Shown: in pieces, positions 1 to 64,000 of the stretch | How positions within the stretch are numbered: position 1 is the stretch's first letter | How the letters are laid out: each line of letters starts with the position of its first letter | Translations under genes and position numbers: made by a program | The notes under the pieces: model-generated | Seen by the model: the letters and a program-made list of their open reading frames with translations, nothing else | The model's database searches: none | Told to the model about the DNA's origin: nothing | NCBI GenBank assembly: GCA_963727805.1 | Contig: CAVSHF010000003.1 | Location: forward strand, 1-64,000 | Source of the DNA: an uncultured Nitrospiraceae bacterium | Lineage (GTDB): Bacteria; Nitrospirota; Thermodesulfovibrionia; Thermodesulfovibrionales; Dissulfurispiraceae | Reading direction: 5' to 3' | Length of the DNA: 64,000 nt

Positions 1-167
1 TACTACTTATAATCGCGAGTCCGCTCGTCACGGTACAGATACAATGTTACGACTGGAAATCGGTGGTGACGCCGCATTCATTTAGAATTGATCAGTTAGC
101 GTTGTTGCAACTGCTGCAGATTTCCGAAATGAACCCTTGGTTAACCATTGATCTTTATGCTGCGCTC

Positions 168-2798
168 CTATTTCCGCTCCAATGCCTCGCGCACCTTATA
201 CGCAAGATCATTCATGGAGAACGGTTTCTGCAGGAAGTACACGCCTTCGTCCAACACCCCATGATGAGCGATAACATTGGCCGTATAACCGGAAGTGAAA
301 AGACATTTCAGTCCTGGTTTAATTTCACTGATTAATTTCACCAGTTCCCGTCCGGTCATCTTTGGCATGACGACATCTGTGATCAGCAACTGTATCTCAT
401 CGAGATGAGCTTTAAATTGACGGAGCGCTTCTCCTGGCGAGCTGGCAGTCAGCACCGTATAGCCCAACTCTTCCAACATCGCTTTGCCCACATTCAGAAT
501 CGCCGCCTCGTCCTCCACAAGCAACACTGTCTCCCCGCTTCCTTTGGGAGTTGCCGCGTTGCTTTCGGACGTTGGCTCTATACCTTCCCCCACAAACTGG
601 GGCAGGTAGACTTTGAAAGTTGTACCCACACTGGGTTCGCTATAGACGTTGATGAATCCCTCGTTTTGCTTGACAATGCCATATACTGTGGCCAGCCCCA
701 GTCCCGTGCCCTTTCCCACCTCCTTGGTGGTGAAGAACGGCTCGAAGAGGTGATCAATTACATCTTTGCCCATTCCTGAACCATCATCGCTCACGGCAAG
801 CATCACGTATGCGCCACAGACAAAGCCTTTGTTAACGGCGCAATAGGGCTCATCGAAGGTGATGTTTTCTGTCTCGATAGTGACCTTGCCTACCCCGGCG
901 ATAGCGTCCCGGGCGTTTACGCACAGATTAGCCAGAAGCTGGTCAATTTGTGCAGGGTCAATCTTGACCGGCCATATATCTGTTCCCGGCATCCAGACAA
1001 GATCAATATCCTCACCTATCAGCCGCTGAAGCATCTTCATCATACCCGTCACGCAGTCGTTCAAATCCAGGACTTTCGGCGCAACGGTCTGCCTGCGAGC
1101 AAAGGCTAGCAGTTGCCGGGTGAGGTCAGCTGATCGATTAGCGGCCTCCTGAATTTCCTTAAGATGGGCATTAATTGGCTCCGCCGTATCTACTTGCATC
1201 ATTGCGAGTTCCACGTGGCCAAGGATCACCCCCAACATATTGTTGAAATCGTGGGCCACACCGCCTGCCAATCGCGCCACCGACTCCATCTTCTGCGCCT
1301 GCTGCAGTTGCGCCTGGAGCGCGTTCTTTTCCTCTTCGACTTTCTTGCGATCGGTTATATCAACTCCCACGCCGAGTAAGTATTGCCTTCCATCCAATAC
1401 AGTGAGTCGACCGGTGAAGAAATACGGTATTTGCTCCCCGCTTTTGGTCAGCAAAGGGGCTTCTGCAAATGCCTCTCCCTCAATAAATACGGACTGCACG
1501 CGCGAAACCATATACTGTTTATGTGCTTCTGCGAAGAAATCAACAGGGTGCATGCCGAACAAGTCTTCCCGCGAATAACCTGTCACTTCCTCGTGTTTCT
1601 TGTTCCAACGTACAAGTTTCCCTTCATCATCATACATATAAAATATTCCGGGTAGGGAATTGATGATATGATCAGAAAGGATCCTTTCTCTGGCGATAGT
1701 CTCCTCCCCCCGCTTACGTTCACCCTCCATCTTGTTAAATGCCAGAGAAAGCGTTCCGATTTCATCTTTTGTCTTTATGTTCAGGAGCCTGTCGTCACCT
1801 TTTTTTTGTGGAAGTTCCTCTATATGACGCGTGAAAAGTTCAAGAGGTGTTACTAAATATTTTACGATGTAAGAAATAATAAAAAATATTGCAATGAGCC
1901 CTATAACACTGGCCATTAATAAAGACCGTTCCATCTGTCGAATTGGACGATATGCTTCAGCTTGCGGCGTGTTTGCAGCGAGGATCCAGTTTTTTATCTT
2001 CAGCCTCTTAAAAGAAGCAACTGCCTTAATCCCGTAAGACGTTGTGGTTTCGCCTGTGCCCTCAAACCCGTCCCTTGCCATATCATAAAGCCTGTTTAAG
2101 CCACGAGGCTGAGTGACGAGAATCCTCGTTTTGTCAGGGTGCATAATCATAGTGCCGTCCGAACTATACAGATAAAGATTACCTGTCTCCCCTATTTTTA
2201 CAGTGCCTATTCTCCCCAGGAAGTTGTCTCTCATAAGGTCTATATCGCCGCCTAATATTCCCTCTATTTTGCCCATGCGATCAAAAAGAGGCACCGTGAG
2301 CATGATGGCAGGATGTCTATGCTGCTGTGAGGACAGAAACGGATCAGAGATATATGGTTTTTTTGTTCTAAGGGTGTTTATAATGTACTCGCGGAAAGAA
2401 ATGTCAAATCCCCTTCTGCCCTGAACATATGGTGATTCAACAAATATTTTGCCCGACGGTGTGAATAAGAAAACGTGATTGTCAAACATTATGTGCAAAC
2501 TCGGCATGTTATCAAGAAATGCCTGCGCCTTTTCAGGGTGTTGCATTATGTCTGGAGGAGCAGTTTCTGCAACTGAGACAATGTGCTGTTGAGCCGCCAG
2601 AAGTTTGCTGTCAATTTCATCTGCAAGTATTGAGAGCATTCGAAATTGCTGTTGAGCGATAGTTGTTTCAATGGAATTCTTGTAGTGTGAGAAGGTTAAT
2701 AAGGCAACTGATGCAAGTAGAGTAACAACAAAGGCCGAGACTATCAACGTGAATTTGGTTTTTAATTTCATAACGGAGGCTGGTTCAATGCAAGTCAC
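168..2798 (-). CDS. Membrane hybrid sensor histidine kinase (Cache-HAMP-PAS-HisKA-HATPase-REC)
   Basis: Two TM segments flank a Cache-like region. H-box AGGVAHDFNNML, N-box [27 protein letters not shown]-terminal receiver (LLVEDE...LLITDVVMP...KPF). Start may be ATG 2771. Confidence 0.93.
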   Translation of the reverse strand: MTCIEPASVMKLKTKFTLIVSAFVVTLLASVALLTFSHYKNSIETTIAQQQFRMLSILADEIDSKLLAAQQHIVSVAETAPPDIMQHPEKAQAFLDNMPSLHIMFDNHVFLFTPSGKIFVESPYVQGRRGFDISFREYIINTLRTKKPYISDPFLSSQQHRHPAIMLTVPLFDRMGKIEGILGGDIDLMRDNFLGRIGTVKIGETGNLYLYSSDGTMIMHPDKTRILVTQPRGLNRLYDMARDGFEGTGETTTSYGIKAVASFKRLKIKNWILAANTPQAEAYRPIRQMERSLLMASVIGLIAIFFIISYIVKYLVTPLELFTRHIEELPQKKGDDRLLNIKTKDEIGTLSLAFNKMEGERKRGEETIARERILSDHIINSLPGIFYMYDDEGKLVRWNKKHEEVTGYSREDLFGMHPVDFFAEAHKQYMVSRVQSVFIEGEAFAEAPLLTKSGEQIPYFFTGRLTVLDGRQYLLGVGVDITDRKKVEEEKNALQAQLQQAQKMESVARLAGGVAHDFNNMLGVILGHVELAMMQVDTAEPINAHLKEIQEAANRSADLTRQLLAFARRQTVAPKVLDLNDCVTGMMKMLQRLIGEDIDLVWMPGTDIWPVKIDPAQIDQLLANLCVNARDAIAGVGKVTIETENITFDEPYCAVNKGFVCGAYVMLAVSDDGSGMGKDVIDHLFEPFFTTKEVGKGTGLGLATVYGIVKQNEGFINVYSEPSVGTTFKVYLPQFVGEGIEPTSESNAATPKGSGETVLLVEDEAAILNVGKAMLEELGYTVLTASSPGEALRQFKAHLDEIQLLITDVVMPKMTGRELVKLISEIKPGLKCLFTSGYTANVIAHHGVLDEGVYFLQKPFSMNDLAYKVREALERK

Positions 2799-3139
2799 CG
2801 GTTCTGTCGAAGAATGCGCGGTTCAGCCATCATCCTGACACATTCTGATTTACATTCTTTTCTATCATGAGCATTCTATTTTATATAGATTATTATATAC
2901 CCTTTTGGTCAGATTGTAGTCAATAGAAACCTGTATACTCCCAGCTGAACTCTGCACTATTAAGCACGTATGAAAGGCTTAAACCTGCTTTGTGGTTTCG
3001 CGAATTAACCCCTGAGCACTTACCGCTTTCAGTGCCATAAACATTAACCACAACTTTTCAACAGTTTCGTAAAATACTTTGTTTGTGCTGGTCAATATCT
3101 TCATACTTGTAACCTTTTGATAATCTTGCTCGTCTATGA

Positions 3140-3328
3140 TTTATAGAAGATAAAAGTGCACTGCAGGAAGTTCGTTGGAAAACTGATATGAAACTCGGTT
3201 AGATTCTGACAGAGGAACAAATGAGAGATTACCAAAATCTCTTTGAAGAAAGAAGTGAGAAGTCGCAGAAAGATGATATGCCCCATGGCAACGGTGGTCG
3301 CAGCGGAGGAGGAATGCGTGCATTCTAA
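3140..3328 (+). pseudogene. C-terminal remnant of an LTxxQ-motif (Spy/CpxP-like) periplasmic protein
   Basis: Frame reads EDKSALQEVRWKTDMKLG*ILTEEQMRDYQNLFEER...GGRSGGGMRAF*, with an internal TAG at 3200-3202 and no start codon. Confidence 0.4.
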
Positions 3329-3360
3329 CGGATGTCGCTGAACTAAGGAACGCACGGGCG

Positions 3361-3945
3361 TTGAGGATTAGTGTGAGGAATAATATTCTTTTGACAGGGA
3401 ATCCTTTGGCGGGAAAGACTGCGGTCATAAAGCAGGTGATAGAAAGAATGAACGTGCCTGCAAGCGGCTTTTATATCGAAGAAGCCAGGTCGGGTTCAAG
3501 CAGGGTCGGTTTCGTAATAAGAACCCTTGACGGCAGGGAAGGCTACCTTGCTCATCGCAATATAAAATCCGCTTGCAATATAAGAAAATACGGCGTCGAT
3601 ATTCGAAATATCGAGACTATCGCTGTCCCGTCCATTGTCCCCGTTAAGAAGAATATCCTTGTGCTCGACGGGATCGGGAAGATGGAATGTTTCTCTGAAG
3701 TCTTTAAAGGCGCGGTGACCAAAGCCCTTAACTCATCAAATATTGTCATAGGAACAATTGCCCTTGGAGGGGACGATTTTATCATGGATGTGAGAAGCAG
3801 GGAGGACGTGGAAATTCATGAGGTTACTCAGAATAACAGGAAATTGCTTGCCGAATTCATTCTGAGCAGCATTTCAGATCTTATGATGCATAGCGGGAAA
3901 TATTTTCCGCAGAGGGATCAGCAATTGGAAAATCCTGCCGTATAA
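3361..3945 (+). CDS. THEP1/NTPase_1 family nucleoside triphosphatase
   Basis: ILLTGNPLAGKT Walker A, GFYIEE, RVGF, KYGVD and LDGIGKME motifs typical of the family. Confidence 0.85.
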   Translation: MRISVRNNILLTGNPLAGKTAVIKQVIERMNVPASGFYIEEARSGSSRVGFVIRTLDGREGYLAHRNIKSACNIRKYGVDIRNIETIAVPSIVPVKKNILVLDGIGKMECFSEVFKGAVTKALNSSNIVIGTIALGGDDFIMDVRSREDVEIHEVTQNNRKLLAEFILSSISDLMMHSGKYFPQRDQQLENPAV

Positions 3946-4050
3946 ATATCAGATAACAGATCAATAGCGGAACGGCGATTTAGAGAAATATCTTATTATT
4001 TTAATTAGTTAGTTTTTTAGCTTTTGTCTTTATCATCTACCGAACCTTTC

Positions 4051-4066
4051 TGGCATAAGACTTGCT
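4051..4066 (+). promoter_or_regulatory. sigma54 (-24/-12) promoter
   Basis: TGGCAT-AAGAC-TTGCT matches TGGCAY-N5-TTGCW; lies 45 nt upstream of ATG 4112. Confidence 0.75.
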
Positions 4067-4111
4067 CCTTTTCACTCGGCGTTATAGTTGTCCCGCAAGG
4101 AGGTGAACGAT

Positions 4112-4759
4112 ATGTCCATACAGTCAATCAGCAGCAACTATCAGACTCAGATGAGCTCTGTGAGATCAGATTTCCAGAGTTTCAGCAAGAACGCTAAGGC
4201 GCTTCAGAGTGCTTTGAGTTCGGGGAACCAGGATCAGGTTACGATATCAGAGAATGCCTTGTCAGCATCGCTGGCGCAGCTTACGAGCGACTTCTCCAAT
4301 AATGCGACGGCACAGTCGTCAGCGGGCAGCAGCCAGTCCCAGAGTCCGATGCAGACATTTCAAAATGACCTACAGACACTCCAGAGTGCATTGAGCTCAA
4401 CGAGCAGTGGTCAGACGAGCAACGGTCAGGATACATCCTCCTCAAACACACCAGTGAACACAGCATTGAACAATGTCCTGACTGATCTTTCGAAAATGCA
4501 AAGCCACGGTCACCATCATCACCATCATGGGTCAGGTGGAGTCGGCTTAGGAAGCAGTGCCTCCAGCAGCAGTCAGTCTCAAGATCCAATGTCGACTCTC
4601 CTAAGTGATCTTCAAAACTTACAGAGTACTTTGACTTCGGGGACACAGGGCCAGACTGCTACTACAGCAGTAAACAATGTCCTAAATGACATTTTCAAAT
4701 TTACACAGGGACATTCAGGCAGCGCTAGCAACAGCACGGCTATTAACATTTCAGCGTGA
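4112..4759 (+). CDS. Ser/Gln-rich hypothetical protein with poly-His tract and internal duplication
   Basis: AGGAGGTG RBS before ATG 4112, HGHHHHHHG tract, duplicated SQSQxPMxTxxxDLQxLQSxL and xNNVLxD blocks; flanked by a promoter and a terminator. Confidence 0.8.
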   Translation: MSIQSISSNYQTQMSSVRSDFQSFSKNAKALQSALSSGNQDQVTISENALSASLAQLTSDFSNNATAQSSAGSSQSQSPMQTFQNDLQTLQSALSSTSSGQTSNGQDTSSSNTPVNTALNNVLTDLSKMQSHGHHHHHHGSGGVGLGSSASSSSQSQDPMSTLLSDLQNLQSTLTSGTQGQTATTAVNNVLNDIFKFTQGHSGSASNSTAINISA

Positions 4760-4779
4760 GATAACAAAGCGAACGTATA

Positions 4780-4810
4780 GAGGCGGGGGGTAAGCGATCC
4801 TCTCCGCCTC
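4780..4810 (+). terminator. Stem-loop, probable intrinsic terminator
   Basis: GAGGCGGGGGG...TCTCCGCCTC inverted repeat right after the stop at 4759. Confidence 0.55.
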
Positions 4811-5332
4811 CATACAATGCATGTTGCTATCACTCGGTTGGTCTTTAATCGCTCTCATTGAAGACCGGTCGATCAATGGCCGATTATTTCAACTTGTACG
4901 CATCAGTGTAATCAGGATGCCCCACAGCAAAAAATTACTGTGAGCAGATGAGTGTGCAGCTCGATATTTCTGAATGAATGGTTACTGCACGTAACCTTCG
5001 AATGCAGGAATACTCTGTTTAAAGAAAACACCGAATCAATGTTTCTACCGGTTATCATCGATTTTGCCATCCTGTGCACAGTCGTGATTTTCAGTAGTTA
5101 TCGAGAGCCGACCACCGAGAAGTTATTTTACCTTTAATCGAATATATACGCGACGGCATCGTTTATGACATCATAATCATAAGTTGAGAGACAGAATTGA
5201 TGAGAATTAAAAAAACAGAGAATACACAAAAGACCATAATTAAGATAAGTGGAGTATTGTGATAAACTTGCTGCTTATTATTATATCAGCCTTTATTAGT
5301 CCTCATTGAGTCGCAATGCAACAAAGCCGGCA

Positions 5333-6598
5333 ATGAAATTCTCAGACATTCATAAAGCGATACTGGACAGCATGGGTGAAGGGGTCTATGTCATTGACCG
5401 CGATTTGATCATACTGTACGCAAATCCTGCATCTGTTGAGCTCACAGGATATACAGCTGAAGAATCTGTCGGCCGGCCATGCTATCACATCTTTTGCGAA
5501 CAATCTATCCGCTGCGAAGATATCTGTCCTCCAAAACTGGCGATGAGAGACAAGATGCCGATCCTGCACAAGGAGGCCGAGACGCGAACAAAGGAAGGCG
5601 AGATAAAGCTGACCCAGATATCATTTTCGCCCTTTTATGAAAGCGGGGGTGGAACGTGTAGCGGCGCGGTTATCGTAATTAACGACATCACAGAATTGAG
5701 AAAAGCGGAAGAAAAAATTAAGCAACAGAATATATTTCTGAACACAGTCATCGATGCCATCCCGAACCCCTTCTATGTTATCGACCCGAATAATTATCGT
5801 GTCATTATGGCCAACAAAGCGGCATATCCTGGTGGCGTACCGGAGGGAACAACCTGCCACGTACTGACACACCATAGCATGATACCCTGCAGCAGTGATG
5901 ATCACCCTTGTCCCGTCAATCAAGTCATACTGACTGGCAGGCCAGTCACTATTGAGCACCTCCATTGTGATGATAGCGTTAAATGTCAGGATGTTGAGGT
6001 CCATGCATTTCCTGTTTTCAACAGCGATAATAAAATCCTACAGATTATTGAGTACAGCGTTGATATCTCCGAGCGCAAGCTGGCGGAAAAACGCCTTCAG
6101 GAATTAGCGTACTATGACCAACTTACTGGCATCCCTAACCGCACGCTGCTCTACGATCGCATCAACCGTGCCATGGTGACCGCAAAACGAGAAAATGGAA
6201 AACTGGCCCTGCTGTATCTGGATCTTGACCGATTTAAATCTGTAAATGATCAATTCGGTCATGAGGCTGGGAATATCCTTCTAAAAGAAGCGGCGCTAAG
6301 AATTCTTGCCTGTTTGCGCGAATCAGACACTGTGGGGCGCATCGAGGGGGACGAATTCGCAGTGCTCCTGCCTAGAATTGCCTCGAAGCGTGGTACGATT
6401 GCCCTCGCAGAACGGCTTATTGCTGCACTCTCACAGCCCTTTCAGTGTGCCGCTGCTGAGTGCCGGATAGGTGCAAGCATCGGCATAAGCTTATATCCTG
6501 CCGATGGCGATACTGTCGATGTCCTCTTAGAGAAAGCCGATGCCGCTATGTACTTAGCAAAGGACGAGGGCGCTACTTCTTACCGCTTTTGGGAGTGA
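5333..6598 (+). CDS. PAS-PAS-GGDEF diguanylate cyclase family protein
   Basis: Two PAS domains with C...C..C..CP motifs. YDQLTGIPNR, DLDRFKSVNDQFGHEAGN, RESD I-site; signature reads RIEGDEF. Confidence 0.9.
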   Translation: MKFSDIHKAILDSMGEGVYVIDRDLIILYANPASVELTGYTAEESVGRPCYHIFCEQSIRCEDICPPKLAMRDKMPILHKEAETRTKEGEIKLTQISFSPFYESGGGTCSGAVIVINDITELRKAEEKIKQQNIFLNTVIDAIPNPFYVIDPNNYRVIMANKAAYPGGVPEGTTCHVLTHHSMIPCSSDDHPCPVNQVILTGRPVTIEHLHCDDSVKCQDVEVHAFPVFNSDNKILQIIEYSVDISERKLAEKRLQELAYYDQLTGIPNRTLLYDRINRAMVTAKRENGKLALLYLDLDRFKSVNDQFGHEAGNILLKEAALRILACLRESDTVGRIEGDEFAVLLPRIASKRGTIALAERLIAALSQPFQCAAAECRIGASIGISLYPADGDTVDVLLEKADAAMYLAKDEGATSYRFWE

Positions 6599-6679
6599 CG
6601 GTCTGAACTTTTGCTCGGCTGCTCGCCAACTCTTTTGTGATAGCGCGCTCTCTGCAGTCCGCAGGTTGTGCTGAAACTA

Positions 6680-6713
6680 GTCTGGTAGCTAAGGCTTGTT
6701 GCTGAACCCCAGC
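6680..6713 (-). mobile_element. Orphan group II intron domain VI / 3'-end remnant
   Basis: Minus strand GCTGGGGTTCAGCAACAAGCCTTAGCTACCAGAC aligns to the 3' end of the adjacent intron (GCTAGAGCCTAGTAATAGGTCCAGCTACCAGAC): identical last 11 nt and a GNRA loop. Confidence 0.65.
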
Positions 6714-7001
6714 GACCAGGCAACCTTATTCCTCAAGGAGTCAGATCGAAGTTGTGTAATGAGGAAACAATCTACGACGGGTCAATGATAGTTTTTGTCG
6801 TAAATCACCACATTCCTGGTACCGGTAAAAGTCTGGTAGCTGGACCTATTACTAGGCTCTAGCCCCATAAGAACCGTGCTTGTAAGTTTCCCTACACACG
6901 GCTCAAGCCCTTCATAAGCTGCCTGTTGGCAACCGGTTCCACAACCTCCAACTATCAGCCATGAACTCTTCTCTATGGCGAAGGGCATGCCTCAATCAGA
7001 T

Positions 7002-8474
7002 TCAAGCTTTCCTTCTGGTCAGTCTGTCTCTCAGGTTTGAGGTCGATCGTTCCTCAAAATAAGTTTTAAACTGAGGGTCAAAAGGATTCGCTTCGCCTCT
7101 GATTTTGATATGCCTTTTGATCGGCGTATCTGATGCACATAACAGTGACATCACCATCGGTTTCCCTTTGGAGGGTAGCTTCTCACTGTCTTCAGTCGCA
7201 AAGATCCAGTGTCTGTGACCGGTTGTCTTAAAGTATTTCTCTTTAATCCAAACAGTCCTTTTCTCTGGATGTCTGCGCTTTGCCCATTGCCATAGTGAAC
7301 GCCAAATCTCACTGTCTACATGCACAAAGGCCTCCCTTGCAACGACAGACCTATGGTAATTCGCCCATCCCCTGATGATCGGGTTGAGCATTCTTATCAA
7401 ATTGATCTGTTTCGTAGCCTTGTTATCCTTTATAGCATTCCTGACTTTATCCAGAAAGGCTTTCACATTCTTCTTGGACGGCTTGATCAACAGTTTGCCG
7501 TTGTATTTGCGAATGTTTACACCAAGAAAATCGAAACCTTGATCGATATGCGTGACACTGGTCTTCTCCGGAGAGAGTTCCAGTCCCCTTGCTGAGAGAA
7601 ACTTCTCAACTAGGGGTTTGACTTCCTTTTCCAGCAACTCCTTGGAGTTTCCGGTAATGATAAAGTCATCGGCATACCGAACCATATGAACCTTGGATTG
7701 GTGGCGGAACTTTTTCAGTTCCGCTTCCAATCCATCGAGCGTCATATTAGCCAACGCTGGCGAGATTATCCCTCCTTGTGGAGTTCCCGCTTCTGTCGGG
7801 TAAAGGATTCTTTTGTGAATGTACCCAGCCTTTAACCACTTCAGGAGAATCTTCTTATCCATCGGGATAGTGTCGATTATCCATTCATGGGCGATATTGT
7901 CAAAGCAACCTCTGATGTCGCCTTTAAGTATCCACTTTGCAGATGTTTCTTGTGACAATATTACGAAGCATTGTCCGATAGCATCTTGAGTGGCTCTCTC
8001 CGGTCTGAACCCATATGAGTTCCTGTCCGCCGTGGTTTCCGAAATGGGTTCAAGAGCTAATAGATGCAACGCCTGCATAGCCCTGTCTTTCATCGTCGGA
8101 ATCCCCAACGGACGCATCTTCATGTTGCTTTTTGGAATGTAGACTCTCCTTAACGGAAGGGGTTTATAGCCACGTCTGTTAAGGCTTTTTACTGCGTGAG
8201 ATTTGCTCTGTGGGGTTGACCATAACTGCCTGTCAACTCCCGCTGTTCTTTTGCCTTGGTTCTCAGTAACCCGTTTCACGGCTAATGCCTTGCCAGAAAA
8301 AGAGCTGGTCAGTAGACGTTGCAAGACTTTCACCTTGTTCCATCTGCCTCCCTGCGTCGCCTTTACAATACGCGTTTGCAGCCTCCTTACGTTTCTGATA
8401 CATTGCGCCCATTTAATATCGGGCCATTGTACAGTCCCGTAGGAGGATGCACATACAGCAACAACTGTATTCAT
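7002..8474 (-). CDS. ltrA: Group II intron reverse transcriptase/maturase lacking the HNH endonuclease
   Basis: RVT_N region, RPLGIPT..DR, SYGFRP, GDIRGCFDNI, GTPQGGIISP, YADD, GFDFLG, domain X LNPIIRGWANY; ends after ANPFDP. Confidence 0.95.
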   Translation of the reverse strand: MNTVVAVCASSYGTVQWPDIKWAQCIRNVRRLQTRIVKATQGGRWNKVKVLQRLLTSSFSGKALAVKRVTENQGKRTAGVDRQLWSTPQSKSHAVKSLNRRGYKPLPLRRVYIPKSNMKMRPLGIPTMKDRAMQALHLLALEPISETTADRNSYGFRPERATQDAIGQCFVILSQETSAKWILKGDIRGCFDNIAHEWIIDTIPMDKKILLKWLKAGYIHKRILYPTEAGTPQGGIISPALANMTLDGLEAELKKFRHQSKVHMVRYADDFIITGNSKELLEKEVKPLVEKFLSARGLELSPEKTSVTHIDQGFDFLGVNIRKYNGKLLIKPSKKNVKAFLDKVRNAIKDNKATKQINLIRMLNPIIRGWANYHRSVVAREAFVHVDSEIWRSLWQWAKRRHPEKRTVWIKEKYFKTTGHRHWIFATEDSEKLPSKGKPMVMSLLCASDTPIKRHIKIRGEANPFDPQFKTYFEERSTSNLRDRLTRRKA

Positions 8475-8754
8475 TTGCTTTTCCTCCTTCGAAGGTTCTG
8501 TAAACTATCTTGTAAAGAAGGACCAGGTAGAAGTCTGCCTGCTTTCGCATAGGATGATGTCGCTTTCGCTCAATCCTTATCCGACCCGCTACAGGTCGGC
8601 GTTCGCTTTCTCTACCGTCCCATGCCCACACCCCCACAGGCTTCCCTTGCGGGTTGCTTTCCCTTTCGGGAGAGATATGGGTTTGACAAGTTCCGCACAA
8701 GTAACACTGACGGGTTAGACTCTGCCTTTCCTCCGATAGCTGTTATGTCCGTGT

Positions 8755-8832
8755 AATCCCACATCGAACGGGATTAAACCAGCTATACACCTTTTGGTTC
8801 AAGCCTGATCAGCACCTTTGGCTTGTCTGAAA
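8755..8832 (-). other. Predicted exon-binding sites EBS1 (8762-8767, UCGAUG) and EBS2 (8827-8832, UUUCAG) of the intron
   Basis: EBS1 lies in the loop of the AAUCCC/GGGAUU stem. Both sites are complementary to the 5' exon CTGAAA-GT-TATCGA (9088-9075). Confidence 0.7.
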
Positions 8833-9449
8833 TCACGAAGTTTATCAGCAGTTCACCTATGTTAGTCATACCATCAAGCCCGACACCTTATCCGCCTTGG
8901 TGCTGGCAGATATCTCATTGCCTCACGGCTTTGATTAGACCTTTGCAGGTCAGGTTATCCTTTTCCTGCCCGCACTTTATTCAGGGCAGTAGACTACGCC
9001 TAACGGAATAGACGGTCCCCTAATCACAATGCTTCGTGATTCGAGACAATTACTTGTGCAACCTCATGTCGCACTCGATAACTTTCAGTAGGAGGCATTA
9101 CAATCAATTCGCGGAGACTTGCATATTTCTCACCGATCAAAATCTTATGTTTTATCGGGCTTCCTCTTCAGAACTTTTAACCCATATGGACAGACTGCTG
9201 AACAAATTCCGCAGTTATGTCCTTTGTGATATTGAAAGTATTGTTCCTTTTTCCATTTATCACATACCTGAACATCCAGTATCTCTTCACGCGGCAATTC
9301 TGGATGCCATGCATTACCTTTCAATGCTTTTGCAGGACATGCCTCCACGCAGCGGGTACAACGACCGCAGAAGTTTCTCTCTATGAAGTTCCCCCGAAAT
9401 GACGGACACCCCGAAAGGTTAGGTAAAATATAACCTTGGGAGGTGTCAA

Positions 9450-9752
9450 ATGCAGGAACGTGGTAGAAGAAGGAAGTACGACAAGCAGTTCAAGGAAGAA
9501 GCAGTCAAGCTTGTAACAGAGGGTGGCAGGACAGTAGTTGATGTAGCCGGGAGTCTTGGGATCCATGAGAATCTGTTACACACATGGAAACGGCAGCACA
9601 AGGAAGATCCGGCTGGCAGCTTTCCTGGTAAGGGGCATCAGAAGACCCAGGATGAAGAGCTACGCAGACTGCAGAAAGAGAACGCCAGTTTGAAAGAGGA
9701 TAAAGAAATCCTAAAAAAAGCGTTGGCCATCTTCTCAAAACACCCCAAATGA
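9450..9752 (+). CDS. IS3-family transposase OrfA (HTH)
   Basis: RRKYDKQFKEEAVKL...HTH...EILKKALAIF. A-rich slippery site CTAAAAAAAG near 9711-9720; ATGA overlap with OrfB. Confidence 0.93.
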   Translation: MQERGRRRKYDKQFKEEAVKLVTEGGRTVVDVAGSLGIHENLLHTWKRQHKEDPAGSFPGKGHQKTQDEELRRLQKENASLKEDKEILKKALAIFSKHPK

Positions 9753-10612
9753 AATACTGGTTTATGGACCAGCATAGCTCCGCACATGGGGTGCAGAAGA
9801 TGTGCCGGGTAATAAGAGCATCAAGGAGCGGATATTACAGGTGGAAGAAAGAGCCTCAGAGCAAAAGGCAGAAGGAAAACGAGAAGATACTATTGGAAAT
9901 AAGAGAATCACATAACAACAGTGGCAGGGCCTATGGGAGTCCGAGGATAACCGATGATCTGCGTGACAAAGGGACAAAATGCGGAGAGAACAGGGTTGCA
10001 CGACTTATGAAAGCTAATGGGATAGTCGGCAAAGCAAAGAAGAAATTCAAGGCGACGACGAACTCCAAGCATAATCTGCCGGTTGCGGAGAATCTTCTAG
10101 AGCAAAACTTTATGGCAGAGAGACCCAATACAAAATGGGTCGCGGATATAACTTATGTTTGGACAATGGAAGGCTGGTTATATCTGGCGGTGGTATTGGA
10201 TCTTTATTCCCGTCAGGTTGTGGGATGGGCCATGAGTGATCGTCTAAAGTCAGGCTTTGTTATAGAAGCTTTGAGGCAGGCGGTAGGTCGTCGCGGTCCA
10301 GATCCAGGCTGTATATTTCATTCAGACAGAGGCGTTCAGTACGCTTGTGAGGATTTCAGAGCCGAATTAAAGGCATATGGTTTTATCCAGAGCATGAGCA
10401 GGAAGGGCAATTGTTATGACAATGCTGTTGCCGAGAGCTTCTTCCATACGCTAAAGACAGAGCATGTATATGATTACAGATATGAAACACGGGCAGAGGC
10501 ACGGCAGAGTATTTTTGTATGGATCGAAATGGTCTATAATCGGAGGAGGAAGCATTCAGCACTTGGGAACCTTTCGCCGGTATCCTTTGAGCTGATGACC
10601 TTAGCAGCCTAA
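9749..10612 (+). CDS. IS3-family transposase OrfB (DDE)
   Basis: YGSPRI, WVADITY, FHSDRGVQY, SMSRKGNCYDNAVAESFF, YNRRRKHSALG. Confidence 0.95.
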   Translation: MKYWFMDQHSSAHGVQKMCRVIRASRSGYYRWKKEPQSKRQKENEKILLEIRESHNNSGRAYGSPRITDDLRDKGTKCGENRVARLMKANGIVGKAKKKFKATTNSKHNLPVAENLLEQNFMAERPNTKWVADITYVWTMEGWLYLAVVLDLYSRQVVGWAMSDRLKSGFVIEALRQAVGRRGPDPGCIFHSDRGVQYACEDFRAELKAYGFIQSMSRKGNCYDNAVAESFFHTLKTEHVYDYRYETRAEARQSIFVWIEMVYNRRRKHSALGNLSPVSFELMTLAA

Positions 10613-11410
10613 CTTAACTGGGTGTCCGAAATATCGAGGGAAGACCACTATCGGTGGCCCGCAGGGTAGTTTCATGTCGGTGAAAACGGTTCCCAACCGA
10701 ACCCATGATCCGAACGGGCGCGTGATAAGTTGGCAATGACGACCTATCCATCCCAACCCTGCCCTTGTCGCCGCTGTCTTGTGGGGAAAGTCCCCTTTGA
10801 TATTAACCGTATCAGTACGAATCGAAGCCGCTAGTGGTTGGGATCTAAATCCTCTGACTTTGATTCCGGCTGCTAATGCCTCTGATAATTCTTTGATATG
10901 ATTGTTCACTTTGGCATACTCATCGGCGTATGCTTGATTAGGACCGGTTGAAATGCTGACCATTATTTGTGGGTTCATTGGAATAGCAAATGAAATAGCA
11001 AAAGGGAATCTTTGGCCTGTTTCATCCCGCGGTGTCAGAAAATCCTTAAGATCTGCAGCACCCCATAGGGGAACCTCGTTCAATTCCATCCAATCGGTAA
11101 GCCACCCAGGTAGGATTGTTGAAGGCTCGGACAATTACACCCCACGTTTGCTACGCAATTTTATACTAACTCTTTGTTCTCCTGAAAGTCCGCTTGAGGT
11201 CACGATCACAAGCCGCAATGACCGCTAGCAATCTTTATAATTATAACACTGCTGCAGGAAGGACATACCAGTAAGTAGCTGCCGAGAATTGTCATATTTT
11301 TTCAGAAATCACCAATACCAGGAATTTGGTGATTTCCGGTCTAACACTCCAGAGGCTATTTGTGATAACCTCCGATCGCATAGCATTTGTTAGGGTAATA
11401 TTACAGCGCA

Positions 11411-11842
11411 CTACGGAGTCCCTTTTAAGGCCTTTGCTTTCACCTTCTCGCTGAATTTAGCCGAACTGATTATAAATCTTTCGTGGATGCCTTCGGATAT
11501 TTTATCGACGCCGTCATCTGCTGTTATTGAGAAAGTGAGTTTCCGTCCTTCTACACTCTCCAATTTCACTCTGACAGTTACAGTCAACCCCGGCGGTGTC
11601 GCTGCCTCGTGAGTCAAATTGACAGCCGTACCCACGGTCTGTTCATCAGGCCAGTCTATATACGGGTTGATTGCCTGAATACAGGCCCATTCAAACAGGC
11701 CTACCATAAATCCCGTAGCAAAGACCTTAGGCATGATACTGAACTCGGTCGATTCCGGATAAAGATATGGCACGGTCTTATTCTCTTGGACCTTAAAGCT
11801 GAATTCATACAACAACCCTGGCTTTAATGAAGTGTTCGTCAT
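11411..11842 (-). CDS. Fluoroacetyl-CoA thioesterase (FlK)-like hot-dog thioesterase
   Basis: VFATGFMVGLFEWAC, TVGT.V.LTHEAATPPG, GIHERFI; Thr/Glu/His catalytic set present. Confidence 0.88.
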   Translation of the reverse strand: MTNTSLKPGLLYEFSFKVQENKTVPYLYPESTEFSIMPKVFATGFMVGLFEWACIQAINPYIDWPDEQTVGTAVNLTHEAATPPGLTVTVRVKLESVEGRKLTFSITADDGVDKISEGIHERFIISSAKFSEKVKAKALKGTP

Positions 11843-11963
11843 GGCGTCTCCTTGCTCGTTTCATGTCTATAATTATTGAGGAGAATTGACTTATCAGGCA
11901 AATTAATTATTTATATAAACAACATTATCTATGCTAATATATAGAAAATGGAAGGAGAGAGTT

Positions 11964-12848
11964 ATGGAGTGGCAACAGATTCTAGGGTTCTATCACGTTG
12001 CAAAACTCAAAAGCTTTACGCGGGCGGCCGAAGCAACATACAGGACGCAATCAGCGCTAACCCAACAAATCAAGTCGCTTGAGGAGGAGTTGGAATGTCA
12101 ACTGTTCGAAAGAGTAGGAAAGCGAAAGATCAACCTCACTCCTCTGGGGGAAAGATTTTTCAGCTTTTCCGAATCACTTCTGAAAGAGCATGAGCGGCTT
12201 ATCGCGGACATAGGGGAACAGAAGGGCCTCAAAAAAGGGCGCTTGAAGGTGGCCGCGCCATTTACGACTCTCTATCATCTTCTTCCAGATGTCATAAAAA
12301 AGTATAATCGTGAATTTCCCTGGGTAGAGCTCTCTTTGCTCGACCGTTCGCAGAGGGAAGTGGTCGAATTAGTCAAGGGCGGAGATGTCGATCTCGGTCT
12401 TGCTCTCGAAAACATTATCCCCACGGTACTCAATAAGCGTCGTTGGAAAAAAGTTGAGTCTGTTCTGCTGACGCCCTCAGGGCACCCGTTGGCGCGGGAG
12501 AAAAAGGCATCCTTAGCAAATATTGCCCAATACCCCCTCATTTTACCGCCGAAAAGCAGCAATTTAAAGCACCGCAGTAGGTTGGAGGAGCTATTTCGCA
12601 AACACAATCTCAATTACTCTGTCATCATGGAGTCCTCGAATGTTGAACTCAGTTCTCTCTATGTGGAAATGGGACTCGGTGTTTCTTTTGCATCTATCGT
12701 AAGAGAGTTGCCCATTTTCAAAAAGAGAAAGATAGAGGTTGTTTCATTGGACCATTACTTAACGGCTGAACATATATGCGTGGCTACGAGAAGAGATAAG
12801 AAGATGTACTCTTTTCAGAGTGCATTCTTGAATATGCTGTTCAGCTGA
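11964..12848 (+). CDS. LysR-family transcriptional regulator, divergent from the thioesterase
   Basis: SFTRAAEATYRTQSALTQQIKSLEEELECQLFER HTH; AAGGAG RBS before ATG 11964. Confidence 0.93.
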   Translation: MEWQQILGFYHVAKLKSFTRAAEATYRTQSALTQQIKSLEEELECQLFERVGKRKINLTPLGERFFSFSESLLKEHERLIADIGEQKGLKKGRLKVAAPFTTLYHLLPDVIKKYNREFPWVELSLLDRSQREVVELVKGGDVDLGLALENIIPTVLNKRRWKKVESVLLTPSGHPLAREKKASLANIAQYPLILPPKSSNLKHRSRLEELFRKHNLNYSVIMESSNVELSSLYVEMGLGVSFASIVRELPIFKKRKIEVVSLDHYLTAEHICVATRRDKKMYSFQSAFLNMLFS

Positions 12849-12916
12849 CTATTAAAAGCGCTGCTACCGTCAACGGGTACAGCACAATTTCTTCGAAGAT
12901 TATGATCTGGAGACAA

Positions 12917-13041
12917 CTACTGAAAACATCAATCAGAGCCGCCAGTATCCGCAAACTGCTGATTTGCGACAATAATCTATCGTGACTGCTTCGCCAAGTG
13001 AATCCTTGAAATACGAGGAGATCTGCATCGATTAGAGTGAT
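12917..13041 (+). repeat. Dispersed intergenic repeat, long copy
   Basis: Shares CTACTGAAA, CCAGTA, TGATTTrCGACAA, TCCTT and GATCTGCATCG..GAGTGAT blocks with 37773-37892 and with the intron-split copy. Confidence 0.7.
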
Positions 13042-13101
13042 ATACTGCACAACGGTCTAAGTCCTTGATTATCGAATCTGTAGCTGTCAAAAACTATATA
13101 T

Positions 13102-13530
13102 TCATCTCTTTTTTTCGAGGTGCATTGTCCCAGAGTATCCTCTTTTATCTTCCGCAGCAGCCACCTCGAATTTGCAATCAAGGACCATGGTATCGGCCGC
13201 ATTGTTGAGCTTGCAGATATCTGTTCTTCTCCCAGACGTCATAGTTATTTCCTCACCGGCAATTTTTACGTCTGCATCAAAATGGGCATCCTCGGACGAA
13301 TACCTCGCTTTAGCTCCGTCGAATATCATAACAACAGGTTTTCCATAGCGTTTCGTTACGGCACTGTAAAAGACCCCTCTAAAGGGTAAGCGTGAAGTCC
13401 CATCCCACTTGCCCTGCAGATCCTTCAGTGTAGGATTATTAATAGGCTCCATATTTTCAGCTGGAACTGTTTCTGCGGACATAAGCGTCATGGCTAAAAT
13501 AAAACTGGCGGCAATAAATAACTTCTTCAT
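13102..13530 (-). CDS. Hypothetical secreted protein
   Basis: AGGAG RBS, signal peptide MKKLFIAASFILAMTLMSA, LQGKWDG beta-barrel-like start. Confidence 0.7.
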   Translation of the reverse strand: MKKLFIAASFILAMTLMSAETVPAENMEPINNPTLKDLQGKWDGTSRLPFRGVFYSAVTKRYGKPVVMIFDGAKARYSSEDAHFDADVKIAGEEITMTSGRRTDICKLNNAADTMVLDCKFEVAAAEDKRGYSGTMHLEKKR

Positions 13531-14269
13531 TTCTTCTCCTGTTTGTAGATTATTAATATGATCTGCCCATAGTAGTTGGTGCATATCCCGCTTGTCAACA
13601 CATAGAAGCCATTTCTTCCATTCACGTGATACTCCAATATTTTGGAAATATAGAGAAACTGCTCAAGGTTAAATTGCGCACAAAATAAGAAGAGCACAGA
13701 TTAGTGTTTTCGGCGCCTCTCTCTTAATGACTACACTGGCAATCGAACTCCGTGGCAGTTGCCTGGAGGAGGGTAGGTCTGGAGTTCATAATCACAACAT
13801 ATATGAGGAGTCACACAACTTGCCTTGTTTGCGAATGTCGCCTGACCCCTTATTTTTAAAAAATGAAGGGAGGAAAAAGTTACCTGAGTAAAACCATCGG
13901 CAAGGAAACTTTTTCCCGATTTTGCTGCAACCGGGGTTGTACTCTCCTTTCTCGTGTAACCCCGGAGATCTGACTGCCCTTTTCGGTGGAGAAGCATTTG
14001 CGGACTAGTATTTTGCATAAGAGGTTCCTCGCGCGATTCGTGTGCCATTATTCCCTGCCACAATCACAAACGACCCAAACGTCATCATTTTGACATGAGC
14101 TTATCGTTTTTTCCATTGCTTAGCTCAATGTCAAATGAGCTAACACATTTGAAAATAAGATAAAACCTACCTGTGGGGAACATTATCAGTAATTGGCACA
14201 TTTTATGTATGTACTTGATATTGGATTGAAATGTGTCGCGTCCATTTTATTGACAATTGGAGCTGAATT

Positions 14270-16102
14270 GTGAATAACGAAGAGAAACTTAATCATGCTG
14301 CACCGATCGAAAGACTGCTCTCTATAATACGAGGCGAGTCGATCGTGGCCGAACATAAGCATCCGCCGCCACCCGAGCCTTTAACGTCAGTTGGGGAGTT
14401 TAAATCAGTATTTTCAAAAGGAAAATCGTCCAGTTCGGTGACTATAGGCATTGATATAGGATATGAATATATAAATCTAGTTAAGACGGCTAGGTCTCAA
14501 CCAAGATGGGAAATTTTAGAGTATAAGAGTATCCCTATCCCTGCGCATATTGACAAAATGTCACGCGAATTCATTGAGTTCTTGAAATCGGTAGTGACGC
14601 CTTTTTGCACCGGAGCGAACAAAATCGAGACATGGGCAATCATGTCTTCAGCACAAGTTGAGGTCAGGATTATCCGTGTTCCCAATGTTTCCGGCAAGAA
14701 CCTCGAAGCCGCCATCTATTGGACCCTGAAAAAGGAAACGTCCCTCGACGAAAAGAATTTTTTCTTCGACTACGCGGTCCGGGGAGAAACAGGTAATCGT
14801 CCCGGAAATAAAAAGCTCAACGTCATGTGTTATACCGTTCCTTTTGCAGAGGTGGAAAGTATAAAGAAACTCTTCTCCATTATAGGAACAGCATTGTCGG
14901 GTGTGTCAATCGTTCCGTTCGCTGTGCAGAATATTTTTCTGAATAAAGTAGTGGTTTCGGAAAAACAGACTGCTTGCCTGTTTTTCGGCAGCAATCATTC
15001 ACGTATAGACCTTTACACAGAGGGGAAACTGACTCTTACCCGTAACGTCAAGACTGGAATAAGCAGTATTATCGAGCTGATGATCGAGTCTCCTAATGGC
15101 TTGACCGGCGAAGGAGGGCCACTTACCCATGAAGAAGCCCGAACAATTCTTTTTGCTTTCGCGGAGAGTGGGAATGACCTTCTTGTTTCGGTCAATGGTT
15201 TCAGTGGTGGCTCTGAGAAAATCGAGAGTATTATCGCTCCCGTACTGGAAAGGTTGGCTCGGCAAATGGAGCGGACCTTCGAGCATTTCACCTCCGTCCT
15301 CGGATATGACCGGATTGAGAAGGTTTACATCTCCTGTGCCATGCCCATTTATAAGGCCATGCTTGATTATTTCGACGCGCAGCTCGGGATTGAGTGTGCC
15401 ATTTTCGATCCGCTTGAGCAAGCACTCAGGACGAGCAGCCTTGACGAACGGATTTCGTTTATTCCCGCATTCGGGATGGCCCTTTCGGACAATGCCGATA
15501 CGCCCAATTTTATTTACTCTCGTAAGGATAAAAAAAAGGCAGCATATACTGCGAAATTTAACAGGCTCGTTTTGGTAGGCCTAATCGTATCGGTATTTAT
15601 ATGTGCGTCCGTTACAACCTGGCTGTGGCAGAGTGCTTACCAGAAGAAATCGGAATTGACCAGACTTGAGCAACAGCAAAAAGGCGAACCAGTTGTGAGC
15701 AGGGAAACGGTCCTCCAGATTGTAGCCGAGGCCGGACAAAAGCAGCAGCAATATGCGGAACTCAGCAGGAGATACAGAGCAATAGCGCTTATAGGAGAAA
15801 TATCGGCCCTTACCCCGGAGTCCGTAAGCCTCACAGGGTTAAAGGTCGATTTAGCAGAGAAAACTGGAAATGAAAAGGCTGGGCAGGCTGGTTCCGGCAA
15901 GTCTGAAAATACGGCAATCGTGGAGGGAATCATCAGTGGGTATCAAGATATAGTCGAAACTACACTCGACTCATATGTTATGAAGCTGAGGTCTTCCCCG
16001 ATGTTTGCCGAAGTGAGTGTTTCAAAGAGCAAGATGGACTCCGCAGGGAAAAAAGCATTTCTCGCATTTGTGCTCAATCTTAAGGTGGGGCAAGAGAAAT
16101 GA
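14270..16102 (+). CDS. pilM: Type IV pilus assembly PilM-like protein fused to a PilN-like domain
   Basis: IGIDIG actin-like motif, ERLARQMERTFEHF, PNFIY then TM, coiled coil and PESVSLTGL...EG...LRSSPMF (PilN-like). Confidence 0.8.
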   Translation: MNNEEKLNHAAPIERLLSIIRGESIVAEHKHPPPPEPLTSVGEFKSVFSKGKSSSSVTIGIDIGYEYINLVKTARSQPRWEILEYKSIPIPAHIDKMSREFIEFLKSVVTPFCTGANKIETWAIMSSAQVEVRIIRVPNVSGKNLEAAIYWTLKKETSLDEKNFFFDYAVRGETGNRPGNKKLNVMCYTVPFAEVESIKKLFSIIGTALSGVSIVPFAVQNIFLNKVVVSEKQTACLFFGSNHSRIDLYTEGKLTLTRNVKTGISSIIELMIESPNGLTGEGGPLTHEEARTILFAFAESGNDLLVSVNGFSGGSEKIESIIAPVLERLARQMERTFEHFTSVLGYDRIEKVYISCAMPIYKAMLDYFDAQLGIECAIFDPLEQALRTSSLDERISFIPAFGMALSDNADTPNFIYSRKDKKKAAYTAKFNRLVLVGLIVSVFICASVTTWLWQSAYQKKSELTRLEQQQKGEPVVSRETVLQIVAEAGQKQQQYAELSRRYRAIALIGEISALTPESVSLTGLKVDLAEKTGNEKAGQAGSGKSENTAIVEGIISGYQDIVETTLDSYVMKLRSSPMFAEVSVSKSKMDSAGKKAFLAFVLNLKVGQEK

Positions 16103-16641
16103 AACAATTTATAAATTCCATATTTATTCCCCGGGAATGCGTGAGGAACCTGGTAATTAGCCTAGTGGCTGTGGCCGTGTTTCTCTGTGCGGCAATTATT
16201 CCAGCCTATCTAAAATGGCTTCGCCTTGACGCGCGGGTCAGCGATGTACGTAACCGGATAGAGGAACAAAAAACTTTGCTCCCGCTTTTTAATTCTCTAA
16301 AGACGACCCGGCTAGGTGGTCCTGCTACTCTTCAAGCTCCGGATAAGATTAAGCTTGATAAGTCAGGGATTGACTCTGCCCTTATGAAACTGCGGGATAT
16401 TTCAGACAAGGCCGGCATGAATATTATTTCCATTCGCCCTGATTTGACGAGTACCCCGGCTTCCGCCCAGTCGGTTGTTGTAAATATGTCCCTCAGGGGG
16501 AGCTTTGAAAACTTTAGAGGGCTACTAGCCGGGTTCGGCGCGCTTCCATATGTGGAGAATATAGAAAATATTTCGATACAGCAGGGGGCATTTGGGAAGA
16601 CGCTCGATTTCAAAATAAAAATATTACTAAGTGTAGCCTGA
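16099..16641 (+). CDS. pilO: PilO-like inner-membrane pilus assembly protein
   Basis: N-terminal TM, coiled coil, LRGSFENFRGLL; overlaps the pilM stop. Confidence 0.75.
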   Translation: MKQFINSIFIPRECVRNLVISLVAVAVFLCAAIIPAYLKWLRLDARVSDVRNRIEEQKTLLPLFNSLKTTRLGGPATLQAPDKIKLDKSGIDSALMKLRDISDKAGMNIISIRPDLTSTPASAQSVVVNMSLRGSFENFRGLLAGFGALPYVENIENISIQQGAFGKTLDFKIKILLSVA

Positions 16642-16707
16642 GAAAGGTAATGGGTAATAGTTCATGGAGAATAAATGCGATCGGCAATTACCTATTGCAT
16701 ATAACCG

Positions 16708-17205
16708 ATGATCAATAACCTATTCACTAATAAAAGACAAACTATTATTTTAATTGTGCTGGCTATTGCTGTTTTGTATGGTCTATACGACCTGACAATA
16801 GCATCGAATGGGCGGCAAACTGCGCCGACTGTGAAGATGCGGCCCGGGGGACTGCAGTCGTTTGTAGCGCAGACAACTATGGACATCGGCAAGAATGCGC
16901 CTTCCACGTATGACATTTACGTCACAAATCGTGCCGGGAGGCGATGGGTGCGCAATCCTTTTTCAGGCCCTGCTTCACTAGTGAGTCGGGGATCGAAAGA
17001 CAACGTCGACCAACAGTCTCTTTTCATATTTAACGGCTACATAGAAACGAGCGGTCGCGCGGTTGCGATTATCAACAATTCTGCATACCTGGTAGGAGAC
17101 GCGCTGGACAATGAAGGATACTTTGTGAAAAAGATCTCTCCCGCCAGTGTGCGGATAGAGAACAGAAAAGAGAAAACAGAATTTGAAGTTCCTGTATCTG
17201 AATAA
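16708..17205 (+). CDS. Pilus operon accessory protein (PilP/MshK/GspB-like position)
   Basis: TM, RNPF motif, GY...AIINN..Y.VGD; located before the secretin. Confidence 0.65.
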   Translation: MINNLFTNKRQTIILIVLAIAVLYGLYDLTIASNGRQTAPTVKMRPGGLQSFVAQTTMDIGKNAPSTYDIYVTNRAGRRWVRNPFSGPASLVSRGSKDNVDQQSLFIFNGYIETSGRAVAIINNSAYLVGDALDNEGYFVKKISPASVRIENRKEKTEFEVPVSE

Positions 17206-17218
17206 AGGGGGCGAAAAT

Positions 17219-18928
17219 ATGAGTGCACAGAAGGAAAATGGGGACGCATCATTATCGTTCTCTATATTGAATGCTTGTGTTTTATTTTTTGCCATTATGC
17301 TTCTTGGAGGCTGCGCGAACAGCAGGCAGGCAATTAAAGCTCCGCTTGAACAAGAGACAGAGCAATGGGACAAACTAGCAGAGACGTCAAAAGGCCATTC
17401 TCCGTCGCCAATACAAAAGACAATTAACATTTCCGATTATCGGAGGCAGATTGAACAGGAGCTTTCCACGAGCGGAGAGAAACCCCTGCCTAACCCAAAA
17501 ATAAACTTAAAAATGCGGAATGCCGACATTAAATCTATATTGCGAGCGATGGCCCGGTCGATGAATGTCAACATCCTTGTGAGAGATGAAGTCAAGGGAA
17601 ATACGAGCGTTGACTTTGTTGCAGTTCCATGGGACCAGGCGTTTCGGAGCCTTCTCAAGGCTTACAGTCTGACCTATGTTTGGGAAGGTGATATCCTCCG
17701 TGTCGTGAGTCTGCAGGACATTGAGGAAGCTTTTAAAGTAGAAACACTCAAAGCGAAACAAGGAGCAGAGGAACTGGCTGCACAGGCTTCTGAGCCCCTG
17801 TCCTCGGTTGTAATCCCGATAGATTATGCAGACCCCAAGGCGCTCAGGGAAAACCTTCAGGATTTCTTGACGAAGGTTCCAACCGCCGGTGCAGGAAGTC
17901 CCGGAGTTGCTGGAGTCACAGGCGCGGCTCGCGGCTCCGTGCGGGTTGATGAACACAGCAATTCGCTAATCATACAAGCAACACACCCCGATATAGAAAA
18001 AATGATAGCTGTGATAGAAAAAGTGGACAAACCCACACCACAGATTCTCATCCGGGCTAATATTGTGGAAACTACAAAGAATGTGGCTCGAGACCTCGGC
18101 ATCCAGTGGGGAGGAATCATGCATACAAATAAACTGTTTGTTACGCCGGGAGGAGGTACAACCATGAGTACCAGCGGCACCGGTACTGCAGGTAGTACCA
18201 GCTCCAACACGACTGGCATCCCCGATCCAGTTACCAGCGGCGCTGTTGGCGTTGGAGCAGGCTATACCCCTTCTTCGGGTGTCGCAGGGCTGAGCGGTCA
18301 GGGGCTGGGCATCAGTTTCCCTGTTTCATCGAACGTTATACAAGCCGCAGGTGGTATCGGAGCGCTCGGACTCATGTGGGGTAAACTCAGCGGCAACATT
18401 CTAGAAACGCAGTTGCAGGCACTGCAGACTGACGGAAAGGCAAACATAATAGCGAGTCCCTCCATAACGACCCTTGATAACCAGAAAGCATTTACAGAGA
18501 GCGGCACAAAAGTGCCCTATGTGACGACGCAGTCGTCCGGCGGCACTACTACAGCAACGGTAAACTTTGTTGATGCTGTACTTAGGCTCGAAATTACCCC
18601 GCACGTTATAGGCGACAAGAACTTGAAAATGACTATTGTTGTTAAGAAAGACGACGTCGACATATCAAAAACAGTTCAGGGAAATCCTTTCATAACCAAA
18701 AAACAGACTGAAACAGTGCTGATTGTCGAAGATGGCGAAACAATTGTAATATCGGGACTCACCAGTCAAAACAAAAGCAAAACAGTTAATGGAGTGCCTG
18801 ACCTTAAGGATATCCCGATTCTTGGCTGGCTCTTCAAAGGAGAATCGAAATCTGATAGCACGGATGAGATCCTTATTTTCATAACGCCTCATATTTTACC
18901 GAAACTGGCAGCGGCGGGAAAGGAATAA
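17219..18928 (+). CDS. pilQ: Type IV pilus secretin, lipoprotein type
   Basis: Lipobox LGGC, VPWDQAF, VDEHSNSLII, PQILIRANIVE, SPSITTLDNQKA, VPDLKDIPILGWLFK, ILIFITPHI. Confidence 0.92.
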   Translation: MSAQKENGDASLSFSILNACVLFFAIMLLGGCANSRQAIKAPLEQETEQWDKLAETSKGHSPSPIQKTINISDYRRQIEQELSTSGEKPLPNPKINLKMRNADIKSILRAMARSMNVNILVRDEVKGNTSVDFVAVPWDQAFRSLLKAYSLTYVWEGDILRVVSLQDIEEAFKVETLKAKQGAEELAAQASEPLSSVVIPIDYADPKALRENLQDFLTKVPTAGAGSPGVAGVTGAARGSVRVDEHSNSLIIQATHPDIEKMIAVIEKVDKPTPQILIRANIVETTKNVARDLGIQWGGIMHTNKLFVTPGGGTTMSTSGTGTAGSTSSNTTGIPDPVTSGAVGVGAGYTPSSGVAGLSGQGLGISFPVSSNVIQAAGGIGALGLMWGKLSGNILETQLQALQTDGKANIIASPSITTLDNQKAFTESGTKVPYVTTQSSGGTTTATVNFVDAVLRLEITPHVIGDKNLKMTIVVKKDDVDISKTVQGNPFITKKQTETVLIVEDGETIVISGLTSQNKSKTVNGVPDLKDIPILGWLFKGESKSDSTDEILIFITPHILPKLAAAGKE

Positions 18929-18957
18929 AAAGTGGCACACGTGGTTAATTTTTAATT

Positions 18958-19206
18958 ATGGAATATTTCAGGATTTTGAATCTGATAAGGGAACTTGTGG
19001 AAGAGGGTAAATTAATTGTGCTTCTAATAGATGAGGGTCAGAAGCTGCCGCCTTTCCGTCTCGAAATATTACGCGAGTTCCTTCATTACGGAACTAATCA
19101 CTGTAAGCTACTTCAGATCGTGATTTTCACACAAAAGCATCTCAGGGAAAAGATCGATGCATATGCCAATTTAGGCAGGCTTATATTATGGGGAGGCAGG
19201 CAGTGA
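18958..19206 (+). pseudogene. Internally deleted ExeA/MshM-like AAA ATPase remnant
   Basis: MEYFRILNL N-terminus joined directly to the Walker B region LLIDEGQKLP..LEILREFL...KLLQIVIF; no Walker A; 82 aa. Confidence 0.75.
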
Positions 19207-20921
19207 TTGTCAGGAAAAGATTGGGAGAGATGATGGTTGAGGCCGACCTTCTGACGCATGAACAGCTTAAGAAGGCCCTAGACGGGCAAAAGAAGGCTGG
19301 GCTGAAACTCGGTCAGTATCTTGTGCGGCAGGGCATTATCACTGAAATGCAGATATGCGACCTGCTCTGCCAGCAGATGAAGCTGAGTAAGTACCATCCG
19401 GACAAATACCCGGTTGATCTGAATCTTGCCGGCGTCATTGCCTACGACATGGCCCAGAAATACCTGGTGGCGCCGCTGCAGAAAAAAGGGCGGTTGCTAA
19501 CCGTTGCGATGAGCGATGCCTCGGACATTAATGCAATGGACTCTATCGAGGTCCTGACAAACTGCGAGGTGGAGCCGGTCGTTTGCACTGAAATGGAGCT
19601 GGCGAATCTACACAGGAGCCTCTATGCTTCACAATCAGGGCTCGGAGTGGTTGTCGCCGGGATTGTCGGAATGGACGGCGCTGATGAACTCGCCTTCGAA
19701 AAGGCTGAGGAGGAAACACAGGACATCCGGGTCGAAGCGGTACAGGACATGGCGTTGCATACACCGGCAGTCATACGGCTGGTGAACTCCATTTTCTCCA
19801 ACGCAATCCAGGAGCGGGCGAGCGATATTCATATCAGCCCTCAACAAATGGGGATGCAGGTCAGGTTCAGGATCGACGGAAGGCTCCAAAGCATGCCCTC
19901 GCCTCCGAAGTCGATGTTTCTGCCAGTCGTGGCTCGCATCAAAATCCTTGCGGACATGGATATCACTCAGACGAGGACCCCCCAAGACGGACGTTTCACT
20001 CTCAGGCTTGGCAGTAAGCTGATCAACGTGCGCGCCTCGTCAGTTCCCACTCTGCACGGCGAGAATATAGTCCTGAGACTTTTGGACACCAGCGCCGGAA
20101 TTTTCACCCTCGACCGGCTCGGCATGTCTGCAGCGGACGCCCAGAAAATAATGGACATTATTCACAAGCCGCACGGGATGATACTGAGCTCGGGGCCCAC
20201 TGGCAGCGGAAAGACCAGCACCCTGTATTCCATTCTCCAGGAGATCGATGTCCCCCACGTACATATAATCACTCTTGAAGACCCCGTGGAGTACAAGATT
20301 GAGAGCATCCGCCAGATCCAGTTGAATGCGAAGGCCGGTATGACCTTTGCAAGCGGTCTCAGGGCGATACTTCGCCAAGACCCAGATGTTATTATGGTCG
20401 GGGAAATTCGCGATGCTGAAACAGCTGCTATCGCGGCCAGAGCAGCGCAGACGGGGCACCGGCTGCTGAGCACCGTGCATACCAACGATGCCGCCGGTGT
20501 CATTTCCCGCCTCATCGATATGGGCATTGAGCCGTTTCTTATCTCTTCGGTCCTGTTGGCGACATTCGGCCAGAGGCTTGTCAGGACAATCTGCCCTTAC
20601 TGCAAGGAGCCGTATACTCCTCCTGCCAAGGCCTTGGCTTCTTGGGGGCTCGACGACCGCGACAAAGACACGGTTTTCATGCACGGTAGGGGCTGCCAAC
20701 AGTGCATGTATACTGGATTCAAGGGAAGGACAGGCATTTTCGAAGTCTTGGTGATAGATGAGGATATACGGGAAATGATTATGAGAAAAGCGTCGGCACA
20801 CGAGATAAACCGCGAGGCGATTTCATCCGGCAGGATGAGACCCCTTAAACAGGACGCTGCTGACAAGGTCGTCAAAGGCATCACGACACTTGAAGAGGCA
20901 GAAGCAATGCTAACAACATAA
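19203..20921 (+). CDS. GspE/PilB/MshE-family assembly ATPase with MshEN-type N-terminus
   Basis: RKRLGEMMV...LGQYLV (MshEN-like), ASDIHI, PQDGRF, GPTGSGKTS, RQDPDVIMVGEIRD, CxxC..CxxC. Confidence 0.93.
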   Translation: MIVRKRLGEMMVEADLLTHEQLKKALDGQKKAGLKLGQYLVRQGIITEMQICDLLCQQMKLSKYHPDKYPVDLNLAGVIAYDMAQKYLVAPLQKKGRLLTVAMSDASDINAMDSIEVLTNCEVEPVVCTEMELANLHRSLYASQSGLGVVVAGIVGMDGADELAFEKAEEETQDIRVEAVQDMALHTPAVIRLVNSIFSNAIQERASDIHISPQQMGMQVRFRIDGRLQSMPSPPKSMFLPVVARIKILADMDITQTRTPQDGRFTLRLGSKLINVRASSVPTLHGENIVLRLLDTSAGIFTLDRLGMSAADAQKIMDIIHKPHGMILSSGPTGSGKTSTLYSILQEIDVPHVHIITLEDPVEYKIESIRQIQLNAKAGMTFASGLRAILRQDPDVIMVGEIRDAETAAIAARAAQTGHRLLSTVHTNDAAGVISRLIDMGIEPFLISSVLLATFGQRLVRTICPYCKEPYTPPAKALASWGLDDRDKDTVFMHGRGCQQCMYTGFKGRTGIFEVLVIDEDIREMIMRKASAHEINREAISSGRMRPLKQDAADKVVKGITTLEEAEAMLTT

Positions 20922-21022
20922 AAAAATAAAAAAGGTGATGGGCAACAGATGAAAGGTAAAAAACATTCTTGGGTGTCTTCATCGGTAATAACGTCTGGCC
21001 TATTACCCGGGACCTGTAATCT

Positions 21023-22237
21023 ATGACTTTTTCTTATGAAGCAATCGATAGCCTTGGCAAAATGGTGAAGGGGACGATTGATGCTGGTTCGGTCGACGTG
21101 GCAGAAGACACCATCGCTTCGGGTGGGTTGATACCGGTTAAGGTCAGGGTCGCAAAGGCAAAAGGCAGTTCCTTCGGCGGGCTCGGGAGAATAACCGAAA
21201 AAGTTAAACCGTATGACCTTATACTTTTCTCGAAGCAGTTCCGATCAATGTTCCGTGCAGGAATCCCTATTCTTCGTCTCCTGGAAGTAATCGAGGCACA
21301 GACCGAAAGTCTAGCATTGAAGCGCGCGGCTGCCGACATAAGGGAAGATATCAGGCAGGGCCTATCGCTCAAGGAGGCTTTGGAAAAGCACCAGTCCATC
21401 TTTTCCCCTCTTTATTGCAGCATGCTGGGTGCCGGCGAATTTAGCGGTAATGTACCCGATGTATTAGAGAGGCTGACATACATCCTGGAGCATGAGAACA
21501 GGGTAAAATCGGATATTCGCTCAGCGCTTCAGTATCCCAAGGCAGTCGTCGCCGCACTCGGGACCGCTTTTTTTATCCTCCTCACCTTTGTGATCCCCAA
21601 ATTCGCTGCAGTATTCCAACAGGTAAATTTGACGCTACCGCTACCCACAAGGATCGCAATCTCCATGCACCATTTTCTTATCACGTACTGGCATATCGGC
21701 CTGGTGGCAGCCGTTGCCCTTTATTTCGGACTCAGGTCATATTTCAGGACGGAACATGGTTGCTTCGTGAAAGACTCACTGCTGCTCCGCATGCCTGCTT
21801 TCGGACCTCTGTTTGTAAAGGCTGCCATGTCGCGTTTTTCGAGCATCCTTGCCATACTGCTATCGAGCGGGGTCCCCATAATGGAAGCCATGACGATTTT
21901 GTCGGGCACTATAGGTAATTCAGCCATAGCACGCACCTTTAATTCCATCGCTGCCCAACTGGGGGAAGGAAAGGGTATCGCAGAGCCATTGGCAAATGCG
22001 AAATTCTTTACGCCGATGGTAGTAAACATGGTCGCCATAGGTGAGGAATTGGGCAACTTGGACGAAATGCTCCGGGAAATCACATCTCATTATGATGAGG
22101 AGGTGGGTCATGCAGTAAAAAGACTGTCAGATTTAATAGCACCGGTGCTGACCATTGCGCTGGCCGTGATAGTATTGTTTTTCGCATTGGCAATATTCCT
22201 GCCGATGTGGGACCTGACCAAAATGGTGAAACAGTAG
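21023..22237 (+). CDS. GspF/PilC/MshG-family platform protein
   Basis: Two T2SSF repeats (GEFSG..L..L, ALQYP, VIPKF, GEELG.L, IFLPMWDL). Confidence 0.93.
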   Translation: MTFSYEAIDSLGKMVKGTIDAGSVDVAEDTIASGGLIPVKVRVAKAKGSSFGGLGRITEKVKPYDLILFSKQFRSMFRAGIPILRLLEVIEAQTESLALKRAAADIREDIRQGLSLKEALEKHQSIFSPLYCSMLGAGEFSGNVPDVLERLTYILEHENRVKSDIRSALQYPKAVVAALGTAFFILLTFVIPKFAAVFQQVNLTLPLPTRIAISMHHFLITYWHIGLVAAVALYFGLRSYFRTEHGCFVKDSLLLRMPAFGPLFVKAAMSRFSSILAILLSSGVPIMEAMTILSGTIGNSAIARTFNSIAAQLGEGKGIAEPLANAKFFTPMVVNMVAIGEELGNLDEMLREITSHYDEEVGHAVKRLSDLIAPVLTIALAVIVLFFALAIFLPMWDLTKMVKQ

Positions 22238-22278
22238 GGTGGACAGGCGATAATATGACGCAAAAGGAGACGATATCA

Positions 22279-22716
22279 ATGAAAAACATGAAGAAAATCC
22301 TCAGGAATCAGGAAGGTTTTACGCTTATTGAAATTATTGCAGTGTTGGTTATACTCGGTATTCTGGCGGCTGTGGCTATTCCAAAGTATCTTGACTTTCA
22401 AACTCAAGCTCAAACCGCCGCAATAAACGGTGCTTTGGGTGCTGCATCGTCTAATGTCGCGTTAACGTACGCTAATGCCATTGTTCAGGGATGCACCCCA
22501 GCTACCATCAGGTTTGCAGGCGGTACATGGGCGTGCGCAGGAGTTGTGCTTGCTAACGTTAACCCTGCGACTGCTGTTGGGGATTTCACGGCCGGCTATA
22601 CTTCAGCCTCAGCAACTGGAGCAAGCCCATTTACAGTACTAATTACCCTCTCCGCTGGGCCAAACTGGTTTGCAGGTTCTGGTGCGGTTAAGACTAAGAA
22701 TGTGACTGTACAATAA
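22279..22716 (+). CDS. Major type IV pilin (MshA-like)
   Basis: AAGGAG RBS; class III signal RNQEG|FTLIEIIAVLVILGILAAVAIPKY. Confidence 0.88.
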   Translation: MKNMKKILRNQEGFTLIEIIAVLVILGILAAVAIPKYLDFQTQAQTAAINGALGAASSNVALTYANAIVQGCTPATIRFAGGTWACAGVVLANVNPATAVGDFTAGYTSASATGASPFTVLITLSAGPNWFAGSGAVKTKNVTVQ

Positions 22717-22822
22717 AAATTAAAACAGCTTGATCATTTACACGAGGTGTGTCAGCGGACGGTTCTATTTCATGCGCTATCAAATACAAGTGTCCCTGTA
22801 ATGCCGGAGGCATAATTCTATA

Positions 22823-23284
22823 ATGAGAATATCTCTTCGTCATAATAATGTTAGCGGCTTCACCATTATCGAGTTGATTGCGGTACTGGCAATCATCGGT
22901 ATTATTGCGGTAGTGGTGATTGCAAAGGCTATAGACACCTCCGCATATAGTGCTGTTTCAGAGGCTGAGATACTCAAGGCAAATCTTCGTTTCGCCCAGG
23001 TCAAATCGATGGGTGATGTATCGCCCGATACATGGGGAATCAATGTCAGTAGTAGCTCTTACACCCTTACCTGTATCGGAGCGAATTGTCCTGCGTCGAT
23101 TCCGAACCTTCCCGGTGGCAACTCGGCAACTCATACTTTCGCCGGCGTGACTGCATCCCCAAGTACAAACATAACTTTCGATAACTGGGGAAGTCCAGGC
23201 ACGACAACCTTCACAATTACCCTTACCGGCGGCTCGCAGGCACAGACTGTTACGGTGACAAAGAATACAGGGTTCATACCATGA
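22823..23284 (+). CDS. Minor pilin (MshC/FimT-like)
   Basis: G|FTIIELIAVL, LRFAQ.KSM, ITFDNWGSP, NTGFIP. Confidence 0.85.
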   Translation: MRISLRHNNVSGFTIIELIAVLAIIGIIAVVVIAKAIDTSAYSAVSEAEILKANLRFAQVKSMGDVSPDTWGINVSSSSYTLTCIGANCPASIPNLPGGNSATHTFAGVTASPSTNITFDNWGSPGTTTFTITLTGGSQAQTVTVTKNTGFIP

Positions 23285-23739
23285 AGACCGCAGAGCGCGG
23301 AGCCAGAGGCGTGGCCTGTTCATTCGAGGGCGGCTTTACCCTGATCGAGCTTATCATCGTTCTTGTTATCGTCGCAGTTCTTGCCACTATGCTCTATTCG
23401 TATTTCGGTTCAGCGATAACCGGCAGTGCAACTCCGGTAGCACGTCTGGGCACAGCATTAAAAGGCCAGCAAGTGATGGAGAATATCACTGCCGACTACA
23501 TGGCAAATTACTCGTCGAATCTTGCAGGACTACAAAGCAATATAGGTGGAGAGGGTACGAATAGGAACAATGCTTACGGGCGATATACGGTTGTTGACAA
23601 CCATTTCATGAAATGGAACAGCAATACGGATGCCCAGGTTGGCTCCAGCAACTGCCTGAAAGTGACGGTGAAGGACGGCCTCGGCGAAACACTTACGCAA
23701 ATTTATACCAACGGAAATCAGACCGTTAGTTGCCAATGA
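23281..23739 (+). CDS. Minor pilin (MshD-like)
   Basis: G|FTLIELIIVL prepilin motif. Confidence 0.85.
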   Translation: MKTAERGARGVACSFEGGFTLIELIIVLVIVAVLATMLYSYFGSAITGSATPVARLGTALKGQQVMENITADYMANYSSNLAGLQSNIGGEGTNRNNAYGRYTVVDNHFMKWNSNTDAQVGSSNCLKVTVKDGLGETLTQIYTNGNQTVSCQ

Positions 23740-24230
23740 AATGCGTCGAGCGTCAAGGCGAGAGCGGATTTACTCTGATCGAAACGATTGCTGCCCTCGT
23801 GATCGTAGCGATTATTGTAGCTGTCGCTGGTATGGGGATCGTCAATGTAACTAACGGCATGCTCACAGCCAAACAAAATGCGGCAACAGCACTTAAGGCG
23901 CAAGTTGCCATGATGCGGATCGAAAAGGAATTTCATATAATAACAGCTGTATCCTCGGGGAGTACGACACAGCTAAACTACACGAACAATAAAGGGGGGA
24001 GTCCCGGGAGCCATGCGCTTTTCCTGTCAGGCACTACTGTTCAGTTAGACAGTGACATGCTTGTTGATAATATATCAAGCTTTACGTTGACATATGCAGA
24101 TACGTACAATGGGATATTTACGTCAACTTGGAGCCCGACGAATAAAGTTATCAATCTCAGTTTTACGTTGTCAGGTGCTGGCGGATCACATAGCACATTC
24201 ATAATGCGTGTGAGGCCCGTTAATTTATGA
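23736..24230 (+). CDS. Minor pilin (PilW/MshO-like)
   Basis: G|FTLIETIAAL prepilin motif; ATGA coupling to the previous gene. Confidence 0.85.
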   Translation: MKCVERQGESGFTLIETIAALVIVAIIVAVAGMGIVNVTNGMLTAKQNAATALKAQVAMMRIEKEFHIITAVSSGSTTQLNYTNNKGGSPGSHALFLSGTTVQLDSDMLVDNISSFTLTYADTYNGIFTSTWSPTNKVINLSFTLSGAGGSHSTFIMRVRPVNL

Positions 24231-25387
24231 AGGGGCTGAGTTTGGATAATCAGAAAGGGTTTCTATTAATTGGATTGATCATCACTATAGTCGTCATGTC
24301 GATAGCCGGCGCCGCAATTGTATATTTGACAACGGGATCAGCATTCACGGAACTTCTCCAGAATAACAATCTGAAGGCTTACTATCTGGCCGAATCCGGC
24401 GCCAGATATGCCACTGCCCTTATTCAATCGGATCTGAGTGGCGGTAGCACTGTGAATATGACAGCTCTCAATGCTAGCCCGACATTTAATCTTGCAACCG
24501 GAAAATTCACTCTTGTGATTGACAACTCCAACAGTTCATATATACTTCTTACATCTACGGGCATTGTTGACTCCGGGTGGCTTCAAACTAAGCGGGCCGT
24601 AACATATAAAATCAGCAATCCGGGCGGAGCGTTTTCAGAGGCAGCGATGGCAGGATTGCAAATAAGTTTGGATCACGGATCTCATATCGATAGTTACAAT
24701 TCCTCAAACGGCGCTTATGGCGGTATCAACGTTTCCGCGAACGGCAATGTTTCCACGAATACTGGTGGAACCGTAACAAATAAAAACGGTTCAACTGTTA
24801 ATGGCACTATAACTACTTCTTCCGTCAACCTTAATACACTTCTTGATGCAAACGGTGTTGCACACTTGGTAAATAGCGAGAATCCCGGCGGTACCTCCAG
24901 CAGCATTCAGTTGGTTAGTAATACACTAACCATACCAGCCCCGGCCACGATGAATTTAACCAACTTCTCTTTGGATCAGTCTTCCACATTGATAATACAA
25001 GGCTCTGGCGTAGTAACTATTTACTTAAATGGTAATCTGTCACTTGATCATGCCTCGATCCTAAATATTGCTTCCGGCGTGACAGTGAACATTTACATGA
25101 CAGGCTTTCTTGCGCTCAACAACGGCGCAACAATGGGAGACACCTCAACGGATGTGGCATCCAGATTGACAGTTTATTCATCCGACGGCAGCGTTACACT
25201 CGATCAGAACTCTGTATTTGTCGGAGCTATATATGCCCCGTTAGCAATAGCATCACTGGATCATGGGTCTGTTGTTTATGGCGCCATCATCGCGAATCAA
25301 TTATCACTCGATAATGCAGCGCAGCTTCACTATGACAAGAGTCTTAACCTGGGCGGATCAGGGGGTGGTCCCGTGCAATATTATTGA
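24227..25387 (+). CDS. PilX/MshP-like tip minor pilin with large C-terminal repeat domain
   Basis: G|FLLI without E5, KAYYLAESG, repeated SLDHG/SLDQ units, GAIYAP...YGAII...LHYD. Confidence 0.8.
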   Translation: MKGLSLDNQKGFLLIGLIITIVVMSIAGAAIVYLTTGSAFTELLQNNNLKAYYLAESGARYATALIQSDLSGGSTVNMTALNASPTFNLATGKFTLVIDNSNSSYILLTSTGIVDSGWLQTKRAVTYKISNPGGAFSEAAMAGLQISLDHGSHIDSYNSSNGAYGGINVSANGNVSTNTGGTVTNKNGSTVNGTITTSSVNLNTLLDANGVAHLVNSENPGGTSSSIQLVSNTLTIPAPATMNLTNFSLDQSSTLIIQGSGVVTIYLNGNLSLDHASILNIASGVTVNIYMTGFLALNNGATMGDTSTDVASRLTVYSSDGSVTLDQNSVFVGAIYAPLAIASLDHGSVVYGAIIANQLSLDNAAQLHYDKSLNLGGSGGGPVQYY

Positions 25388-25849
25388 TGGCACCCTTGTA
25401 AGGTTTCTACAACAGCTTGTTAAGACTTATACATGCAAGTTCGTTCTCAATATTACAGAATTTCGGAAACTTCTTGACGGTGTTAGCCCTCTTTCCTGTT
25501 TTGCAGATAAAAATCACCCCCCCTGTATGAGCAGCAGCAAGGTGCCGGTTGAAGAGGGTCGCTTAAGCATATGCCACACCTGAAACGATCAAAATCTAAT
25601 ATTCTGGCATAGTCAAGGCCTCTGTTTGTGTATGTCACAAGACGCAATTCCGGGAACATCTTTGTTATCTCTGTGTCGGATTTCGAGGCGATTGATTTAT
25701 ACTGATATTTTCGTCCTGCATCCTCCAAACATAATTCGATGTTCGCTAAATGGGTGTTCGCATTGCAATTCATTCGTAATCGGTGATATCATTTAATTAG
25801 AGATAAGTAACGTAAAAATGGGATTTTGCAAAATGGGTGGAGGCATATT

Positions 25850-26050
25850 ATGGGATCCATTAGATTCAAACATCGGGACGGAAACTATGATATGGTAAGC
25901 GCTATTGGATTGCAGGTCTGCCTCAATCGAAGTATGGTAAAAGAGTTCTACAGACCTTCCGAGAAACGATGGGTCGATCCCTTGAAAGATCCTGTTAGAA
26001 AGAGATTTGATGCATCGATTCCAACCATATCTGATAGAAGAAAAAAGTAG
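25850..26050 (+). CDS. GSU3473-like small protein
   Basis: IRFKHRDGNYDMV...FYRPSEKRWVDPLKDPVR...DRR pattern resembles the Geobacter GSU3473 family; GGAGG RBS. Confidence 0.65.
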   Translation: MGSIRFKHRDGNYDMVSAIGLQVCLNRSMVKEFYRPSEKRWVDPLKDPVRKRFDASIPTISDRRKK

Positions 26051-26403
26051 GCTCCCGTGAGCCCTGGCCGTTGCATGCCTACCAGTGGATAGAATCGTCC
26101 CGGATATTTCTCCGCAAGTTTAAGAGCCATCTCATCGTCTCCCGGCAGATCTTTCGAACCTGCTGGGCCCTTATAGTAGCGCGCTATCACGATTTGTTTT
26201 GACACTCCTTTTTTGTCCATCGCCTTGATAATCGTGTCCCAATCGAACGATCCACCGAGATGCGCATGTGCATCGATAGTAGGGAATTGTGCGTCTGATG
26301 GAGATACAGTAGACATTCCACTATCAGCGGTGGGCGTAATGGTATTAATAAACACGACCCCCAACATCACTAAAACACTAATAGCCACCATTATCTTTTT
26401 CAT
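26050..26403 (-). pseudogene. Truncated secreted amidohydrolase-family protein (N-terminal part only)
   Basis: Signal peptide, IDAHAH, AMDKKGVSKQ, AEKYPGRFYP; similarity ends where the frame collides with the convergent small gene. Confidence 0.65.
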
Positions 26404-26628
26404 TCTTATCCCATAAAGAATATTATCTATTATTATTTATGGTGCTCACATTTATATAATGGTCAAGAGATGAGGACTTCAGGATGGAATGTCTCAGCAA
26501 TGTTCTGATTATTCAATTGCGCATTTTACGCAGAAGACGAGAATCTGATTTCGATAGTTACTTTCGGAATTAAACATATTTGCTCAGATGTTCGAGGTGT
26601 TTGTTTATGTCTTGAAGGCGATTTTATC

Positions 26629-26784
26629 TCATTTCTGCCCTTCATCTTTTGTCAAAATAGCACGAATTTCTTTAAAATCGGCTTCCGTAAACTCTTCCAT
26701 GAATTCAATATCCTCTTGGGTCATCGTGTTCATTTCTGTCGCCGTGCTTTGTCTAGTTAGTGGATGGTTTGTTTTTGCTAACAT
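26629..26784 (-). CDS. Small acidic hypothetical protein (51 aa)
   Basis: AAGGGG RBS before ATG 26784; sigma54 promoter upstream. Confidence 0.5.
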   Translation of the reverse strand: MLAKTNHPLTRQSTATEMNTMTQEDIEFMEEFTEADFKEIRAILTKDEGQK

Positions 26785-26881
26785 AGTATCCCCTTCACCT
26801 CCTACGCTCAAGTTTCATAACAAAAACGTCCGACTGCAAAGATATCCGCAACAAATCAAGAACGAGTCCTATCTAGAGTCT

Positions 26882-26897
26882 AGCAACTAGCATGCCA
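26882..26897 (-). promoter_or_regulatory. sigma54 promoter
   Basis: Minus strand TGGCAT-GCTAG-TTGCT. Confidence 0.7.
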
Positions 26898-27500
26898 CAC
26901 CAAAGACACACTTAACTAACTGTTAAATAAGGTTATTACATTAAATGGGTTCAATTGTCATTGTCAAATATCAGGATCAATATCCTCATTTGGGAATGTT
27001 GGGGTACATTTAGTGACTTCTCTACTGGGATAGGTCCAAACTGGCCTGATGGACACTAGGTCATCCAGTCTCGTCTTTGAGTTCATTTCACCAAGAAACC
27101 TCCATTCCTATATTTTTTGAGTCACAATGATTGCCGGATGTAATCTCTATAGTTGCCAGAAAATGACGGGATCACTTCCATGTCGAAGTCTTTGACGTAG
27201 CCATAACGATTTGTGGCTTGCCTGGTAATGATAGTCCTCAGTCCAGCGAAAGACTCATTAGTCAGTATTTCGAAAGTCAGTATTTCCAAGAAAATCAATC
27301 AGTGGCCGATCAGTCTGCGAGGCGAGTTGTATTTCTGATACCTCTCAGGTATGGTCTAACAACCAAACAGCTGTTGGTTGTTTATTTCTGTTGTAATCAC
27401 TGTTGCCTTGTTATATAATTGTGGTATTAAAGCCACATTGTGTAATAATTGTCGAGGCGGGAGACTGAATGTCTTTCAATAAGAAGGAGGTCCTAGTCCT

Positions 27501-28337
27501 ATGACGACAGCATTAGTGATTTATTCATCACAAAATGGATCGACCGAAAATATCGCCAAAAAAATTGAAGCGGGCTTAAATCGCAATGGGGTGGAAACGG
27601 ATTTAGTTAACATCGACAAGGGGGGCCGCATCTCAAAACAGGATTATGATTTTTATGGCATTGGCTCACCGGTGTATATCTTTCGTCCTTCCTATAAAAT
27701 CATGAACGCACTAGACGATCTGAGCTTCCTTTCCGGGAAACCGGTCTTTACCTTTGTCACATTCGGCGCGGAAATCGGAGACGGCGCAAATTGGCTGCGA
27801 CGCAAGCTCGCAAGAGGAAAAACTATTGATCTCGGTCATTTTCAATGCCGAGGCAAGAACCTGTTTCCCGGCTATACCAGCAGGGGTTATTGCTTTTCAT
27901 CAGACAGTCCGACCACGAAAGAACAGGATGTTGCGGAAGCCTTTGGGAGTGACATAGCCCTAAAAGTGATGTCAAAAAACTTCGGCTCGCCCTCCCGCTA
28001 CGATAAACCAACGCATTTCGTTTACCGATTTGAACGATTTGTCACGAATCGTGTATTGATCAGATACTTGTATAGTTATTTCTTTAGCGCAGACAAGGCT
28101 CGCTGCAATGGATGCGGGCTTTGCGTTGAAAAATGCCCTACGCAAAATATCACTATTCAGAACGAGCAAATGCCAGTATGGGGCCACGAATGTGTACTGT
28201 GCTGCAACTGCCAGATCCAATGCCCGCAGCAGGCTGTCAATACGCCGCTATCCTGGTTCCTGTTCACGCCATTTATGTGGTACAACATTTTCAAAACGAA
28301 AAGAAGAGTGCCGTTCGCCAGGGTTCAGGTTAAGTAA
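27501..28337 (+). CDS. EFR1-type flavodoxin-ferredoxin fusion protein
   Basis: YSSQNGST flavodoxin loop, GSPVY, CNGCGLCVEKCP and CVLCCNCQIQCP; AAGGAGG RBS. Confidence 0.9.
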   Translation: MTTALVIYSSQNGSTENIAKKIEAGLNRNGVETDLVNIDKGGRISKQDYDFYGIGSPVYIFRPSYKIMNALDDLSFLSGKPVFTFVTFGAEIGDGANWLRRKLARGKTIDLGHFQCRGKNLFPGYTSRGYCFSSDSPTTKEQDVAEAFGSDIALKVMSKNFGSPSRYDKPTHFVYRFERFVTNRVLIRYLYSYFFSADKARCNGCGLCVEKCPTQNITIQNEQMPVWGHECVLCCNCQIQCPQQAVNTPLSWFLFTPFMWYNIFKTKRRVPFARVQVK

Positions 28338-28421
28338 GAAAAGGGGTATCTTGCCCAACATATTTTATGCTTTGAGCTTCATGCGTTCGGCCCAAACCTA
28401 TAGAGTTCAAGAACAATAATT

Positions 28422-28475
28422 AAATAACAGGTCTTTCCATGCCGACCGCTACGGGGCGTGTGAACTCATCGTTCC
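28422..28475 (+). other. Degenerate attC-like site
   Basis: AAATAAC-aggtctttccatgccgaccgctacggggcgtgtgaactcatc-GTTCC resembles short attC sites (TAAC...GCCGACCGCTACG..GCG..TGA.CT...GTT). Confidence 0.45.
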
Positions 28476-28612
28476 TGAACCCGCTAAAGCAGTCAAGGTT
28501 GGGACCCCAAGACCGTATCCAACGGCGTGACAGCGAGCGGAAGACGTGAACGATGGCCTTGTCAACTGCTTCGGTCTGTTCCCTGCCATGCCTGTCAACC
28601 TCTCGCCTACAG

Positions 28613-28669
28613 CCGGAATAGGTGGTCAGTTCGCATCGGAACAGGTGGCAGGACTCGTCGGAATATTCA
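28613..28669 (+). mobile_element. Orphan IS21-family terminal repeat region
   Basis: Tandem CGGAAyAGGTGG units ending TCGGAATATTCA, typical of IS21 ends; no transposase adjacent. Confidence 0.65.
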
Positions 28670-29048
28670 TATTGGGCTGACTTTCAATACAGCGGAGGTT
28701 TAGTTTTCACTCTCACTAATGCAGGAAGAAATTGAGGAGTTTCTAGAATCACTGCTGTGTTCTGAATGAACACCGCGCGACACGCCCCAAGATAGATAGC
28801 ATGTTTTAATCTGAAATCTTACTTCAGATGGAACGGCACTTGGTGAGGGTTAGTCGGTGCTATACGCATTCTTAACGGGGAGGGCAGACCCTTGATTACT
28901 GGTTGAAACATTGTACGATCGGCCGTATCCTCACACTGGAGATTTTAAGTAGGAACATTGTTGAAACAGGTTCTCGATGTCACCTCTGATATCAGTAACC
29001 CAAAATTGATCAGTTCTAACGTAATCTGATAATGTTAGACAGAATGCT

Positions 29049-29489
29049 ATGACACCATCACAATTACATTCACATGATATATTTCTATTCTTTCCTTTTC
29101 TCTTTGTTTGCATGTGGGTTTTCGTTGGCTTTATCATATCTCGCTTCGGATGGAATTCGTTTGCTACAAGTTACCCTGTTCAAGCGCGACCAGCAGGCCG
29201 TGCATACAACTCTCCATTCGCCTGGTTCGGCACCATCCTGTTTAACTATCGAAGCGTCGTTCGTGTTATATTTACGGATACCGGAATTTATTTTTACGTA
29301 TTCTTCTTGTTCCGGGCATTTCATTCGCCCTTTCTGGTGCCTTGGGATAGAATAAAAAGCATAGAGAGGAAGAACGGATTCTTTCGGGATCGCTACCGGA
29401 TTGATATTGAAGATGCCGCCGGCGAGATTCATGTAATATTACCCTTAAGCATTGAGCCTGATTTGATAAAGTTCAAGAAAACGTCCTAA
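29049..29489 (+). CDS. Hypothetical membrane protein, cassette-like
   Basis: N-terminal TM and FHSPFLVPWDRI motif; GTTAGAC core-site-like sequence at 29034-29040. Confidence 0.75.
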   Translation: MTPSQLHSHDIFLFFPFLFVCMWVFVGFIISRFGWNSFATSYPVQARPAGRAYNSPFAWFGTILFNYRSVVRVIFTDTGIYFYVFFLFRAFHSPFLVPWDRIKSIERKNGFFRDRYRIDIEDAAGEIHVILPLSIEPDLIKFKKTS

Positions 29490-29621
29490 GAGGATTAAAG
29501 ATGAGGATGTTATAGCACTGGTGCTATCTTGATTACCTAAAGAAATCTTGTATAAGGAGACGTATGCCTGCGGTAAAGATAATAAGTAGAAATTAGTGGC
29601 ATGCTGATTATCGTGTTGATT

Positions 29622-30020
29622 TTAAAACAATGCTTCAAAGTCTCGCGGGCGTATAATCCCTATGTTCTGATAGTTCTTTATACCTAATAGATCGGAATCC
29701 CCCGTAACAAGATAATCAGCCCCTGCCGCTAAAGCGCAGGCGAGAATGTTATCATCATCCGAGTCTCTACAAATGTCTATAATACTAATGTCATGCTCAA
29801 TAATTTTGCCAGCGGCTTCACTAACAGTTTCCATCGCTAAATCGCTTTCTTCAGGCGAGAGACGAAACTTTTTTGTCAGAATACGCCTGAGCTCGTTCAT
29901 GATAAACGGGCATAAAATAAGTACGAATTCACCCACCCTCGCCCTGTGTAATAATTTCGAGCAAAGGCCTTCAGTAACAAGCGCAGCGATTAGGACATTT
30001 GTGTCGAATACGGCTATCAT
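29622..30020 (-). CDS. PIN-domain toxin of a type II TA system
   Basis: VFDTNVLIAAL, CRDSDDDNILACA, YLVTGDSDLL. Confidence 0.92.
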   Translation of the reverse strand: MIAVFDTNVLIAALVTEGLCSKLLHRARVGEFVLILCPFIMNELRRILTKKFRLSPEESDLAMETVSEAAGKIIEHDISIIDICRDSDDDNILACALAAGADYLVTGDSDLLGIKNYQNIGIIRPRDFEALF

Positions 30021-30235
30021 GATATCGATTTAAACACGTCCTCTTCGCTGATGATGCCAAGTTTCTTAGCTTTTGGCCCAAGCTTCTTCTGCACTGTCTT
30101 GAGTTTTATTTCCCATAGATATAAGCTCAGGGACTCTTTCACTATATCGCTCTTATTTCGCCCGGTAGCCTTTGAAAAACTGTCAAGCTCTCTTGATACC
30201 TTATCCGGTAAACTCACAGATAAAACAGTCCTCAT
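30017..30235 (-). CDS. RHH/CopG-family antitoxin
   Basis: LSVSLP...GRNKSDIVKESL; AGGAGG RBS; ATGA overlap with the toxin; TGTATTACA palindrome upstream. Confidence 0.9.
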   Translation of the reverse strand: MRTVLSVSLPDKVSRELDSFSKATGRNKSDIVKESLSLYLWEIKLKTVQKKLGPKAKKLGIISEEDVFKSIS

Positions 30236-30562
30236 ATAATACCTCCTGTATTACAATCCACTACATAAGTGAATTATACTCTTGGCAGCATGGGTAAATC
30301 AACATCGCCCCTGTTGACAGACAGCGTTTCACATCAACACGATAATCAGGACGCCTGAAATCGTGTAACGAAGCGCTTCAACGGGAATGACGGAAACTAC
30401 CCACGCCTCCCATGAGCATTATCAGAAATAATCATTGCCACTGCAGTATCCCTAAAAAAGAATGATTATCAGCAGTCACCATAGTCTATTCTGCGTTGCA
30501 GTGTGATATACTTTTGGCAGAAATGCCCATGTTGGATTAATAATTGTTAGAGATAAAATAAA

Positions 30563-31066
30563 ATGATAAATAAAATGATAAATAAAATTAAAGCTAGCCG
30601 CTCAATCGCATGGTGCTATGGATGTTTCGGGCTTATGTGGATGGCGACGCTTATCATTCTAATCATATTTCCAGTACGGCATTACGGCATAGAACAACCC
30701 ATGGAAATTCTTAAGGCGCTCCAAGCAGCTTCAGGCATAATCATATATTTACTTGTGATGTCATCAATAAACATTATCACGGCAATAGCCGTGTGGCGCG
30801 TAACTTCACTTTCAGAGAAAGCACAGCGTATTGTTTTGCGCATTGCCATCTTTTTCGCTGTGGCTGCAGCCATCTTCTTAATTACGACAATTGCATCTTG
30901 GTTCGTTAATAAAATGCCTGACTGGTTCAGCCCTTTTAATAATGTTTTACCAGCGGCTCTTTTCTCATTCGTATACAGCTACTTTGCTTTTGAACTGAGA
31001 AAATTACTAAGAATCTCTAACAAGCGGCTCGACCCAGACGCGACAGGACTTAACAATTACCGATGA
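30563..31066 (+). CDS. Hypothetical 4-TM membrane protein, integron-cassette-like
   Basis: Four hydrophobic segments; bounded by GTTAGAGAT (30546) and the complementary ATCTCTAAC (31013). Confidence 0.7.
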   Translation: MINKMINKIKASRSIAWCYGCFGLMWMATLIILIIFPVRHYGIEQPMEILKALQAASGIIIYLLVMSSINIITAIAVWRVTSLSEKAQRIVLRIAIFFAVAAAIFLITTIASWFVNKMPDWFSPFNNVLPAALFSFVYSYFAFELRKLLRISNKRLDPDATGLNNYR

Positions 31067-31261
31067 AATCATCGATAGTCGTGTCAAAACTTCACCGAGA
31101 TAGTTTTATCGCTTTCATGTCGAAGTCTTCGCGGCAGCCACATCTAGGCTCTTGACTAGCTTTCTTATAATCGAGATAATACATGGCACAGTCAATACAC
31201 TTTGTTTCTAGTGGTAATGCTCAGGGATTATTGTTGGCTGCCCGTCTGTTATTTATTGGTA

Positions 31262-31459
31262 GTTAATCACACGAGTCTATACAATTCTATAATGAAGTGT
31301 TCTCTTATCCGAATCGAAGAAAGCCATAACATACCCTGAAAATAGTAATACGACACTAATGATTTCTGCCACAAAACGGGAAAGCGCTGAACCAAAGGGA
31401 ACCGGATCATCTGATGCCATTACTATTTTAATCTTTAGTATGCGTTTTCCGACAGTCAT
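31262..31459 (-). pseudogene. RDD-family protein C-terminal remnant
   Basis: TVGKRILKIKIV...ALSRF...GYVMAFFDSDKRTLHYRIV*TRVI matches the RDD C-terminus, with an internal stop. Confidence 0.7.
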
Positions 31460-31754
31460 GCAATAAAACGCTTGTATGAATTAACAGCAGCCTGGAGACT
31501 ATTTATTCCGAAGCCTATCGTAGCAATAAATGCTAGCAGGGGATAGATTAATGCTACGTCCATGCCGTTCGAATAAGAAAGATGATTGGCTACTTTACCA
31601 ATCCCCTTTCTACGGGACTCCTTTAAACTTTAATTTGAGACAAAGGTGGCGCTGATCGCATGCGGTGCAGTCACATTGTTAAATGTATAGCGCGTCACCG
31701 CTCCCACTGATGTGCCATCTGGTCTTCCCCCGATATTTCGGACACCCAGTTAAG

Positions 31755-32618
31755 TTAGGCTGCTAAAGCCATCAGCTCAAAGGATACCGGCGAAAGGTTC
31801 CCAAGTGCTGAATGCTTCCTCCTCCGATTATAGACCATTTCGATCCATACAAAAATACTCTGCCGTGCCTCTGCCCGTGTTTCATATCTGTAATCATATA
31901 CATGCTCTGTCTTTAGCGTATGGAAGAAGCTCTCGGCAACAGCATTGTCATAACAATTGCCCTTCCTGCTCATGCTCTGGATAAAACCATATGCCTTTAA
32001 TTCGGCTCTGAAATCCTCACAAGCGTACTGAACGCCTCTGTCTGAATGAAATATACAGCCTGGATCTGGACCGCGACGACCTACCGCCTGCCTCAAAGCT
32101 TCTATAACAAAGCCTGACTTTAGACGATCACTCATGGCCCATCCCACAACCTGACGGGAATAAAGATCCAATACCACCGCCAGATATAACCAGCCTTCCA
32201 TTGTCCAAACATAAGTTATATCCGCGACCCATTTTGTATTGGGTCTCTCTGCCATAAAGTTTTGCTCTAGAAGATTCTCCGCAACCGGCAGATTATGCTT
32301 GGAGTTCGTCGTCGCCTTGAATTTCTTCTTTGCTTTGCCGACTATCCCATTAGCTCTCATAATGCGCGCCACTCGGTTTTCTCCACATTTTGCCCCGTTG
32401 TCACGCAGATCATCGGTTATCCGTGGACTCCCATAGGCCTTGCCACTGTTCTTATGCGATTCTCTTATTCCCAAAAGTATCTTCTCGTTTTCCTTCTGCC
32501 TTTTGCTCTGAGGCTCTTTCTTCCACCTGTAATATCCGCTCCTTGATGCTCTTATTTCCCGGCACATCTTCTGCACCCCATGCGAGGAGCTATGCTGGTC
32601 CATAAACCAGTATTTCAT
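31755..32618 (-). CDS. IS3-family transposase OrfB
   Basis: Same DDE motifs as 9749-10612. Confidence 0.95.
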   Translation of the reverse strand: MKYWFMDQHSSSHGVQKMCREIRASRSGYYRWKKEPQSKRQKENEKILLGIRESHKNSGKAYGSPRITDDLRDNGAKCGENRVARIMRANGIVGKAKKKFKATTNSKHNLPVAENLLEQNFMAERPNTKWVADITYVWTMEGWLYLAVVLDLYSRQVVGWAMSDRLKSGFVIEALRQAVGRRGPDPGCIFHSDRGVQYACEDFRAELKAYGFIQSMSRKGNCYDNAVAESFFHTLKTEHVYDYRYETRAEARQSIFVWIEMVYNRRRKHSALGNLSPVSFELMALAA

Positions 32619-32917
32619 TTGGGGTGTTTTGAGAAGATGGCCAACGCTTTTTTTAGGATTTCTTTATCCTCTTTCAGACTGGCGTTCTCTTTCTGCAGTC
32701 TGCGTAGCTCTTCATCCTGGGTCTTCTGATGCCCCTTGCCAGGAAAACTGCCAGCTGGATCGTCCTTGAGCTGTCGTTTCCATGTGTGTAACAGATTCTC
32801 ATGTATCCCAAGACTCCGGGCTACATCAGCTACTGTCCTGCCACCCTCTGTTACAAGCTTGACTGCTTCTTCCTTGAACTGCTTGTCGTACTTCCTTCTT
32901 CCACCACGTTCCTGCAT
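32615..32917 (-). CDS. IS3-family transposase OrfA
   Basis: Near-identical to 9450-9752. Confidence 0.93.
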   Translation of the reverse strand: MQERGGRRKYDKQFKEEAVKLVTEGGRTVADVARSLGIHENLLHTWKRQLKDDPAGSFPGKGHQKTQDEELRRLQKENASLKEDKEILKKALAIFSKHPK

Positions 32918-33354
32918 TTGACACCTCCAAGGTTATATTGTACCTAACCTTTCGGGGTGTCCGTCATTTCGGGGGAACTTCAATCCACACTCACCGATGC
33001 TACGGAGTAGCCTGCATTGGTGGTTCCCATTGGTAAAGGCTAATCGCTTTGCCGTAAAAAATTGAAAGTATCGCGTTAGCGTGTGCAACAAAACTTGCAT
33101 TGTCGAGAAGCGGACTTTACCTTAGTACACTGCCCATCAGGTCGAATTGCGGCAATTACATTTCAGCGTGTTGAGATAATTGCGAATTGTCGGTAACTGC
33201 CTCAAATAGCGCTTTGGAGTTTATGTTGAAACACACAACAGAATAAAATCTTTTTAAATCACTTCATAAAAGTAAAAAAATCACGATAAATAATAATGAT
33301 GATGCTTGCTTGAGATCATTGTGATTCAAAATACGAAAACAGGAGGGCTCAACA

Positions 33355-33417
33355 ATGGCTGCAACAAAGAAGCCGTCTAAGAAAGCCTCAAAGAAGCCTG
33401 TTAGCAAAAAGAAGTAG
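33355..33417 (+). CDS. 20-aa Lys-rich micro-protein MAATKKPSKKASKKPVSKKK
   Basis: AGGAGGG RBS 7 nt upstream, AT-rich upstream region, strong terminator downstream; below the ORF track cutoff. Confidence 0.6.
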   Translation: MAATKKPSKKASKKPVSKKK

Positions 33418-33440
33418 TTTTAAATGTGGCATCGGTTGTG

Positions 33441-33473
33441 AATGGGGTGGTGGAAACACCACCCCATTATTTT
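33441..33473 (+). terminator. Intrinsic terminator
   Basis: AATGGGGTGGTG-GAAA-CACCACCCCATT followed by ATTTT. Confidence 0.8.
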
Positions 33474-34060
33474 GTCCAAAGATATAATACAATGCAATAT
33501 AAAAAACGCGATATACGTGTTGGTATTGATCACAAGAAGAATTGAAATATTATCCGGCGCTCCTGCCGGATGTCTTTTGACCATAGAACGGGATGAAATG
33601 CGCATTTACGTCAAACGACTGTCCGTCGCAACCTTTCTTCCTGAAACCAATCCTGTCAATTTTCCGCCGTGAGTGGAATATTCTTTTGGAAATTATTATC
33701 AATGAAAAGCCGTCTTCGTATTGCTTGCGTGCAGTTATCATCATTCTGGCAGATACATTTGATTGAATTTCTGGTCAATAATTTCACCAGAAACAAATCA
33801 AATCTGAGAAACCGCAGGGCGTTTGTAACAGCCACTACTTAACATTTTGGCGATAACTGTTATCACGTGCCCTTATAATTAACGTGGCCGCAACACAGTG
33901 AAGACAATCTTTTTCTAGCGGAGATATGCAAGCCCTGGAAGTCAAAAAAACCTGATCAATTTACTAACCACTTTAAGACAGGAATCCCATCGGAATAACC
34001 GCACATAAAGCTTTTTTGCAAAAAAAACTCGACGCGCCAGTACCACTCCTACTTGGTCAT

Positions 34061-37000
34061 TTAATTATCCAGCATGTCTCTGACTTCTCGTAACAGATCC
34101 TTAGGTGACACCGGTTTAAATATGAATTTCGCATTTTTCTCTGCAAGGACTTCTTTATCAATCCTATCGGCAGTATAACCGCTCACAAATATAACTTTTA
34201 TATCCAGCTTAATTCTCTTTATTTCATCATACACTTCCTTACCGCTCTTCTTAGGCATTATCATATCAAGAAGGACCAGTTGTATTACGTCCTTATTTTC
34301 GATAAACTTCTCTATCGCCTCATCCCCATCTTGAGCAAGAATGACTTTGTATCCATATTGACTAAGAATAGTTTCAGAAAGTTGTCGCAACTTCTCACTG
34401 TCCTCCGTCACCAGTATGGTCTCCGTCCCACCTGACGGCAATAATTCAACTGTTGTCTTAATCTCTTCTTCTTTTGATTCAGCCGCTGGAAGATATATTC
34501 GGAAGGTAGTGCCTTTGCCCACCTCGCTATAGACATCTATGTACCCATTGTGTTGCTTGACAATTCCGTATGCCATTGCAAGTCCAAGACCTGTACCCTT
34601 TCCAGTCTCTTTGGTTGTAAAGAAAGGTTCAAATATCTTTGCCACCGTCTCCTTGCTCATACCAACACCAGTATCCGAGACGGAAATGAGAGCAAACCTT
34701 CCCAGCCTGCCATACCCATGGGCCTGAATAAAAGAATCATCCATCTCCAAACATTCTGTGCTTAAAGTAAGTCTGCCTCCTTTCGGCATCGCATCCCTTG
34801 CATTAGTCGCAAGATTCATAAGCACCTGCTCTATCTGACCTGCGTCAACTATACATTTCACTTCGTTGCATGAAAGTACCGTGTTTATTGTAATATCTTC
34901 ACCGATGACTCTAGAAAGCATTTTCTCGGAAGTCTTTACAATGGCAGTTATTAAAACCAGCTTGGAATTCATGCTCTGTTTTTTGCTGAAGGCAAGAAGG
35001 CTGTGAGTCACTTCGGCCGCTCTATGGACTGAGTCGAGTATCTGATCCATGTCATCCCTGGACGGATCGTTACTATCAAGCCTGGATTGTACCAAATATG
35101 CATACCCCATTATCGCAGACAGAATGTTGTTAAAATCGTGAGCAATTCCTCCGGCAAGTTGACCAACCGCCTCCATTTTCTGAGCCTGCCTGAGTTGGGC
35201 TTCGAGATTCTTCTGTTCAGTTATATCGATTCCTATGCTGGCTGTTCCTGTAATCTTGCCTTCCAAATCATGCAGTATGGTGTTATTCCATAATATCAAG
35301 TGTTCTTTGCCGTCGCGCGTGACGATACTATTTTCATGATGTAAAACTACCTCATCTCCTTTGATTACCGCTGCGAATACTGTTTTCATCCTTTCTCTTT
35401 CCTCGTAAGGGATGCATAGATCAATCCAGTTCCGCCCAAGCAACGCTTCTTTTTCCCAGCCAGTCAGATTCAGAAGATAATCATTGCAGAAAGTCATGTT
35501 GCCGTCACGGTCAAGCAAAATTGCCACAAGCTGGACAGTTTCAAGTAAATCCCTGAATGTTTTTTCAGCAAGGCGCAGCGCTTCTTCCGCTCTCCTGCGC
35601 TCGGTGATATCCTCTACAGTCCCTACATGACCTAAGAAGGCACCATCCGGACTATTAATGGGGGTTCCCAATGCTCGCACCCAAAGAATCCTCCCTCGCG
35701 GGGTCAACACGCGGTGCTCAACTGAAAAGAAACGCCCTGTGTTTGTAGCGCTATTGATCACCTTTGTAACTTCTTGGAGGTCTTCCGGATGGATGAGTTT
35801 GATCCAGCCCTCTCCTGTGAGTTCGGCAGCAGCCATCTCGGTAATTTGCTCCATGCTTGGGTTGCTGTAAATAATATGCCCTGCGCCGTCAGTTCTTACA
35901 ATGCCGATGGGTGCAAAGTCACAGAGGGTTCGGAACAGTTCCTCACTGGCCTGCAGTGCCTTTTCCAGATTTTTGTGCTGGGTGACATCTCGCACTATTG
36001 CACAGTCATACTCGAGGCCGTTGTAGTTGAAGTATTTTGCTATTATCTCAATAGGAAATACATAGCCGTCCTTGGTTTTGTGAAGCGATTCGAATTGGAG
36101 GCTTTTTGACCGCTTTAGAGCTTCCCAGAAAGGTTGCCAAGCTTCTTTTGGGAATATCGGGTCAAAGTCGGCAACAGAGAGCGAGAGAAGTTCTTCGCGG
36201 GTATACCCCAGTTTTTCGCAGGCTACGTCATTGACATTCCATATACGACCATTCGGAGTCATCCAGAAAACCTCTTCCGCTAAGTTATCTATTGTGAAAC
36301 TCTTCAATTTCAGTTCTTCTTCCACTCGCTTACGATCCGTTATGTCCTGAATGACACCAAAAACGATACGCTGTGCAGGATCATATTCAGCCAGTGAGTG
36401 AATATCGATCGTCCTGCCATTGGTTAGTGTGCGGATCTTAAATTCCACGTCATAGGTTCTGCCCTGTTCAACCAGTTCCATCAATGCCTTATCGAGCATA
36501 GGGCGATACTCGGGGAGAACCATTTTCTGCACATCGGACAATTGCCACTCTTTGCCCTCAAGGCCATAGATAATTCTGGCTCCATCGGAGCCGAGGATAA
36601 CTTGTTCGTCTAGCAATAATTCCCAGTTGCCAAAATTAGCCACCTCCTCGGCCCTACGCAGACGTCGTTCGCTCTTCAACAGAACTTCCTCTGCACGTTT
36701 GCGGTCGGTGATGTTGCGGCAGAGTGTCAGAATCCGCAGAGCCCCCGAAACGCGAAGCACTGTGGCGTTGATCTCAACGTGAATAACTTGGCTTGAGGGA
36801 GTAACATAGTCAATCTCAAGGTTGCGGACGAAGCCCTTCTCGACACACTTTCGGACTTCCGCTGCGTTTCGCTCTAGATCGTGCGGGGCAGTCCATTCAA
36901 GCACGCTATGGTCAATGATATCTTCCACCTTTGGCCGACCGGTTAGCTGTGCGTATTCCTGATTAGCATCGATGACGCGGCCTTTATCGTCGAGGATCAC

Positions 37001-37489
37001 ATAACCAGTGCCCGTCGTTTCAATGAGCCGTCGATATTTGTCCTCGCTTTCCCGTAATTCCATCTCGGCGCGATCGCGTTCGGATATGTCTCGAACCAGA
37101 GATATGACGGCAGGTCGTCCATCAAAAGTAAATACGCGGCTATTGATCTCCACAGGAATGCGCCGTCCATCCTTGGCAATATGAATCTGTTTAAACAGAA
37201 CGTTCTTACCGAACTCAAGCTTTCGTGTGATGGAAGCCACATCAACTCCGGAATCGGGTGCGTCGATATCGGATGGTGTCATGAACAGTAGTTCTTCCCG
37301 TGAGTAGCCCAATAGATGACATGCCACCTCGTTAACTTCGATGAAAGTGCCTTTTATCTCATCAGTCTCGACCCAGTGCACTAGCAGAGCATCCGTTATG
37401 CTGTTGAACAGCGCGTAAAACCGATCTTCGCTCTTGCCTAGATTTTTAAACTGTCTGTCTCCTGCGTTCAAATTATCCATATATGCCAC
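34061..37489 (-). CDS. Cytoplasmic multi-PAS hybrid histidine kinase
   Basis: Six PAS/PAC units, [30 protein letters not shown]-terminal receiver; no TM segments. Confidence 0.93.
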
Positions 37490-37772
37490 CCTAAGTTTCT
37501 CTAATTAAAAAACTCTATTGGGAACAGCCGTTAAGCATTTCTTCTTCCATGACGAAACTATAGCATAAGTGGGACGTTTTGGAAAGAATATAACTGGTCA
37601 AATCAAGGGAGTTAATGACAAGGTTTTTTTTGTTGACTAATTTCGAATGAACTCATCGAAATTCCTCTACGGGCGGTCTTATCAATTGCTTGGCGAACAC
37701 CACATTTCTCAGAGATGCAAATCGCTGAGTGTAACAAGGAGACACTCGACAAAACGGCATGGTAGTTTCAAG

Positions 37773-37892
37773 CTGAAAGTCATCGATTTTACCAGTACCA
37801 GGAATGTGGGGATTACCCAATAAAACTTTTATATCGACTGAGTCGGTAGCCTCCTTATAACACGCCTTGATCTGCATCGCTGAGGAGTGATT
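37773..37892 (+). repeat. Dispersed intergenic repeat, intact copy carrying an empty intron homing site
   Basis: CTGAAAGTCATCGA|TTTTACCAGTACCAGGAATGTGGGGATT versus joined intron flanks CTGAAAGTTATCGA|TTTTACCGGTACCAGGAATGTGGTGATT; similarity continues for about 120 bp. Confidence 0.85.
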
Positions 37893-37988
37893 TATCCGCC
37901 AAGTAACAATTTGAAAGTCTGGCTGAGTATTGGGTTGCGATTAACCTAGAGGGGTCGGTTTATAAGATTAACCCACTTAAAAAATGCC

Positions 37989-38028
37989 CTGTGATTAACG
38001 GGCTTTTTATCACGCCCATTAATCACAG
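37989..38028 (-). terminator. Stem-loop downstream of the MBL gene
   Basis: CTGTGATTAAcGGGC...GCCCaTTAATCACAG inverted repeat. Confidence 0.55.
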
Positions 38029-38066
38029 TCCAGATGGAAATAGCGATTATCCCTATACCCGGAAGC

Positions 38067-39110
38067 TTAAGCTTCAAAGGTATACCTGGTTCCAGCCGTA
38101 TTCAAAATGAATTCATTGGGCATCGCCTTGCTGAAAGCCACAATCGCCTCAAATCCGGTACAATGGGTCGGCACGATATAGTCCGGCTTCATCGCTTTGA
38201 TATCGGCTACCGTACTCTGGATAATCTCGGGTTTCGAATTGATCAGATGGAAACCACCCATGATCGCGTGGACCTTATCCGTACCGGCGCTCTTCTGCGC
38301 CTGCTTGACCGTATTGACGATCCCGGCATGCGCGCAGCCGGAAAGGACCACCAGACCTTTTCCTTTTACCTTGAAAAAGACCGCTTGCTCGCCCGGAAAT
38401 GTATCGTGTTCGATCTTTTCGCCGCGCTTTATCTGAAACTTCATCGCTGTCTTCTCATAGTCGGTAACCCTCACGATGTTCCCAGTAAAAAATGCACCGG
38501 GGACGATCTCAACCGGGGTATTCACTTCTATAACCTTGAGCCCGAGCGATTCGATGTCTTCTTTCTTCAGTTGTCCAACGTCAGTGGGCTCTGTTGCGCC
38601 GGGACGGAGCTCGTATCTCCGGGCAAAAGCCTCCTCACCCACATAGAACGGCGTTCCCGCGACGATCCGCGACTGGTTCTGCCTGATGATACTGACCGCG
38701 CTCAGATAGTGGTCCCAATGACCATGGCTCAGGCTAAAGGCATTTGCCTTCCCGACATCAATCCCGAGGAGGGCTATATTGTTTAACACTCCCACGGGGT
38801 CGAGCCCGAAATCGAACATACAGGCACTGATTTTCCCGTTCACTGTTGTTTCTGTGTAGTAAGAAAGGCCGTGTTCCGCGTGAATTGATTTCCCCGGCAT
38901 AGCGACGTACCGTTTCGTGATCTTGTTGTCCGGTCTATTTCTGTCATAGTAGTTGTCTGTAAGCACCCAAATCGTCAATTTATCTACTTCATTAATACCA
39001 GTTGTAGCCTCTGCTATCACGCTTTCCATCATTCTATCTCCTGCCGCGATAAGCGCACCCGTTGCTAATGAATACTTCAGGAACTCTCTACGGCTCACTC
39101 CATTATCCAT
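38067..39110 (-). CDS. Tat-exported MBL-fold metallo-hydrolase (dihydropteroate-synthase-like MBL subgroup)
   Basis: SRREFLK twin-arginine signal, AEHGLS, LSHGHWDH, SGCAHAG, GGFHL, PTHCTG. Confidence 0.9.
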   Translation of the reverse strand: MDNGVSRREFLKYSLATGALIAAGDRMMESVIAEATTGINEVDKLTIWVLTDNYYDRNRPDNKITKRYVAMPGKSIHAEHGLSYYTETTVNGKISACMFDFGLDPVGVLNNIALLGIDVGKANAFSLSHGHWDHYLSAVSIIRQNQSRIVAGTPFYVGEEAFARRYELRPGATEPTDVGQLKKEDIESLGLKVIEVNTPVEIVPGAFFTGNIVRVTDYEKTAMKFQIKRGEKIEHDTFPGEQAVFFKVKGKGLVVLSGCAHAGIVNTVKQAQKSAGTDKVHAIMGGFHLINSKPEIIQSTVADIKAMKPDYIVPTHCTGFEAIVAFSKAMPNEFILNTAGTRYTFEA

Positions 39111-39796
39111 AATCCACCTCCTATGTTTCTAACATCATCTTGCTCAAAACAACATGGCCGAACATACCAAAGCCTATCCTTCGGCAGCTCGGCCATCTCC
39201 TTTACAAGATCCGCCGCTTTCTGTCGTCCCTCTCACAAAGAGTTTAGTTTGTCTGGCATAGTCTCAATATAATCAAACATTAGCAGAAAACAAGTCACTT
39301 GTCCATTAATGGTTGTTATTTATGAATGCGTGAGAAGGTCGCGAGTTGGCCCACCGAATATGTTGATTGTACAAACATGGCGTCCCCAGCGTTTCCTAAA
39401 AGACTTATTTTTCGGGAAATCTAGCCCCGCAAATATCAGACTTGCTTTGACAGTTTCTACACAAACAATCTTCACTAAATGCGACATTGGTACTACAATT
39501 ATAATGGCAACGTCCAGCGGAGAATTCTCACTAGATGAATCGCTCGGCAACCTGTCGACTCTTCTCTCACGGGCTATATTACTATACCATCCACTTGCTG
39601 TGTAACTATAAAATGGATAATCTTCTACCAGAAGGATAGGCTCCTTATGTGCCAACGTGACTGGGCACAGTAGGAAACGTCTGGGCTGTGACTGCTTTGC
39701 ATTTTGACACGAGTCATGGATCTGTTACGTTCAGGTACTCGGAGGAGACCATGAGCTGACAGACGGCATTTTTTACAGCAATTACACGGGGGTTAC

Positions 39797-39911
39797 ATGG
39801 ATCAGTCCGCAAGATCAAGAAAATCTGGAAGGGCAGGCCTACCATCGAGGAGGCGAGTGTCCATCTGAAACGGCCTTAGGCAACAACCATGTTCCTCTCT
39901 TCGACTCCTTC
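39797..39911 (+). pseudogene. Pirin-family N-terminal remnant
   Basis: With two single-base frameshifts it reads M-GSVRKIKKIWKGRPTIEEASVHLKR-ALGNNHVPLFDSF, matching the pirin start (T.EGAGV.L.R.....FDPF). Confidence 0.65.
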
Positions 39912-39956
39912 GCTAACTGGGTCGCAACCAACACCAAACAATGGAGGTAAGTGACA

Positions 39957-40607
39957 ATGACTAAAATAAAAATGAAATCAACTAACCCAATGTTCCTATT
40001 TATAAGTACAGTGCTGATCACTATCGTGGTTGCGTGGACAAGCGGTGCTTTTGCTGAGATGAAATACGCGCCCGGAAAATATGAAATCGACCCCGTTCAC
40101 ACCCGCGTGTCGTTTATAGTTCCCCATTTTGTCATTTCCCTGGTCGAAGGTCGGTTCGACGATGTTAAGGGAGACTTTACTTTGAACGAACCGTTTTCCG
40201 CATCAAAAGCGAATGTCACGGTTCAAATCGAGTCGATCGACACTGGCGTAAAGCAACGGGACGATGATTTACGGTCAAAGAATTTCTTTGAGGTTTCAAA
40301 ATACCCGACCATGACGTTTGTTGCGAAGTCGTTCAGGGGCACGCCGGATTCTTGTAAGGTAGTGGGCGTCCTTACGATCAAGGATGTCACAAAAGAAGTA
40401 ACCTTTGATGGCAAGTACACTGGAGTGGTAAACGATCCCTGGGGAAACCAGCGCGCAGCGATTCAACTCACGGGTGTAATTAATCGAAGAGACTTCCATA
40501 TCAACTATAGCAAATCGATGGACATTGGCCCCGAGATCGGAGACGAAGTCACGATTCGTATTTTTGCCGATGGGATCATAAAGAAAAAAGGGATCGGAGT
40601 AAAATGA
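39957..40607 (+). CDS. yceI: YceI-family lipid/polyisoprenoid-binding protein
   Basis: Signal peptide, YEIDPVHT, SIDTG..QRD.DLRS..FF...YPTMTF, DPWG, INRRDF. Confidence 0.92.
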   Translation: MTKIKMKSTNPMFLFISTVLITIVVAWTSGAFAEMKYAPGKYEIDPVHTRVSFIVPHFVISLVEGRFDDVKGDFTLNEPFSASKANVTVQIESIDTGVKQRDDDLRSKNFFEVSKYPTMTFVAKSFRGTPDSCKVVGVLTIKDVTKEVTFDGKYTGVVNDPWGNQRAAIQLTGVINRRDFHINYSKSMDIGPEIGDEVTIRIFADGIIKKKGIGVK

Positions 40608-40654
40608 AGATTAAAAGAACCAGTAGTTAGAACTACCTGTATGGAGGTTAGGCT

Positions 40655-41872
40655 ATGTCAGAAAGCAGAAATGATGAAGCAGGCAATGGGCTGAAACTGA
40701 GTCGCCGTGATTTTATGAAAAATGCAGCTGTTAGTGCGGTTGGCACGGTGGCGTTGGCCGGACTCATGCAGAAAGAAGCATTTGCTACAGAGGCCGCTGC
40801 AACTGCACCTGCAGCTCCAGCGGCACCGGCTGGTAAGCCGGCAGCCCTGACGCTTAATGACGTTCTTAAGGCCGCCCGTGAAAAACTCTATCCATTCTGC
40901 CGCGTCTGTCCTGAGTGTGATGGTGTCGCTTGTGTCGGTGAAATACCGGGCATGGGCGGTATAGGGTCAGGTAAATCGTTCAAGAACAACTACACTTCAC
41001 TGTCCAAGATTGAATTGAACATGCGTACCTTTCATGATGTAAACAAAGTAGACACCTCCGTCACCCTGTTTGGAGAAAAACTTGCTCTTCCAGTCATGTC
41101 TGCTGCTACGGGTGGTACGACATACAATATGGGGTTGAAAGGCAAGATGACCGATGCTGAGTATATTGATGGGCTGTTGGGCGGATGCAGACTTGCCGGT
41201 ACGATCGGATGGGCTGCTGACGGCATTGGTGATCCGCTCGACATTTTTGAAGTGCGCCTCAAGGCGGTTCAGAAATACGAGGGCAAGGCTATCGTTACGA
41301 TCAAACCGAAGACGCAGGAAGAAATCATCAAACGGATACGCCTTATTGAACAGGCCGGAGCAATTGCATTTGCAATAGATATTGATTCCGCCGGGCGCGC
41401 GGCGCGTGCTGTGCCGGGGCAAACTGTTGAGCCTAAAACGCTGAAACAGCTTCGTGAAATTGCAAGCGCCACAAAGCTACCGTTTATTATAAAGGGCGTT
41501 ATGACTGTTGATGAAGCAGCGATGGCGCTCGATGCCGGAGCCTCGGGTATTGTTGTTTCGAATCATGGCGGGCGTGTTCTTGACCACACCCCTGGCACTT
41601 CAGACGTACTGCCAAAGATCGCCGATAAAGTCAAAGGTAAAACCGTGATTCTTGCCGATGGTGCTGTTAGATACGGAACTGATGTTCTGAAGATGCTTGC
41701 GCTCGGAGCTGATGCAGTTCTTGTTGGGAGGCCATTGCTTCGCGGGGCCGTCGGCGGCGGCAAGGAAGGTGTGGCTCTGATGATCAACAAGATGAAGTCA
41801 GAACTTGTCGACTCGATGGTGCTTACCGGAACGGCAAGTGCACGCAAGGTGAGCAAAAGTATTATTGCTTAG
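40655..41872 (+). CDS. Tat-signal FMN-dependent alpha-hydroxy acid dehydrogenase with CxxCxxCxxxxC motif
   Basis: SRRDFMK signal, Ala/Pro linker, CRVCPECDGVAC, IIKGV, VSNHGGR, DGAVRYGTDVLK, VGRP. Confidence 0.9.
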   Translation: MSESRNDEAGNGLKLSRRDFMKNAAVSAVGTVALAGLMQKEAFATEAAATAPAAPAAPAGKPAALTLNDVLKAAREKLYPFCRVCPECDGVACVGEIPGMGGIGSGKSFKNNYTSLSKIELNMRTFHDVNKVDTSVTLFGEKLALPVMSAATGGTTYNMGLKGKMTDAEYIDGLLGGCRLAGTIGWAADGIGDPLDIFEVRLKAVQKYEGKAIVTIKPKTQEEIIKRIRLIEQAGAIAFAIDIDSAGRAARAVPGQTVEPKTLKQLREIASATKLPFIIKGVMTVDEAAMALDAGASGIVVSNHGGRVLDHTPGTSDVLPKIADKVKGKTVILADGAVRYGTDVLKMLALGADAVLVGRPLLRGAVGGGKEGVALMINKMKSELVDSMVLTGTASARKVSKSIIA

Positions 41873-41942
41873 CGTGTCATGCAATGCATTGTGGCAATGA
41901 GATGCCGCTGCCTATTACTGCTGGATACCATGGGGTGAAGGT

Positions 41943-42248
41943 ATGAAGATAACAGTTTTTATTATAATGGCGTTTCTGGTAGTTCTGGCATTCAGCAGCA
42001 CGGCGCCGGCTACCGGAGACGGTAAGGCTCTGATCTATGGCGGCGCCGGACAGGGGAAGGTTATCTTTGATGGCTACGTTCACGCGTCAAAGGGCATGGT
42101 CTGCAAGGACTGCCATATGACCATCTTCCAGACGCAGAAGAAAGCGTTGATAACCATGGATGACCATAGTGCTGATAAGGCGTGCTTTGTCTGCCACAAC
42201 GGCAAAAAAGCCTTTAACGACTGTGAACAATGCCACAGAAAATTCTAG
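41943..42248 (+). CDS. Triheme c7-type cytochrome
   Basis: Signal peptide, GKVIFDG..H, CKDCH, CFVCH, CEQCH. Confidence 0.9.
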   Translation: MKITVFIIMAFLVVLAFSSTAPATGDGKALIYGGAGQGKVIFDGYVHASKGMVCKDCHMTIFQTQKKALITMDDHSADKACFVCHNGKKAFNDCEQCHRKF

Positions 42249-42268
42249 AAATGAATGTGAGGATGCGC

Positions 42269-43021
42269 ATGAGAAATAAAATAACATTTCTTCTGGTGGC
42301 TGTGCTCTTAATGGCATGGACATCTGCTGTCTGTGCTGAAACGGTTACTCTACATGGGGCTGCAAGCACGGTTGATAGCCTTATAATGCCAAACAAGGCG
42401 GCAGTTGAAAAGAAGACTGGCTATACCCTCATCGTGGAAAAAAGCAATGCCGGAAAGGGGCTTATCGACCTCGCAGACGGAAAGTGCGATGCTTCGCTTG
42501 CTTCTGCATCGCTGGATGCCATGGTCAAGGCTGCCAAGTCTGCTGGACGTGACATTGATGCATCGAGGCTTGTGCTGAGTGTGGCGGCAAGTGATGAAGT
42601 GGTGTTTATAGTGCATCTGTCTAATCCGGTGACCAAGTTGACCTGGGATCAGCTTCGTGACATTCACACCGGAAAGATCACGAACTGGAATGAGGTTGGA
42701 GGTAAGGATGCCCCGATTATTATATTTACTGACGCTGCCGCAAGCGCGACGCGTGGTCTGATCAAACAAGTGGTTATGGGCAATCAGGAGTATAGTGCTA
42801 AGGCTAATGCCTTGGATTTTGTCGAAAAGGTCAATGACATGGTTGCTACAAATGTAAACGCGATCGGCGGTCTTGGCAAGGGATTTGTGAAGCCGGATCA
42901 GGTCAAGGTTGTCGAATCCAAGAAGATTGAACGCCCGCTCGGTTTTATTACCATTGGAGAACCTTCCGGAGCAGTGAGGCAGGTTATCGAAGCATTCCGG
43001 GCAGAAGTGAACAAAAAGTAG
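42269..43021 (+). CDS. PstS-like periplasmic substrate-binding protein
   Basis: LHGAAST, FIVH.SNPV..LT..QLRDI.TGKITNWNEVGGKDAPI; no ABC permease adjacent. Confidence 0.85.
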   Translation: MRNKITFLLVAVLLMAWTSAVCAETVTLHGAASTVDSLIMPNKAAVEKKTGYTLIVEKSNAGKGLIDLADGKCDASLASASLDAMVKAAKSAGRDIDASRLVLSVAASDEVVFIVHLSNPVTKLTWDQLRDIHTGKITNWNEVGGKDAPIIIFTDAAASATRGLIKQVVMGNQEYSAKANALDFVEKVNDMVATNVNAIGGLGKGFVKPDQVKVVESKKIERPLGFITIGEPSGAVRQVIEAFRAEVNKK

Positions 43022-43041
43022 TCATTATTAACATGTGTTGC

Positions 43042-43075
43042 AAAAGGCTGTGCGAACATTCGCAAGGCCTTTTTT
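43042..43075 (+). terminator. Intrinsic terminator closing the yceI operon
   Basis: AAAAGGCtgTGCGAA-CA-TTCGCAagGCCTTTTTT. Confidence 0.75.
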
Positions 43076-43105
43076 ACGTACAATCTACATAAGTCGCAGC
43101 AAATC

Positions 43106-43489
43106 GTGGACCGAGCGCGATGTGCCTATTCGAATTTTGGTAGCCGAATTGACTGTCAAGGATGGGGCTGGGAAGTCACGACTCTTGGAGGTGGGGATTT
43201 GTACGCGGGCATCGCGAATGGCGTCCAGACCTCCGACCATAATCGTCTTTACACTGACACGTTTGATGGTACTTCTAGCGCGTCTCCCATTGTTGCCGGC
43301 CTGCTCACTTGCACCCAGGGTACCCTAATCGGGGCTAAGCGCGCTGTTTTGACGCTGGGTGATGCACGTCAGCTCTTGCGTAGTACAGGGTCTCAACAGC
43401 AATCTGCTCCAGACAGGCCCACGACCCAGAACATCGGTTCAAGACCCAACCTAAAGACTATATTACAGTCAATAATGGGATTTAAATAG
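43106..43489 (+). pseudogene. C-terminal fragment of an S8 subtilase
   Basis: YSNFGSRIDCQGWG and catalytic FDGTSSASPIVAG; the Asp/His region is absent. Confidence 0.8.
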
Positions 43490-43606
43490 ATCATTTAGGG
43501 AATTCAGCATCGTGACCTGCAAAAATGGGCAACTGGTCGGGAAGTGAATATAATGAAATATAATGCACTAGCTATAAGAATTTGACAAAAGAAAGGAGTT
43601 GTTGTC

Positions 43607-45142
43607 ATGGCAAATTCAGTAACCATATCGGCAGTGCCAGCTAGTTTTCAAAAAATCGAGCACATCGTGGTCCTGATGCTTGAAAACCGTTCCTTCGACC
43701 ATCTTTTAGGCTTTATGAATGCGAACAATCCGGACATCGTCGGCCTTAGGGGAAACGAGACCAATTATCCAGATCCGAACAATTCCGTATCACCTCAAAC
43801 GGTCTGTAAGGCCACCTCTTTCATGATGCCTTTTGATCCCGGCCATGAATTTATGGATGTGCAACTTCAACTCTATGGCCCTAAGAACCCGCCGCCTTCT
43901 TCTTCGTCATCTACCCCGAATTCTCCAACCGAACCAGCGCAAATGAACGGCTTTCTTTGCAGTGCCATCTACAACGCTCAGCAACAAAAAGTCGACGCAA
44001 AAGACGCATCGCGAATAATGGAATGCTTCCAGCCGGGGCAGGTAACGGTACTTTCCGCACTCATCCAGGAATTCACCCTGTTTAATTTCTGGCATTCTTC
44101 TCTGCCGGGGCCGACTTGGCCCAACCGTTTTTTCGCGCATGCAGCAACCTCCGGCGGTCTAACCGATAGCCCTGATGATGAAAGGATTATCGAAGGATTT
44201 TCATTCCCGAATGGCACAATCTACGACAGGCTGACAGACGCAAAGAAAGCATGGCGCATCTATCATGGCGACCTGCCGCAGACTGCCGGCATCGATAGCC
44301 TGCGATTGGAATTTTTAAATCCATTCACAAAGAATTTTCGCAAGATGGATGACTTCACAGCCGATGTAAAATCGGGAGACCTGCCGGAATACACCTTCAT
44401 CGAGCCAAAGTACAATACGGGCAACAATTACGTTAACGGAAATTCCATGCACCCGGTGAATGACATCAGGAATGGAGAAAGTCTTATTAAACAGGTATAT
44501 GAAACCCTTCGGAATTCGGCATTGTGGGATAAGCTCATGCTCATCATCACCTTCGACGAACACGGCGGCTTCTATGATCACGTATCGCCGCCTGCTGCGG
44601 TACCGACCGGCGATGATACTCGCTACGCCAATCCGGAACACCCATTCGCTTTTGATCACCTCGGGGTGCGTGTACCGGCGGTTGTGGTTTCGGCCTACAC
44701 CCAGAAGGGGGCAGTGATCGGCACAGATGCAACTAACGTCGCCACCCGCTTTGACCACACTTCTATCTTGGCCACGGTTAGTAAGCTTTTTGGCCTACGT
44801 CACCTGACCAAGCGAGACGTAAAAGCCAATACCCTCGATATTGCGCTGAACTTGGAAACGCCCCGCTTAACATCCGCCGATGCTCTTACAACCTTACCAG
44901 ACACAGCATCTGATTCTGTGGTAGAACATGCTGTTACTGCACCGGTCCAACTTCCTCTGTCCGGATTCCAGCAAAATCAGTTGGCATTAGCGCATGTCTG
45001 CGACATGCAGATTTCCGACAAAACACAGCACCCGGCACTAACATCACGGTTTCAAATCATCACTTCGCAGAAAGATGCCGCAGATTACATTCAGGAAGTG
45101 GAAGACAAGATTTATTTAAGACGGTCTCAGATAACAAAATGA
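43607..45142 (+). CDS. Phosphoesterase (phospholipase C/acid phosphatase family)
   Basis: IEHIVVLMLENRSFDH, PGPTWPNRFF, SMHP, ITFDEHGGFYDHV.PP, GVRVP, FDHTS. Confidence 0.92.
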   Translation: MANSVTISAVPASFQKIEHIVVLMLENRSFDHLLGFMNANNPDIVGLRGNETNYPDPNNSVSPQTVCKATSFMMPFDPGHEFMDVQLQLYGPKNPPPSSSSSTPNSPTEPAQMNGFLCSAIYNAQQQKVDAKDASRIMECFQPGQVTVLSALIQEFTLFNFWHSSLPGPTWPNRFFAHAATSGGLTDSPDDERIIEGFSFPNGTIYDRLTDAKKAWRIYHGDLPQTAGIDSLRLEFLNPFTKNFRKMDDFTADVKSGDLPEYTFIEPKYNTGNNYVNGNSMHPVNDIRNGESLIKQVYETLRNSALWDKLMLIITFDEHGGFYDHVSPPAAVPTGDDTRYANPEHPFAFDHLGVRVPAVVVSAYTQKGAVIGTDATNVATRFDHTSILATVSKLFGLRHLTKRDVKANTLDIALNLETPRLTSADALTTLPDTASDSVVEHAVTAPVQLPLSGFQQNQLALAHVCDMQISDKTQHPALTSRFQIITSQKDAADYIQEVEDKIYLRRSQITK

Positions 45143-45719
45143 TGTTACTGATGAGGTTGAATTCCCACATATTTATGGAGAAGTTTGTTAATTTGTGATG
45201 GTGGGCAACTAACCGTTAATGGAGATGACGCGTGTTGGGGTACATAAACATAGACTATCTCGAAGATTATAGTGCAGCTATTTGGGCGCTTGCATTTCAA
45301 AAAGCTGCATAAGGAAAAGTACAAGGAAGACGGGGTTAACAGTTAACTCAATGTTTGTCTTGCTATTTATAATTGAGAACGAACATTCATACATTGACAG
45401 GCTGTAAGTAGCTTGGTAAGCTTTGAGCAATGGGAGGGAATCGACCGCCTGAAGTCTCACGGTTGCGGCCGATTGCCCTTTTTTTGTGAAAATTGTTTTA
45501 AGTATTAAGCTTTAGGAATTTGCCGGACGGAGACTATTCGACAAGAGAGTCTCGGTGCACGGCAAGGCTGAAGGTCGTGCAATAGTTGTAATAGAAGATT
45601 GCCTGATATATGGATTCGAGCTGTTAACATCGGAGATGGAATGGTTATTGTTTCATTTAGTAACCTGATAGGTTGTTGAAAAAACAGTTCATTGCATCAA
45701 CTTATAGGAGAGTGGGAAA

Positions 45720-46181
45720 ATGGACAATTACCAGACCTTCGTGATTGTAGCCGGCGCACTCGCTAAACTCGTTGTAGTCGCCATGCTGCTTGAACGCGGA
45801 CTGGCGGTCATTTTTGAGTACGAATGGTTCGTGCGTCTGACAACAAAAAAGGACGGTACGAGTCGATTCCCTGGACTAAAAGGAATCCTGGCACCCATAG
45901 CGGCCTATATCATATGCAATGAATATGATTTCGACGTTTTATTCGTTGTGTTAAATGGAACGTATCCTAAAACTGTTGACCCTCTGGGCGTCGCATTAAC
46001 TAGTCTAATCGTAGCAGGTGGCAGCGCTGGCGCCATAATGATATTTCAAGGATACTTGAATCTAAGTAAGCAAGGTAGAGATGCCGCCGTTGAAGCAAAG
46101 AAGACTGCCGCAGAAGCTGATAAAGTTAATGCAGAAGCTGATAAAGCTGAAGCAGAGGCTAGAAAGAGAGCTGTGGTCTAG
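45720..46181 (+). CDS. Hypothetical membrane protein with C-terminal coiled coil
   Basis: Hydrophobic segments, LIVAGGS, repeated AEADK; AGGAG RBS. Confidence 0.75.
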   Translation: MDNYQTFVIVAGALAKLVVVAMLLERGLAVIFEYEWFVRLTTKKDGTSRFPGLKGILAPIAAYIICNEYDFDVLFVVLNGTYPKTVDPLGVALTSLIVAGGSAGAIMIFQGYLNLSKQGRDAAVEAKKTAAEADKVNAEADKAEAEARKRAVV

Positions 46182-46599
46182 GGAGGATAGCAGGCAGGCA
46201 AGAACTGGATTTATGAACATCGGCCCGACTAGTCTTCACGAATCACTTGAGGCCAGGTTCATGGACAAGACTGACAAAGAAATCAAAAATTATAACAAAG
46301 GCTTCTCAATAGGGCAGGCTGCTCAGGCCCAAGACAATACTCTAGATATGCATGTGGTTTGTATAAACCAGTGCAATCGAGAAGGTTCGAAAAAGGATCG
46401 ATAAGCAATTAGCGCTGAGGTGCTAGCGTGCATTTGAGAATCGAGAACTAATATCTGGAGATTTCAGGCGAAACACTAGACATGACTGGTGCAGAGGCTT
46501 TTTGTCATCCACGCGTAGCGGAGAACTACGGCCTCCGAGAGGGCTGCAACTTTTACCGACCTCTATCTCGGCCGAGGTCAAGTATGAGGAGGATACCCC

Positions 46600-48192
46600 A
46601 TGCCAACAAATCCTAACCGTTCGACTGTCCGTGGCAGCGATCGTGTCCCCTTTCGCGGGGCGCACGCCGTCGGTCCAGTTCCTGAAGACGAGCGCTTTGA
46701 AGTGACTGTTCGAGTGCGCCGCAAAGCACCTCTCCAGAGCTTGGTGGCAGGCAGCTTCCCAGCAGACCAATTGCCTGGAGAGCGTCGCTACTTGACCCGC
46801 GACCAATACGCTACTACACATGGCGCCGATCCAGCCGACCTTGCGAAAGTCGAGGCATTTGCTCGAGCACAGGGCCTTGTAGTGGTCGAAACCAGTATAG
46901 CTAGGCGTAGCGTTTTCCTGTCGGGCATGGCTACTCAATTCGCCGCAGCATTCGGAACAACGATCGAACACTACGAACATGATGGTGGCACATACCGCGG
47001 CCGGACTGGTCCGTTAACGATTCCTGCCGATTTGGCGGATATCGTCGAGGGCGTGTTCGGAATCGATGACCGTCCAGTAGCTAGGCCGCACTTCCAGCGA
47101 TATAAGCCAGCACCAAGTATCGGTTTGCAAGCTCATGTTGCTGGCAACTCGTTCACTCCGCCAGAACTAGCAAAGCTCTACAGTTTCCCGACCGGCCTGG
47201 ATGGCACGGGGCAGTGTATTGCGATCATCGAACTCGACGGTGGCTATCGCTTGGACGACATTAATGCCTATTTTAAAGAGCTCGGCATACCCGTGCCCAA
47301 TGTCGTGACGGTCCGGGTCGATGGTGGGCAGAATCAGCCTTCAACATCTGACAGCGCTGACACTGAAGTCATGCTCGATATAGAAGTAGCGGCCGCGATT
47401 GCACCGAAGGCGCTAATTGCCGTTTACTTCGCGCCTAACACCGATAAAGGGTTCTTGGATGCCATTACCATGGCGATGCACGACACGGACAATAAGCCAT
47501 CGGTAGTCTCCATAAGTTGGGGGAGCGCAGAACAGAATTGGAGCGCGCAGGCGATGACTTCTTTCGACCAAACATTTCAGTCGGCGGCTGCTCTGGGAGT
47601 AACGGTCTGTTGTGCGTCCGGTGACAACGGCTCCGGTGATGGCGAGGCTGATGGCAAGGCGCATGTGGACTTTCCAGCGTCGAGCCCCTACGCATTGGGT
47701 TGCGGAGGCACGAAGCTTACCATAGCGGGGAACGCGATATCTAATGAGCAGGTCTGGAATGAGGGGACCAGCAGCGCCACAGGAGGCGGTGTCAGTGACT
47801 TCTTCCCTATGCCAGCTTACCAGAGTACCGCAGGCATCCCGCCGTCGGCAAACGACTCAAAGCACACGGGCCGAGGTGTTCCCGATGTCTCTGCAGACGC
47901 AGACCCAGCAACTGGCTATGACGTGCGTGTTGACGGGCAAGAGTTTGTTATTGGCGGTACCAGCGCGGTAGCTCCCTTGTGGGCTGGCTTGATCTCACTG
48001 GCTAATCAAAAGTTGGGACATCCGGTCGGATTTCTCAACCCGTTGATCTATGGATCTCTCGTTGGTGCGGGTTCCTTCCAAGACGTTATAATGGGCAACA
48101 ACGGAGCATATTCCGCCAAACAGGGTTGGGACGCATGCACGGGCTGGGGGACGCCTAACGGGTCGAATCTTCTTCATGCGCTTGGAGGGTAA
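46600..48192 (+). CDS. S53 sedolisin/kumamolisin-family peptidase
   Basis: Pro-domain, EVMLDIE, SISWG, SGDNG, FPASSP, GRGVPDV, GGTSA, GWDACTGWGTP. Confidence 0.95.
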   Translation: MPTNPNRSTVRGSDRVPFRGAHAVGPVPEDERFEVTVRVRRKAPLQSLVAGSFPADQLPGERRYLTRDQYATTHGADPADLAKVEAFARAQGLVVVETSIARRSVFLSGMATQFAAAFGTTIEHYEHDGGTYRGRTGPLTIPADLADIVEGVFGIDDRPVARPHFQRYKPAPSIGLQAHVAGNSFTPPELAKLYSFPTGLDGTGQCIAIIELDGGYRLDDINAYFKELGIPVPNVVTVRVDGGQNQPSTSDSADTEVMLDIEVAAAIAPKALIAVYFAPNTDKGFLDAITMAMHDTDNKPSVVSISWGSAEQNWSAQAMTSFDQTFQSAAALGVTVCCASGDNGSGDGEADGKAHVDFPASSPYALGCGGTKLTIAGNAISNEQVWNEGTSSATGGGVSDFFPMPAYQSTAGIPPSANDSKHTGRGVPDVSADADPATGYDVRVDGQEFVIGGTSAVAPLWAGLISLANQKLGHPVGFLNPLIYGSLVGAGSFQDVIMGNNGAYSAKQGWDACTGWGTPNGSNLLHALGG

Positions 48193-48351
48193 GGGAAGGA
48201 ATCGCCTAACCAGTCGATACACATGAGCGCACGACCACGATTTTTCAGTGTTCAACGCCTCACAAGTCGCAGCGGCTCGTGAGGTGTCAGTGGGCCTATT
48301 GGGCGGTGTAAGGGTGCACATTGATAAAAGATTATATGAAAGGAGCAGGTC

Positions 48352-48891
48352 ATGAATAACTTTGTAAAATCGGTTTGCGTTCTTTTGGTATCTGTGCTGT
48401 CGGGGTGTGCTCACTTAGACTTTGGAGATGATAAAGGGCTAGCATATTACGATGCAAAACCATACCTGTTCGTGTCAACTACAACTGAATGTGTAACCAC
48501 CGCAACGATTATTGCCATGCCTGAAAGCAAGAGGGAAGTAAAATTTAAGTCCGGATATGGCTCAGCAGATTTATCAGTCAATCTAAGCAATGGGATGATT
48601 ACATCGGTAAATCAAAAAACCGATACGCAAATTCCAGCGACAATTACTTCGATTGCTGGGTTAGGCACCGCTGCCGCAGGAGTTCTTAAGTCAATGGCCG
48701 CCGCCCCTGCCGCACCCGAAAAACCAGTTTGTAAACCAACAGCTACTCTTTATCCTGTGGACAATGGTGTTCCAAATATTAATGCTCCGATATCTTTTTC
48801 AGTTACGGTAGAGCCAGCGAAAAGTGGTAGTAGTAAGGACACTCACTCGGATAAGGGGCGAAGCCGAACGAGTTCCTCCAATCTCGATTAA
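48352..48891 (+). CDS. Hypothetical lipoprotein
   Basis: Lipobox LSGC; AAGGAG RBS. Confidence 0.8.
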   Translation: MNNFVKSVCVLLVSVLSGCAHLDFGDDKGLAYYDAKPYLFVSTTTECVTTATIIAMPESKREVKFKSGYGSADLSVNLSNGMITSVNQKTDTQIPATITSIAGLGTAAAGVLKSMAAAPAAPEKPVCKPTATLYPVDNGVPNINAPISFSVTVEPAKSGSSKDTHSDKGRSRTSSSNLD

Positions 48892-49996
48892 CTTTTCATT
48901 TATAACTGACTCAATGCATGGGACAACTAGCGTGCTGAAAAAAAGAAAAAGGCTACTCCCGTACGGGCGGAATTCTCGTGTCAGACATTGTTTGTTTATT
49001 TTTGGTGTTGTTATTTCCTTTATCTTTTTTTTGATTCTCAATCTCGTTAAGTTTCTGAGCTTTCTCAAGTGGCAGTTCGACTTCTTTGTAATGCAGGATT
49101 CATCTCTCATATGCTTTATTATATTCCTCATAGTCAGCGCGGATTGTAGCACCTGCAAATAACCCGTAGAATGCGGAAAGCATCAGAACAATTATACAAT
49201 ATGGTCTCCAGTAGCTCGCTAGGTGACGCCTGTCACAGAATCGCCGACAGTTTCAGAATATAGTTAAATAAGGGAGGCGGGTATGGCTAAAAATTCCAGA
49301 GCAATGAGTCTGTGTTGCGTTGCGAAATCGGGATTAGGAGTGGCCGTAGCCCCACTTTTTGAACTTGTATTGATTGCTACGCTGGCAGCTTCAATGGTCA
49401 GCGGTAACCAGACTCTCATCAGCGTCTTTGCTTTATGGTCCGTACTATTCACACTGCCATGCTGCGCCGCTTTCAGAGTTCTCGCAGGCGACGCAAAAGA
49501 TTACAGGCAAAACAGGATAGGTGTGCCCAAAGATAGTCTCGCGCCGGTCTTGTCACACCACAGACCACTACTGCAGGGGGAATGTGTTTGATAACAAGGT
49601 ATAGTTGGGTTCATGAGAGGCAGAAAACATGGCAGGAGAGACGAGAAGCTGGAATCGACCGTCACTTGAAACAGACAACATGAAAATAGATGCATTATGA
49701 AAGCTAACAGTCATCGTCACGATAATACCTCACATACCTGGGACTTTCAGGACATCTGCTCGCAACAGCTCCAATATGTTGCGAGCAGGGTCCTTCCTTT
49801 ACTTGGCTATTTTTGCTTAGAACCAGGCAAGCAATGATTCCAAAGAGAGAGATAGCGAAAGAGCGTTCGAACCGGTGCTGTGACGAACGCAAGCCCTGAT
49901 CAAAGGATCGTCATGAACAGTTTATAGGCTTTCGCTTGTTACAAGCATTATACCCATTATAAGCTGACCCCTTGAAACCGGTTGTAACAATTAATT

Positions 49997-50056
49997 TCAG
50001 AAATCATTACATTCCTGTTACTGGCGGCACCGATAGTTTTCAGGTGACATCGAGAA
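49997..50056 (-). repeat. Dispersed intergenic repeat, core copy
   Basis: Minus strand TTCTCGATGTCACCTGAAAACTATCGGTGCCGCCAGTAACAGGAATGTAATGATTTCTGA; the first 15 nt are identical to 28971-28985. Confidence 0.7.
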
Positions 50057-50986
50057 TCGGCTCTTGAGCTGTTCCTATAATTGAGAGTGGACACTACATT
50101 GTAAGAATGCTTTGGTTTAACCTGTAATGCTCAGCGGGCGTCTCTCATTTCGTCTCCAAAAAAATTATTTGATTTGGCGTTGCAGGAGAGGGCATATATA
50201 TATCAGGCTAATTTGCTTGAAGATTTACTCCGGCAACGTTTCTTAACGGAAACGCTCAGTTGGTCAACCTCAGCAACACCCCGATCCTCTCAGCGACAGT
50301 GTTTGTTTCCGATAAAATGTGTTAAAAATTGATTATGTGTTTTATTGCGCACTCTTCAGGGGTTATATGACTTAAGAAACGGTAAGTACGGCCACTTACT
50401 GACGTTGGCTATGCGGGTATTGTATCATTTGCCAATTATACCAAGCGCATTCGAGAATTTTTAAGGGCCGTATATTGCTCCCTGAAATCGAGATCTGGGC
50501 AATCGTCAGATCTTGTGCAATTATGCTGCCAAACTTGAATTCGGTCGCTCCGGAAAGATCACTTTATGCGCTAAAGTCCGCATACGCAATGTGATATGCC
50601 ACTCTGCGGATTTGATCCGACAGCAATGTATTTCTCATTCAGTATGTCTGAATTAATTTGTCTATAGTCTTTCCACCTTCGATTGAACGTAGATCCTTGA
50701 CAACCACTTATCTAAGTGGTAGACTTTTACATTTCCTGAAGATACTATTATCTTCGTCAGGCGCTGACCGGGCATCTGGGAGGAGTCGAGAGGCGCGTGA
50801 CAACATTAACTTCTTTGATGGAGGTTTCTGTTGCACGAACGCGTTACTTTACTTCCACTCCCGACTCTTTTATCCTGCATTTCTATTCGTATTTCTTCTG
50901 GGTTATCGCGAAGGAGATTTACCCCTATATTGAACTGAAGTATGGAGGAGTTTGTATATTTTATTGAATTAAAGGAGAAGATCACA

Positions 50987-53314
50987 ATGAAGCCACATCT
51001 TTTAATGTTTTACCTCCTACGGATTGCTTTTACCCTGGTGCTTTTGAGTCCTATTGGTGTGTGTTCTGTGCGTCATGCCAATGCCGATGGCAGTTTTATT
51101 TCCGCGCCGAACCGCGTAGACATGGTTCACGACCCGATTCGCAACATCCTCTATATCACTTCGGGAGGCCAGGTCTTACAGTACGACCTCAAGGCCCAGC
51201 AATTTCTCACCCCGTTTCAGTTGGGTGGGAATTTGAAGGGTATTGACCTTTCGCCCGACGCTAACACTCTGGCTGTAGCGGATGAAGGACAAATTGGCAT
51301 ATTTCTAATCACCCTTAACACCGGCGACAAACAAAGGGTTTCCTTCACTCCAGGGCAATTTGGTGAAGAAGGCACTTTTTCAGTCGCCTACGGCAACGAT
51401 GGTAATATCTTGATTACAAGCTCGTTCAACGGTTCGGGATGGGTACCGCTGCGACAGTACAATCCCAGTACCGGGGCCGTAACGATTATCTCCTCGCTCA
51501 TGGATATTACGCAGGACACAATGTTGAGCGCAAGTGCCGATGGCAGTATAATCGGCTTTGCAGAAAGTAACATCTCCGATGGAAGGTGGGGACGTTATAG
51601 GGTTAGTGATGGGGATTATGTTGAACGTACAGGCTATGCAGATGGTACCAGCGCATTCAACTATGAGATTGCTACGAACCGCAACGGGACGCAGTTTGCG
51701 ATCCCGACATATTACGGAACATATATTTACGATTCTAATTACAACAAAATATCCACGATTGGTACATATGCAGGAACGCAACCCATTGGGTGTGTTTATC
51801 ATCCAAACAAAGACATCCTCTATTGCGCAATGTCTGGAACAAATGAGTTGCTTGCCTACGAGACCTCTTGGTTTGCTCAAGTTGGGTCATATAATGTGGA
51901 ATACACATTCCAGAATCCTGGCAACTTTGCCTATCAGCAAGGACGTCTAAAAATATCGCGTGACGGCTCGTTGCTCTTTGTTACTGTGGGAGGAGGAGTC
52001 CAGTATGTAGCCAATAATCCCATCTCTTATCAGCTAACTGCAAACACTACAGGCACCGGAAGCGGCATTCTCACAAGCACCACATCGTTGCTCCAGTGCT
52101 CGGGTAATACTTGCAGTGGTATGCTGGATGCACTGACAAGCGCAACTATTACCGCCACCCCTGATGCCAATTCTTTCTTTGCCGGCTGGACTGGCTGCCA
52201 GAATGCCACGAACAACCCTTGCTTGATTACGATGACTGCCGCCTCTACGGTTACCGCTACTATTAATGCCTGCAACATCACTATCACTCCTCCCTCAAAC
52301 ACTAGCTTTGAGTACCCCGGTGGCGGGGCTAACATAATGATCACAGCTGCAGATAGTTCGTGTGCATGGACTGCGACAAGCAGCAATCCCTCCTGGTTAT
52401 CCTTAACATCGGCAAGCAATGGAAGTGGCAATGGGTCTGTGACGTTTACCGTATTAAATAATCCAAGGAGTATTAAGCGTACAGGGACTATTACCATTGC
52501 TGGGCAACAGGTCACCATCGTACAGGCTGCTTCAAAACAGTCCAAAATTGGGGTTTTTAGAAACGGTGCATGGTACATGGATTATCTGGCTACAACTTCG
52601 TGGAGCGGTTGCGATTCGGACGGTTGCTATAACTTCGGGATGGCCTCCGACATACCTGTAATTGGTAATTGGGATGGCACGGGCCCTTTACGCATGGGCG
52701 TTTTTAGGCAGGGTAAATGGTATCTCGATATAAAAGGCAATGGGATATGGGATCCCTCGGTTGACACCTCTGCCACATTCGGAATGGTTGGCGATATTCC
52801 TGTCGTTGGAGACTGGAACGGCAGTGGAAATACCAAAATCGGGGTATTTAGAAATGGAATGTGGTATCTTGATTACAATGGCAGCAATGCGTGGGAAAGT
52901 TGCGGTGCGCCAGCTAATACCGCCAAAGACGCTTGCATATCTTTTGGTATGGTTGGCGATATTCCTGTTGTTGGGGACTGGAATGGCAGTGGCGTGGCTA
53001 AGATCGGAGTATTCAGAAACGGGATGTGGTACCTTGACTACCCCGGTACGGGCACATGGGTTGGCTGTGGAGCGCCCGCTGACGTAACTAAAGATGCCTG
53101 TATACCGTTTGGCATGGCGGGTGATATCCCCGTCGTCGGAGACTGGAATGGTGACGGAAGGATAAAGATAGGAGTATTTAGGGATGGGACATGGTATCTG
53201 GACTATAATGGCAACAACACGTGGGATGGATGTGGAGCACCGGGTGACTTAACCAAAGATGCCTGCTTTACGTATGGATTCCCTACAGATATTCCTATCG
53301 CTGGACAGTGGTAA
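50987..53314 (+). CDS. Secreted surface protein: beta-propeller + InlB-like repeat + BACON + VCBS/FG-GAP-like repeats
   Basis: Signal peptide, YVTN-like propeller, ATPDANSFFAGWTG, WTATS..WL...GSGNGSVTFTV..N...RTGTITIAG, repeated GDIPVVGDWNG..KIGVFRNG.WYLD. Confidence 0.85.
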   Translation: MKPHLLMFYLLRIAFTLVLLSPIGVCSVRHANADGSFISAPNRVDMVHDPIRNILYITSGGQVLQYDLKAQQFLTPFQLGGNLKGIDLSPDANTLAVADEGQIGIFLITLNTGDKQRVSFTPGQFGEEGTFSVAYGNDGNILITSSFNGSGWVPLRQYNPSTGAVTIISSLMDITQDTMLSASADGSIIGFAESNISDGRWGRYRVSDGDYVERTGYADGTSAFNYEIATNRNGTQFAIPTYYGTYIYDSNYNKISTIGTYAGTQPIGCVYHPNKDILYCAMSGTNELLAYETSWFAQVGSYNVEYTFQNPGNFAYQQGRLKISRDGSLLFVTVGGGVQYVANNPISYQLTANTTGTGSGILTSTTSLLQCSGNTCSGMLDALTSATITATPDANSFFAGWTGCQNATNNPCLITMTAASTVTATINACNITITPPSNTSFEYPGGGANIMITAADSSCAWTATSSNPSWLSLTSASNGSGNGSVTFTVLNNPRSIKRTGTITIAGQQVTIVQAASKQSKIGVFRNGAWYMDYLATTSWSGCDSDGCYNFGMASDIPVIGNWDGTGPLRMGVFRQGKWYLDIKGNGIWDPSVDTSATFGMVGDIPVVGDWNGSGNTKIGVFRNGMWYLDYNGSNAWESCGAPANTAKDACISFGMVGDIPVVGDWNGSGVAKIGVFRNGMWYLDYPGTGTWVGCGAPADVTKDACIPFGMAGDIPVVGDWNGDGRIKIGVFRDGTWYLDYNGNNTWDGCGAPGDLTKDACFTYGFPTDIPIAGQW

Positions 53315-53547
53315 GTACTAATTTGTTCGACTTCTAAAAGAAATGGGCTCTGTGAGCTAATCAATACTTGGGATAGCCTAACTACCTTTCCCGCGAACAG
53401 CTTTCAGGTGCCGCTTTTTTTTTGCATCGCGGCATTATAAAAAGGCCACTAAAACAGAGTAATTCATCTTACAGAATTGTTGAACAACAGATCGATAGAG
53501 CTGTAAACTGAGATCTTATTTTGACTCAACACAGAAAGGGGAATTTA

Positions 53548-56500
53548 ATGTCGCTTAGAAATGTTTATCCAAGGACTGAAAGAGCCCTTTTTTATTTAAG
53601 TCTAATATTGTTTATATTTTCGGTAGCCCCTGCATATGCAATTCTAGGAAGTATTACCGGAAAAGTTACGAATGCAGAAGGTTTAGGATTAGGGGGTGTT
53701 TATGTTTCTGAATATGAGAGTGGAAATTTTCAAGGAACTGTTATCACCGGTCTAGATGGTAGCTACACCTTAAATTCATTGCCTACTGGTAGCTACGCTA
53801 TTTGCTTTACGGCGAGTAATTCTGGCTATTCAGAACAATGTTTTAACAAAAAAAATACTCAGGGTAGTGCTGACCTTGTCTCTGTTATTGCTCCAAACAC
53901 TACAGCGGGAAATGATGCTGTTTTAACACCAGGTGGCAACATTTCTGGTACCGTCGTTAATTCAGCGGGTGCAGGACTTGCCGCCCTTGTGAGCGTATTC
54001 GACACTAATGACAATTGGGTCACTGCAGTCTTTGCAGGTCAGGACGGCAACTATACTATATCTAATTTGCTAACTGGGAATTACAAGGTACAGTTCTCTG
54101 TGTCTACTGTAACAGGATATTTAAGTCAGTGGTATAACAATAAACAAAATAAAGCCGATGCTGATTTTGTGTCAGTGACGCCATCCAACACTACAACGAT
54201 AAATGTTGTTTTTGATTACAGAGGAGTTATCTCCGGAACTGTGACCAATGCGTACGGCATCGGTTTAGCTAACGTTTATGTTACAGCATATCAGGGTAAT
54301 ACAGATTTATTTTCTTCTCAATCATATACATTACAAGACGGCAGTTACTCATTAACTGGATTGATAACTGGCACCTATACTATCGAGCTATATGAAGCAG
54401 GATATATAACACAATGGTATAGCAACAAGAGCGATCAGAATAGTGCCGATATGGTTGCCGTCACAGCCCCAAATACAACATTAGTCAATGCGGTTCTGGT
54501 TCACCTTGGAAGTATTTCTGGGAGAATCACAAATGCTGCTGGAACTGGTATAGCAAATGTAACTGTAGTTGCCAATCTCGGTGGTTCTAATACCAGTTTT
54601 ACTACAATAACTGCGCAGGACGGCAGCTATACTTTAAATAACCTGTTAAATGGCCATTATAGGATTCAATTCAGCCCGCAGAGTGAATCTGGCTATGTAT
54701 CGCAGTGGTACAACAATAAAAGCGACCCAAATGGAGCAGATCAGATATCTGTTACTGCACCTGATACGATAACCGGAATAGACGCTGTATTGATGCCGGG
54801 CGCAATCATCTCAGGCCAAGTGACAAATGCAGGTGGAACTGGGATATCGAATGTCTGGGTATATTTGTGGGACAGCAGCGGTAATTCTACTGGGTTAGGT
54901 GTCGGGACTGGCCAAGACGGTAGTTACACAATAACAGGAGTACCTACCGGTAATTATAAAATCCAATTTGTCCCGCAATATGGTTCTGGCTATTTGAATC
55001 AATGGTACAACAGAAAAGGAGATTTTAATAGTGCGGACTTGGTTTCAATAATGGCCCCTAATACGACAACAGTAGACGCAGTGCTTTCTGCTGGCGGTAC
55101 TATATCAGGCATTGTTTCCAATGCTGCAGGGAATGGAATTCCCTATGTTTTTATAGACGCATATGACAGTAACGGTAATTATTATGGAGGATACGGTACT
55201 GATTCTGCAGGCAGATACGCCATACCTCATTTACCTACCGGAAGTTACAAGGTTTATTTTAACCCATTGGCTCCCACAACAGGATATTCAAGTCAATGGT
55301 ATAACAATAAGGCAGATCAACTCAGCGCCGATGTTATTAGTGTTACGGACCCTAATACTACTACTCTAAACATTATTCTGAGACCTTATCGATGGGATCT
55401 GGGGTCCTTTGATGGATCGCAGTATTCAGCTGCTTATGGAACATCAGCAGACGGCGCTGTCGTTGTCGGCGGGTTTGGATTTCAGCCCAACGCCGACTAC
55501 TTTTATTCATTTCGATGGACTCAGTCTGAGGGGATGGTTAACCTAGATCATTATCAGCATCAGTGGTATTCTGTGGCTGATGGCGTATCGGCAGACGGGA
55601 CCGTTATTGTAGGCATACTCACACGCGTCAATGGTTATCTTACGCGTGCCTTTCGATGGACTCAGGCTGAGGGGATGGTTGACATAGGTACAGCGCCGGG
55701 CGGGGCCAATGCGGCAGCTTATGGAGTTTCTGCAGACGGAACTGTCATAGTCGGCACGGCGGACAATGCTGCTGGCAATTGGCGTGCATTCCGATGGACT
55801 CAGGCAGGTGGCGTGACCGATCTTGGAGCATTGCCGGGCGGAGCCAATGGGATAGGTTTGGGAGTCTCTGCAGACGGAACTGTCATAGTCGGCGTGGCGG
55901 ACGATAGTGCTGGCAATTTGCGTGCGTTCAGATGGACTCAGGCTGGTGGCATGGCCGATCTTGGAACATTGCCGGGCGGGGCAAATGCTGCAGCTTACGG
56001 TGTTTCTGCAGACGGATCTGTCATAGTCGGCGCGGCCGACGATAGTGCTGGCAACACGCGTGCATTCCGATGGACTCAGACCTATGGCATGGTTGACATA
56101 GGAACGATAGCAGGTGGAGGCAATGCAGCAGCTTATGGAGTTTCTGCAGACGGAACCGTCATAGTGGGCTCGACCGAAGATAGTGCCGGCAATGCAGTGG
56201 CCTTTTATTGGACTAATGCAATAGGTATGAAAACTATCGGTCAGTGGCTAGCTGACATTGGAATGGCAACTTCGACAGGAGAGTTTTCTGACGCCTACGC
56301 AATTTCTGCTGATGGCAAAACAATTGTTGGACAACTATCTAATGGACAGGCATTTCGTGTATCCATAAATAGTCTTAGCGCATACCATGCTACCGTTGCG
56401 CCAACAGGGGGCGGTAAAAGCGTGAATCTTTCCGCTGCCAATGAATCTTGGACAGCAGTGAGCAATGTTCCATGGATAACCGTTACCTCTGGTAGCAGCG

Positions 56501-57453
56501 GCACCGGTAACGGAACAGTACAGTATTCAGTCGCTTCCAATGCAGGTGGAGTGCGGACCGGCACGATAACGATAGCGGGTCAGACATTGACAGTGATGCA
56601 GGGGACAACCTTAACACATGCACAGATAGGGGTATTTCGCTCAGGGGCTTGGTATGTGGACCGCGATGAAACGTTTGGATGGAGCGGATGTGGTCCGGAC
56701 GGATGTTACGCATATGGCATGGCGGGAGACCATGCTGTGACGGGAGACTGGGATGGAGTTGGCATCGTACGGCTGGGTGCTTTCAGAAATGGGATGTGGT
56801 ATTTGGACTATAACGGAGACGGGCAGTGGAGTGGCTGCGGAACGACAGCAGATACGGATCGCTGTTACACTTACGGGATGCTAGGTGACATTCCTGTGGT
56901 AGGTGACTGGAATGGTAATGGTGTATCCAAGATAGGAGTGTTCAGAAACGGGATGTGGTATCTTGACTACTCTGGGACATACGCTGCGACTGGCACATGG
57001 GCTGGCTGTGGTGCGCCAACGGATCCGACGAAAGCTGCCTGCATAGCTTTTGGAACGGCAGGCGACATCCCGGTAGCAGGCAACTGGAACGGCAGTGCCG
57101 ATGGTGAATCCAAGATAGGAGTGTTCAGAAACGGGATGTGGTATCTTGACTACTCTGGGACGTACGCTTTGACTGGCACATGGGCTGGCTGTGGTGCGCC
57201 AGCGGATCCGACGAAAGCTGCCTGCATAGCTTTTGGAACGGTCGGTGACATCCCGGTAGTTGGTGACTGGAACGGCAGTGCCGATGGTGAATCCAAGATA
57301 GGAGTGTTCAGAAACGGGACGTGGTATCTAGACTATCCCGGGACGTACTCTGCAACGAGCACGTGGCTTGGGTGTGGAGCGCCTGCGGATGGAAGCAAGG
57401 ATGCGTGTGTGCCCTTTGGGATGAGTGGCGACCTGCCAGTAGTTTTGCGATAA
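53548..57453 (+). CDS. Large secreted surface protein: six carboxypeptidase-regulatory-like domains + HAF repeats + BACON + VCBS-like repeats
   Basis: Six G.ISG.VTNA.G...DG.Y.I..L.TG.Y...QWY units, AYGVSADG.VIVG...RAFRWTQ..GM.DLG repeats, same C-terminal module as the upstream gene. Confidence 0.88.
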   Translation: MSLRNVYPRTERALFYLSLILFIFSVAPAYAILGSITGKVTNAEGLGLGGVYVSEYESGNFQGTVITGLDGSYTLNSLPTGSYAICFTASNSGYSEQCFNKKNTQGSADLVSVIAPNTTAGNDAVLTPGGNISGTVVNSAGAGLAALVSVFDTNDNWVTAVFAGQDGNYTISNLLTGNYKVQFSVSTVTGYLSQWYNNKQNKADADFVSVTPSNTTTINVVFDYRGVISGTVTNAYGIGLANVYVTAYQGNTDLFSSQSYTLQDGSYSLTGLITGTYTIELYEAGYITQWYSNKSDQNSADMVAVTAPNTTLVNAVLVHLGSISGRITNAAGTGIANVTVVANLGGSNTSFTTITAQDGSYTLNNLLNGHYRIQFSPQSESGYVSQWYNNKSDPNGADQISVTAPDTITGIDAVLMPGAIISGQVTNAGGTGISNVWVYLWDSSGNSTGLGVGTGQDGSYTITGVPTGNYKIQFVPQYGSGYLNQWYNRKGDFNSADLVSIMAPNTTTVDAVLSAGGTISGIVSNAAGNGIPYVFIDAYDSNGNYYGGYGTDSAGRYAIPHLPTGSYKVYFNPLAPTTGYSSQWYNNKADQLSADVISVTDPNTTTLNIILRPYRWDLGSFDGSQYSAAYGTSADGAVVVGGFGFQPNADYFYSFRWTQSEGMVNLDHYQHQWYSVADGVSADGTVIVGILTRVNGYLTRAFRWTQAEGMVDIGTAPGGANAAAYGVSADGTVIVGTADNAAGNWRAFRWTQAGGVTDLGALPGGANGIGLGVSADGTVIVGVADDSAGNLRAFRWTQAGGMADLGTLPGGANAAAYGVSADGSVIVGAADDSAGNTRAFRWTQTYGMVDIGTIAGGGNAAAYGVSADGTVIVGSTEDSAGNAVAFYWTNAIGMKTIGQWLADIGMATSTGEFSDAYAISADGKTIVGQLSNGQAFRVSINSLSAYHATVAPTGGGKSVNLSAANESWTAVSNVPWITVTSGSSGTGNGTVQYSVASNAGGVRTGTITIAGQTLTVMQGTTLTHAQIGVFRSGAWYVDRDETFGWSGCGPDGCYAYGMAGDHAVTGDWDGVGIVRLGAFRNGMWYLDYNGDGQWSGCGTTADTDRCYTYGMLGDIPVVGDWNGNGVSKIGVFRNGMWYLDYSGTYAATGTWAGCGAPTDPTKAACIAFGTAGDIPVAGNWNGSADGESKIGVFRNGMWYLDYSGTYALTGTWAGCGAPADPTKAACIAFGTVGDIPVVGDWNGSADGESKIGVFRNGTWYLDYPGTYSATSTWLGCGAPADGSKDACVPFGMSGDLPVVLR
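56926..57340 (+). repeat. Near-identical 183-bp intragenic tandem repeat (about 2.3 units)
   Basis: TCCAAGATAGGAGTGTTCAGAAACGGGA starts at 56926, 57109 and 57292. Confidence 0.9.
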
Positions 57454-58358
57454 AGATGATACGATTGTAAGGTCAGTTAAGAAGACTCTTCTTTAGATTA
57501 GCCGTTTGTGGTACTGTACCTTGGGAGTCATAATATGAAAATATCGACTCCATAGCGGATTAATAAGGTGTATTCAAAAATACTTAATGAATGATATGGT
57601 GTAATTGCGGCTTTAAGTCCGTATTCCGGAAATATTATGAACGCAACCGGTCAAGACTTTAAACAGCTATATTATTGCAGATTCCGCTTCTCCAAATGAT
57701 GTCTTGTATGCGAACCGAACGACCGGAGTGAGTCGTCTGTAGTGAAATCTTTTGTGGTATAGAGAATCAGCCACTGAAGCTTTCCGGTCGTAACAACGCC
57801 CTCTGACTGATTGGCTGTACTCGCGACTTCTGTGAGCAGGTAAGCGTGTTTCGATATTTCCGTATGCATGATTAGTAGGCGAAATGAACGATAGTAGATA
57901 ATCGCCCGTTGTGGAGACTTCTTGGAGTTATGAGCGGACCTCTGATAATTACCGCTTATATCCTTCGGTGTATTCTGGATACCGTCTAGCGATAATTTCT
58001 GTGAGTTCTTGTTTCAACATCTTTCTTCTTTTAAAGACGAGAAACGCCTTGTTTTACTTCTTTCCCCTCTGATAAGCGTTTTACGATCAGAGCCCCTGAT
58101 TCTAGGAAACGGTTGAGGTCCTTGTGAGTGTCAACACTCTTGTCAACACATATGGAAGAAATAGGCACCTTTTGCCGAAAATAAGGGTAAATAAGAGACA
58201 TGACAGAAGGTCTTAAATACAATAATACTTAGACCAATCGATTTCCTTAATATAAATTTCTAGTCATTGTTTGAGCGTATACGCTACCTTATCTTTGTCC
58301 ACTGCCCGTCTTTTAGTATTTAACAGTTACGTCCTTAACGGGGGGACAATTATATTCA

Positions 58359-58832
58359 TCATGACGCAGTGCAGGGCGGGACTTTTATTTTCAGACGTTT
58401 TTGCAGTTCCGGGGTGAGCATAGTTTCGGTCACATAAGCCATCTGTGCGAAACCATCCCTCTTTTTTATCAAGAGCCATTCCTTGATCTTCCCTGACATT
58501 TTTGCGAGCACGAAACTGCCTTTCAGTTTTTTACCCTTTAGGACAAATTCAAGCCTGCTCTCAGCAATGCTTCCGCCGGCTGGTTCGTAGTCCCCACTGT
58601 CCCAGATTACCACTGTGCCAGAACCGTATTGTCCTGCCGGAATAATCCCTTCATAGGTACCGTATTCCAACGTATGGTCCTCAACCATGATTGCCAGACG
58701 TTTATCTTTGGGATTCATCGAGGGTCCTTTCGGAATGGCCCATGATTTCAGCACTCCGTCGATCTCCAGCCTGAAATCAAAATGGAGGTGGGTTGCATGA
58801 TGTTCTTGGACTACAAACATAGGCATATGCAT
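58359..58832 (-). CDS. Stand-alone LigD 3'-phosphoesterase domain protein
   Basis: FVVQEHHATHLHFDFRLEIDGVLKSWAIPKGPS...RLAIMVEDH...YGSGTVVIWDSG. Confidence 0.92.
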   Translation of the reverse strand: MHMPMFVVQEHHATHLHFDFRLEIDGVLKSWAIPKGPSMNPKDKRLAIMVEDHTLEYGTYEGIIPAGQYGSGTVVIWDSGDYEPAGGSIAESRLEFVLKGKKLKGSFVLAKMSGKIKEWLLIKKRDGFAQMAYVTETMLTPELQKRLKIKVPPCTAS

Positions 58833-59332
58833 AATTCTAATTATAACGATAACGCACGAAGTTAAATGTATACTTGCTAATGGGGATTAAACAATCTGTT
58901 CTATCCTATCGCAATTAATATGCGTTAAAGGCGGAGCAAAACACGGGTAGTTACGATTGGTATCGAGCCCGAGTTGACGTCATAGGAACGTCATAAATTT
59001 AGCGGAAAGCATAGGAATTTATGAGAATCCATAGGAAAACTCAAAACACTAAAAAAGGACTTTAAAACAGTCTGTTATATAAAAAAGCCAGGTATTTCAC
59101 GCCTGCTTAAAAACCCTACTACGTCCTCTCAACGCCACGACACTCAGACAAATTGCAATTGTGCCCCTTAATGTTAAAAAATATGTGTTCAGAATAGTGG
59201 GGGGCAAGACGGTAATACTTGATTTTCTGAACATTTAATCGATAACAAATTAAGATACATTATTGCATATGGCAAGAGAGATCAGAGGAAGCTTATTGTA
59301 AATAAACAGGACTTCTGTAATGGGAATAAGGC

Positions 59333-59584
59333 ATGGAATCTAGTAATATTAGAGTGTATGAAGAAGATGCGGACAGATGTTCAATCAAGGAGAGGATTGG
59401 CAAGTGCGTCATACTGCTTCCCCAGGCAAATTTCTGTTTGGATTGTCACTGCCTGCATATTGGTACTCACTGCCCCAACTGTTGCTCTACAAGGGTTGTA
59501 AGGCTAGTTGAGTTATTGCTTGACGTCGGAGACATTTCTGCTGAGTCGCTCAAAAGTTTAATCGATGAGAAAATTAAAGTCTAG
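59333..59584 (+). CDS. Small hypothetical zinc-ribbon-like protein
   Basis: CLDC...CPNC motif. Confidence 0.55.
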   Translation: MESSNIRVYEEDADRCSIKERIGKCVILLPQANFCLDCHCLHIGTHCPNCCSTRVVRLVELLLDVGDISAESLKSLIDEKIKV

Positions 59585-59859
59585 TGCCCATATATACAAT
59601 AGTGGCTATGAAGCATAGAAAGCTGGCATTCACGATTGTGGCGAGCAAGATGCCTGCAACGCCATAACACTTAGATGCTTCATAATCACGGTTGTTCGGT
59701 AGAACCGTAAACAATATGCCCTGGAAGTCTTGTCTAATTCTTGCCAACGTTATTTAGCGGAATTGGGGGCCTGCCATTGCAGAAGGGAGCGATGAATGTT
59801 GCCGACAAGTGAGGCATTGCGCACGTTCTCCTTTCTGCGGAGAGCACAACTGAGAGTGG

Positions 59860-60004
59860 GAAAGAGCTTGCCCACGATCTCCCCTGCCTTATCTCTGTCG
59901 TATGACCTGAAGATTTTCGTAGTTACGATAAAGGTAAAGCGGCTTATCCCTCCTACCCAGAGGGCAAGTATGCTTATATAGACTGAATGAATGAAAGCTG
60001 TCAT
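59860..60004 (-). pseudogene. Truncated DUF4149/TMEM205-like membrane protein
   Basis: LALWVGG...FTFIV...IFR...RDKAGEIVGKLFP, followed by unrelated sequence. Confidence 0.7.
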
Positions 60005-60036
60005 AATATTATCGCCTCTATTCAATTCTAACGAAG

Positions 60037-60609
60037 ATGATACGCAAAGAAAGAATGAATAAAACCGGCTTACTTCTAATAGATATTCAGCGTGATTTCT
60101 TACAGCCTTCTGGACGGATGTTTGTTGGCAAAAAACAAGCTGACAACGTTATTAAATGTGCTTTGCGCCTGATATCTTTTGCTAAGAGCAATAATGTGCA
60201 GCCTATTTTGATAGTGAATCGGTTTCCAGCCAATGATCGATTCGGAAATTTCTTCCGTCGTCATGCGGCTATTGCCGGAAGTGTGGGTGCTGAAATAGAC
60301 CCAAGGATCGTATCACAGGGCTTCCCTTGTTTTACCAAAGAAACGTCTGATGCATTTTCGAATGCGGAACTTAATGATTTCTTGAGAGGACAGGGAATTA
60401 CTCACCTTATTATTGTCGGTGTCTATGCGGAGGGGTGTGTGCTATCGACAGCAAAGGGCGCCATGAAACGTGGATATGAGGTAACTATTGCCTCAAATGG
60501 TGTTGAATCTAATAAAGAATGGAAGAAGCGATTGGCATTTTGGGATATTCAATGGAGAGGGGCGCATGTTGTTAGCAGTTCGGATATCCAAAGAGACTCC
60601 ACCTCCTAA
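60037..60609 (+). CDS. Isochorismatase-family cysteine hydrolase
   Basis: LLLIDIQRDF, FTK..SDAF, VGVYAEGCV.STA; start may be ATG 60055. Confidence 0.9.
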   Translation: MIRKERMNKTGLLLIDIQRDFLQPSGRMFVGKKQADNVIKCALRLISFAKSNNVQPILIVNRFPANDRFGNFFRRHAAIAGSVGAEIDPRIVSQGFPCFTKETSDAFSNAELNDFLRGQGITHLIIVGVYAEGCVLSTAKGAMKRGYEVTIASNGVESNKEWKKRLAFWDIQWRGAHVVSSSDIQRDSTS

Positions 60610-60779
60610 TCATTAGGGCTGCCGATACTTGGAATTTAGTGATTCCCTGAAGAAATCATCACAAATGTATAGTGCAATTATATTGACTTGGTGGCTACAA
60701 AAGAGGGATATTATACCAAGTCAGTTCGTTACGCTGGCATTGCTCGTCACCATTCAAGCTTACGCGGAGAAAGTTTAAC

Positions 60780-61004
60780 ATGAAAGATCCAAAGTTAAAT
60801 AGAGATTGGCATCACAACCACCAGATGCCTGCTAACGCCACGATGGAACAAAGGCTGGAATGGCACCTTGAACATGTCAAGTGCTGCGGGTGTCGGCCCA
60901 TTCCTGTGAAGGTTGCTGAAGAAATAAAAAAAGGGGAATTGCCACGCATAACGCGCTCAAGAATTTTGCAGCAAGCGGCGGCCGCACACATTAGCTGGGT
61001 GTGA
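60780..61004 (+). CDS. Small His/Cys hypothetical protein, cassette-like
   Basis: NRDWH..H.MP.NAT.EQRLEWHLEH...CGCRPIP; GGAG RBS. Confidence 0.7.
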   Translation: MKDPKLNRDWHHNHQMPANATMEQRLEWHLEHVKCCGCRPIPVKVAEEIKKGELPRITRSRILQQAAAAHISWV

Positions 61005-61368
61005 GGTTTATTCTACAGTGCATGTATCGAAATAAGCCTCGACTGTCATTACAATGGACTCCTTACAGGTGCGGATTTCTGTGAGGATCTGCTGCAGCGG
61101 CTAACTCCTGAGAGTCAACACTTTGGCCATATTACCAAAAATGTTGGTTGAAATTAATCGATAAACTCAGATTCTTGGGTTTTACTTAAAGTCATCGCCG
61201 CAGAGAAATGGCTCACTATACAAGATTTCAATGATAATCCTCAGTGGGTGTTAGAAGCTCACTTGTCACACTCTGTCCATGAGCCATATTTATCTTTGTA
61301 CATCGAACACCGGGAAGGCTGGATGCCTGGCGCACGCTAAGGTGATAAAAAGTGACATTGTTTTTACA

Positions 61369-62037
61369 TCACCGACTTCTGGAGTTCTTCAAGTTATATG
61401 TGCTAAGAAGAGCCTTTGAGACTCTCGAATCACCAACGAATGCTCGAACCATATCCAATAAAGCTCCATTGACTGAATTTATTATTGCATCCTTGAATTT
61501 GTATTGAGAAATTTCGAAGGCATCACTGATGCTAGTCCGTCCGACATAAATAGTCAGAGGAACGTCTGAAAGTTCAGGATGACTCGTAACTGCTATCTTC
61601 GCTTCCACGGTTCCTGTGTCTGTAAAATAATTCATAGACCGATTAGTAATTTCAAAGTTAATCCAGTATGCGGTCACTGCGCCTTCAATAACTATATCAG
61701 GCCTACCAATATCGGTTCTTATGACCTCATAACCGTCTTCTTCTAGTTGATCAACGATGGCCTGCTCTACTAATTCCGTCACTTCTCTGTCTGTTTTAAT
61801 AATCAGTCCACTTCCTGATCCAATAATATTCTTATTCTCTCTCTCATCCTGAAACTGCTTGATTAGAACTGTCATTTTGCTGAATGCGCGTAATGGACTG
61901 TCCTTTGACGGCGCAGGCAGAGGGACCGGATCCACCTTTATGGTCTGGGTACATCCATTAACCATAAATATGGAGCAAAGCAGTATTAAGATCGTAACCC
62001 TTTGGAACATCATCATTGTTAACACCATCCTTCGCAC
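61369..62037 (-). CDS. YajG-like lipoprotein
   Basis: Lipobox VNGC, FQDERE..IIG, I...L...GY, IEGAV..YW; the true start is probably one of the downstream ATGs. Confidence 0.65.
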   Translation of the reverse strand: MRRMVLTMMMFQRVTILILLCSIFMVNGCTQTIKVDPVPLPAPSKDSPLRAFSKMTVLIKQFQDERENKNIIGSGSGLIIKTDREVTELVEQAIVDQLEEDGYEVIRTDIGRPDIVIEGAVTAYWINFEITNRSMNYFTDTGTVEAKIAVTSHPELSDVPLTIYVGRTSISDAFEISQYKFKDAIINSVNGALLDMVRAFVGDSRVSKALLSTYNLKNSRSR

Positions 62038-62517
62038 CCGAGATACACATGCCGCCCTGCGTCAGAAAAACAAAAGCGGAATGACTCGCCGGACGTTTGC
62101 CAACCTCGAGGCTGTCTACTCTATTGATACCAACATACCATGTAAAATGGCCAATTTCAATAACGCATAATTATTCTAGTGAAATCTTAATCAGCACATG
62201 ACCCGCCGAAAAGCAGGGGCATGGGACATCGGATATCTCAAGTGCTATTTCCTTTTTACAGCATTACATATCCTCTGTCAAGACTAAGCCAATATTAGAG
62301 AAAAACTGACCAGAATCTTTGAAACATTCTTTCCGAACTCCACAGTCAATCCATTTTGCAACTATTGTTGACTTCTTGGTGCTATCTAGAAAAGAAGCAT
62401 GAGTATTTCCGCTTAAAAACAAGCGTAACTGATGTCGAAGTTCACATAGCAACTCCTCAGCGAGTACCTGACTCGAATTGAATTTTATGGGTATTTCGGG
62501 GCATTGTGGACAGTGTG

Positions 62518-64000
62518 TGCGAATTTCGGACCATGCCGAACACTCATTTCGGAGCAAAGCGAACACCTGTTTCGGTCTGAACGCGAACACTGATATCGGA
62601 GTCATGGCGAACACTTTTGGGTAATCCCGATATAGGTGTTCGCCATGAGACCGAAATAGAAGTGTTCAGACTACCTGACGAAATAAACATAGCCGAAGCT
62701 GGATAAATTCCACACAAATACGCCATTGTCCTTCTTCTACGAACTTTGACGAAGGAGAAGCGATGGCTAATAGGGGTATATCCATGCGGATGGTTAGAGA
62801 AATCTTAAGACTGTATTATGGGCTGCATCTTGGCAAACGACAAATAAGCCGGTCCTGCAAAGTGTCGCCGAGCACAGTAGTAGATTATGTCCAGAAGGCC
62901 CAGGATAAGGGCATTTCATGGCCACTTCCTGAGGACCTTGATGACGCAAAGCTTGAAGCTATGCTCAGTGAACGCAGTAGTCGGAAGACAGCCCTTCGTC
63001 CGCTGCCCCCAATGGAGGAGATTCATCGCGAGCTTCGCAAAAAGGGCGTCACCCTTCAACTGTTGTGGCTCGAATATAAAGAACGGCATCCTGAGGGGTA
63101 TCAGTTTACGCAGTTCTGCGAGCATTATCACCGCTGGGAGAAAAACCTTGAGATAAGTTTACGGCAGGAGCATCGCGCCGGCGAGAAGATGTTCATCGAC
63201 TTTGCCGGCAAAGGGATACCCATCGTCGACTCTTTCACAGGCGAGAGCACCGAAGCTCAGATCTTTGTGGCAGTCCTTGGAGCAAGCAACTATACCTATG
63301 TCGAAGCGCTCCCATCGCAGAGTCTCCCCTTCTGGATCAAGGCTCACATCAATGCTTTTGAATACTTTCACGGTGTGAGCCAAATCCTTGTCCCGGACAA
63401 TATCCGAGCAGCCGTATCGAAGTCCTGCCGATACGAACCCGACCTCAACCCCGTATATCTGAGTCTGGCGCAGCACTACGGTACCGCCATTATCCCTGCA
63501 CGTCCGTATAAACCAAAAGATAAGGCAAAGGTGGAAGCCGGAGTATTGCTGGTCACCCGATGGATCATTGCGGCATTGAGGAATCACACATTCTTCAGTA
63601 TCGAGGAGCTTAATGCCAGCATCAGGGAACTTCTGGAACGCTTGAATACCCGGAAGTTCAGGAAACTAAACAGTACCCGCAGAGAACTCTTTGAGACCCT
63701 TGAGAGGCCGTATCTTAAGCCTTTGCCCGTTGAGCGGTATCGATACATCGACTTCAAGCGGCCAACGGTTAACATCGATTACCACGTCGACGTAGCGGAT
63801 CATTACTACAGCGTTCCTTACCAGCTTCGTGGCAAAAAGTTAGAAGCCTTCCTCACTGTCGATACGGTGGAGATCTTCCACAATAACAATCGCATTGTGA
63901 CTCATCAACGCAGCTTCAAAGCAAGAGGATATACGACCATTGCTGAGCACATGCCGAAAGCGCATCAGAAGCATCTTGAGTGGACTCCATCGAGGATCAT
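62518..64000 (+). mobile_element. IS21-family insertion sequence (partial, runs off the window)
   Basis: TGCGAATTTCGG left end followed by four roughly 23-bp TCGG.......CGAACAC units, then istA. Confidence 0.92.
62763..64000 (+). CDS. istA: IS21 transposase IstA (3' truncated by the window; absent from the ORF track)
   Basis: AAGGAG RBS; MANRGISMRMVREILRL...GVTLQLLW.EY...RQEHRAGEKMFIDFAG...LVPDN...PKDKAKVE...YYSVPY. Confidence 0.95.
   Translation, partial: MANRGISMRMVREILRLYYGLHLGKRQISRSCKVSPSTVVDYVQKAQDKGISWPLPEDLDDAKLEAMLSERSSRKTALRPLPPMEEIHRELRKKGVTLQLLWLEYKERHPEGYQFTQFCEHYHRWEKNLEISLRQEHRAGEKMFIDFAGKGIPIVDSFTGESTEAQIFVAVLGASNYTYVEALPSQSLPFWIKAHINAFEYFHGVSQILVPDNIRAAVSKSCRYEPDLNPVYLSLAQHYGTAIIPARPYKPKDKAKVEAGVLLVTRWIIAALRNHTFFSIEELNASIRELLERLNTRKFRKLNSTRRELFETLERPYLKPLPVERYRYIDFKRPTVNIDYHVDVADHYYSVPYQLRGKKLEAFLTVDTVEIFHNNNRIVTHQRSFKARGYTTIAEHMPKAHQKHLEWTPSRI

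Follow-up and report, generated by a model that had tools for sequence, protein, structure and literature searches.

The window analyzed here, a stretch of 64,000 nt from the genome of an uncultured Nitrospiraceae bacterium (G000, the genome carrying the intron), contains on its minus strand a group II intron of 2,244 nt, with its exact ends at 9074 (GTGCG) and 6831 (AC). A reading made from the letters alone (the sequence-only reading) had placed a group II intron at 6725-9095; the intron is there, but that span comprises the intron proper (6831-9074) plus the repeat around it. The features of group II membership found were the GUGYG..AY ends (AC at the 3′ end), domains V-VI (6831..6906, minus strand; Rfam RF00029, 59.5 bits) and a reverse transcriptase/maturase with a YADD motif, and an Rfam D1D4-7 match was located within the intron at 8884-9015. 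The intron-encoded protein (IEP) of 490 aa (7002..8474, minus strand) matched TIGR04416 above the cut-off and contained RVT_N, RVT_1 and GIIM, with the YADD motif intact and the C-terminal endonuclease region absent. Its closest titled relatives were 89% identical, and a relative with 83% identity carried an additional tail, HNH-like by our own reading, before which the window IEP ends. The nearest solved protein was 6ME0, the IIB1 maturase of T. elongatus (E 2e-187), while the others reached at best 1e-40. The intron was classed as CL1/IIB1-like from the nearest solved protein, the ends and the EBS register. The search for all copies proposed in the sequence-only reading returned this single copy and, as the only other BLAST match in G000, a 134-nt fragment at C3:151.3 kb; the window copy has not spread. 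Among the matches listed in contigs of four sequencing runs, which covered small shares of the stretch, there was no joint across 6830/9075 and no contig of the empty allele. The stop codon of a co-oriented, IS3-interrupted gene is about 70 nt upstream of the intron, which may be transcribed from that gene.

The guide sequences were assigned by fold prediction and by comparison with the exons of relatives. EBS1 (UCGAUG, 8762..8767, minus strand), in the ID3 loop, was located in the loop of a predicted stem of 7-8 bp and paired with the last six bases of its own exon with one G-T wobble; with this loop and the exon co-variation, the EBS1 proposed in the sequence-only reading was correct. According to the available portion of PMC8643678, IIB1 introns recognize their target by a 5-bp EBS2 and a separate EBS2a base that pairs with exon position -14. 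In this register, EBS2 of the window intron is UUUCA (8828..8832, minus strand), pairing with exon -13 to -9, and EBS2a is G8834 (minus strand), the predicted partner of the C at -14 (9088), for which G:C, U:A and C:G combinations were observed among relatives. Since the window intron was paired at 6/6 of these positions and the relatives fit the EBS2a register, the hexamer first proposed as EBS2 (UUUCAG, 8827-8832) retained its five nucleotides at 8828-8832 and lost the sixth, the C at -14 being read by G8834 and not by G8827. EBS2 and EBS2a were fully paired (6/6) in 12 of the 15 introns tabulated, and the misses were those of G010 C72, G221 and G250b, two of which fit a one-base shift by eye. 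Full EBS1 pairing, with wobbles allowed, was found in 7/12 introns with a readable loop, and both EBS1 and EBS2 co-varied with the exons of relatives. The register as a whole (EBS1 of 6 bp, EBS2 of 5 bp at -13 to -9, EBS2a at -14) was that of CL1/IIB1, and the same EBS1, 5-bp EBS2 and EBS2a are given for T.el4h (Th.e.I3) and EcI5 (CL1/IIB1) in the portion of PMC8643678 available, from which the window intron differs in having no endonuclease region.

The repeat interrupted by the intron consists of two short boxes, A (17 nt) and B, at fixed spacing with a spacer of nearly free sequence. In type I sites, box A is followed by an inverted box B at an offset of 37, and in type II sites by a direct box B at an offset of 44. 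The 5′ exon of the intron is box A of a type I site (9075..9091, minus strand), with IBS2a at 9088, IBS2 at 9087-9083 and IBS1 at 9080-9075, and the 3′ exon (6792..6830, minus strand) is the rest of the spacer and the inverted box B (6810-6792), as judged from the score of the joined site (A 16.0 + B 18.4 bits, spacing 37). It is followed by a conserved tail (6722..6791, minus strand), common to a subset of type I sites. The recurrence of the joined flanks at 37773-37892 as part of a dispersed repeat, claimed from the sequence, was confirmed, with 86/125 aligned columns against 37770-37897 (85% over the first 55 nt, E 8e-11) and many further copies, the closest of which (C3:1101126) agreed in 99/125 columns. 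The copy at 37770..37897 (plus strand) is an empty type I site with a tail, flanked on its left by an inverted tail copy (37694-37769), and the perfect EBS match ascribed to it was also upheld, with 12/12 pairs at 37773. The two-box scan of the window found a type I site at 5042..5097 (minus strand), co-oriented with the occupied one and bracketing with it a PAS-GGDEF gene (5306-6598); a type I-like site with spacing 40 and a tail at 12917..12975 (plus strand); a type I site at 49991..50046 (minus strand); and three co-oriented type II sites in 28890..30475 (minus strand), with box A at 28952, 29589 and 30475. Another type I site, at 60600..60655 (plus strand), ends an isochorismatase module that is duplicated at C5:335451. 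The scan also placed a type II site at 31161..31223 (plus strand), adjoining a motif at 31064-31076 that had been named as another candidate target. This motif was not retained, as its gap is 1 nt instead of the conserved 2; it was absent from both lists of well-paired sites, and by our count IBS2 and IBS2a fail in the conserved register.

Over the whole of G000, the two-box scan gave 60 type I and 41 type II hits, and shuffled DNA gave 6 and 3, respectively, for all spacings. Composite sites, in which a type I site follows a type II site 92-93 bp later, formed units of type II, type I and tail of about 230 bp; spacer subfamilies and many partial copies were also present. Three iterations of an nhmmer search with the joined flanks returned 63 hits at E ≤ 0.01, while iteration of a one-box motif was discarded after it drifted to a generic motif. 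At a 20-bit threshold, 119 sites were counted in G000, and the part of G003 covered (880 kb of ~4.8 Mb) had 52; the number of sites per genome was about 100-120. Strong sites lay outside ORFs in 100 of 105 cases in a genome that is 81% coding. The training set of the box models came from G000 and included the occupied site, and fixed patterns served as an independent check. The type I pattern matched 23 times in G000, 13 times each in G003 and G006, 10 times in G004 and once in G001, with no match in G002, G005 and G007 and none in any of the reversed controls. The type II pattern matched 29 times in G000, 6 times in G004, 3 times in G231 and once in each of 9 other genomes, with none in 239 of the 251 genomes of the order and 0 to 1 for the reversed patterns. 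The repeat is largely confined to the genus. The sites cluster in IS-rich regions. They were not typical of tRNA-linked island ends, a site being found within 3 kb of only 3/48 tRNA/tmRNA genes.

Positions with at least 11/12 Watson-Crick pairs to the intron numbered 86 in G000, 12 in repeats, which by our arithmetic cover <0.5% of its positions, and 74 outside. Eleven of the 12 well-paired repeat sites were empty. Because the intron is single-copy and these 11 sites have stayed empty, the idea of a 'renewable' target is weak for the window copy; the site is intergenic and could serve the intron as the 'safe harbor' that had been proposed.

The 5′ RNA of the intron was searched through the order, which gave 21 readable junctions. 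The flanks of relatives' introns had been set as a check on the claimed target, and all nine junctions within the genus (one in G000, six in G003, one each in G004 and G005) fell in box A and not in unrelated sequence. Their box A scores were 11.5-19.9, with 0.8% of random positions reaching 10, and six of the nine came from one genome, G003. The offsets were A+17 in sense orientation (3), A+14 in sense (4) and A+0 in antisense (2), and box B was present at the expected spacing in 6/9, the other three being without a 3′ flank. Outside the genus, 2/12 junctions (G221 and G170) reached a box A score of 10, neither with box B. In the six genus introns whose EBS could be read, one EBS1/EBS2 set was found per register (UCGAUG/UUUCA; GAGAUU or AUGAUU/AAGUA; CUACUG/AAUCA), so that the proposed pairing with a multicopy non-coding repeat was borne out by relatives whose other EBS sets match the same box. 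EBS2 and EBS2a were fully matched in five of the six testable genus introns. The G004 intron, although inserted at A+17, has an EBS2 that mismatches its own exon, as does the out-of-genus intron of G170. With the EBS masked, the window intron and an A+0 antisense intron were 94% identical, yet they differ in EBS set and lie on opposite strands. In a tree of 17 rows built with the EBS masked, from which G005, two deleted G003 copies and G236 were omitted as too short, these two introns and the G004 intron formed a clade (support 96/95), and the A+14 introns lay outside it with weak support. Since the window and A+0 antisense introns share a clade and carry different EBS sets, at least one change of register and strand is likely to have occurred within it.

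In contrast to its earlier description as a hairpin, the copy at 37770-37897 folded no better than shuffled sequences (z -0.34 and +0.90). The fold of 69 type I and 40 type II sites gave a mean z of -0.80 to +0.02, and in the same sets the pairing across the pseudo-symmetry equaled the expectation from column composition. The repeat was compared with attC, dif and gene remnants, and it failed the tests applied for each of them. An attC or integron site was rejected, as the bottom strand does not fold with its R and L boxes paired and co-variation is absent. IntI was not found in G000, G004 and G006; it was above the cut-off in G007, in which no sites were found, and in G005. Clusters of attC without IntI exist, so the missing IntI alone is not decisive. 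The sites, at 56-63 bp, are also unlike dif/pdif, which measure about 28 bp with XerC and XerD arms and a 6-bp core, and the dif-like site of G000 scored no higher than 2.3 bits with box A or box B. REP elements were rejected by the fold tests, which revealed no short stable palindrome, and spacers of fixed length with free sequence argue against a gene remnant.

The boxes are also hit by other elements. A second intron family, with 10 ORF-less copies (638 nt) and 2 copies (1,835 nt) that encode a 420-aa RT, matched Rfam D1D4-2, and its RT was 63% identical to S. meliloti intron RTs; 8 of its 12 scored junctions were at the outer end of box B. Insertions were further found at A+3 in 6/8 copies and at A+10 in 3/4 copies of two families that we take to be IS110-like, and at A+1 in 4/8 copies of a presumably IS91-like element (among the IS names used here, that of IS3 is not such an assumption). 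Thirteen other families served as a control and had 0/44 copies at the boxes, a rougher test because the control ends are BLAST edges; one two-copy IS110-like family with untrimmed ends (0/2) was omitted from the 44.

Comparison of loci showed where the neighboring genes change. G004 shares the end of the 4Fe-4S-type gene upstream of the intron, and the similarity is lost at the CTAC of box A, after which G004 and G001 have a type I-like site, recognized by eye, and then other genes; G006 has no site at this locus. Among the site flanks, 46 pairs shared one flank and none shared both, most of them being IS or intron copies. Three non-IS pairs with 88-94% identity end in box A, one of which belongs to a type I site in one place and a type II site in the other; all non-IS flank pairs ending in box A, whatever their identity, number four. 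In G006, four co-oriented type I sites within 2.9 kb separate modules of one or two genes, including HicAB, and a pair of sites surrounds a ParE-type module. The ends of BLAST matches between the 880 kb of G003 and G000 were not enriched at sites (8/728, 1.1%, versus 0.9%). The repeat likely marks gene-module junctions, and no recombinase for it was found. PF07508 (large serine recombinase) had no match in G000, small serine recombinases had four matches, and besides the XerC/D-like pair no dedicated tyrosine recombinase was seen in both G000 and G006. The solo tyrosine recombinase at C5:27489 was rejected as the enzyme of the repeat, as it has inverted repeats of its own and the repeat model matched 3/13 loci, and so was a two-recombinase element adjoining a type II site in G231, which also has its own inverted repeats and was not found in G000 or G006. 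Y1 transposases were set aside as uninformative, since they are present in 5/5 genomes including the site-less G007. Ends of the repeat were not seen on any transposase- or recombinase-bearing element among the multicopy families viewed or on the two tyrosine-recombinase elements.

EBS1, EBS2 and EBS2a of the CL1/IIB1-like intron match box A, and within this genus the lineage has probably become specialized on this box by changing its guides while the target stayed constant. The intron would have arrived by retrohoming, and its lack of the endonuclease region suggests priming at the replication fork; in the available portion of PMC4424553, reverse splicing by the RNP takes place behind exon -1, and the replication fork supplies the primer for introns lacking the endonuclease. 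EBS mutants that match an abundant intergenic box would be favored, and variants reading box A may persist because this box appears to be the best-conserved and most abundant intergenic sequence. It is improbable that no specialization exists, in which case the intron would land wherever its EBS pairs and purifying selection would leave only the copies in dispensable intergenic parts of plastic regions, where the repeat is the commonest sequence. Such landing would agree with the single copy of the intron, with the 74 of 86 good EBS matches outside repeats, with the clustering of sites in IS-rich regions and with the EBS divergence into intergenic sites known for T. elongatus (PMC2882425, in the portion available), but it hardly accounts for a 17-nt box being hit by nine of nine genus junctions at exactly three offsets, for three EBS sets that each pair with box A, or for the avoidance of the sites by the 44 copies of control elements in G000. 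Steering of the introns to box A by the IEP or a box-bound host factor, and not by EBS pairing alone, is very unlikely. The G004 and G170 introns, inserted exactly 17 nt into box-A-like sequence with EBS2 unmatched, and the several unrelated elements that hit the same boxes would be explained by it, whereas the full match of EBS2 and EBS2a in five of six testable genus introns argues for the guides, and damage or recombination of the copies may account for the mismatched ones.

As to the repeat itself, it is quite possibly, though we put this tentatively, a gene-cassette recombination site of a hitherto undescribed, non-integron type, with two unrelated IIB intron lineages tracking its predicted protein-binding boxes by pairing alone. 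The boxes would be protein-binding half-sites, recognized in double-stranded form where exchangeable modules meet, and the crossover may take place close to the five bases with which box A begins. Insertion at A+17 puts box A 2.2 kb from box B, and would therefore spare genes and, if the repeat is a recombination site, inactivate it. A family of decayed MITEs or transposon ends, with the intron targeting the remains of a mobile element, seems rather doubtful. The composite units of about 230 bp, the copying evident from spacer subfamilies and the many partial copies speak for such an origin; yet the spacer lengths are fixed (37 and 44) while the spacer sequence is nearly free, co-oriented arrays bracket modules of one or two genes, and no transposase-bearing element ending in the boxes was seen among the multicopy families. 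If the cassette-site reading is true, the CL1 lineage would target box A, in its three registers, and a class D-like lineage would target box B, which would make them the base-pairing counterpart of IIC-attC introns.

RmInt1 targets IS elements. RmInt1-type introns likewise have a multicopy target and an endonuclease-less IEP, whereas in the present case the target is non-coding, and a parent IS was not found. In the T. elongatus introns, the EBS have diverged into families, including ORF-less derivatives, that have different targets (PMC2882425, available portion), while here three EBS sets lead to one 17-nt box. The IIC-attC introns and the IIC introns at terminators are also inserted recurrently in a repeated intergenic site, attC being the recombination site of cassettes (PMC4424553 and PMC7923331, as far as their available text goes). 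However, IIC introns use a DNA stem-loop and a short EBS1 without EBS2, and the window intron has full EBS1, EBS2 and EBS2a and a non-folding site; a group IIC or IIC-attC identity of the intron was rejected, as EBS2 co-varies and the target does not fold. IIC-attC introns also occupy an integron site, and IntI was not found in G000. Introns of IIB (CL1, class E) beside attC are represented in the available text of PMC7923331 by a few single cases, one of which, UHB.I2, is a CL1/IIB1 intron in a cassette array for which that text reports no exon conservation; the present case differs in its genus-wide pattern, its matched EBS variants and its non-attC site. Specialization on an abundant repeat or recombination site is likewise known from the IS110 family on REPs (PMC1525189) and the IS1202 family on pdif/dif (PMC10132070), as described in the portions available, but these are DNA transposons, and the repeat here is not palindromic and scores unlike the dif of G000.

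The window intron itself is an ordinary IIB1 element, and what is of interest is the repeated re-aiming of its lineage at one box of an unexplained site. In the literature covered, mainly non-subscription papers without supplements, neither the repeat nor a convergence of EBS variants on a single repeat box was described. The conserved boxes are mapped by the offsets at which several element families insert, which narrows the search for the enzyme. In addition, these introns offer a natural series in which the guide RNA of a retroelement changes and its target remains constant, which makes it possible to test whether EBS sequences are selected by an abundant harmless site.

Directly beyond the tail of the repeat occupied by the group II intron at 6831-9074 (minus strand), a relic from this intron's lineage, resembling domain VI, was observed at 6680-6713 (minus strand). 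The relic matched domain VI of the relative in genome G075 at 85% over 34 nt, with a weak E value of 0.33, and shared a 15-nt exact match with three more relatives. The relic is possibly an older insertion that was truncated at its 5' end. At the empty, intron-free type I site (window 37694-37897), tails were observed on both sides, inverted to each other, and the left arm was box-B-like. The arrangement looks as if recombination had taken place in the core between two inverted sites.

Other group II introns were present in the same genome (G000). At C3:611932 and 11 further places, 10 near-identical 638-nt ORF-less introns (two distinct sequences) and two ORF-bearing relatives were found, the latter with a different EBS1 guide sequence. 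Among bacteria, ORF-less introns are described as rare (PMC4424553). A third family comprised three copies (C3:647273, C3:2327161, and C5:119610) with a reverse transcriptase frame of 450 aa, and the 5' flanks of these copies had in common another short repeated motif, which was unrelated to boxes A and B. Several introns of genome G003 (L153, L155, and L144-L146) contained an insertion at about intron position 65-73. The insertion was either a 2-kb element, bounded by terminal inverted repeats and containing a 620-aa frame, or a 175-nt derivative that shares the ends of this element.

Two of the three IS3-family copies were located in the window, at 9383-10647 and 31720-32982. The former splits a 4Fe-4S-type gene (about 9145-11134, minus strand), which is free of the IS3 copy in G004, G001, G006, and contigs from three runs. 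Upstream of a Tat-signal protein, the window also contained a c-di-GMP-I riboswitch match (39180-39258, minus strand) whose score barely exceeded the gathering threshold.

A multicopy element that combines two tyrosine recombinases with terminal inverted repeats was found in G231 (L159:8929-10876), G003, and 22 other genomes, and a type I site in G003 has one of the copies at its box A. A solo tyrosine recombinase of G000 (C5:27486-28322), present in 11 of 61 related genomes, has short inverted repeats of its own. The dif-like site of G000 (C3:516950-517000), located at a GC-skew switch, matched neither box A nor box B when scored against them. In G006, co-oriented type I sites and toxin-antitoxin modules formed compact cassette-like arrays at L213:13377-16297 and L215:12294-12938, and these arrays are the most promising spot for seeking excision.
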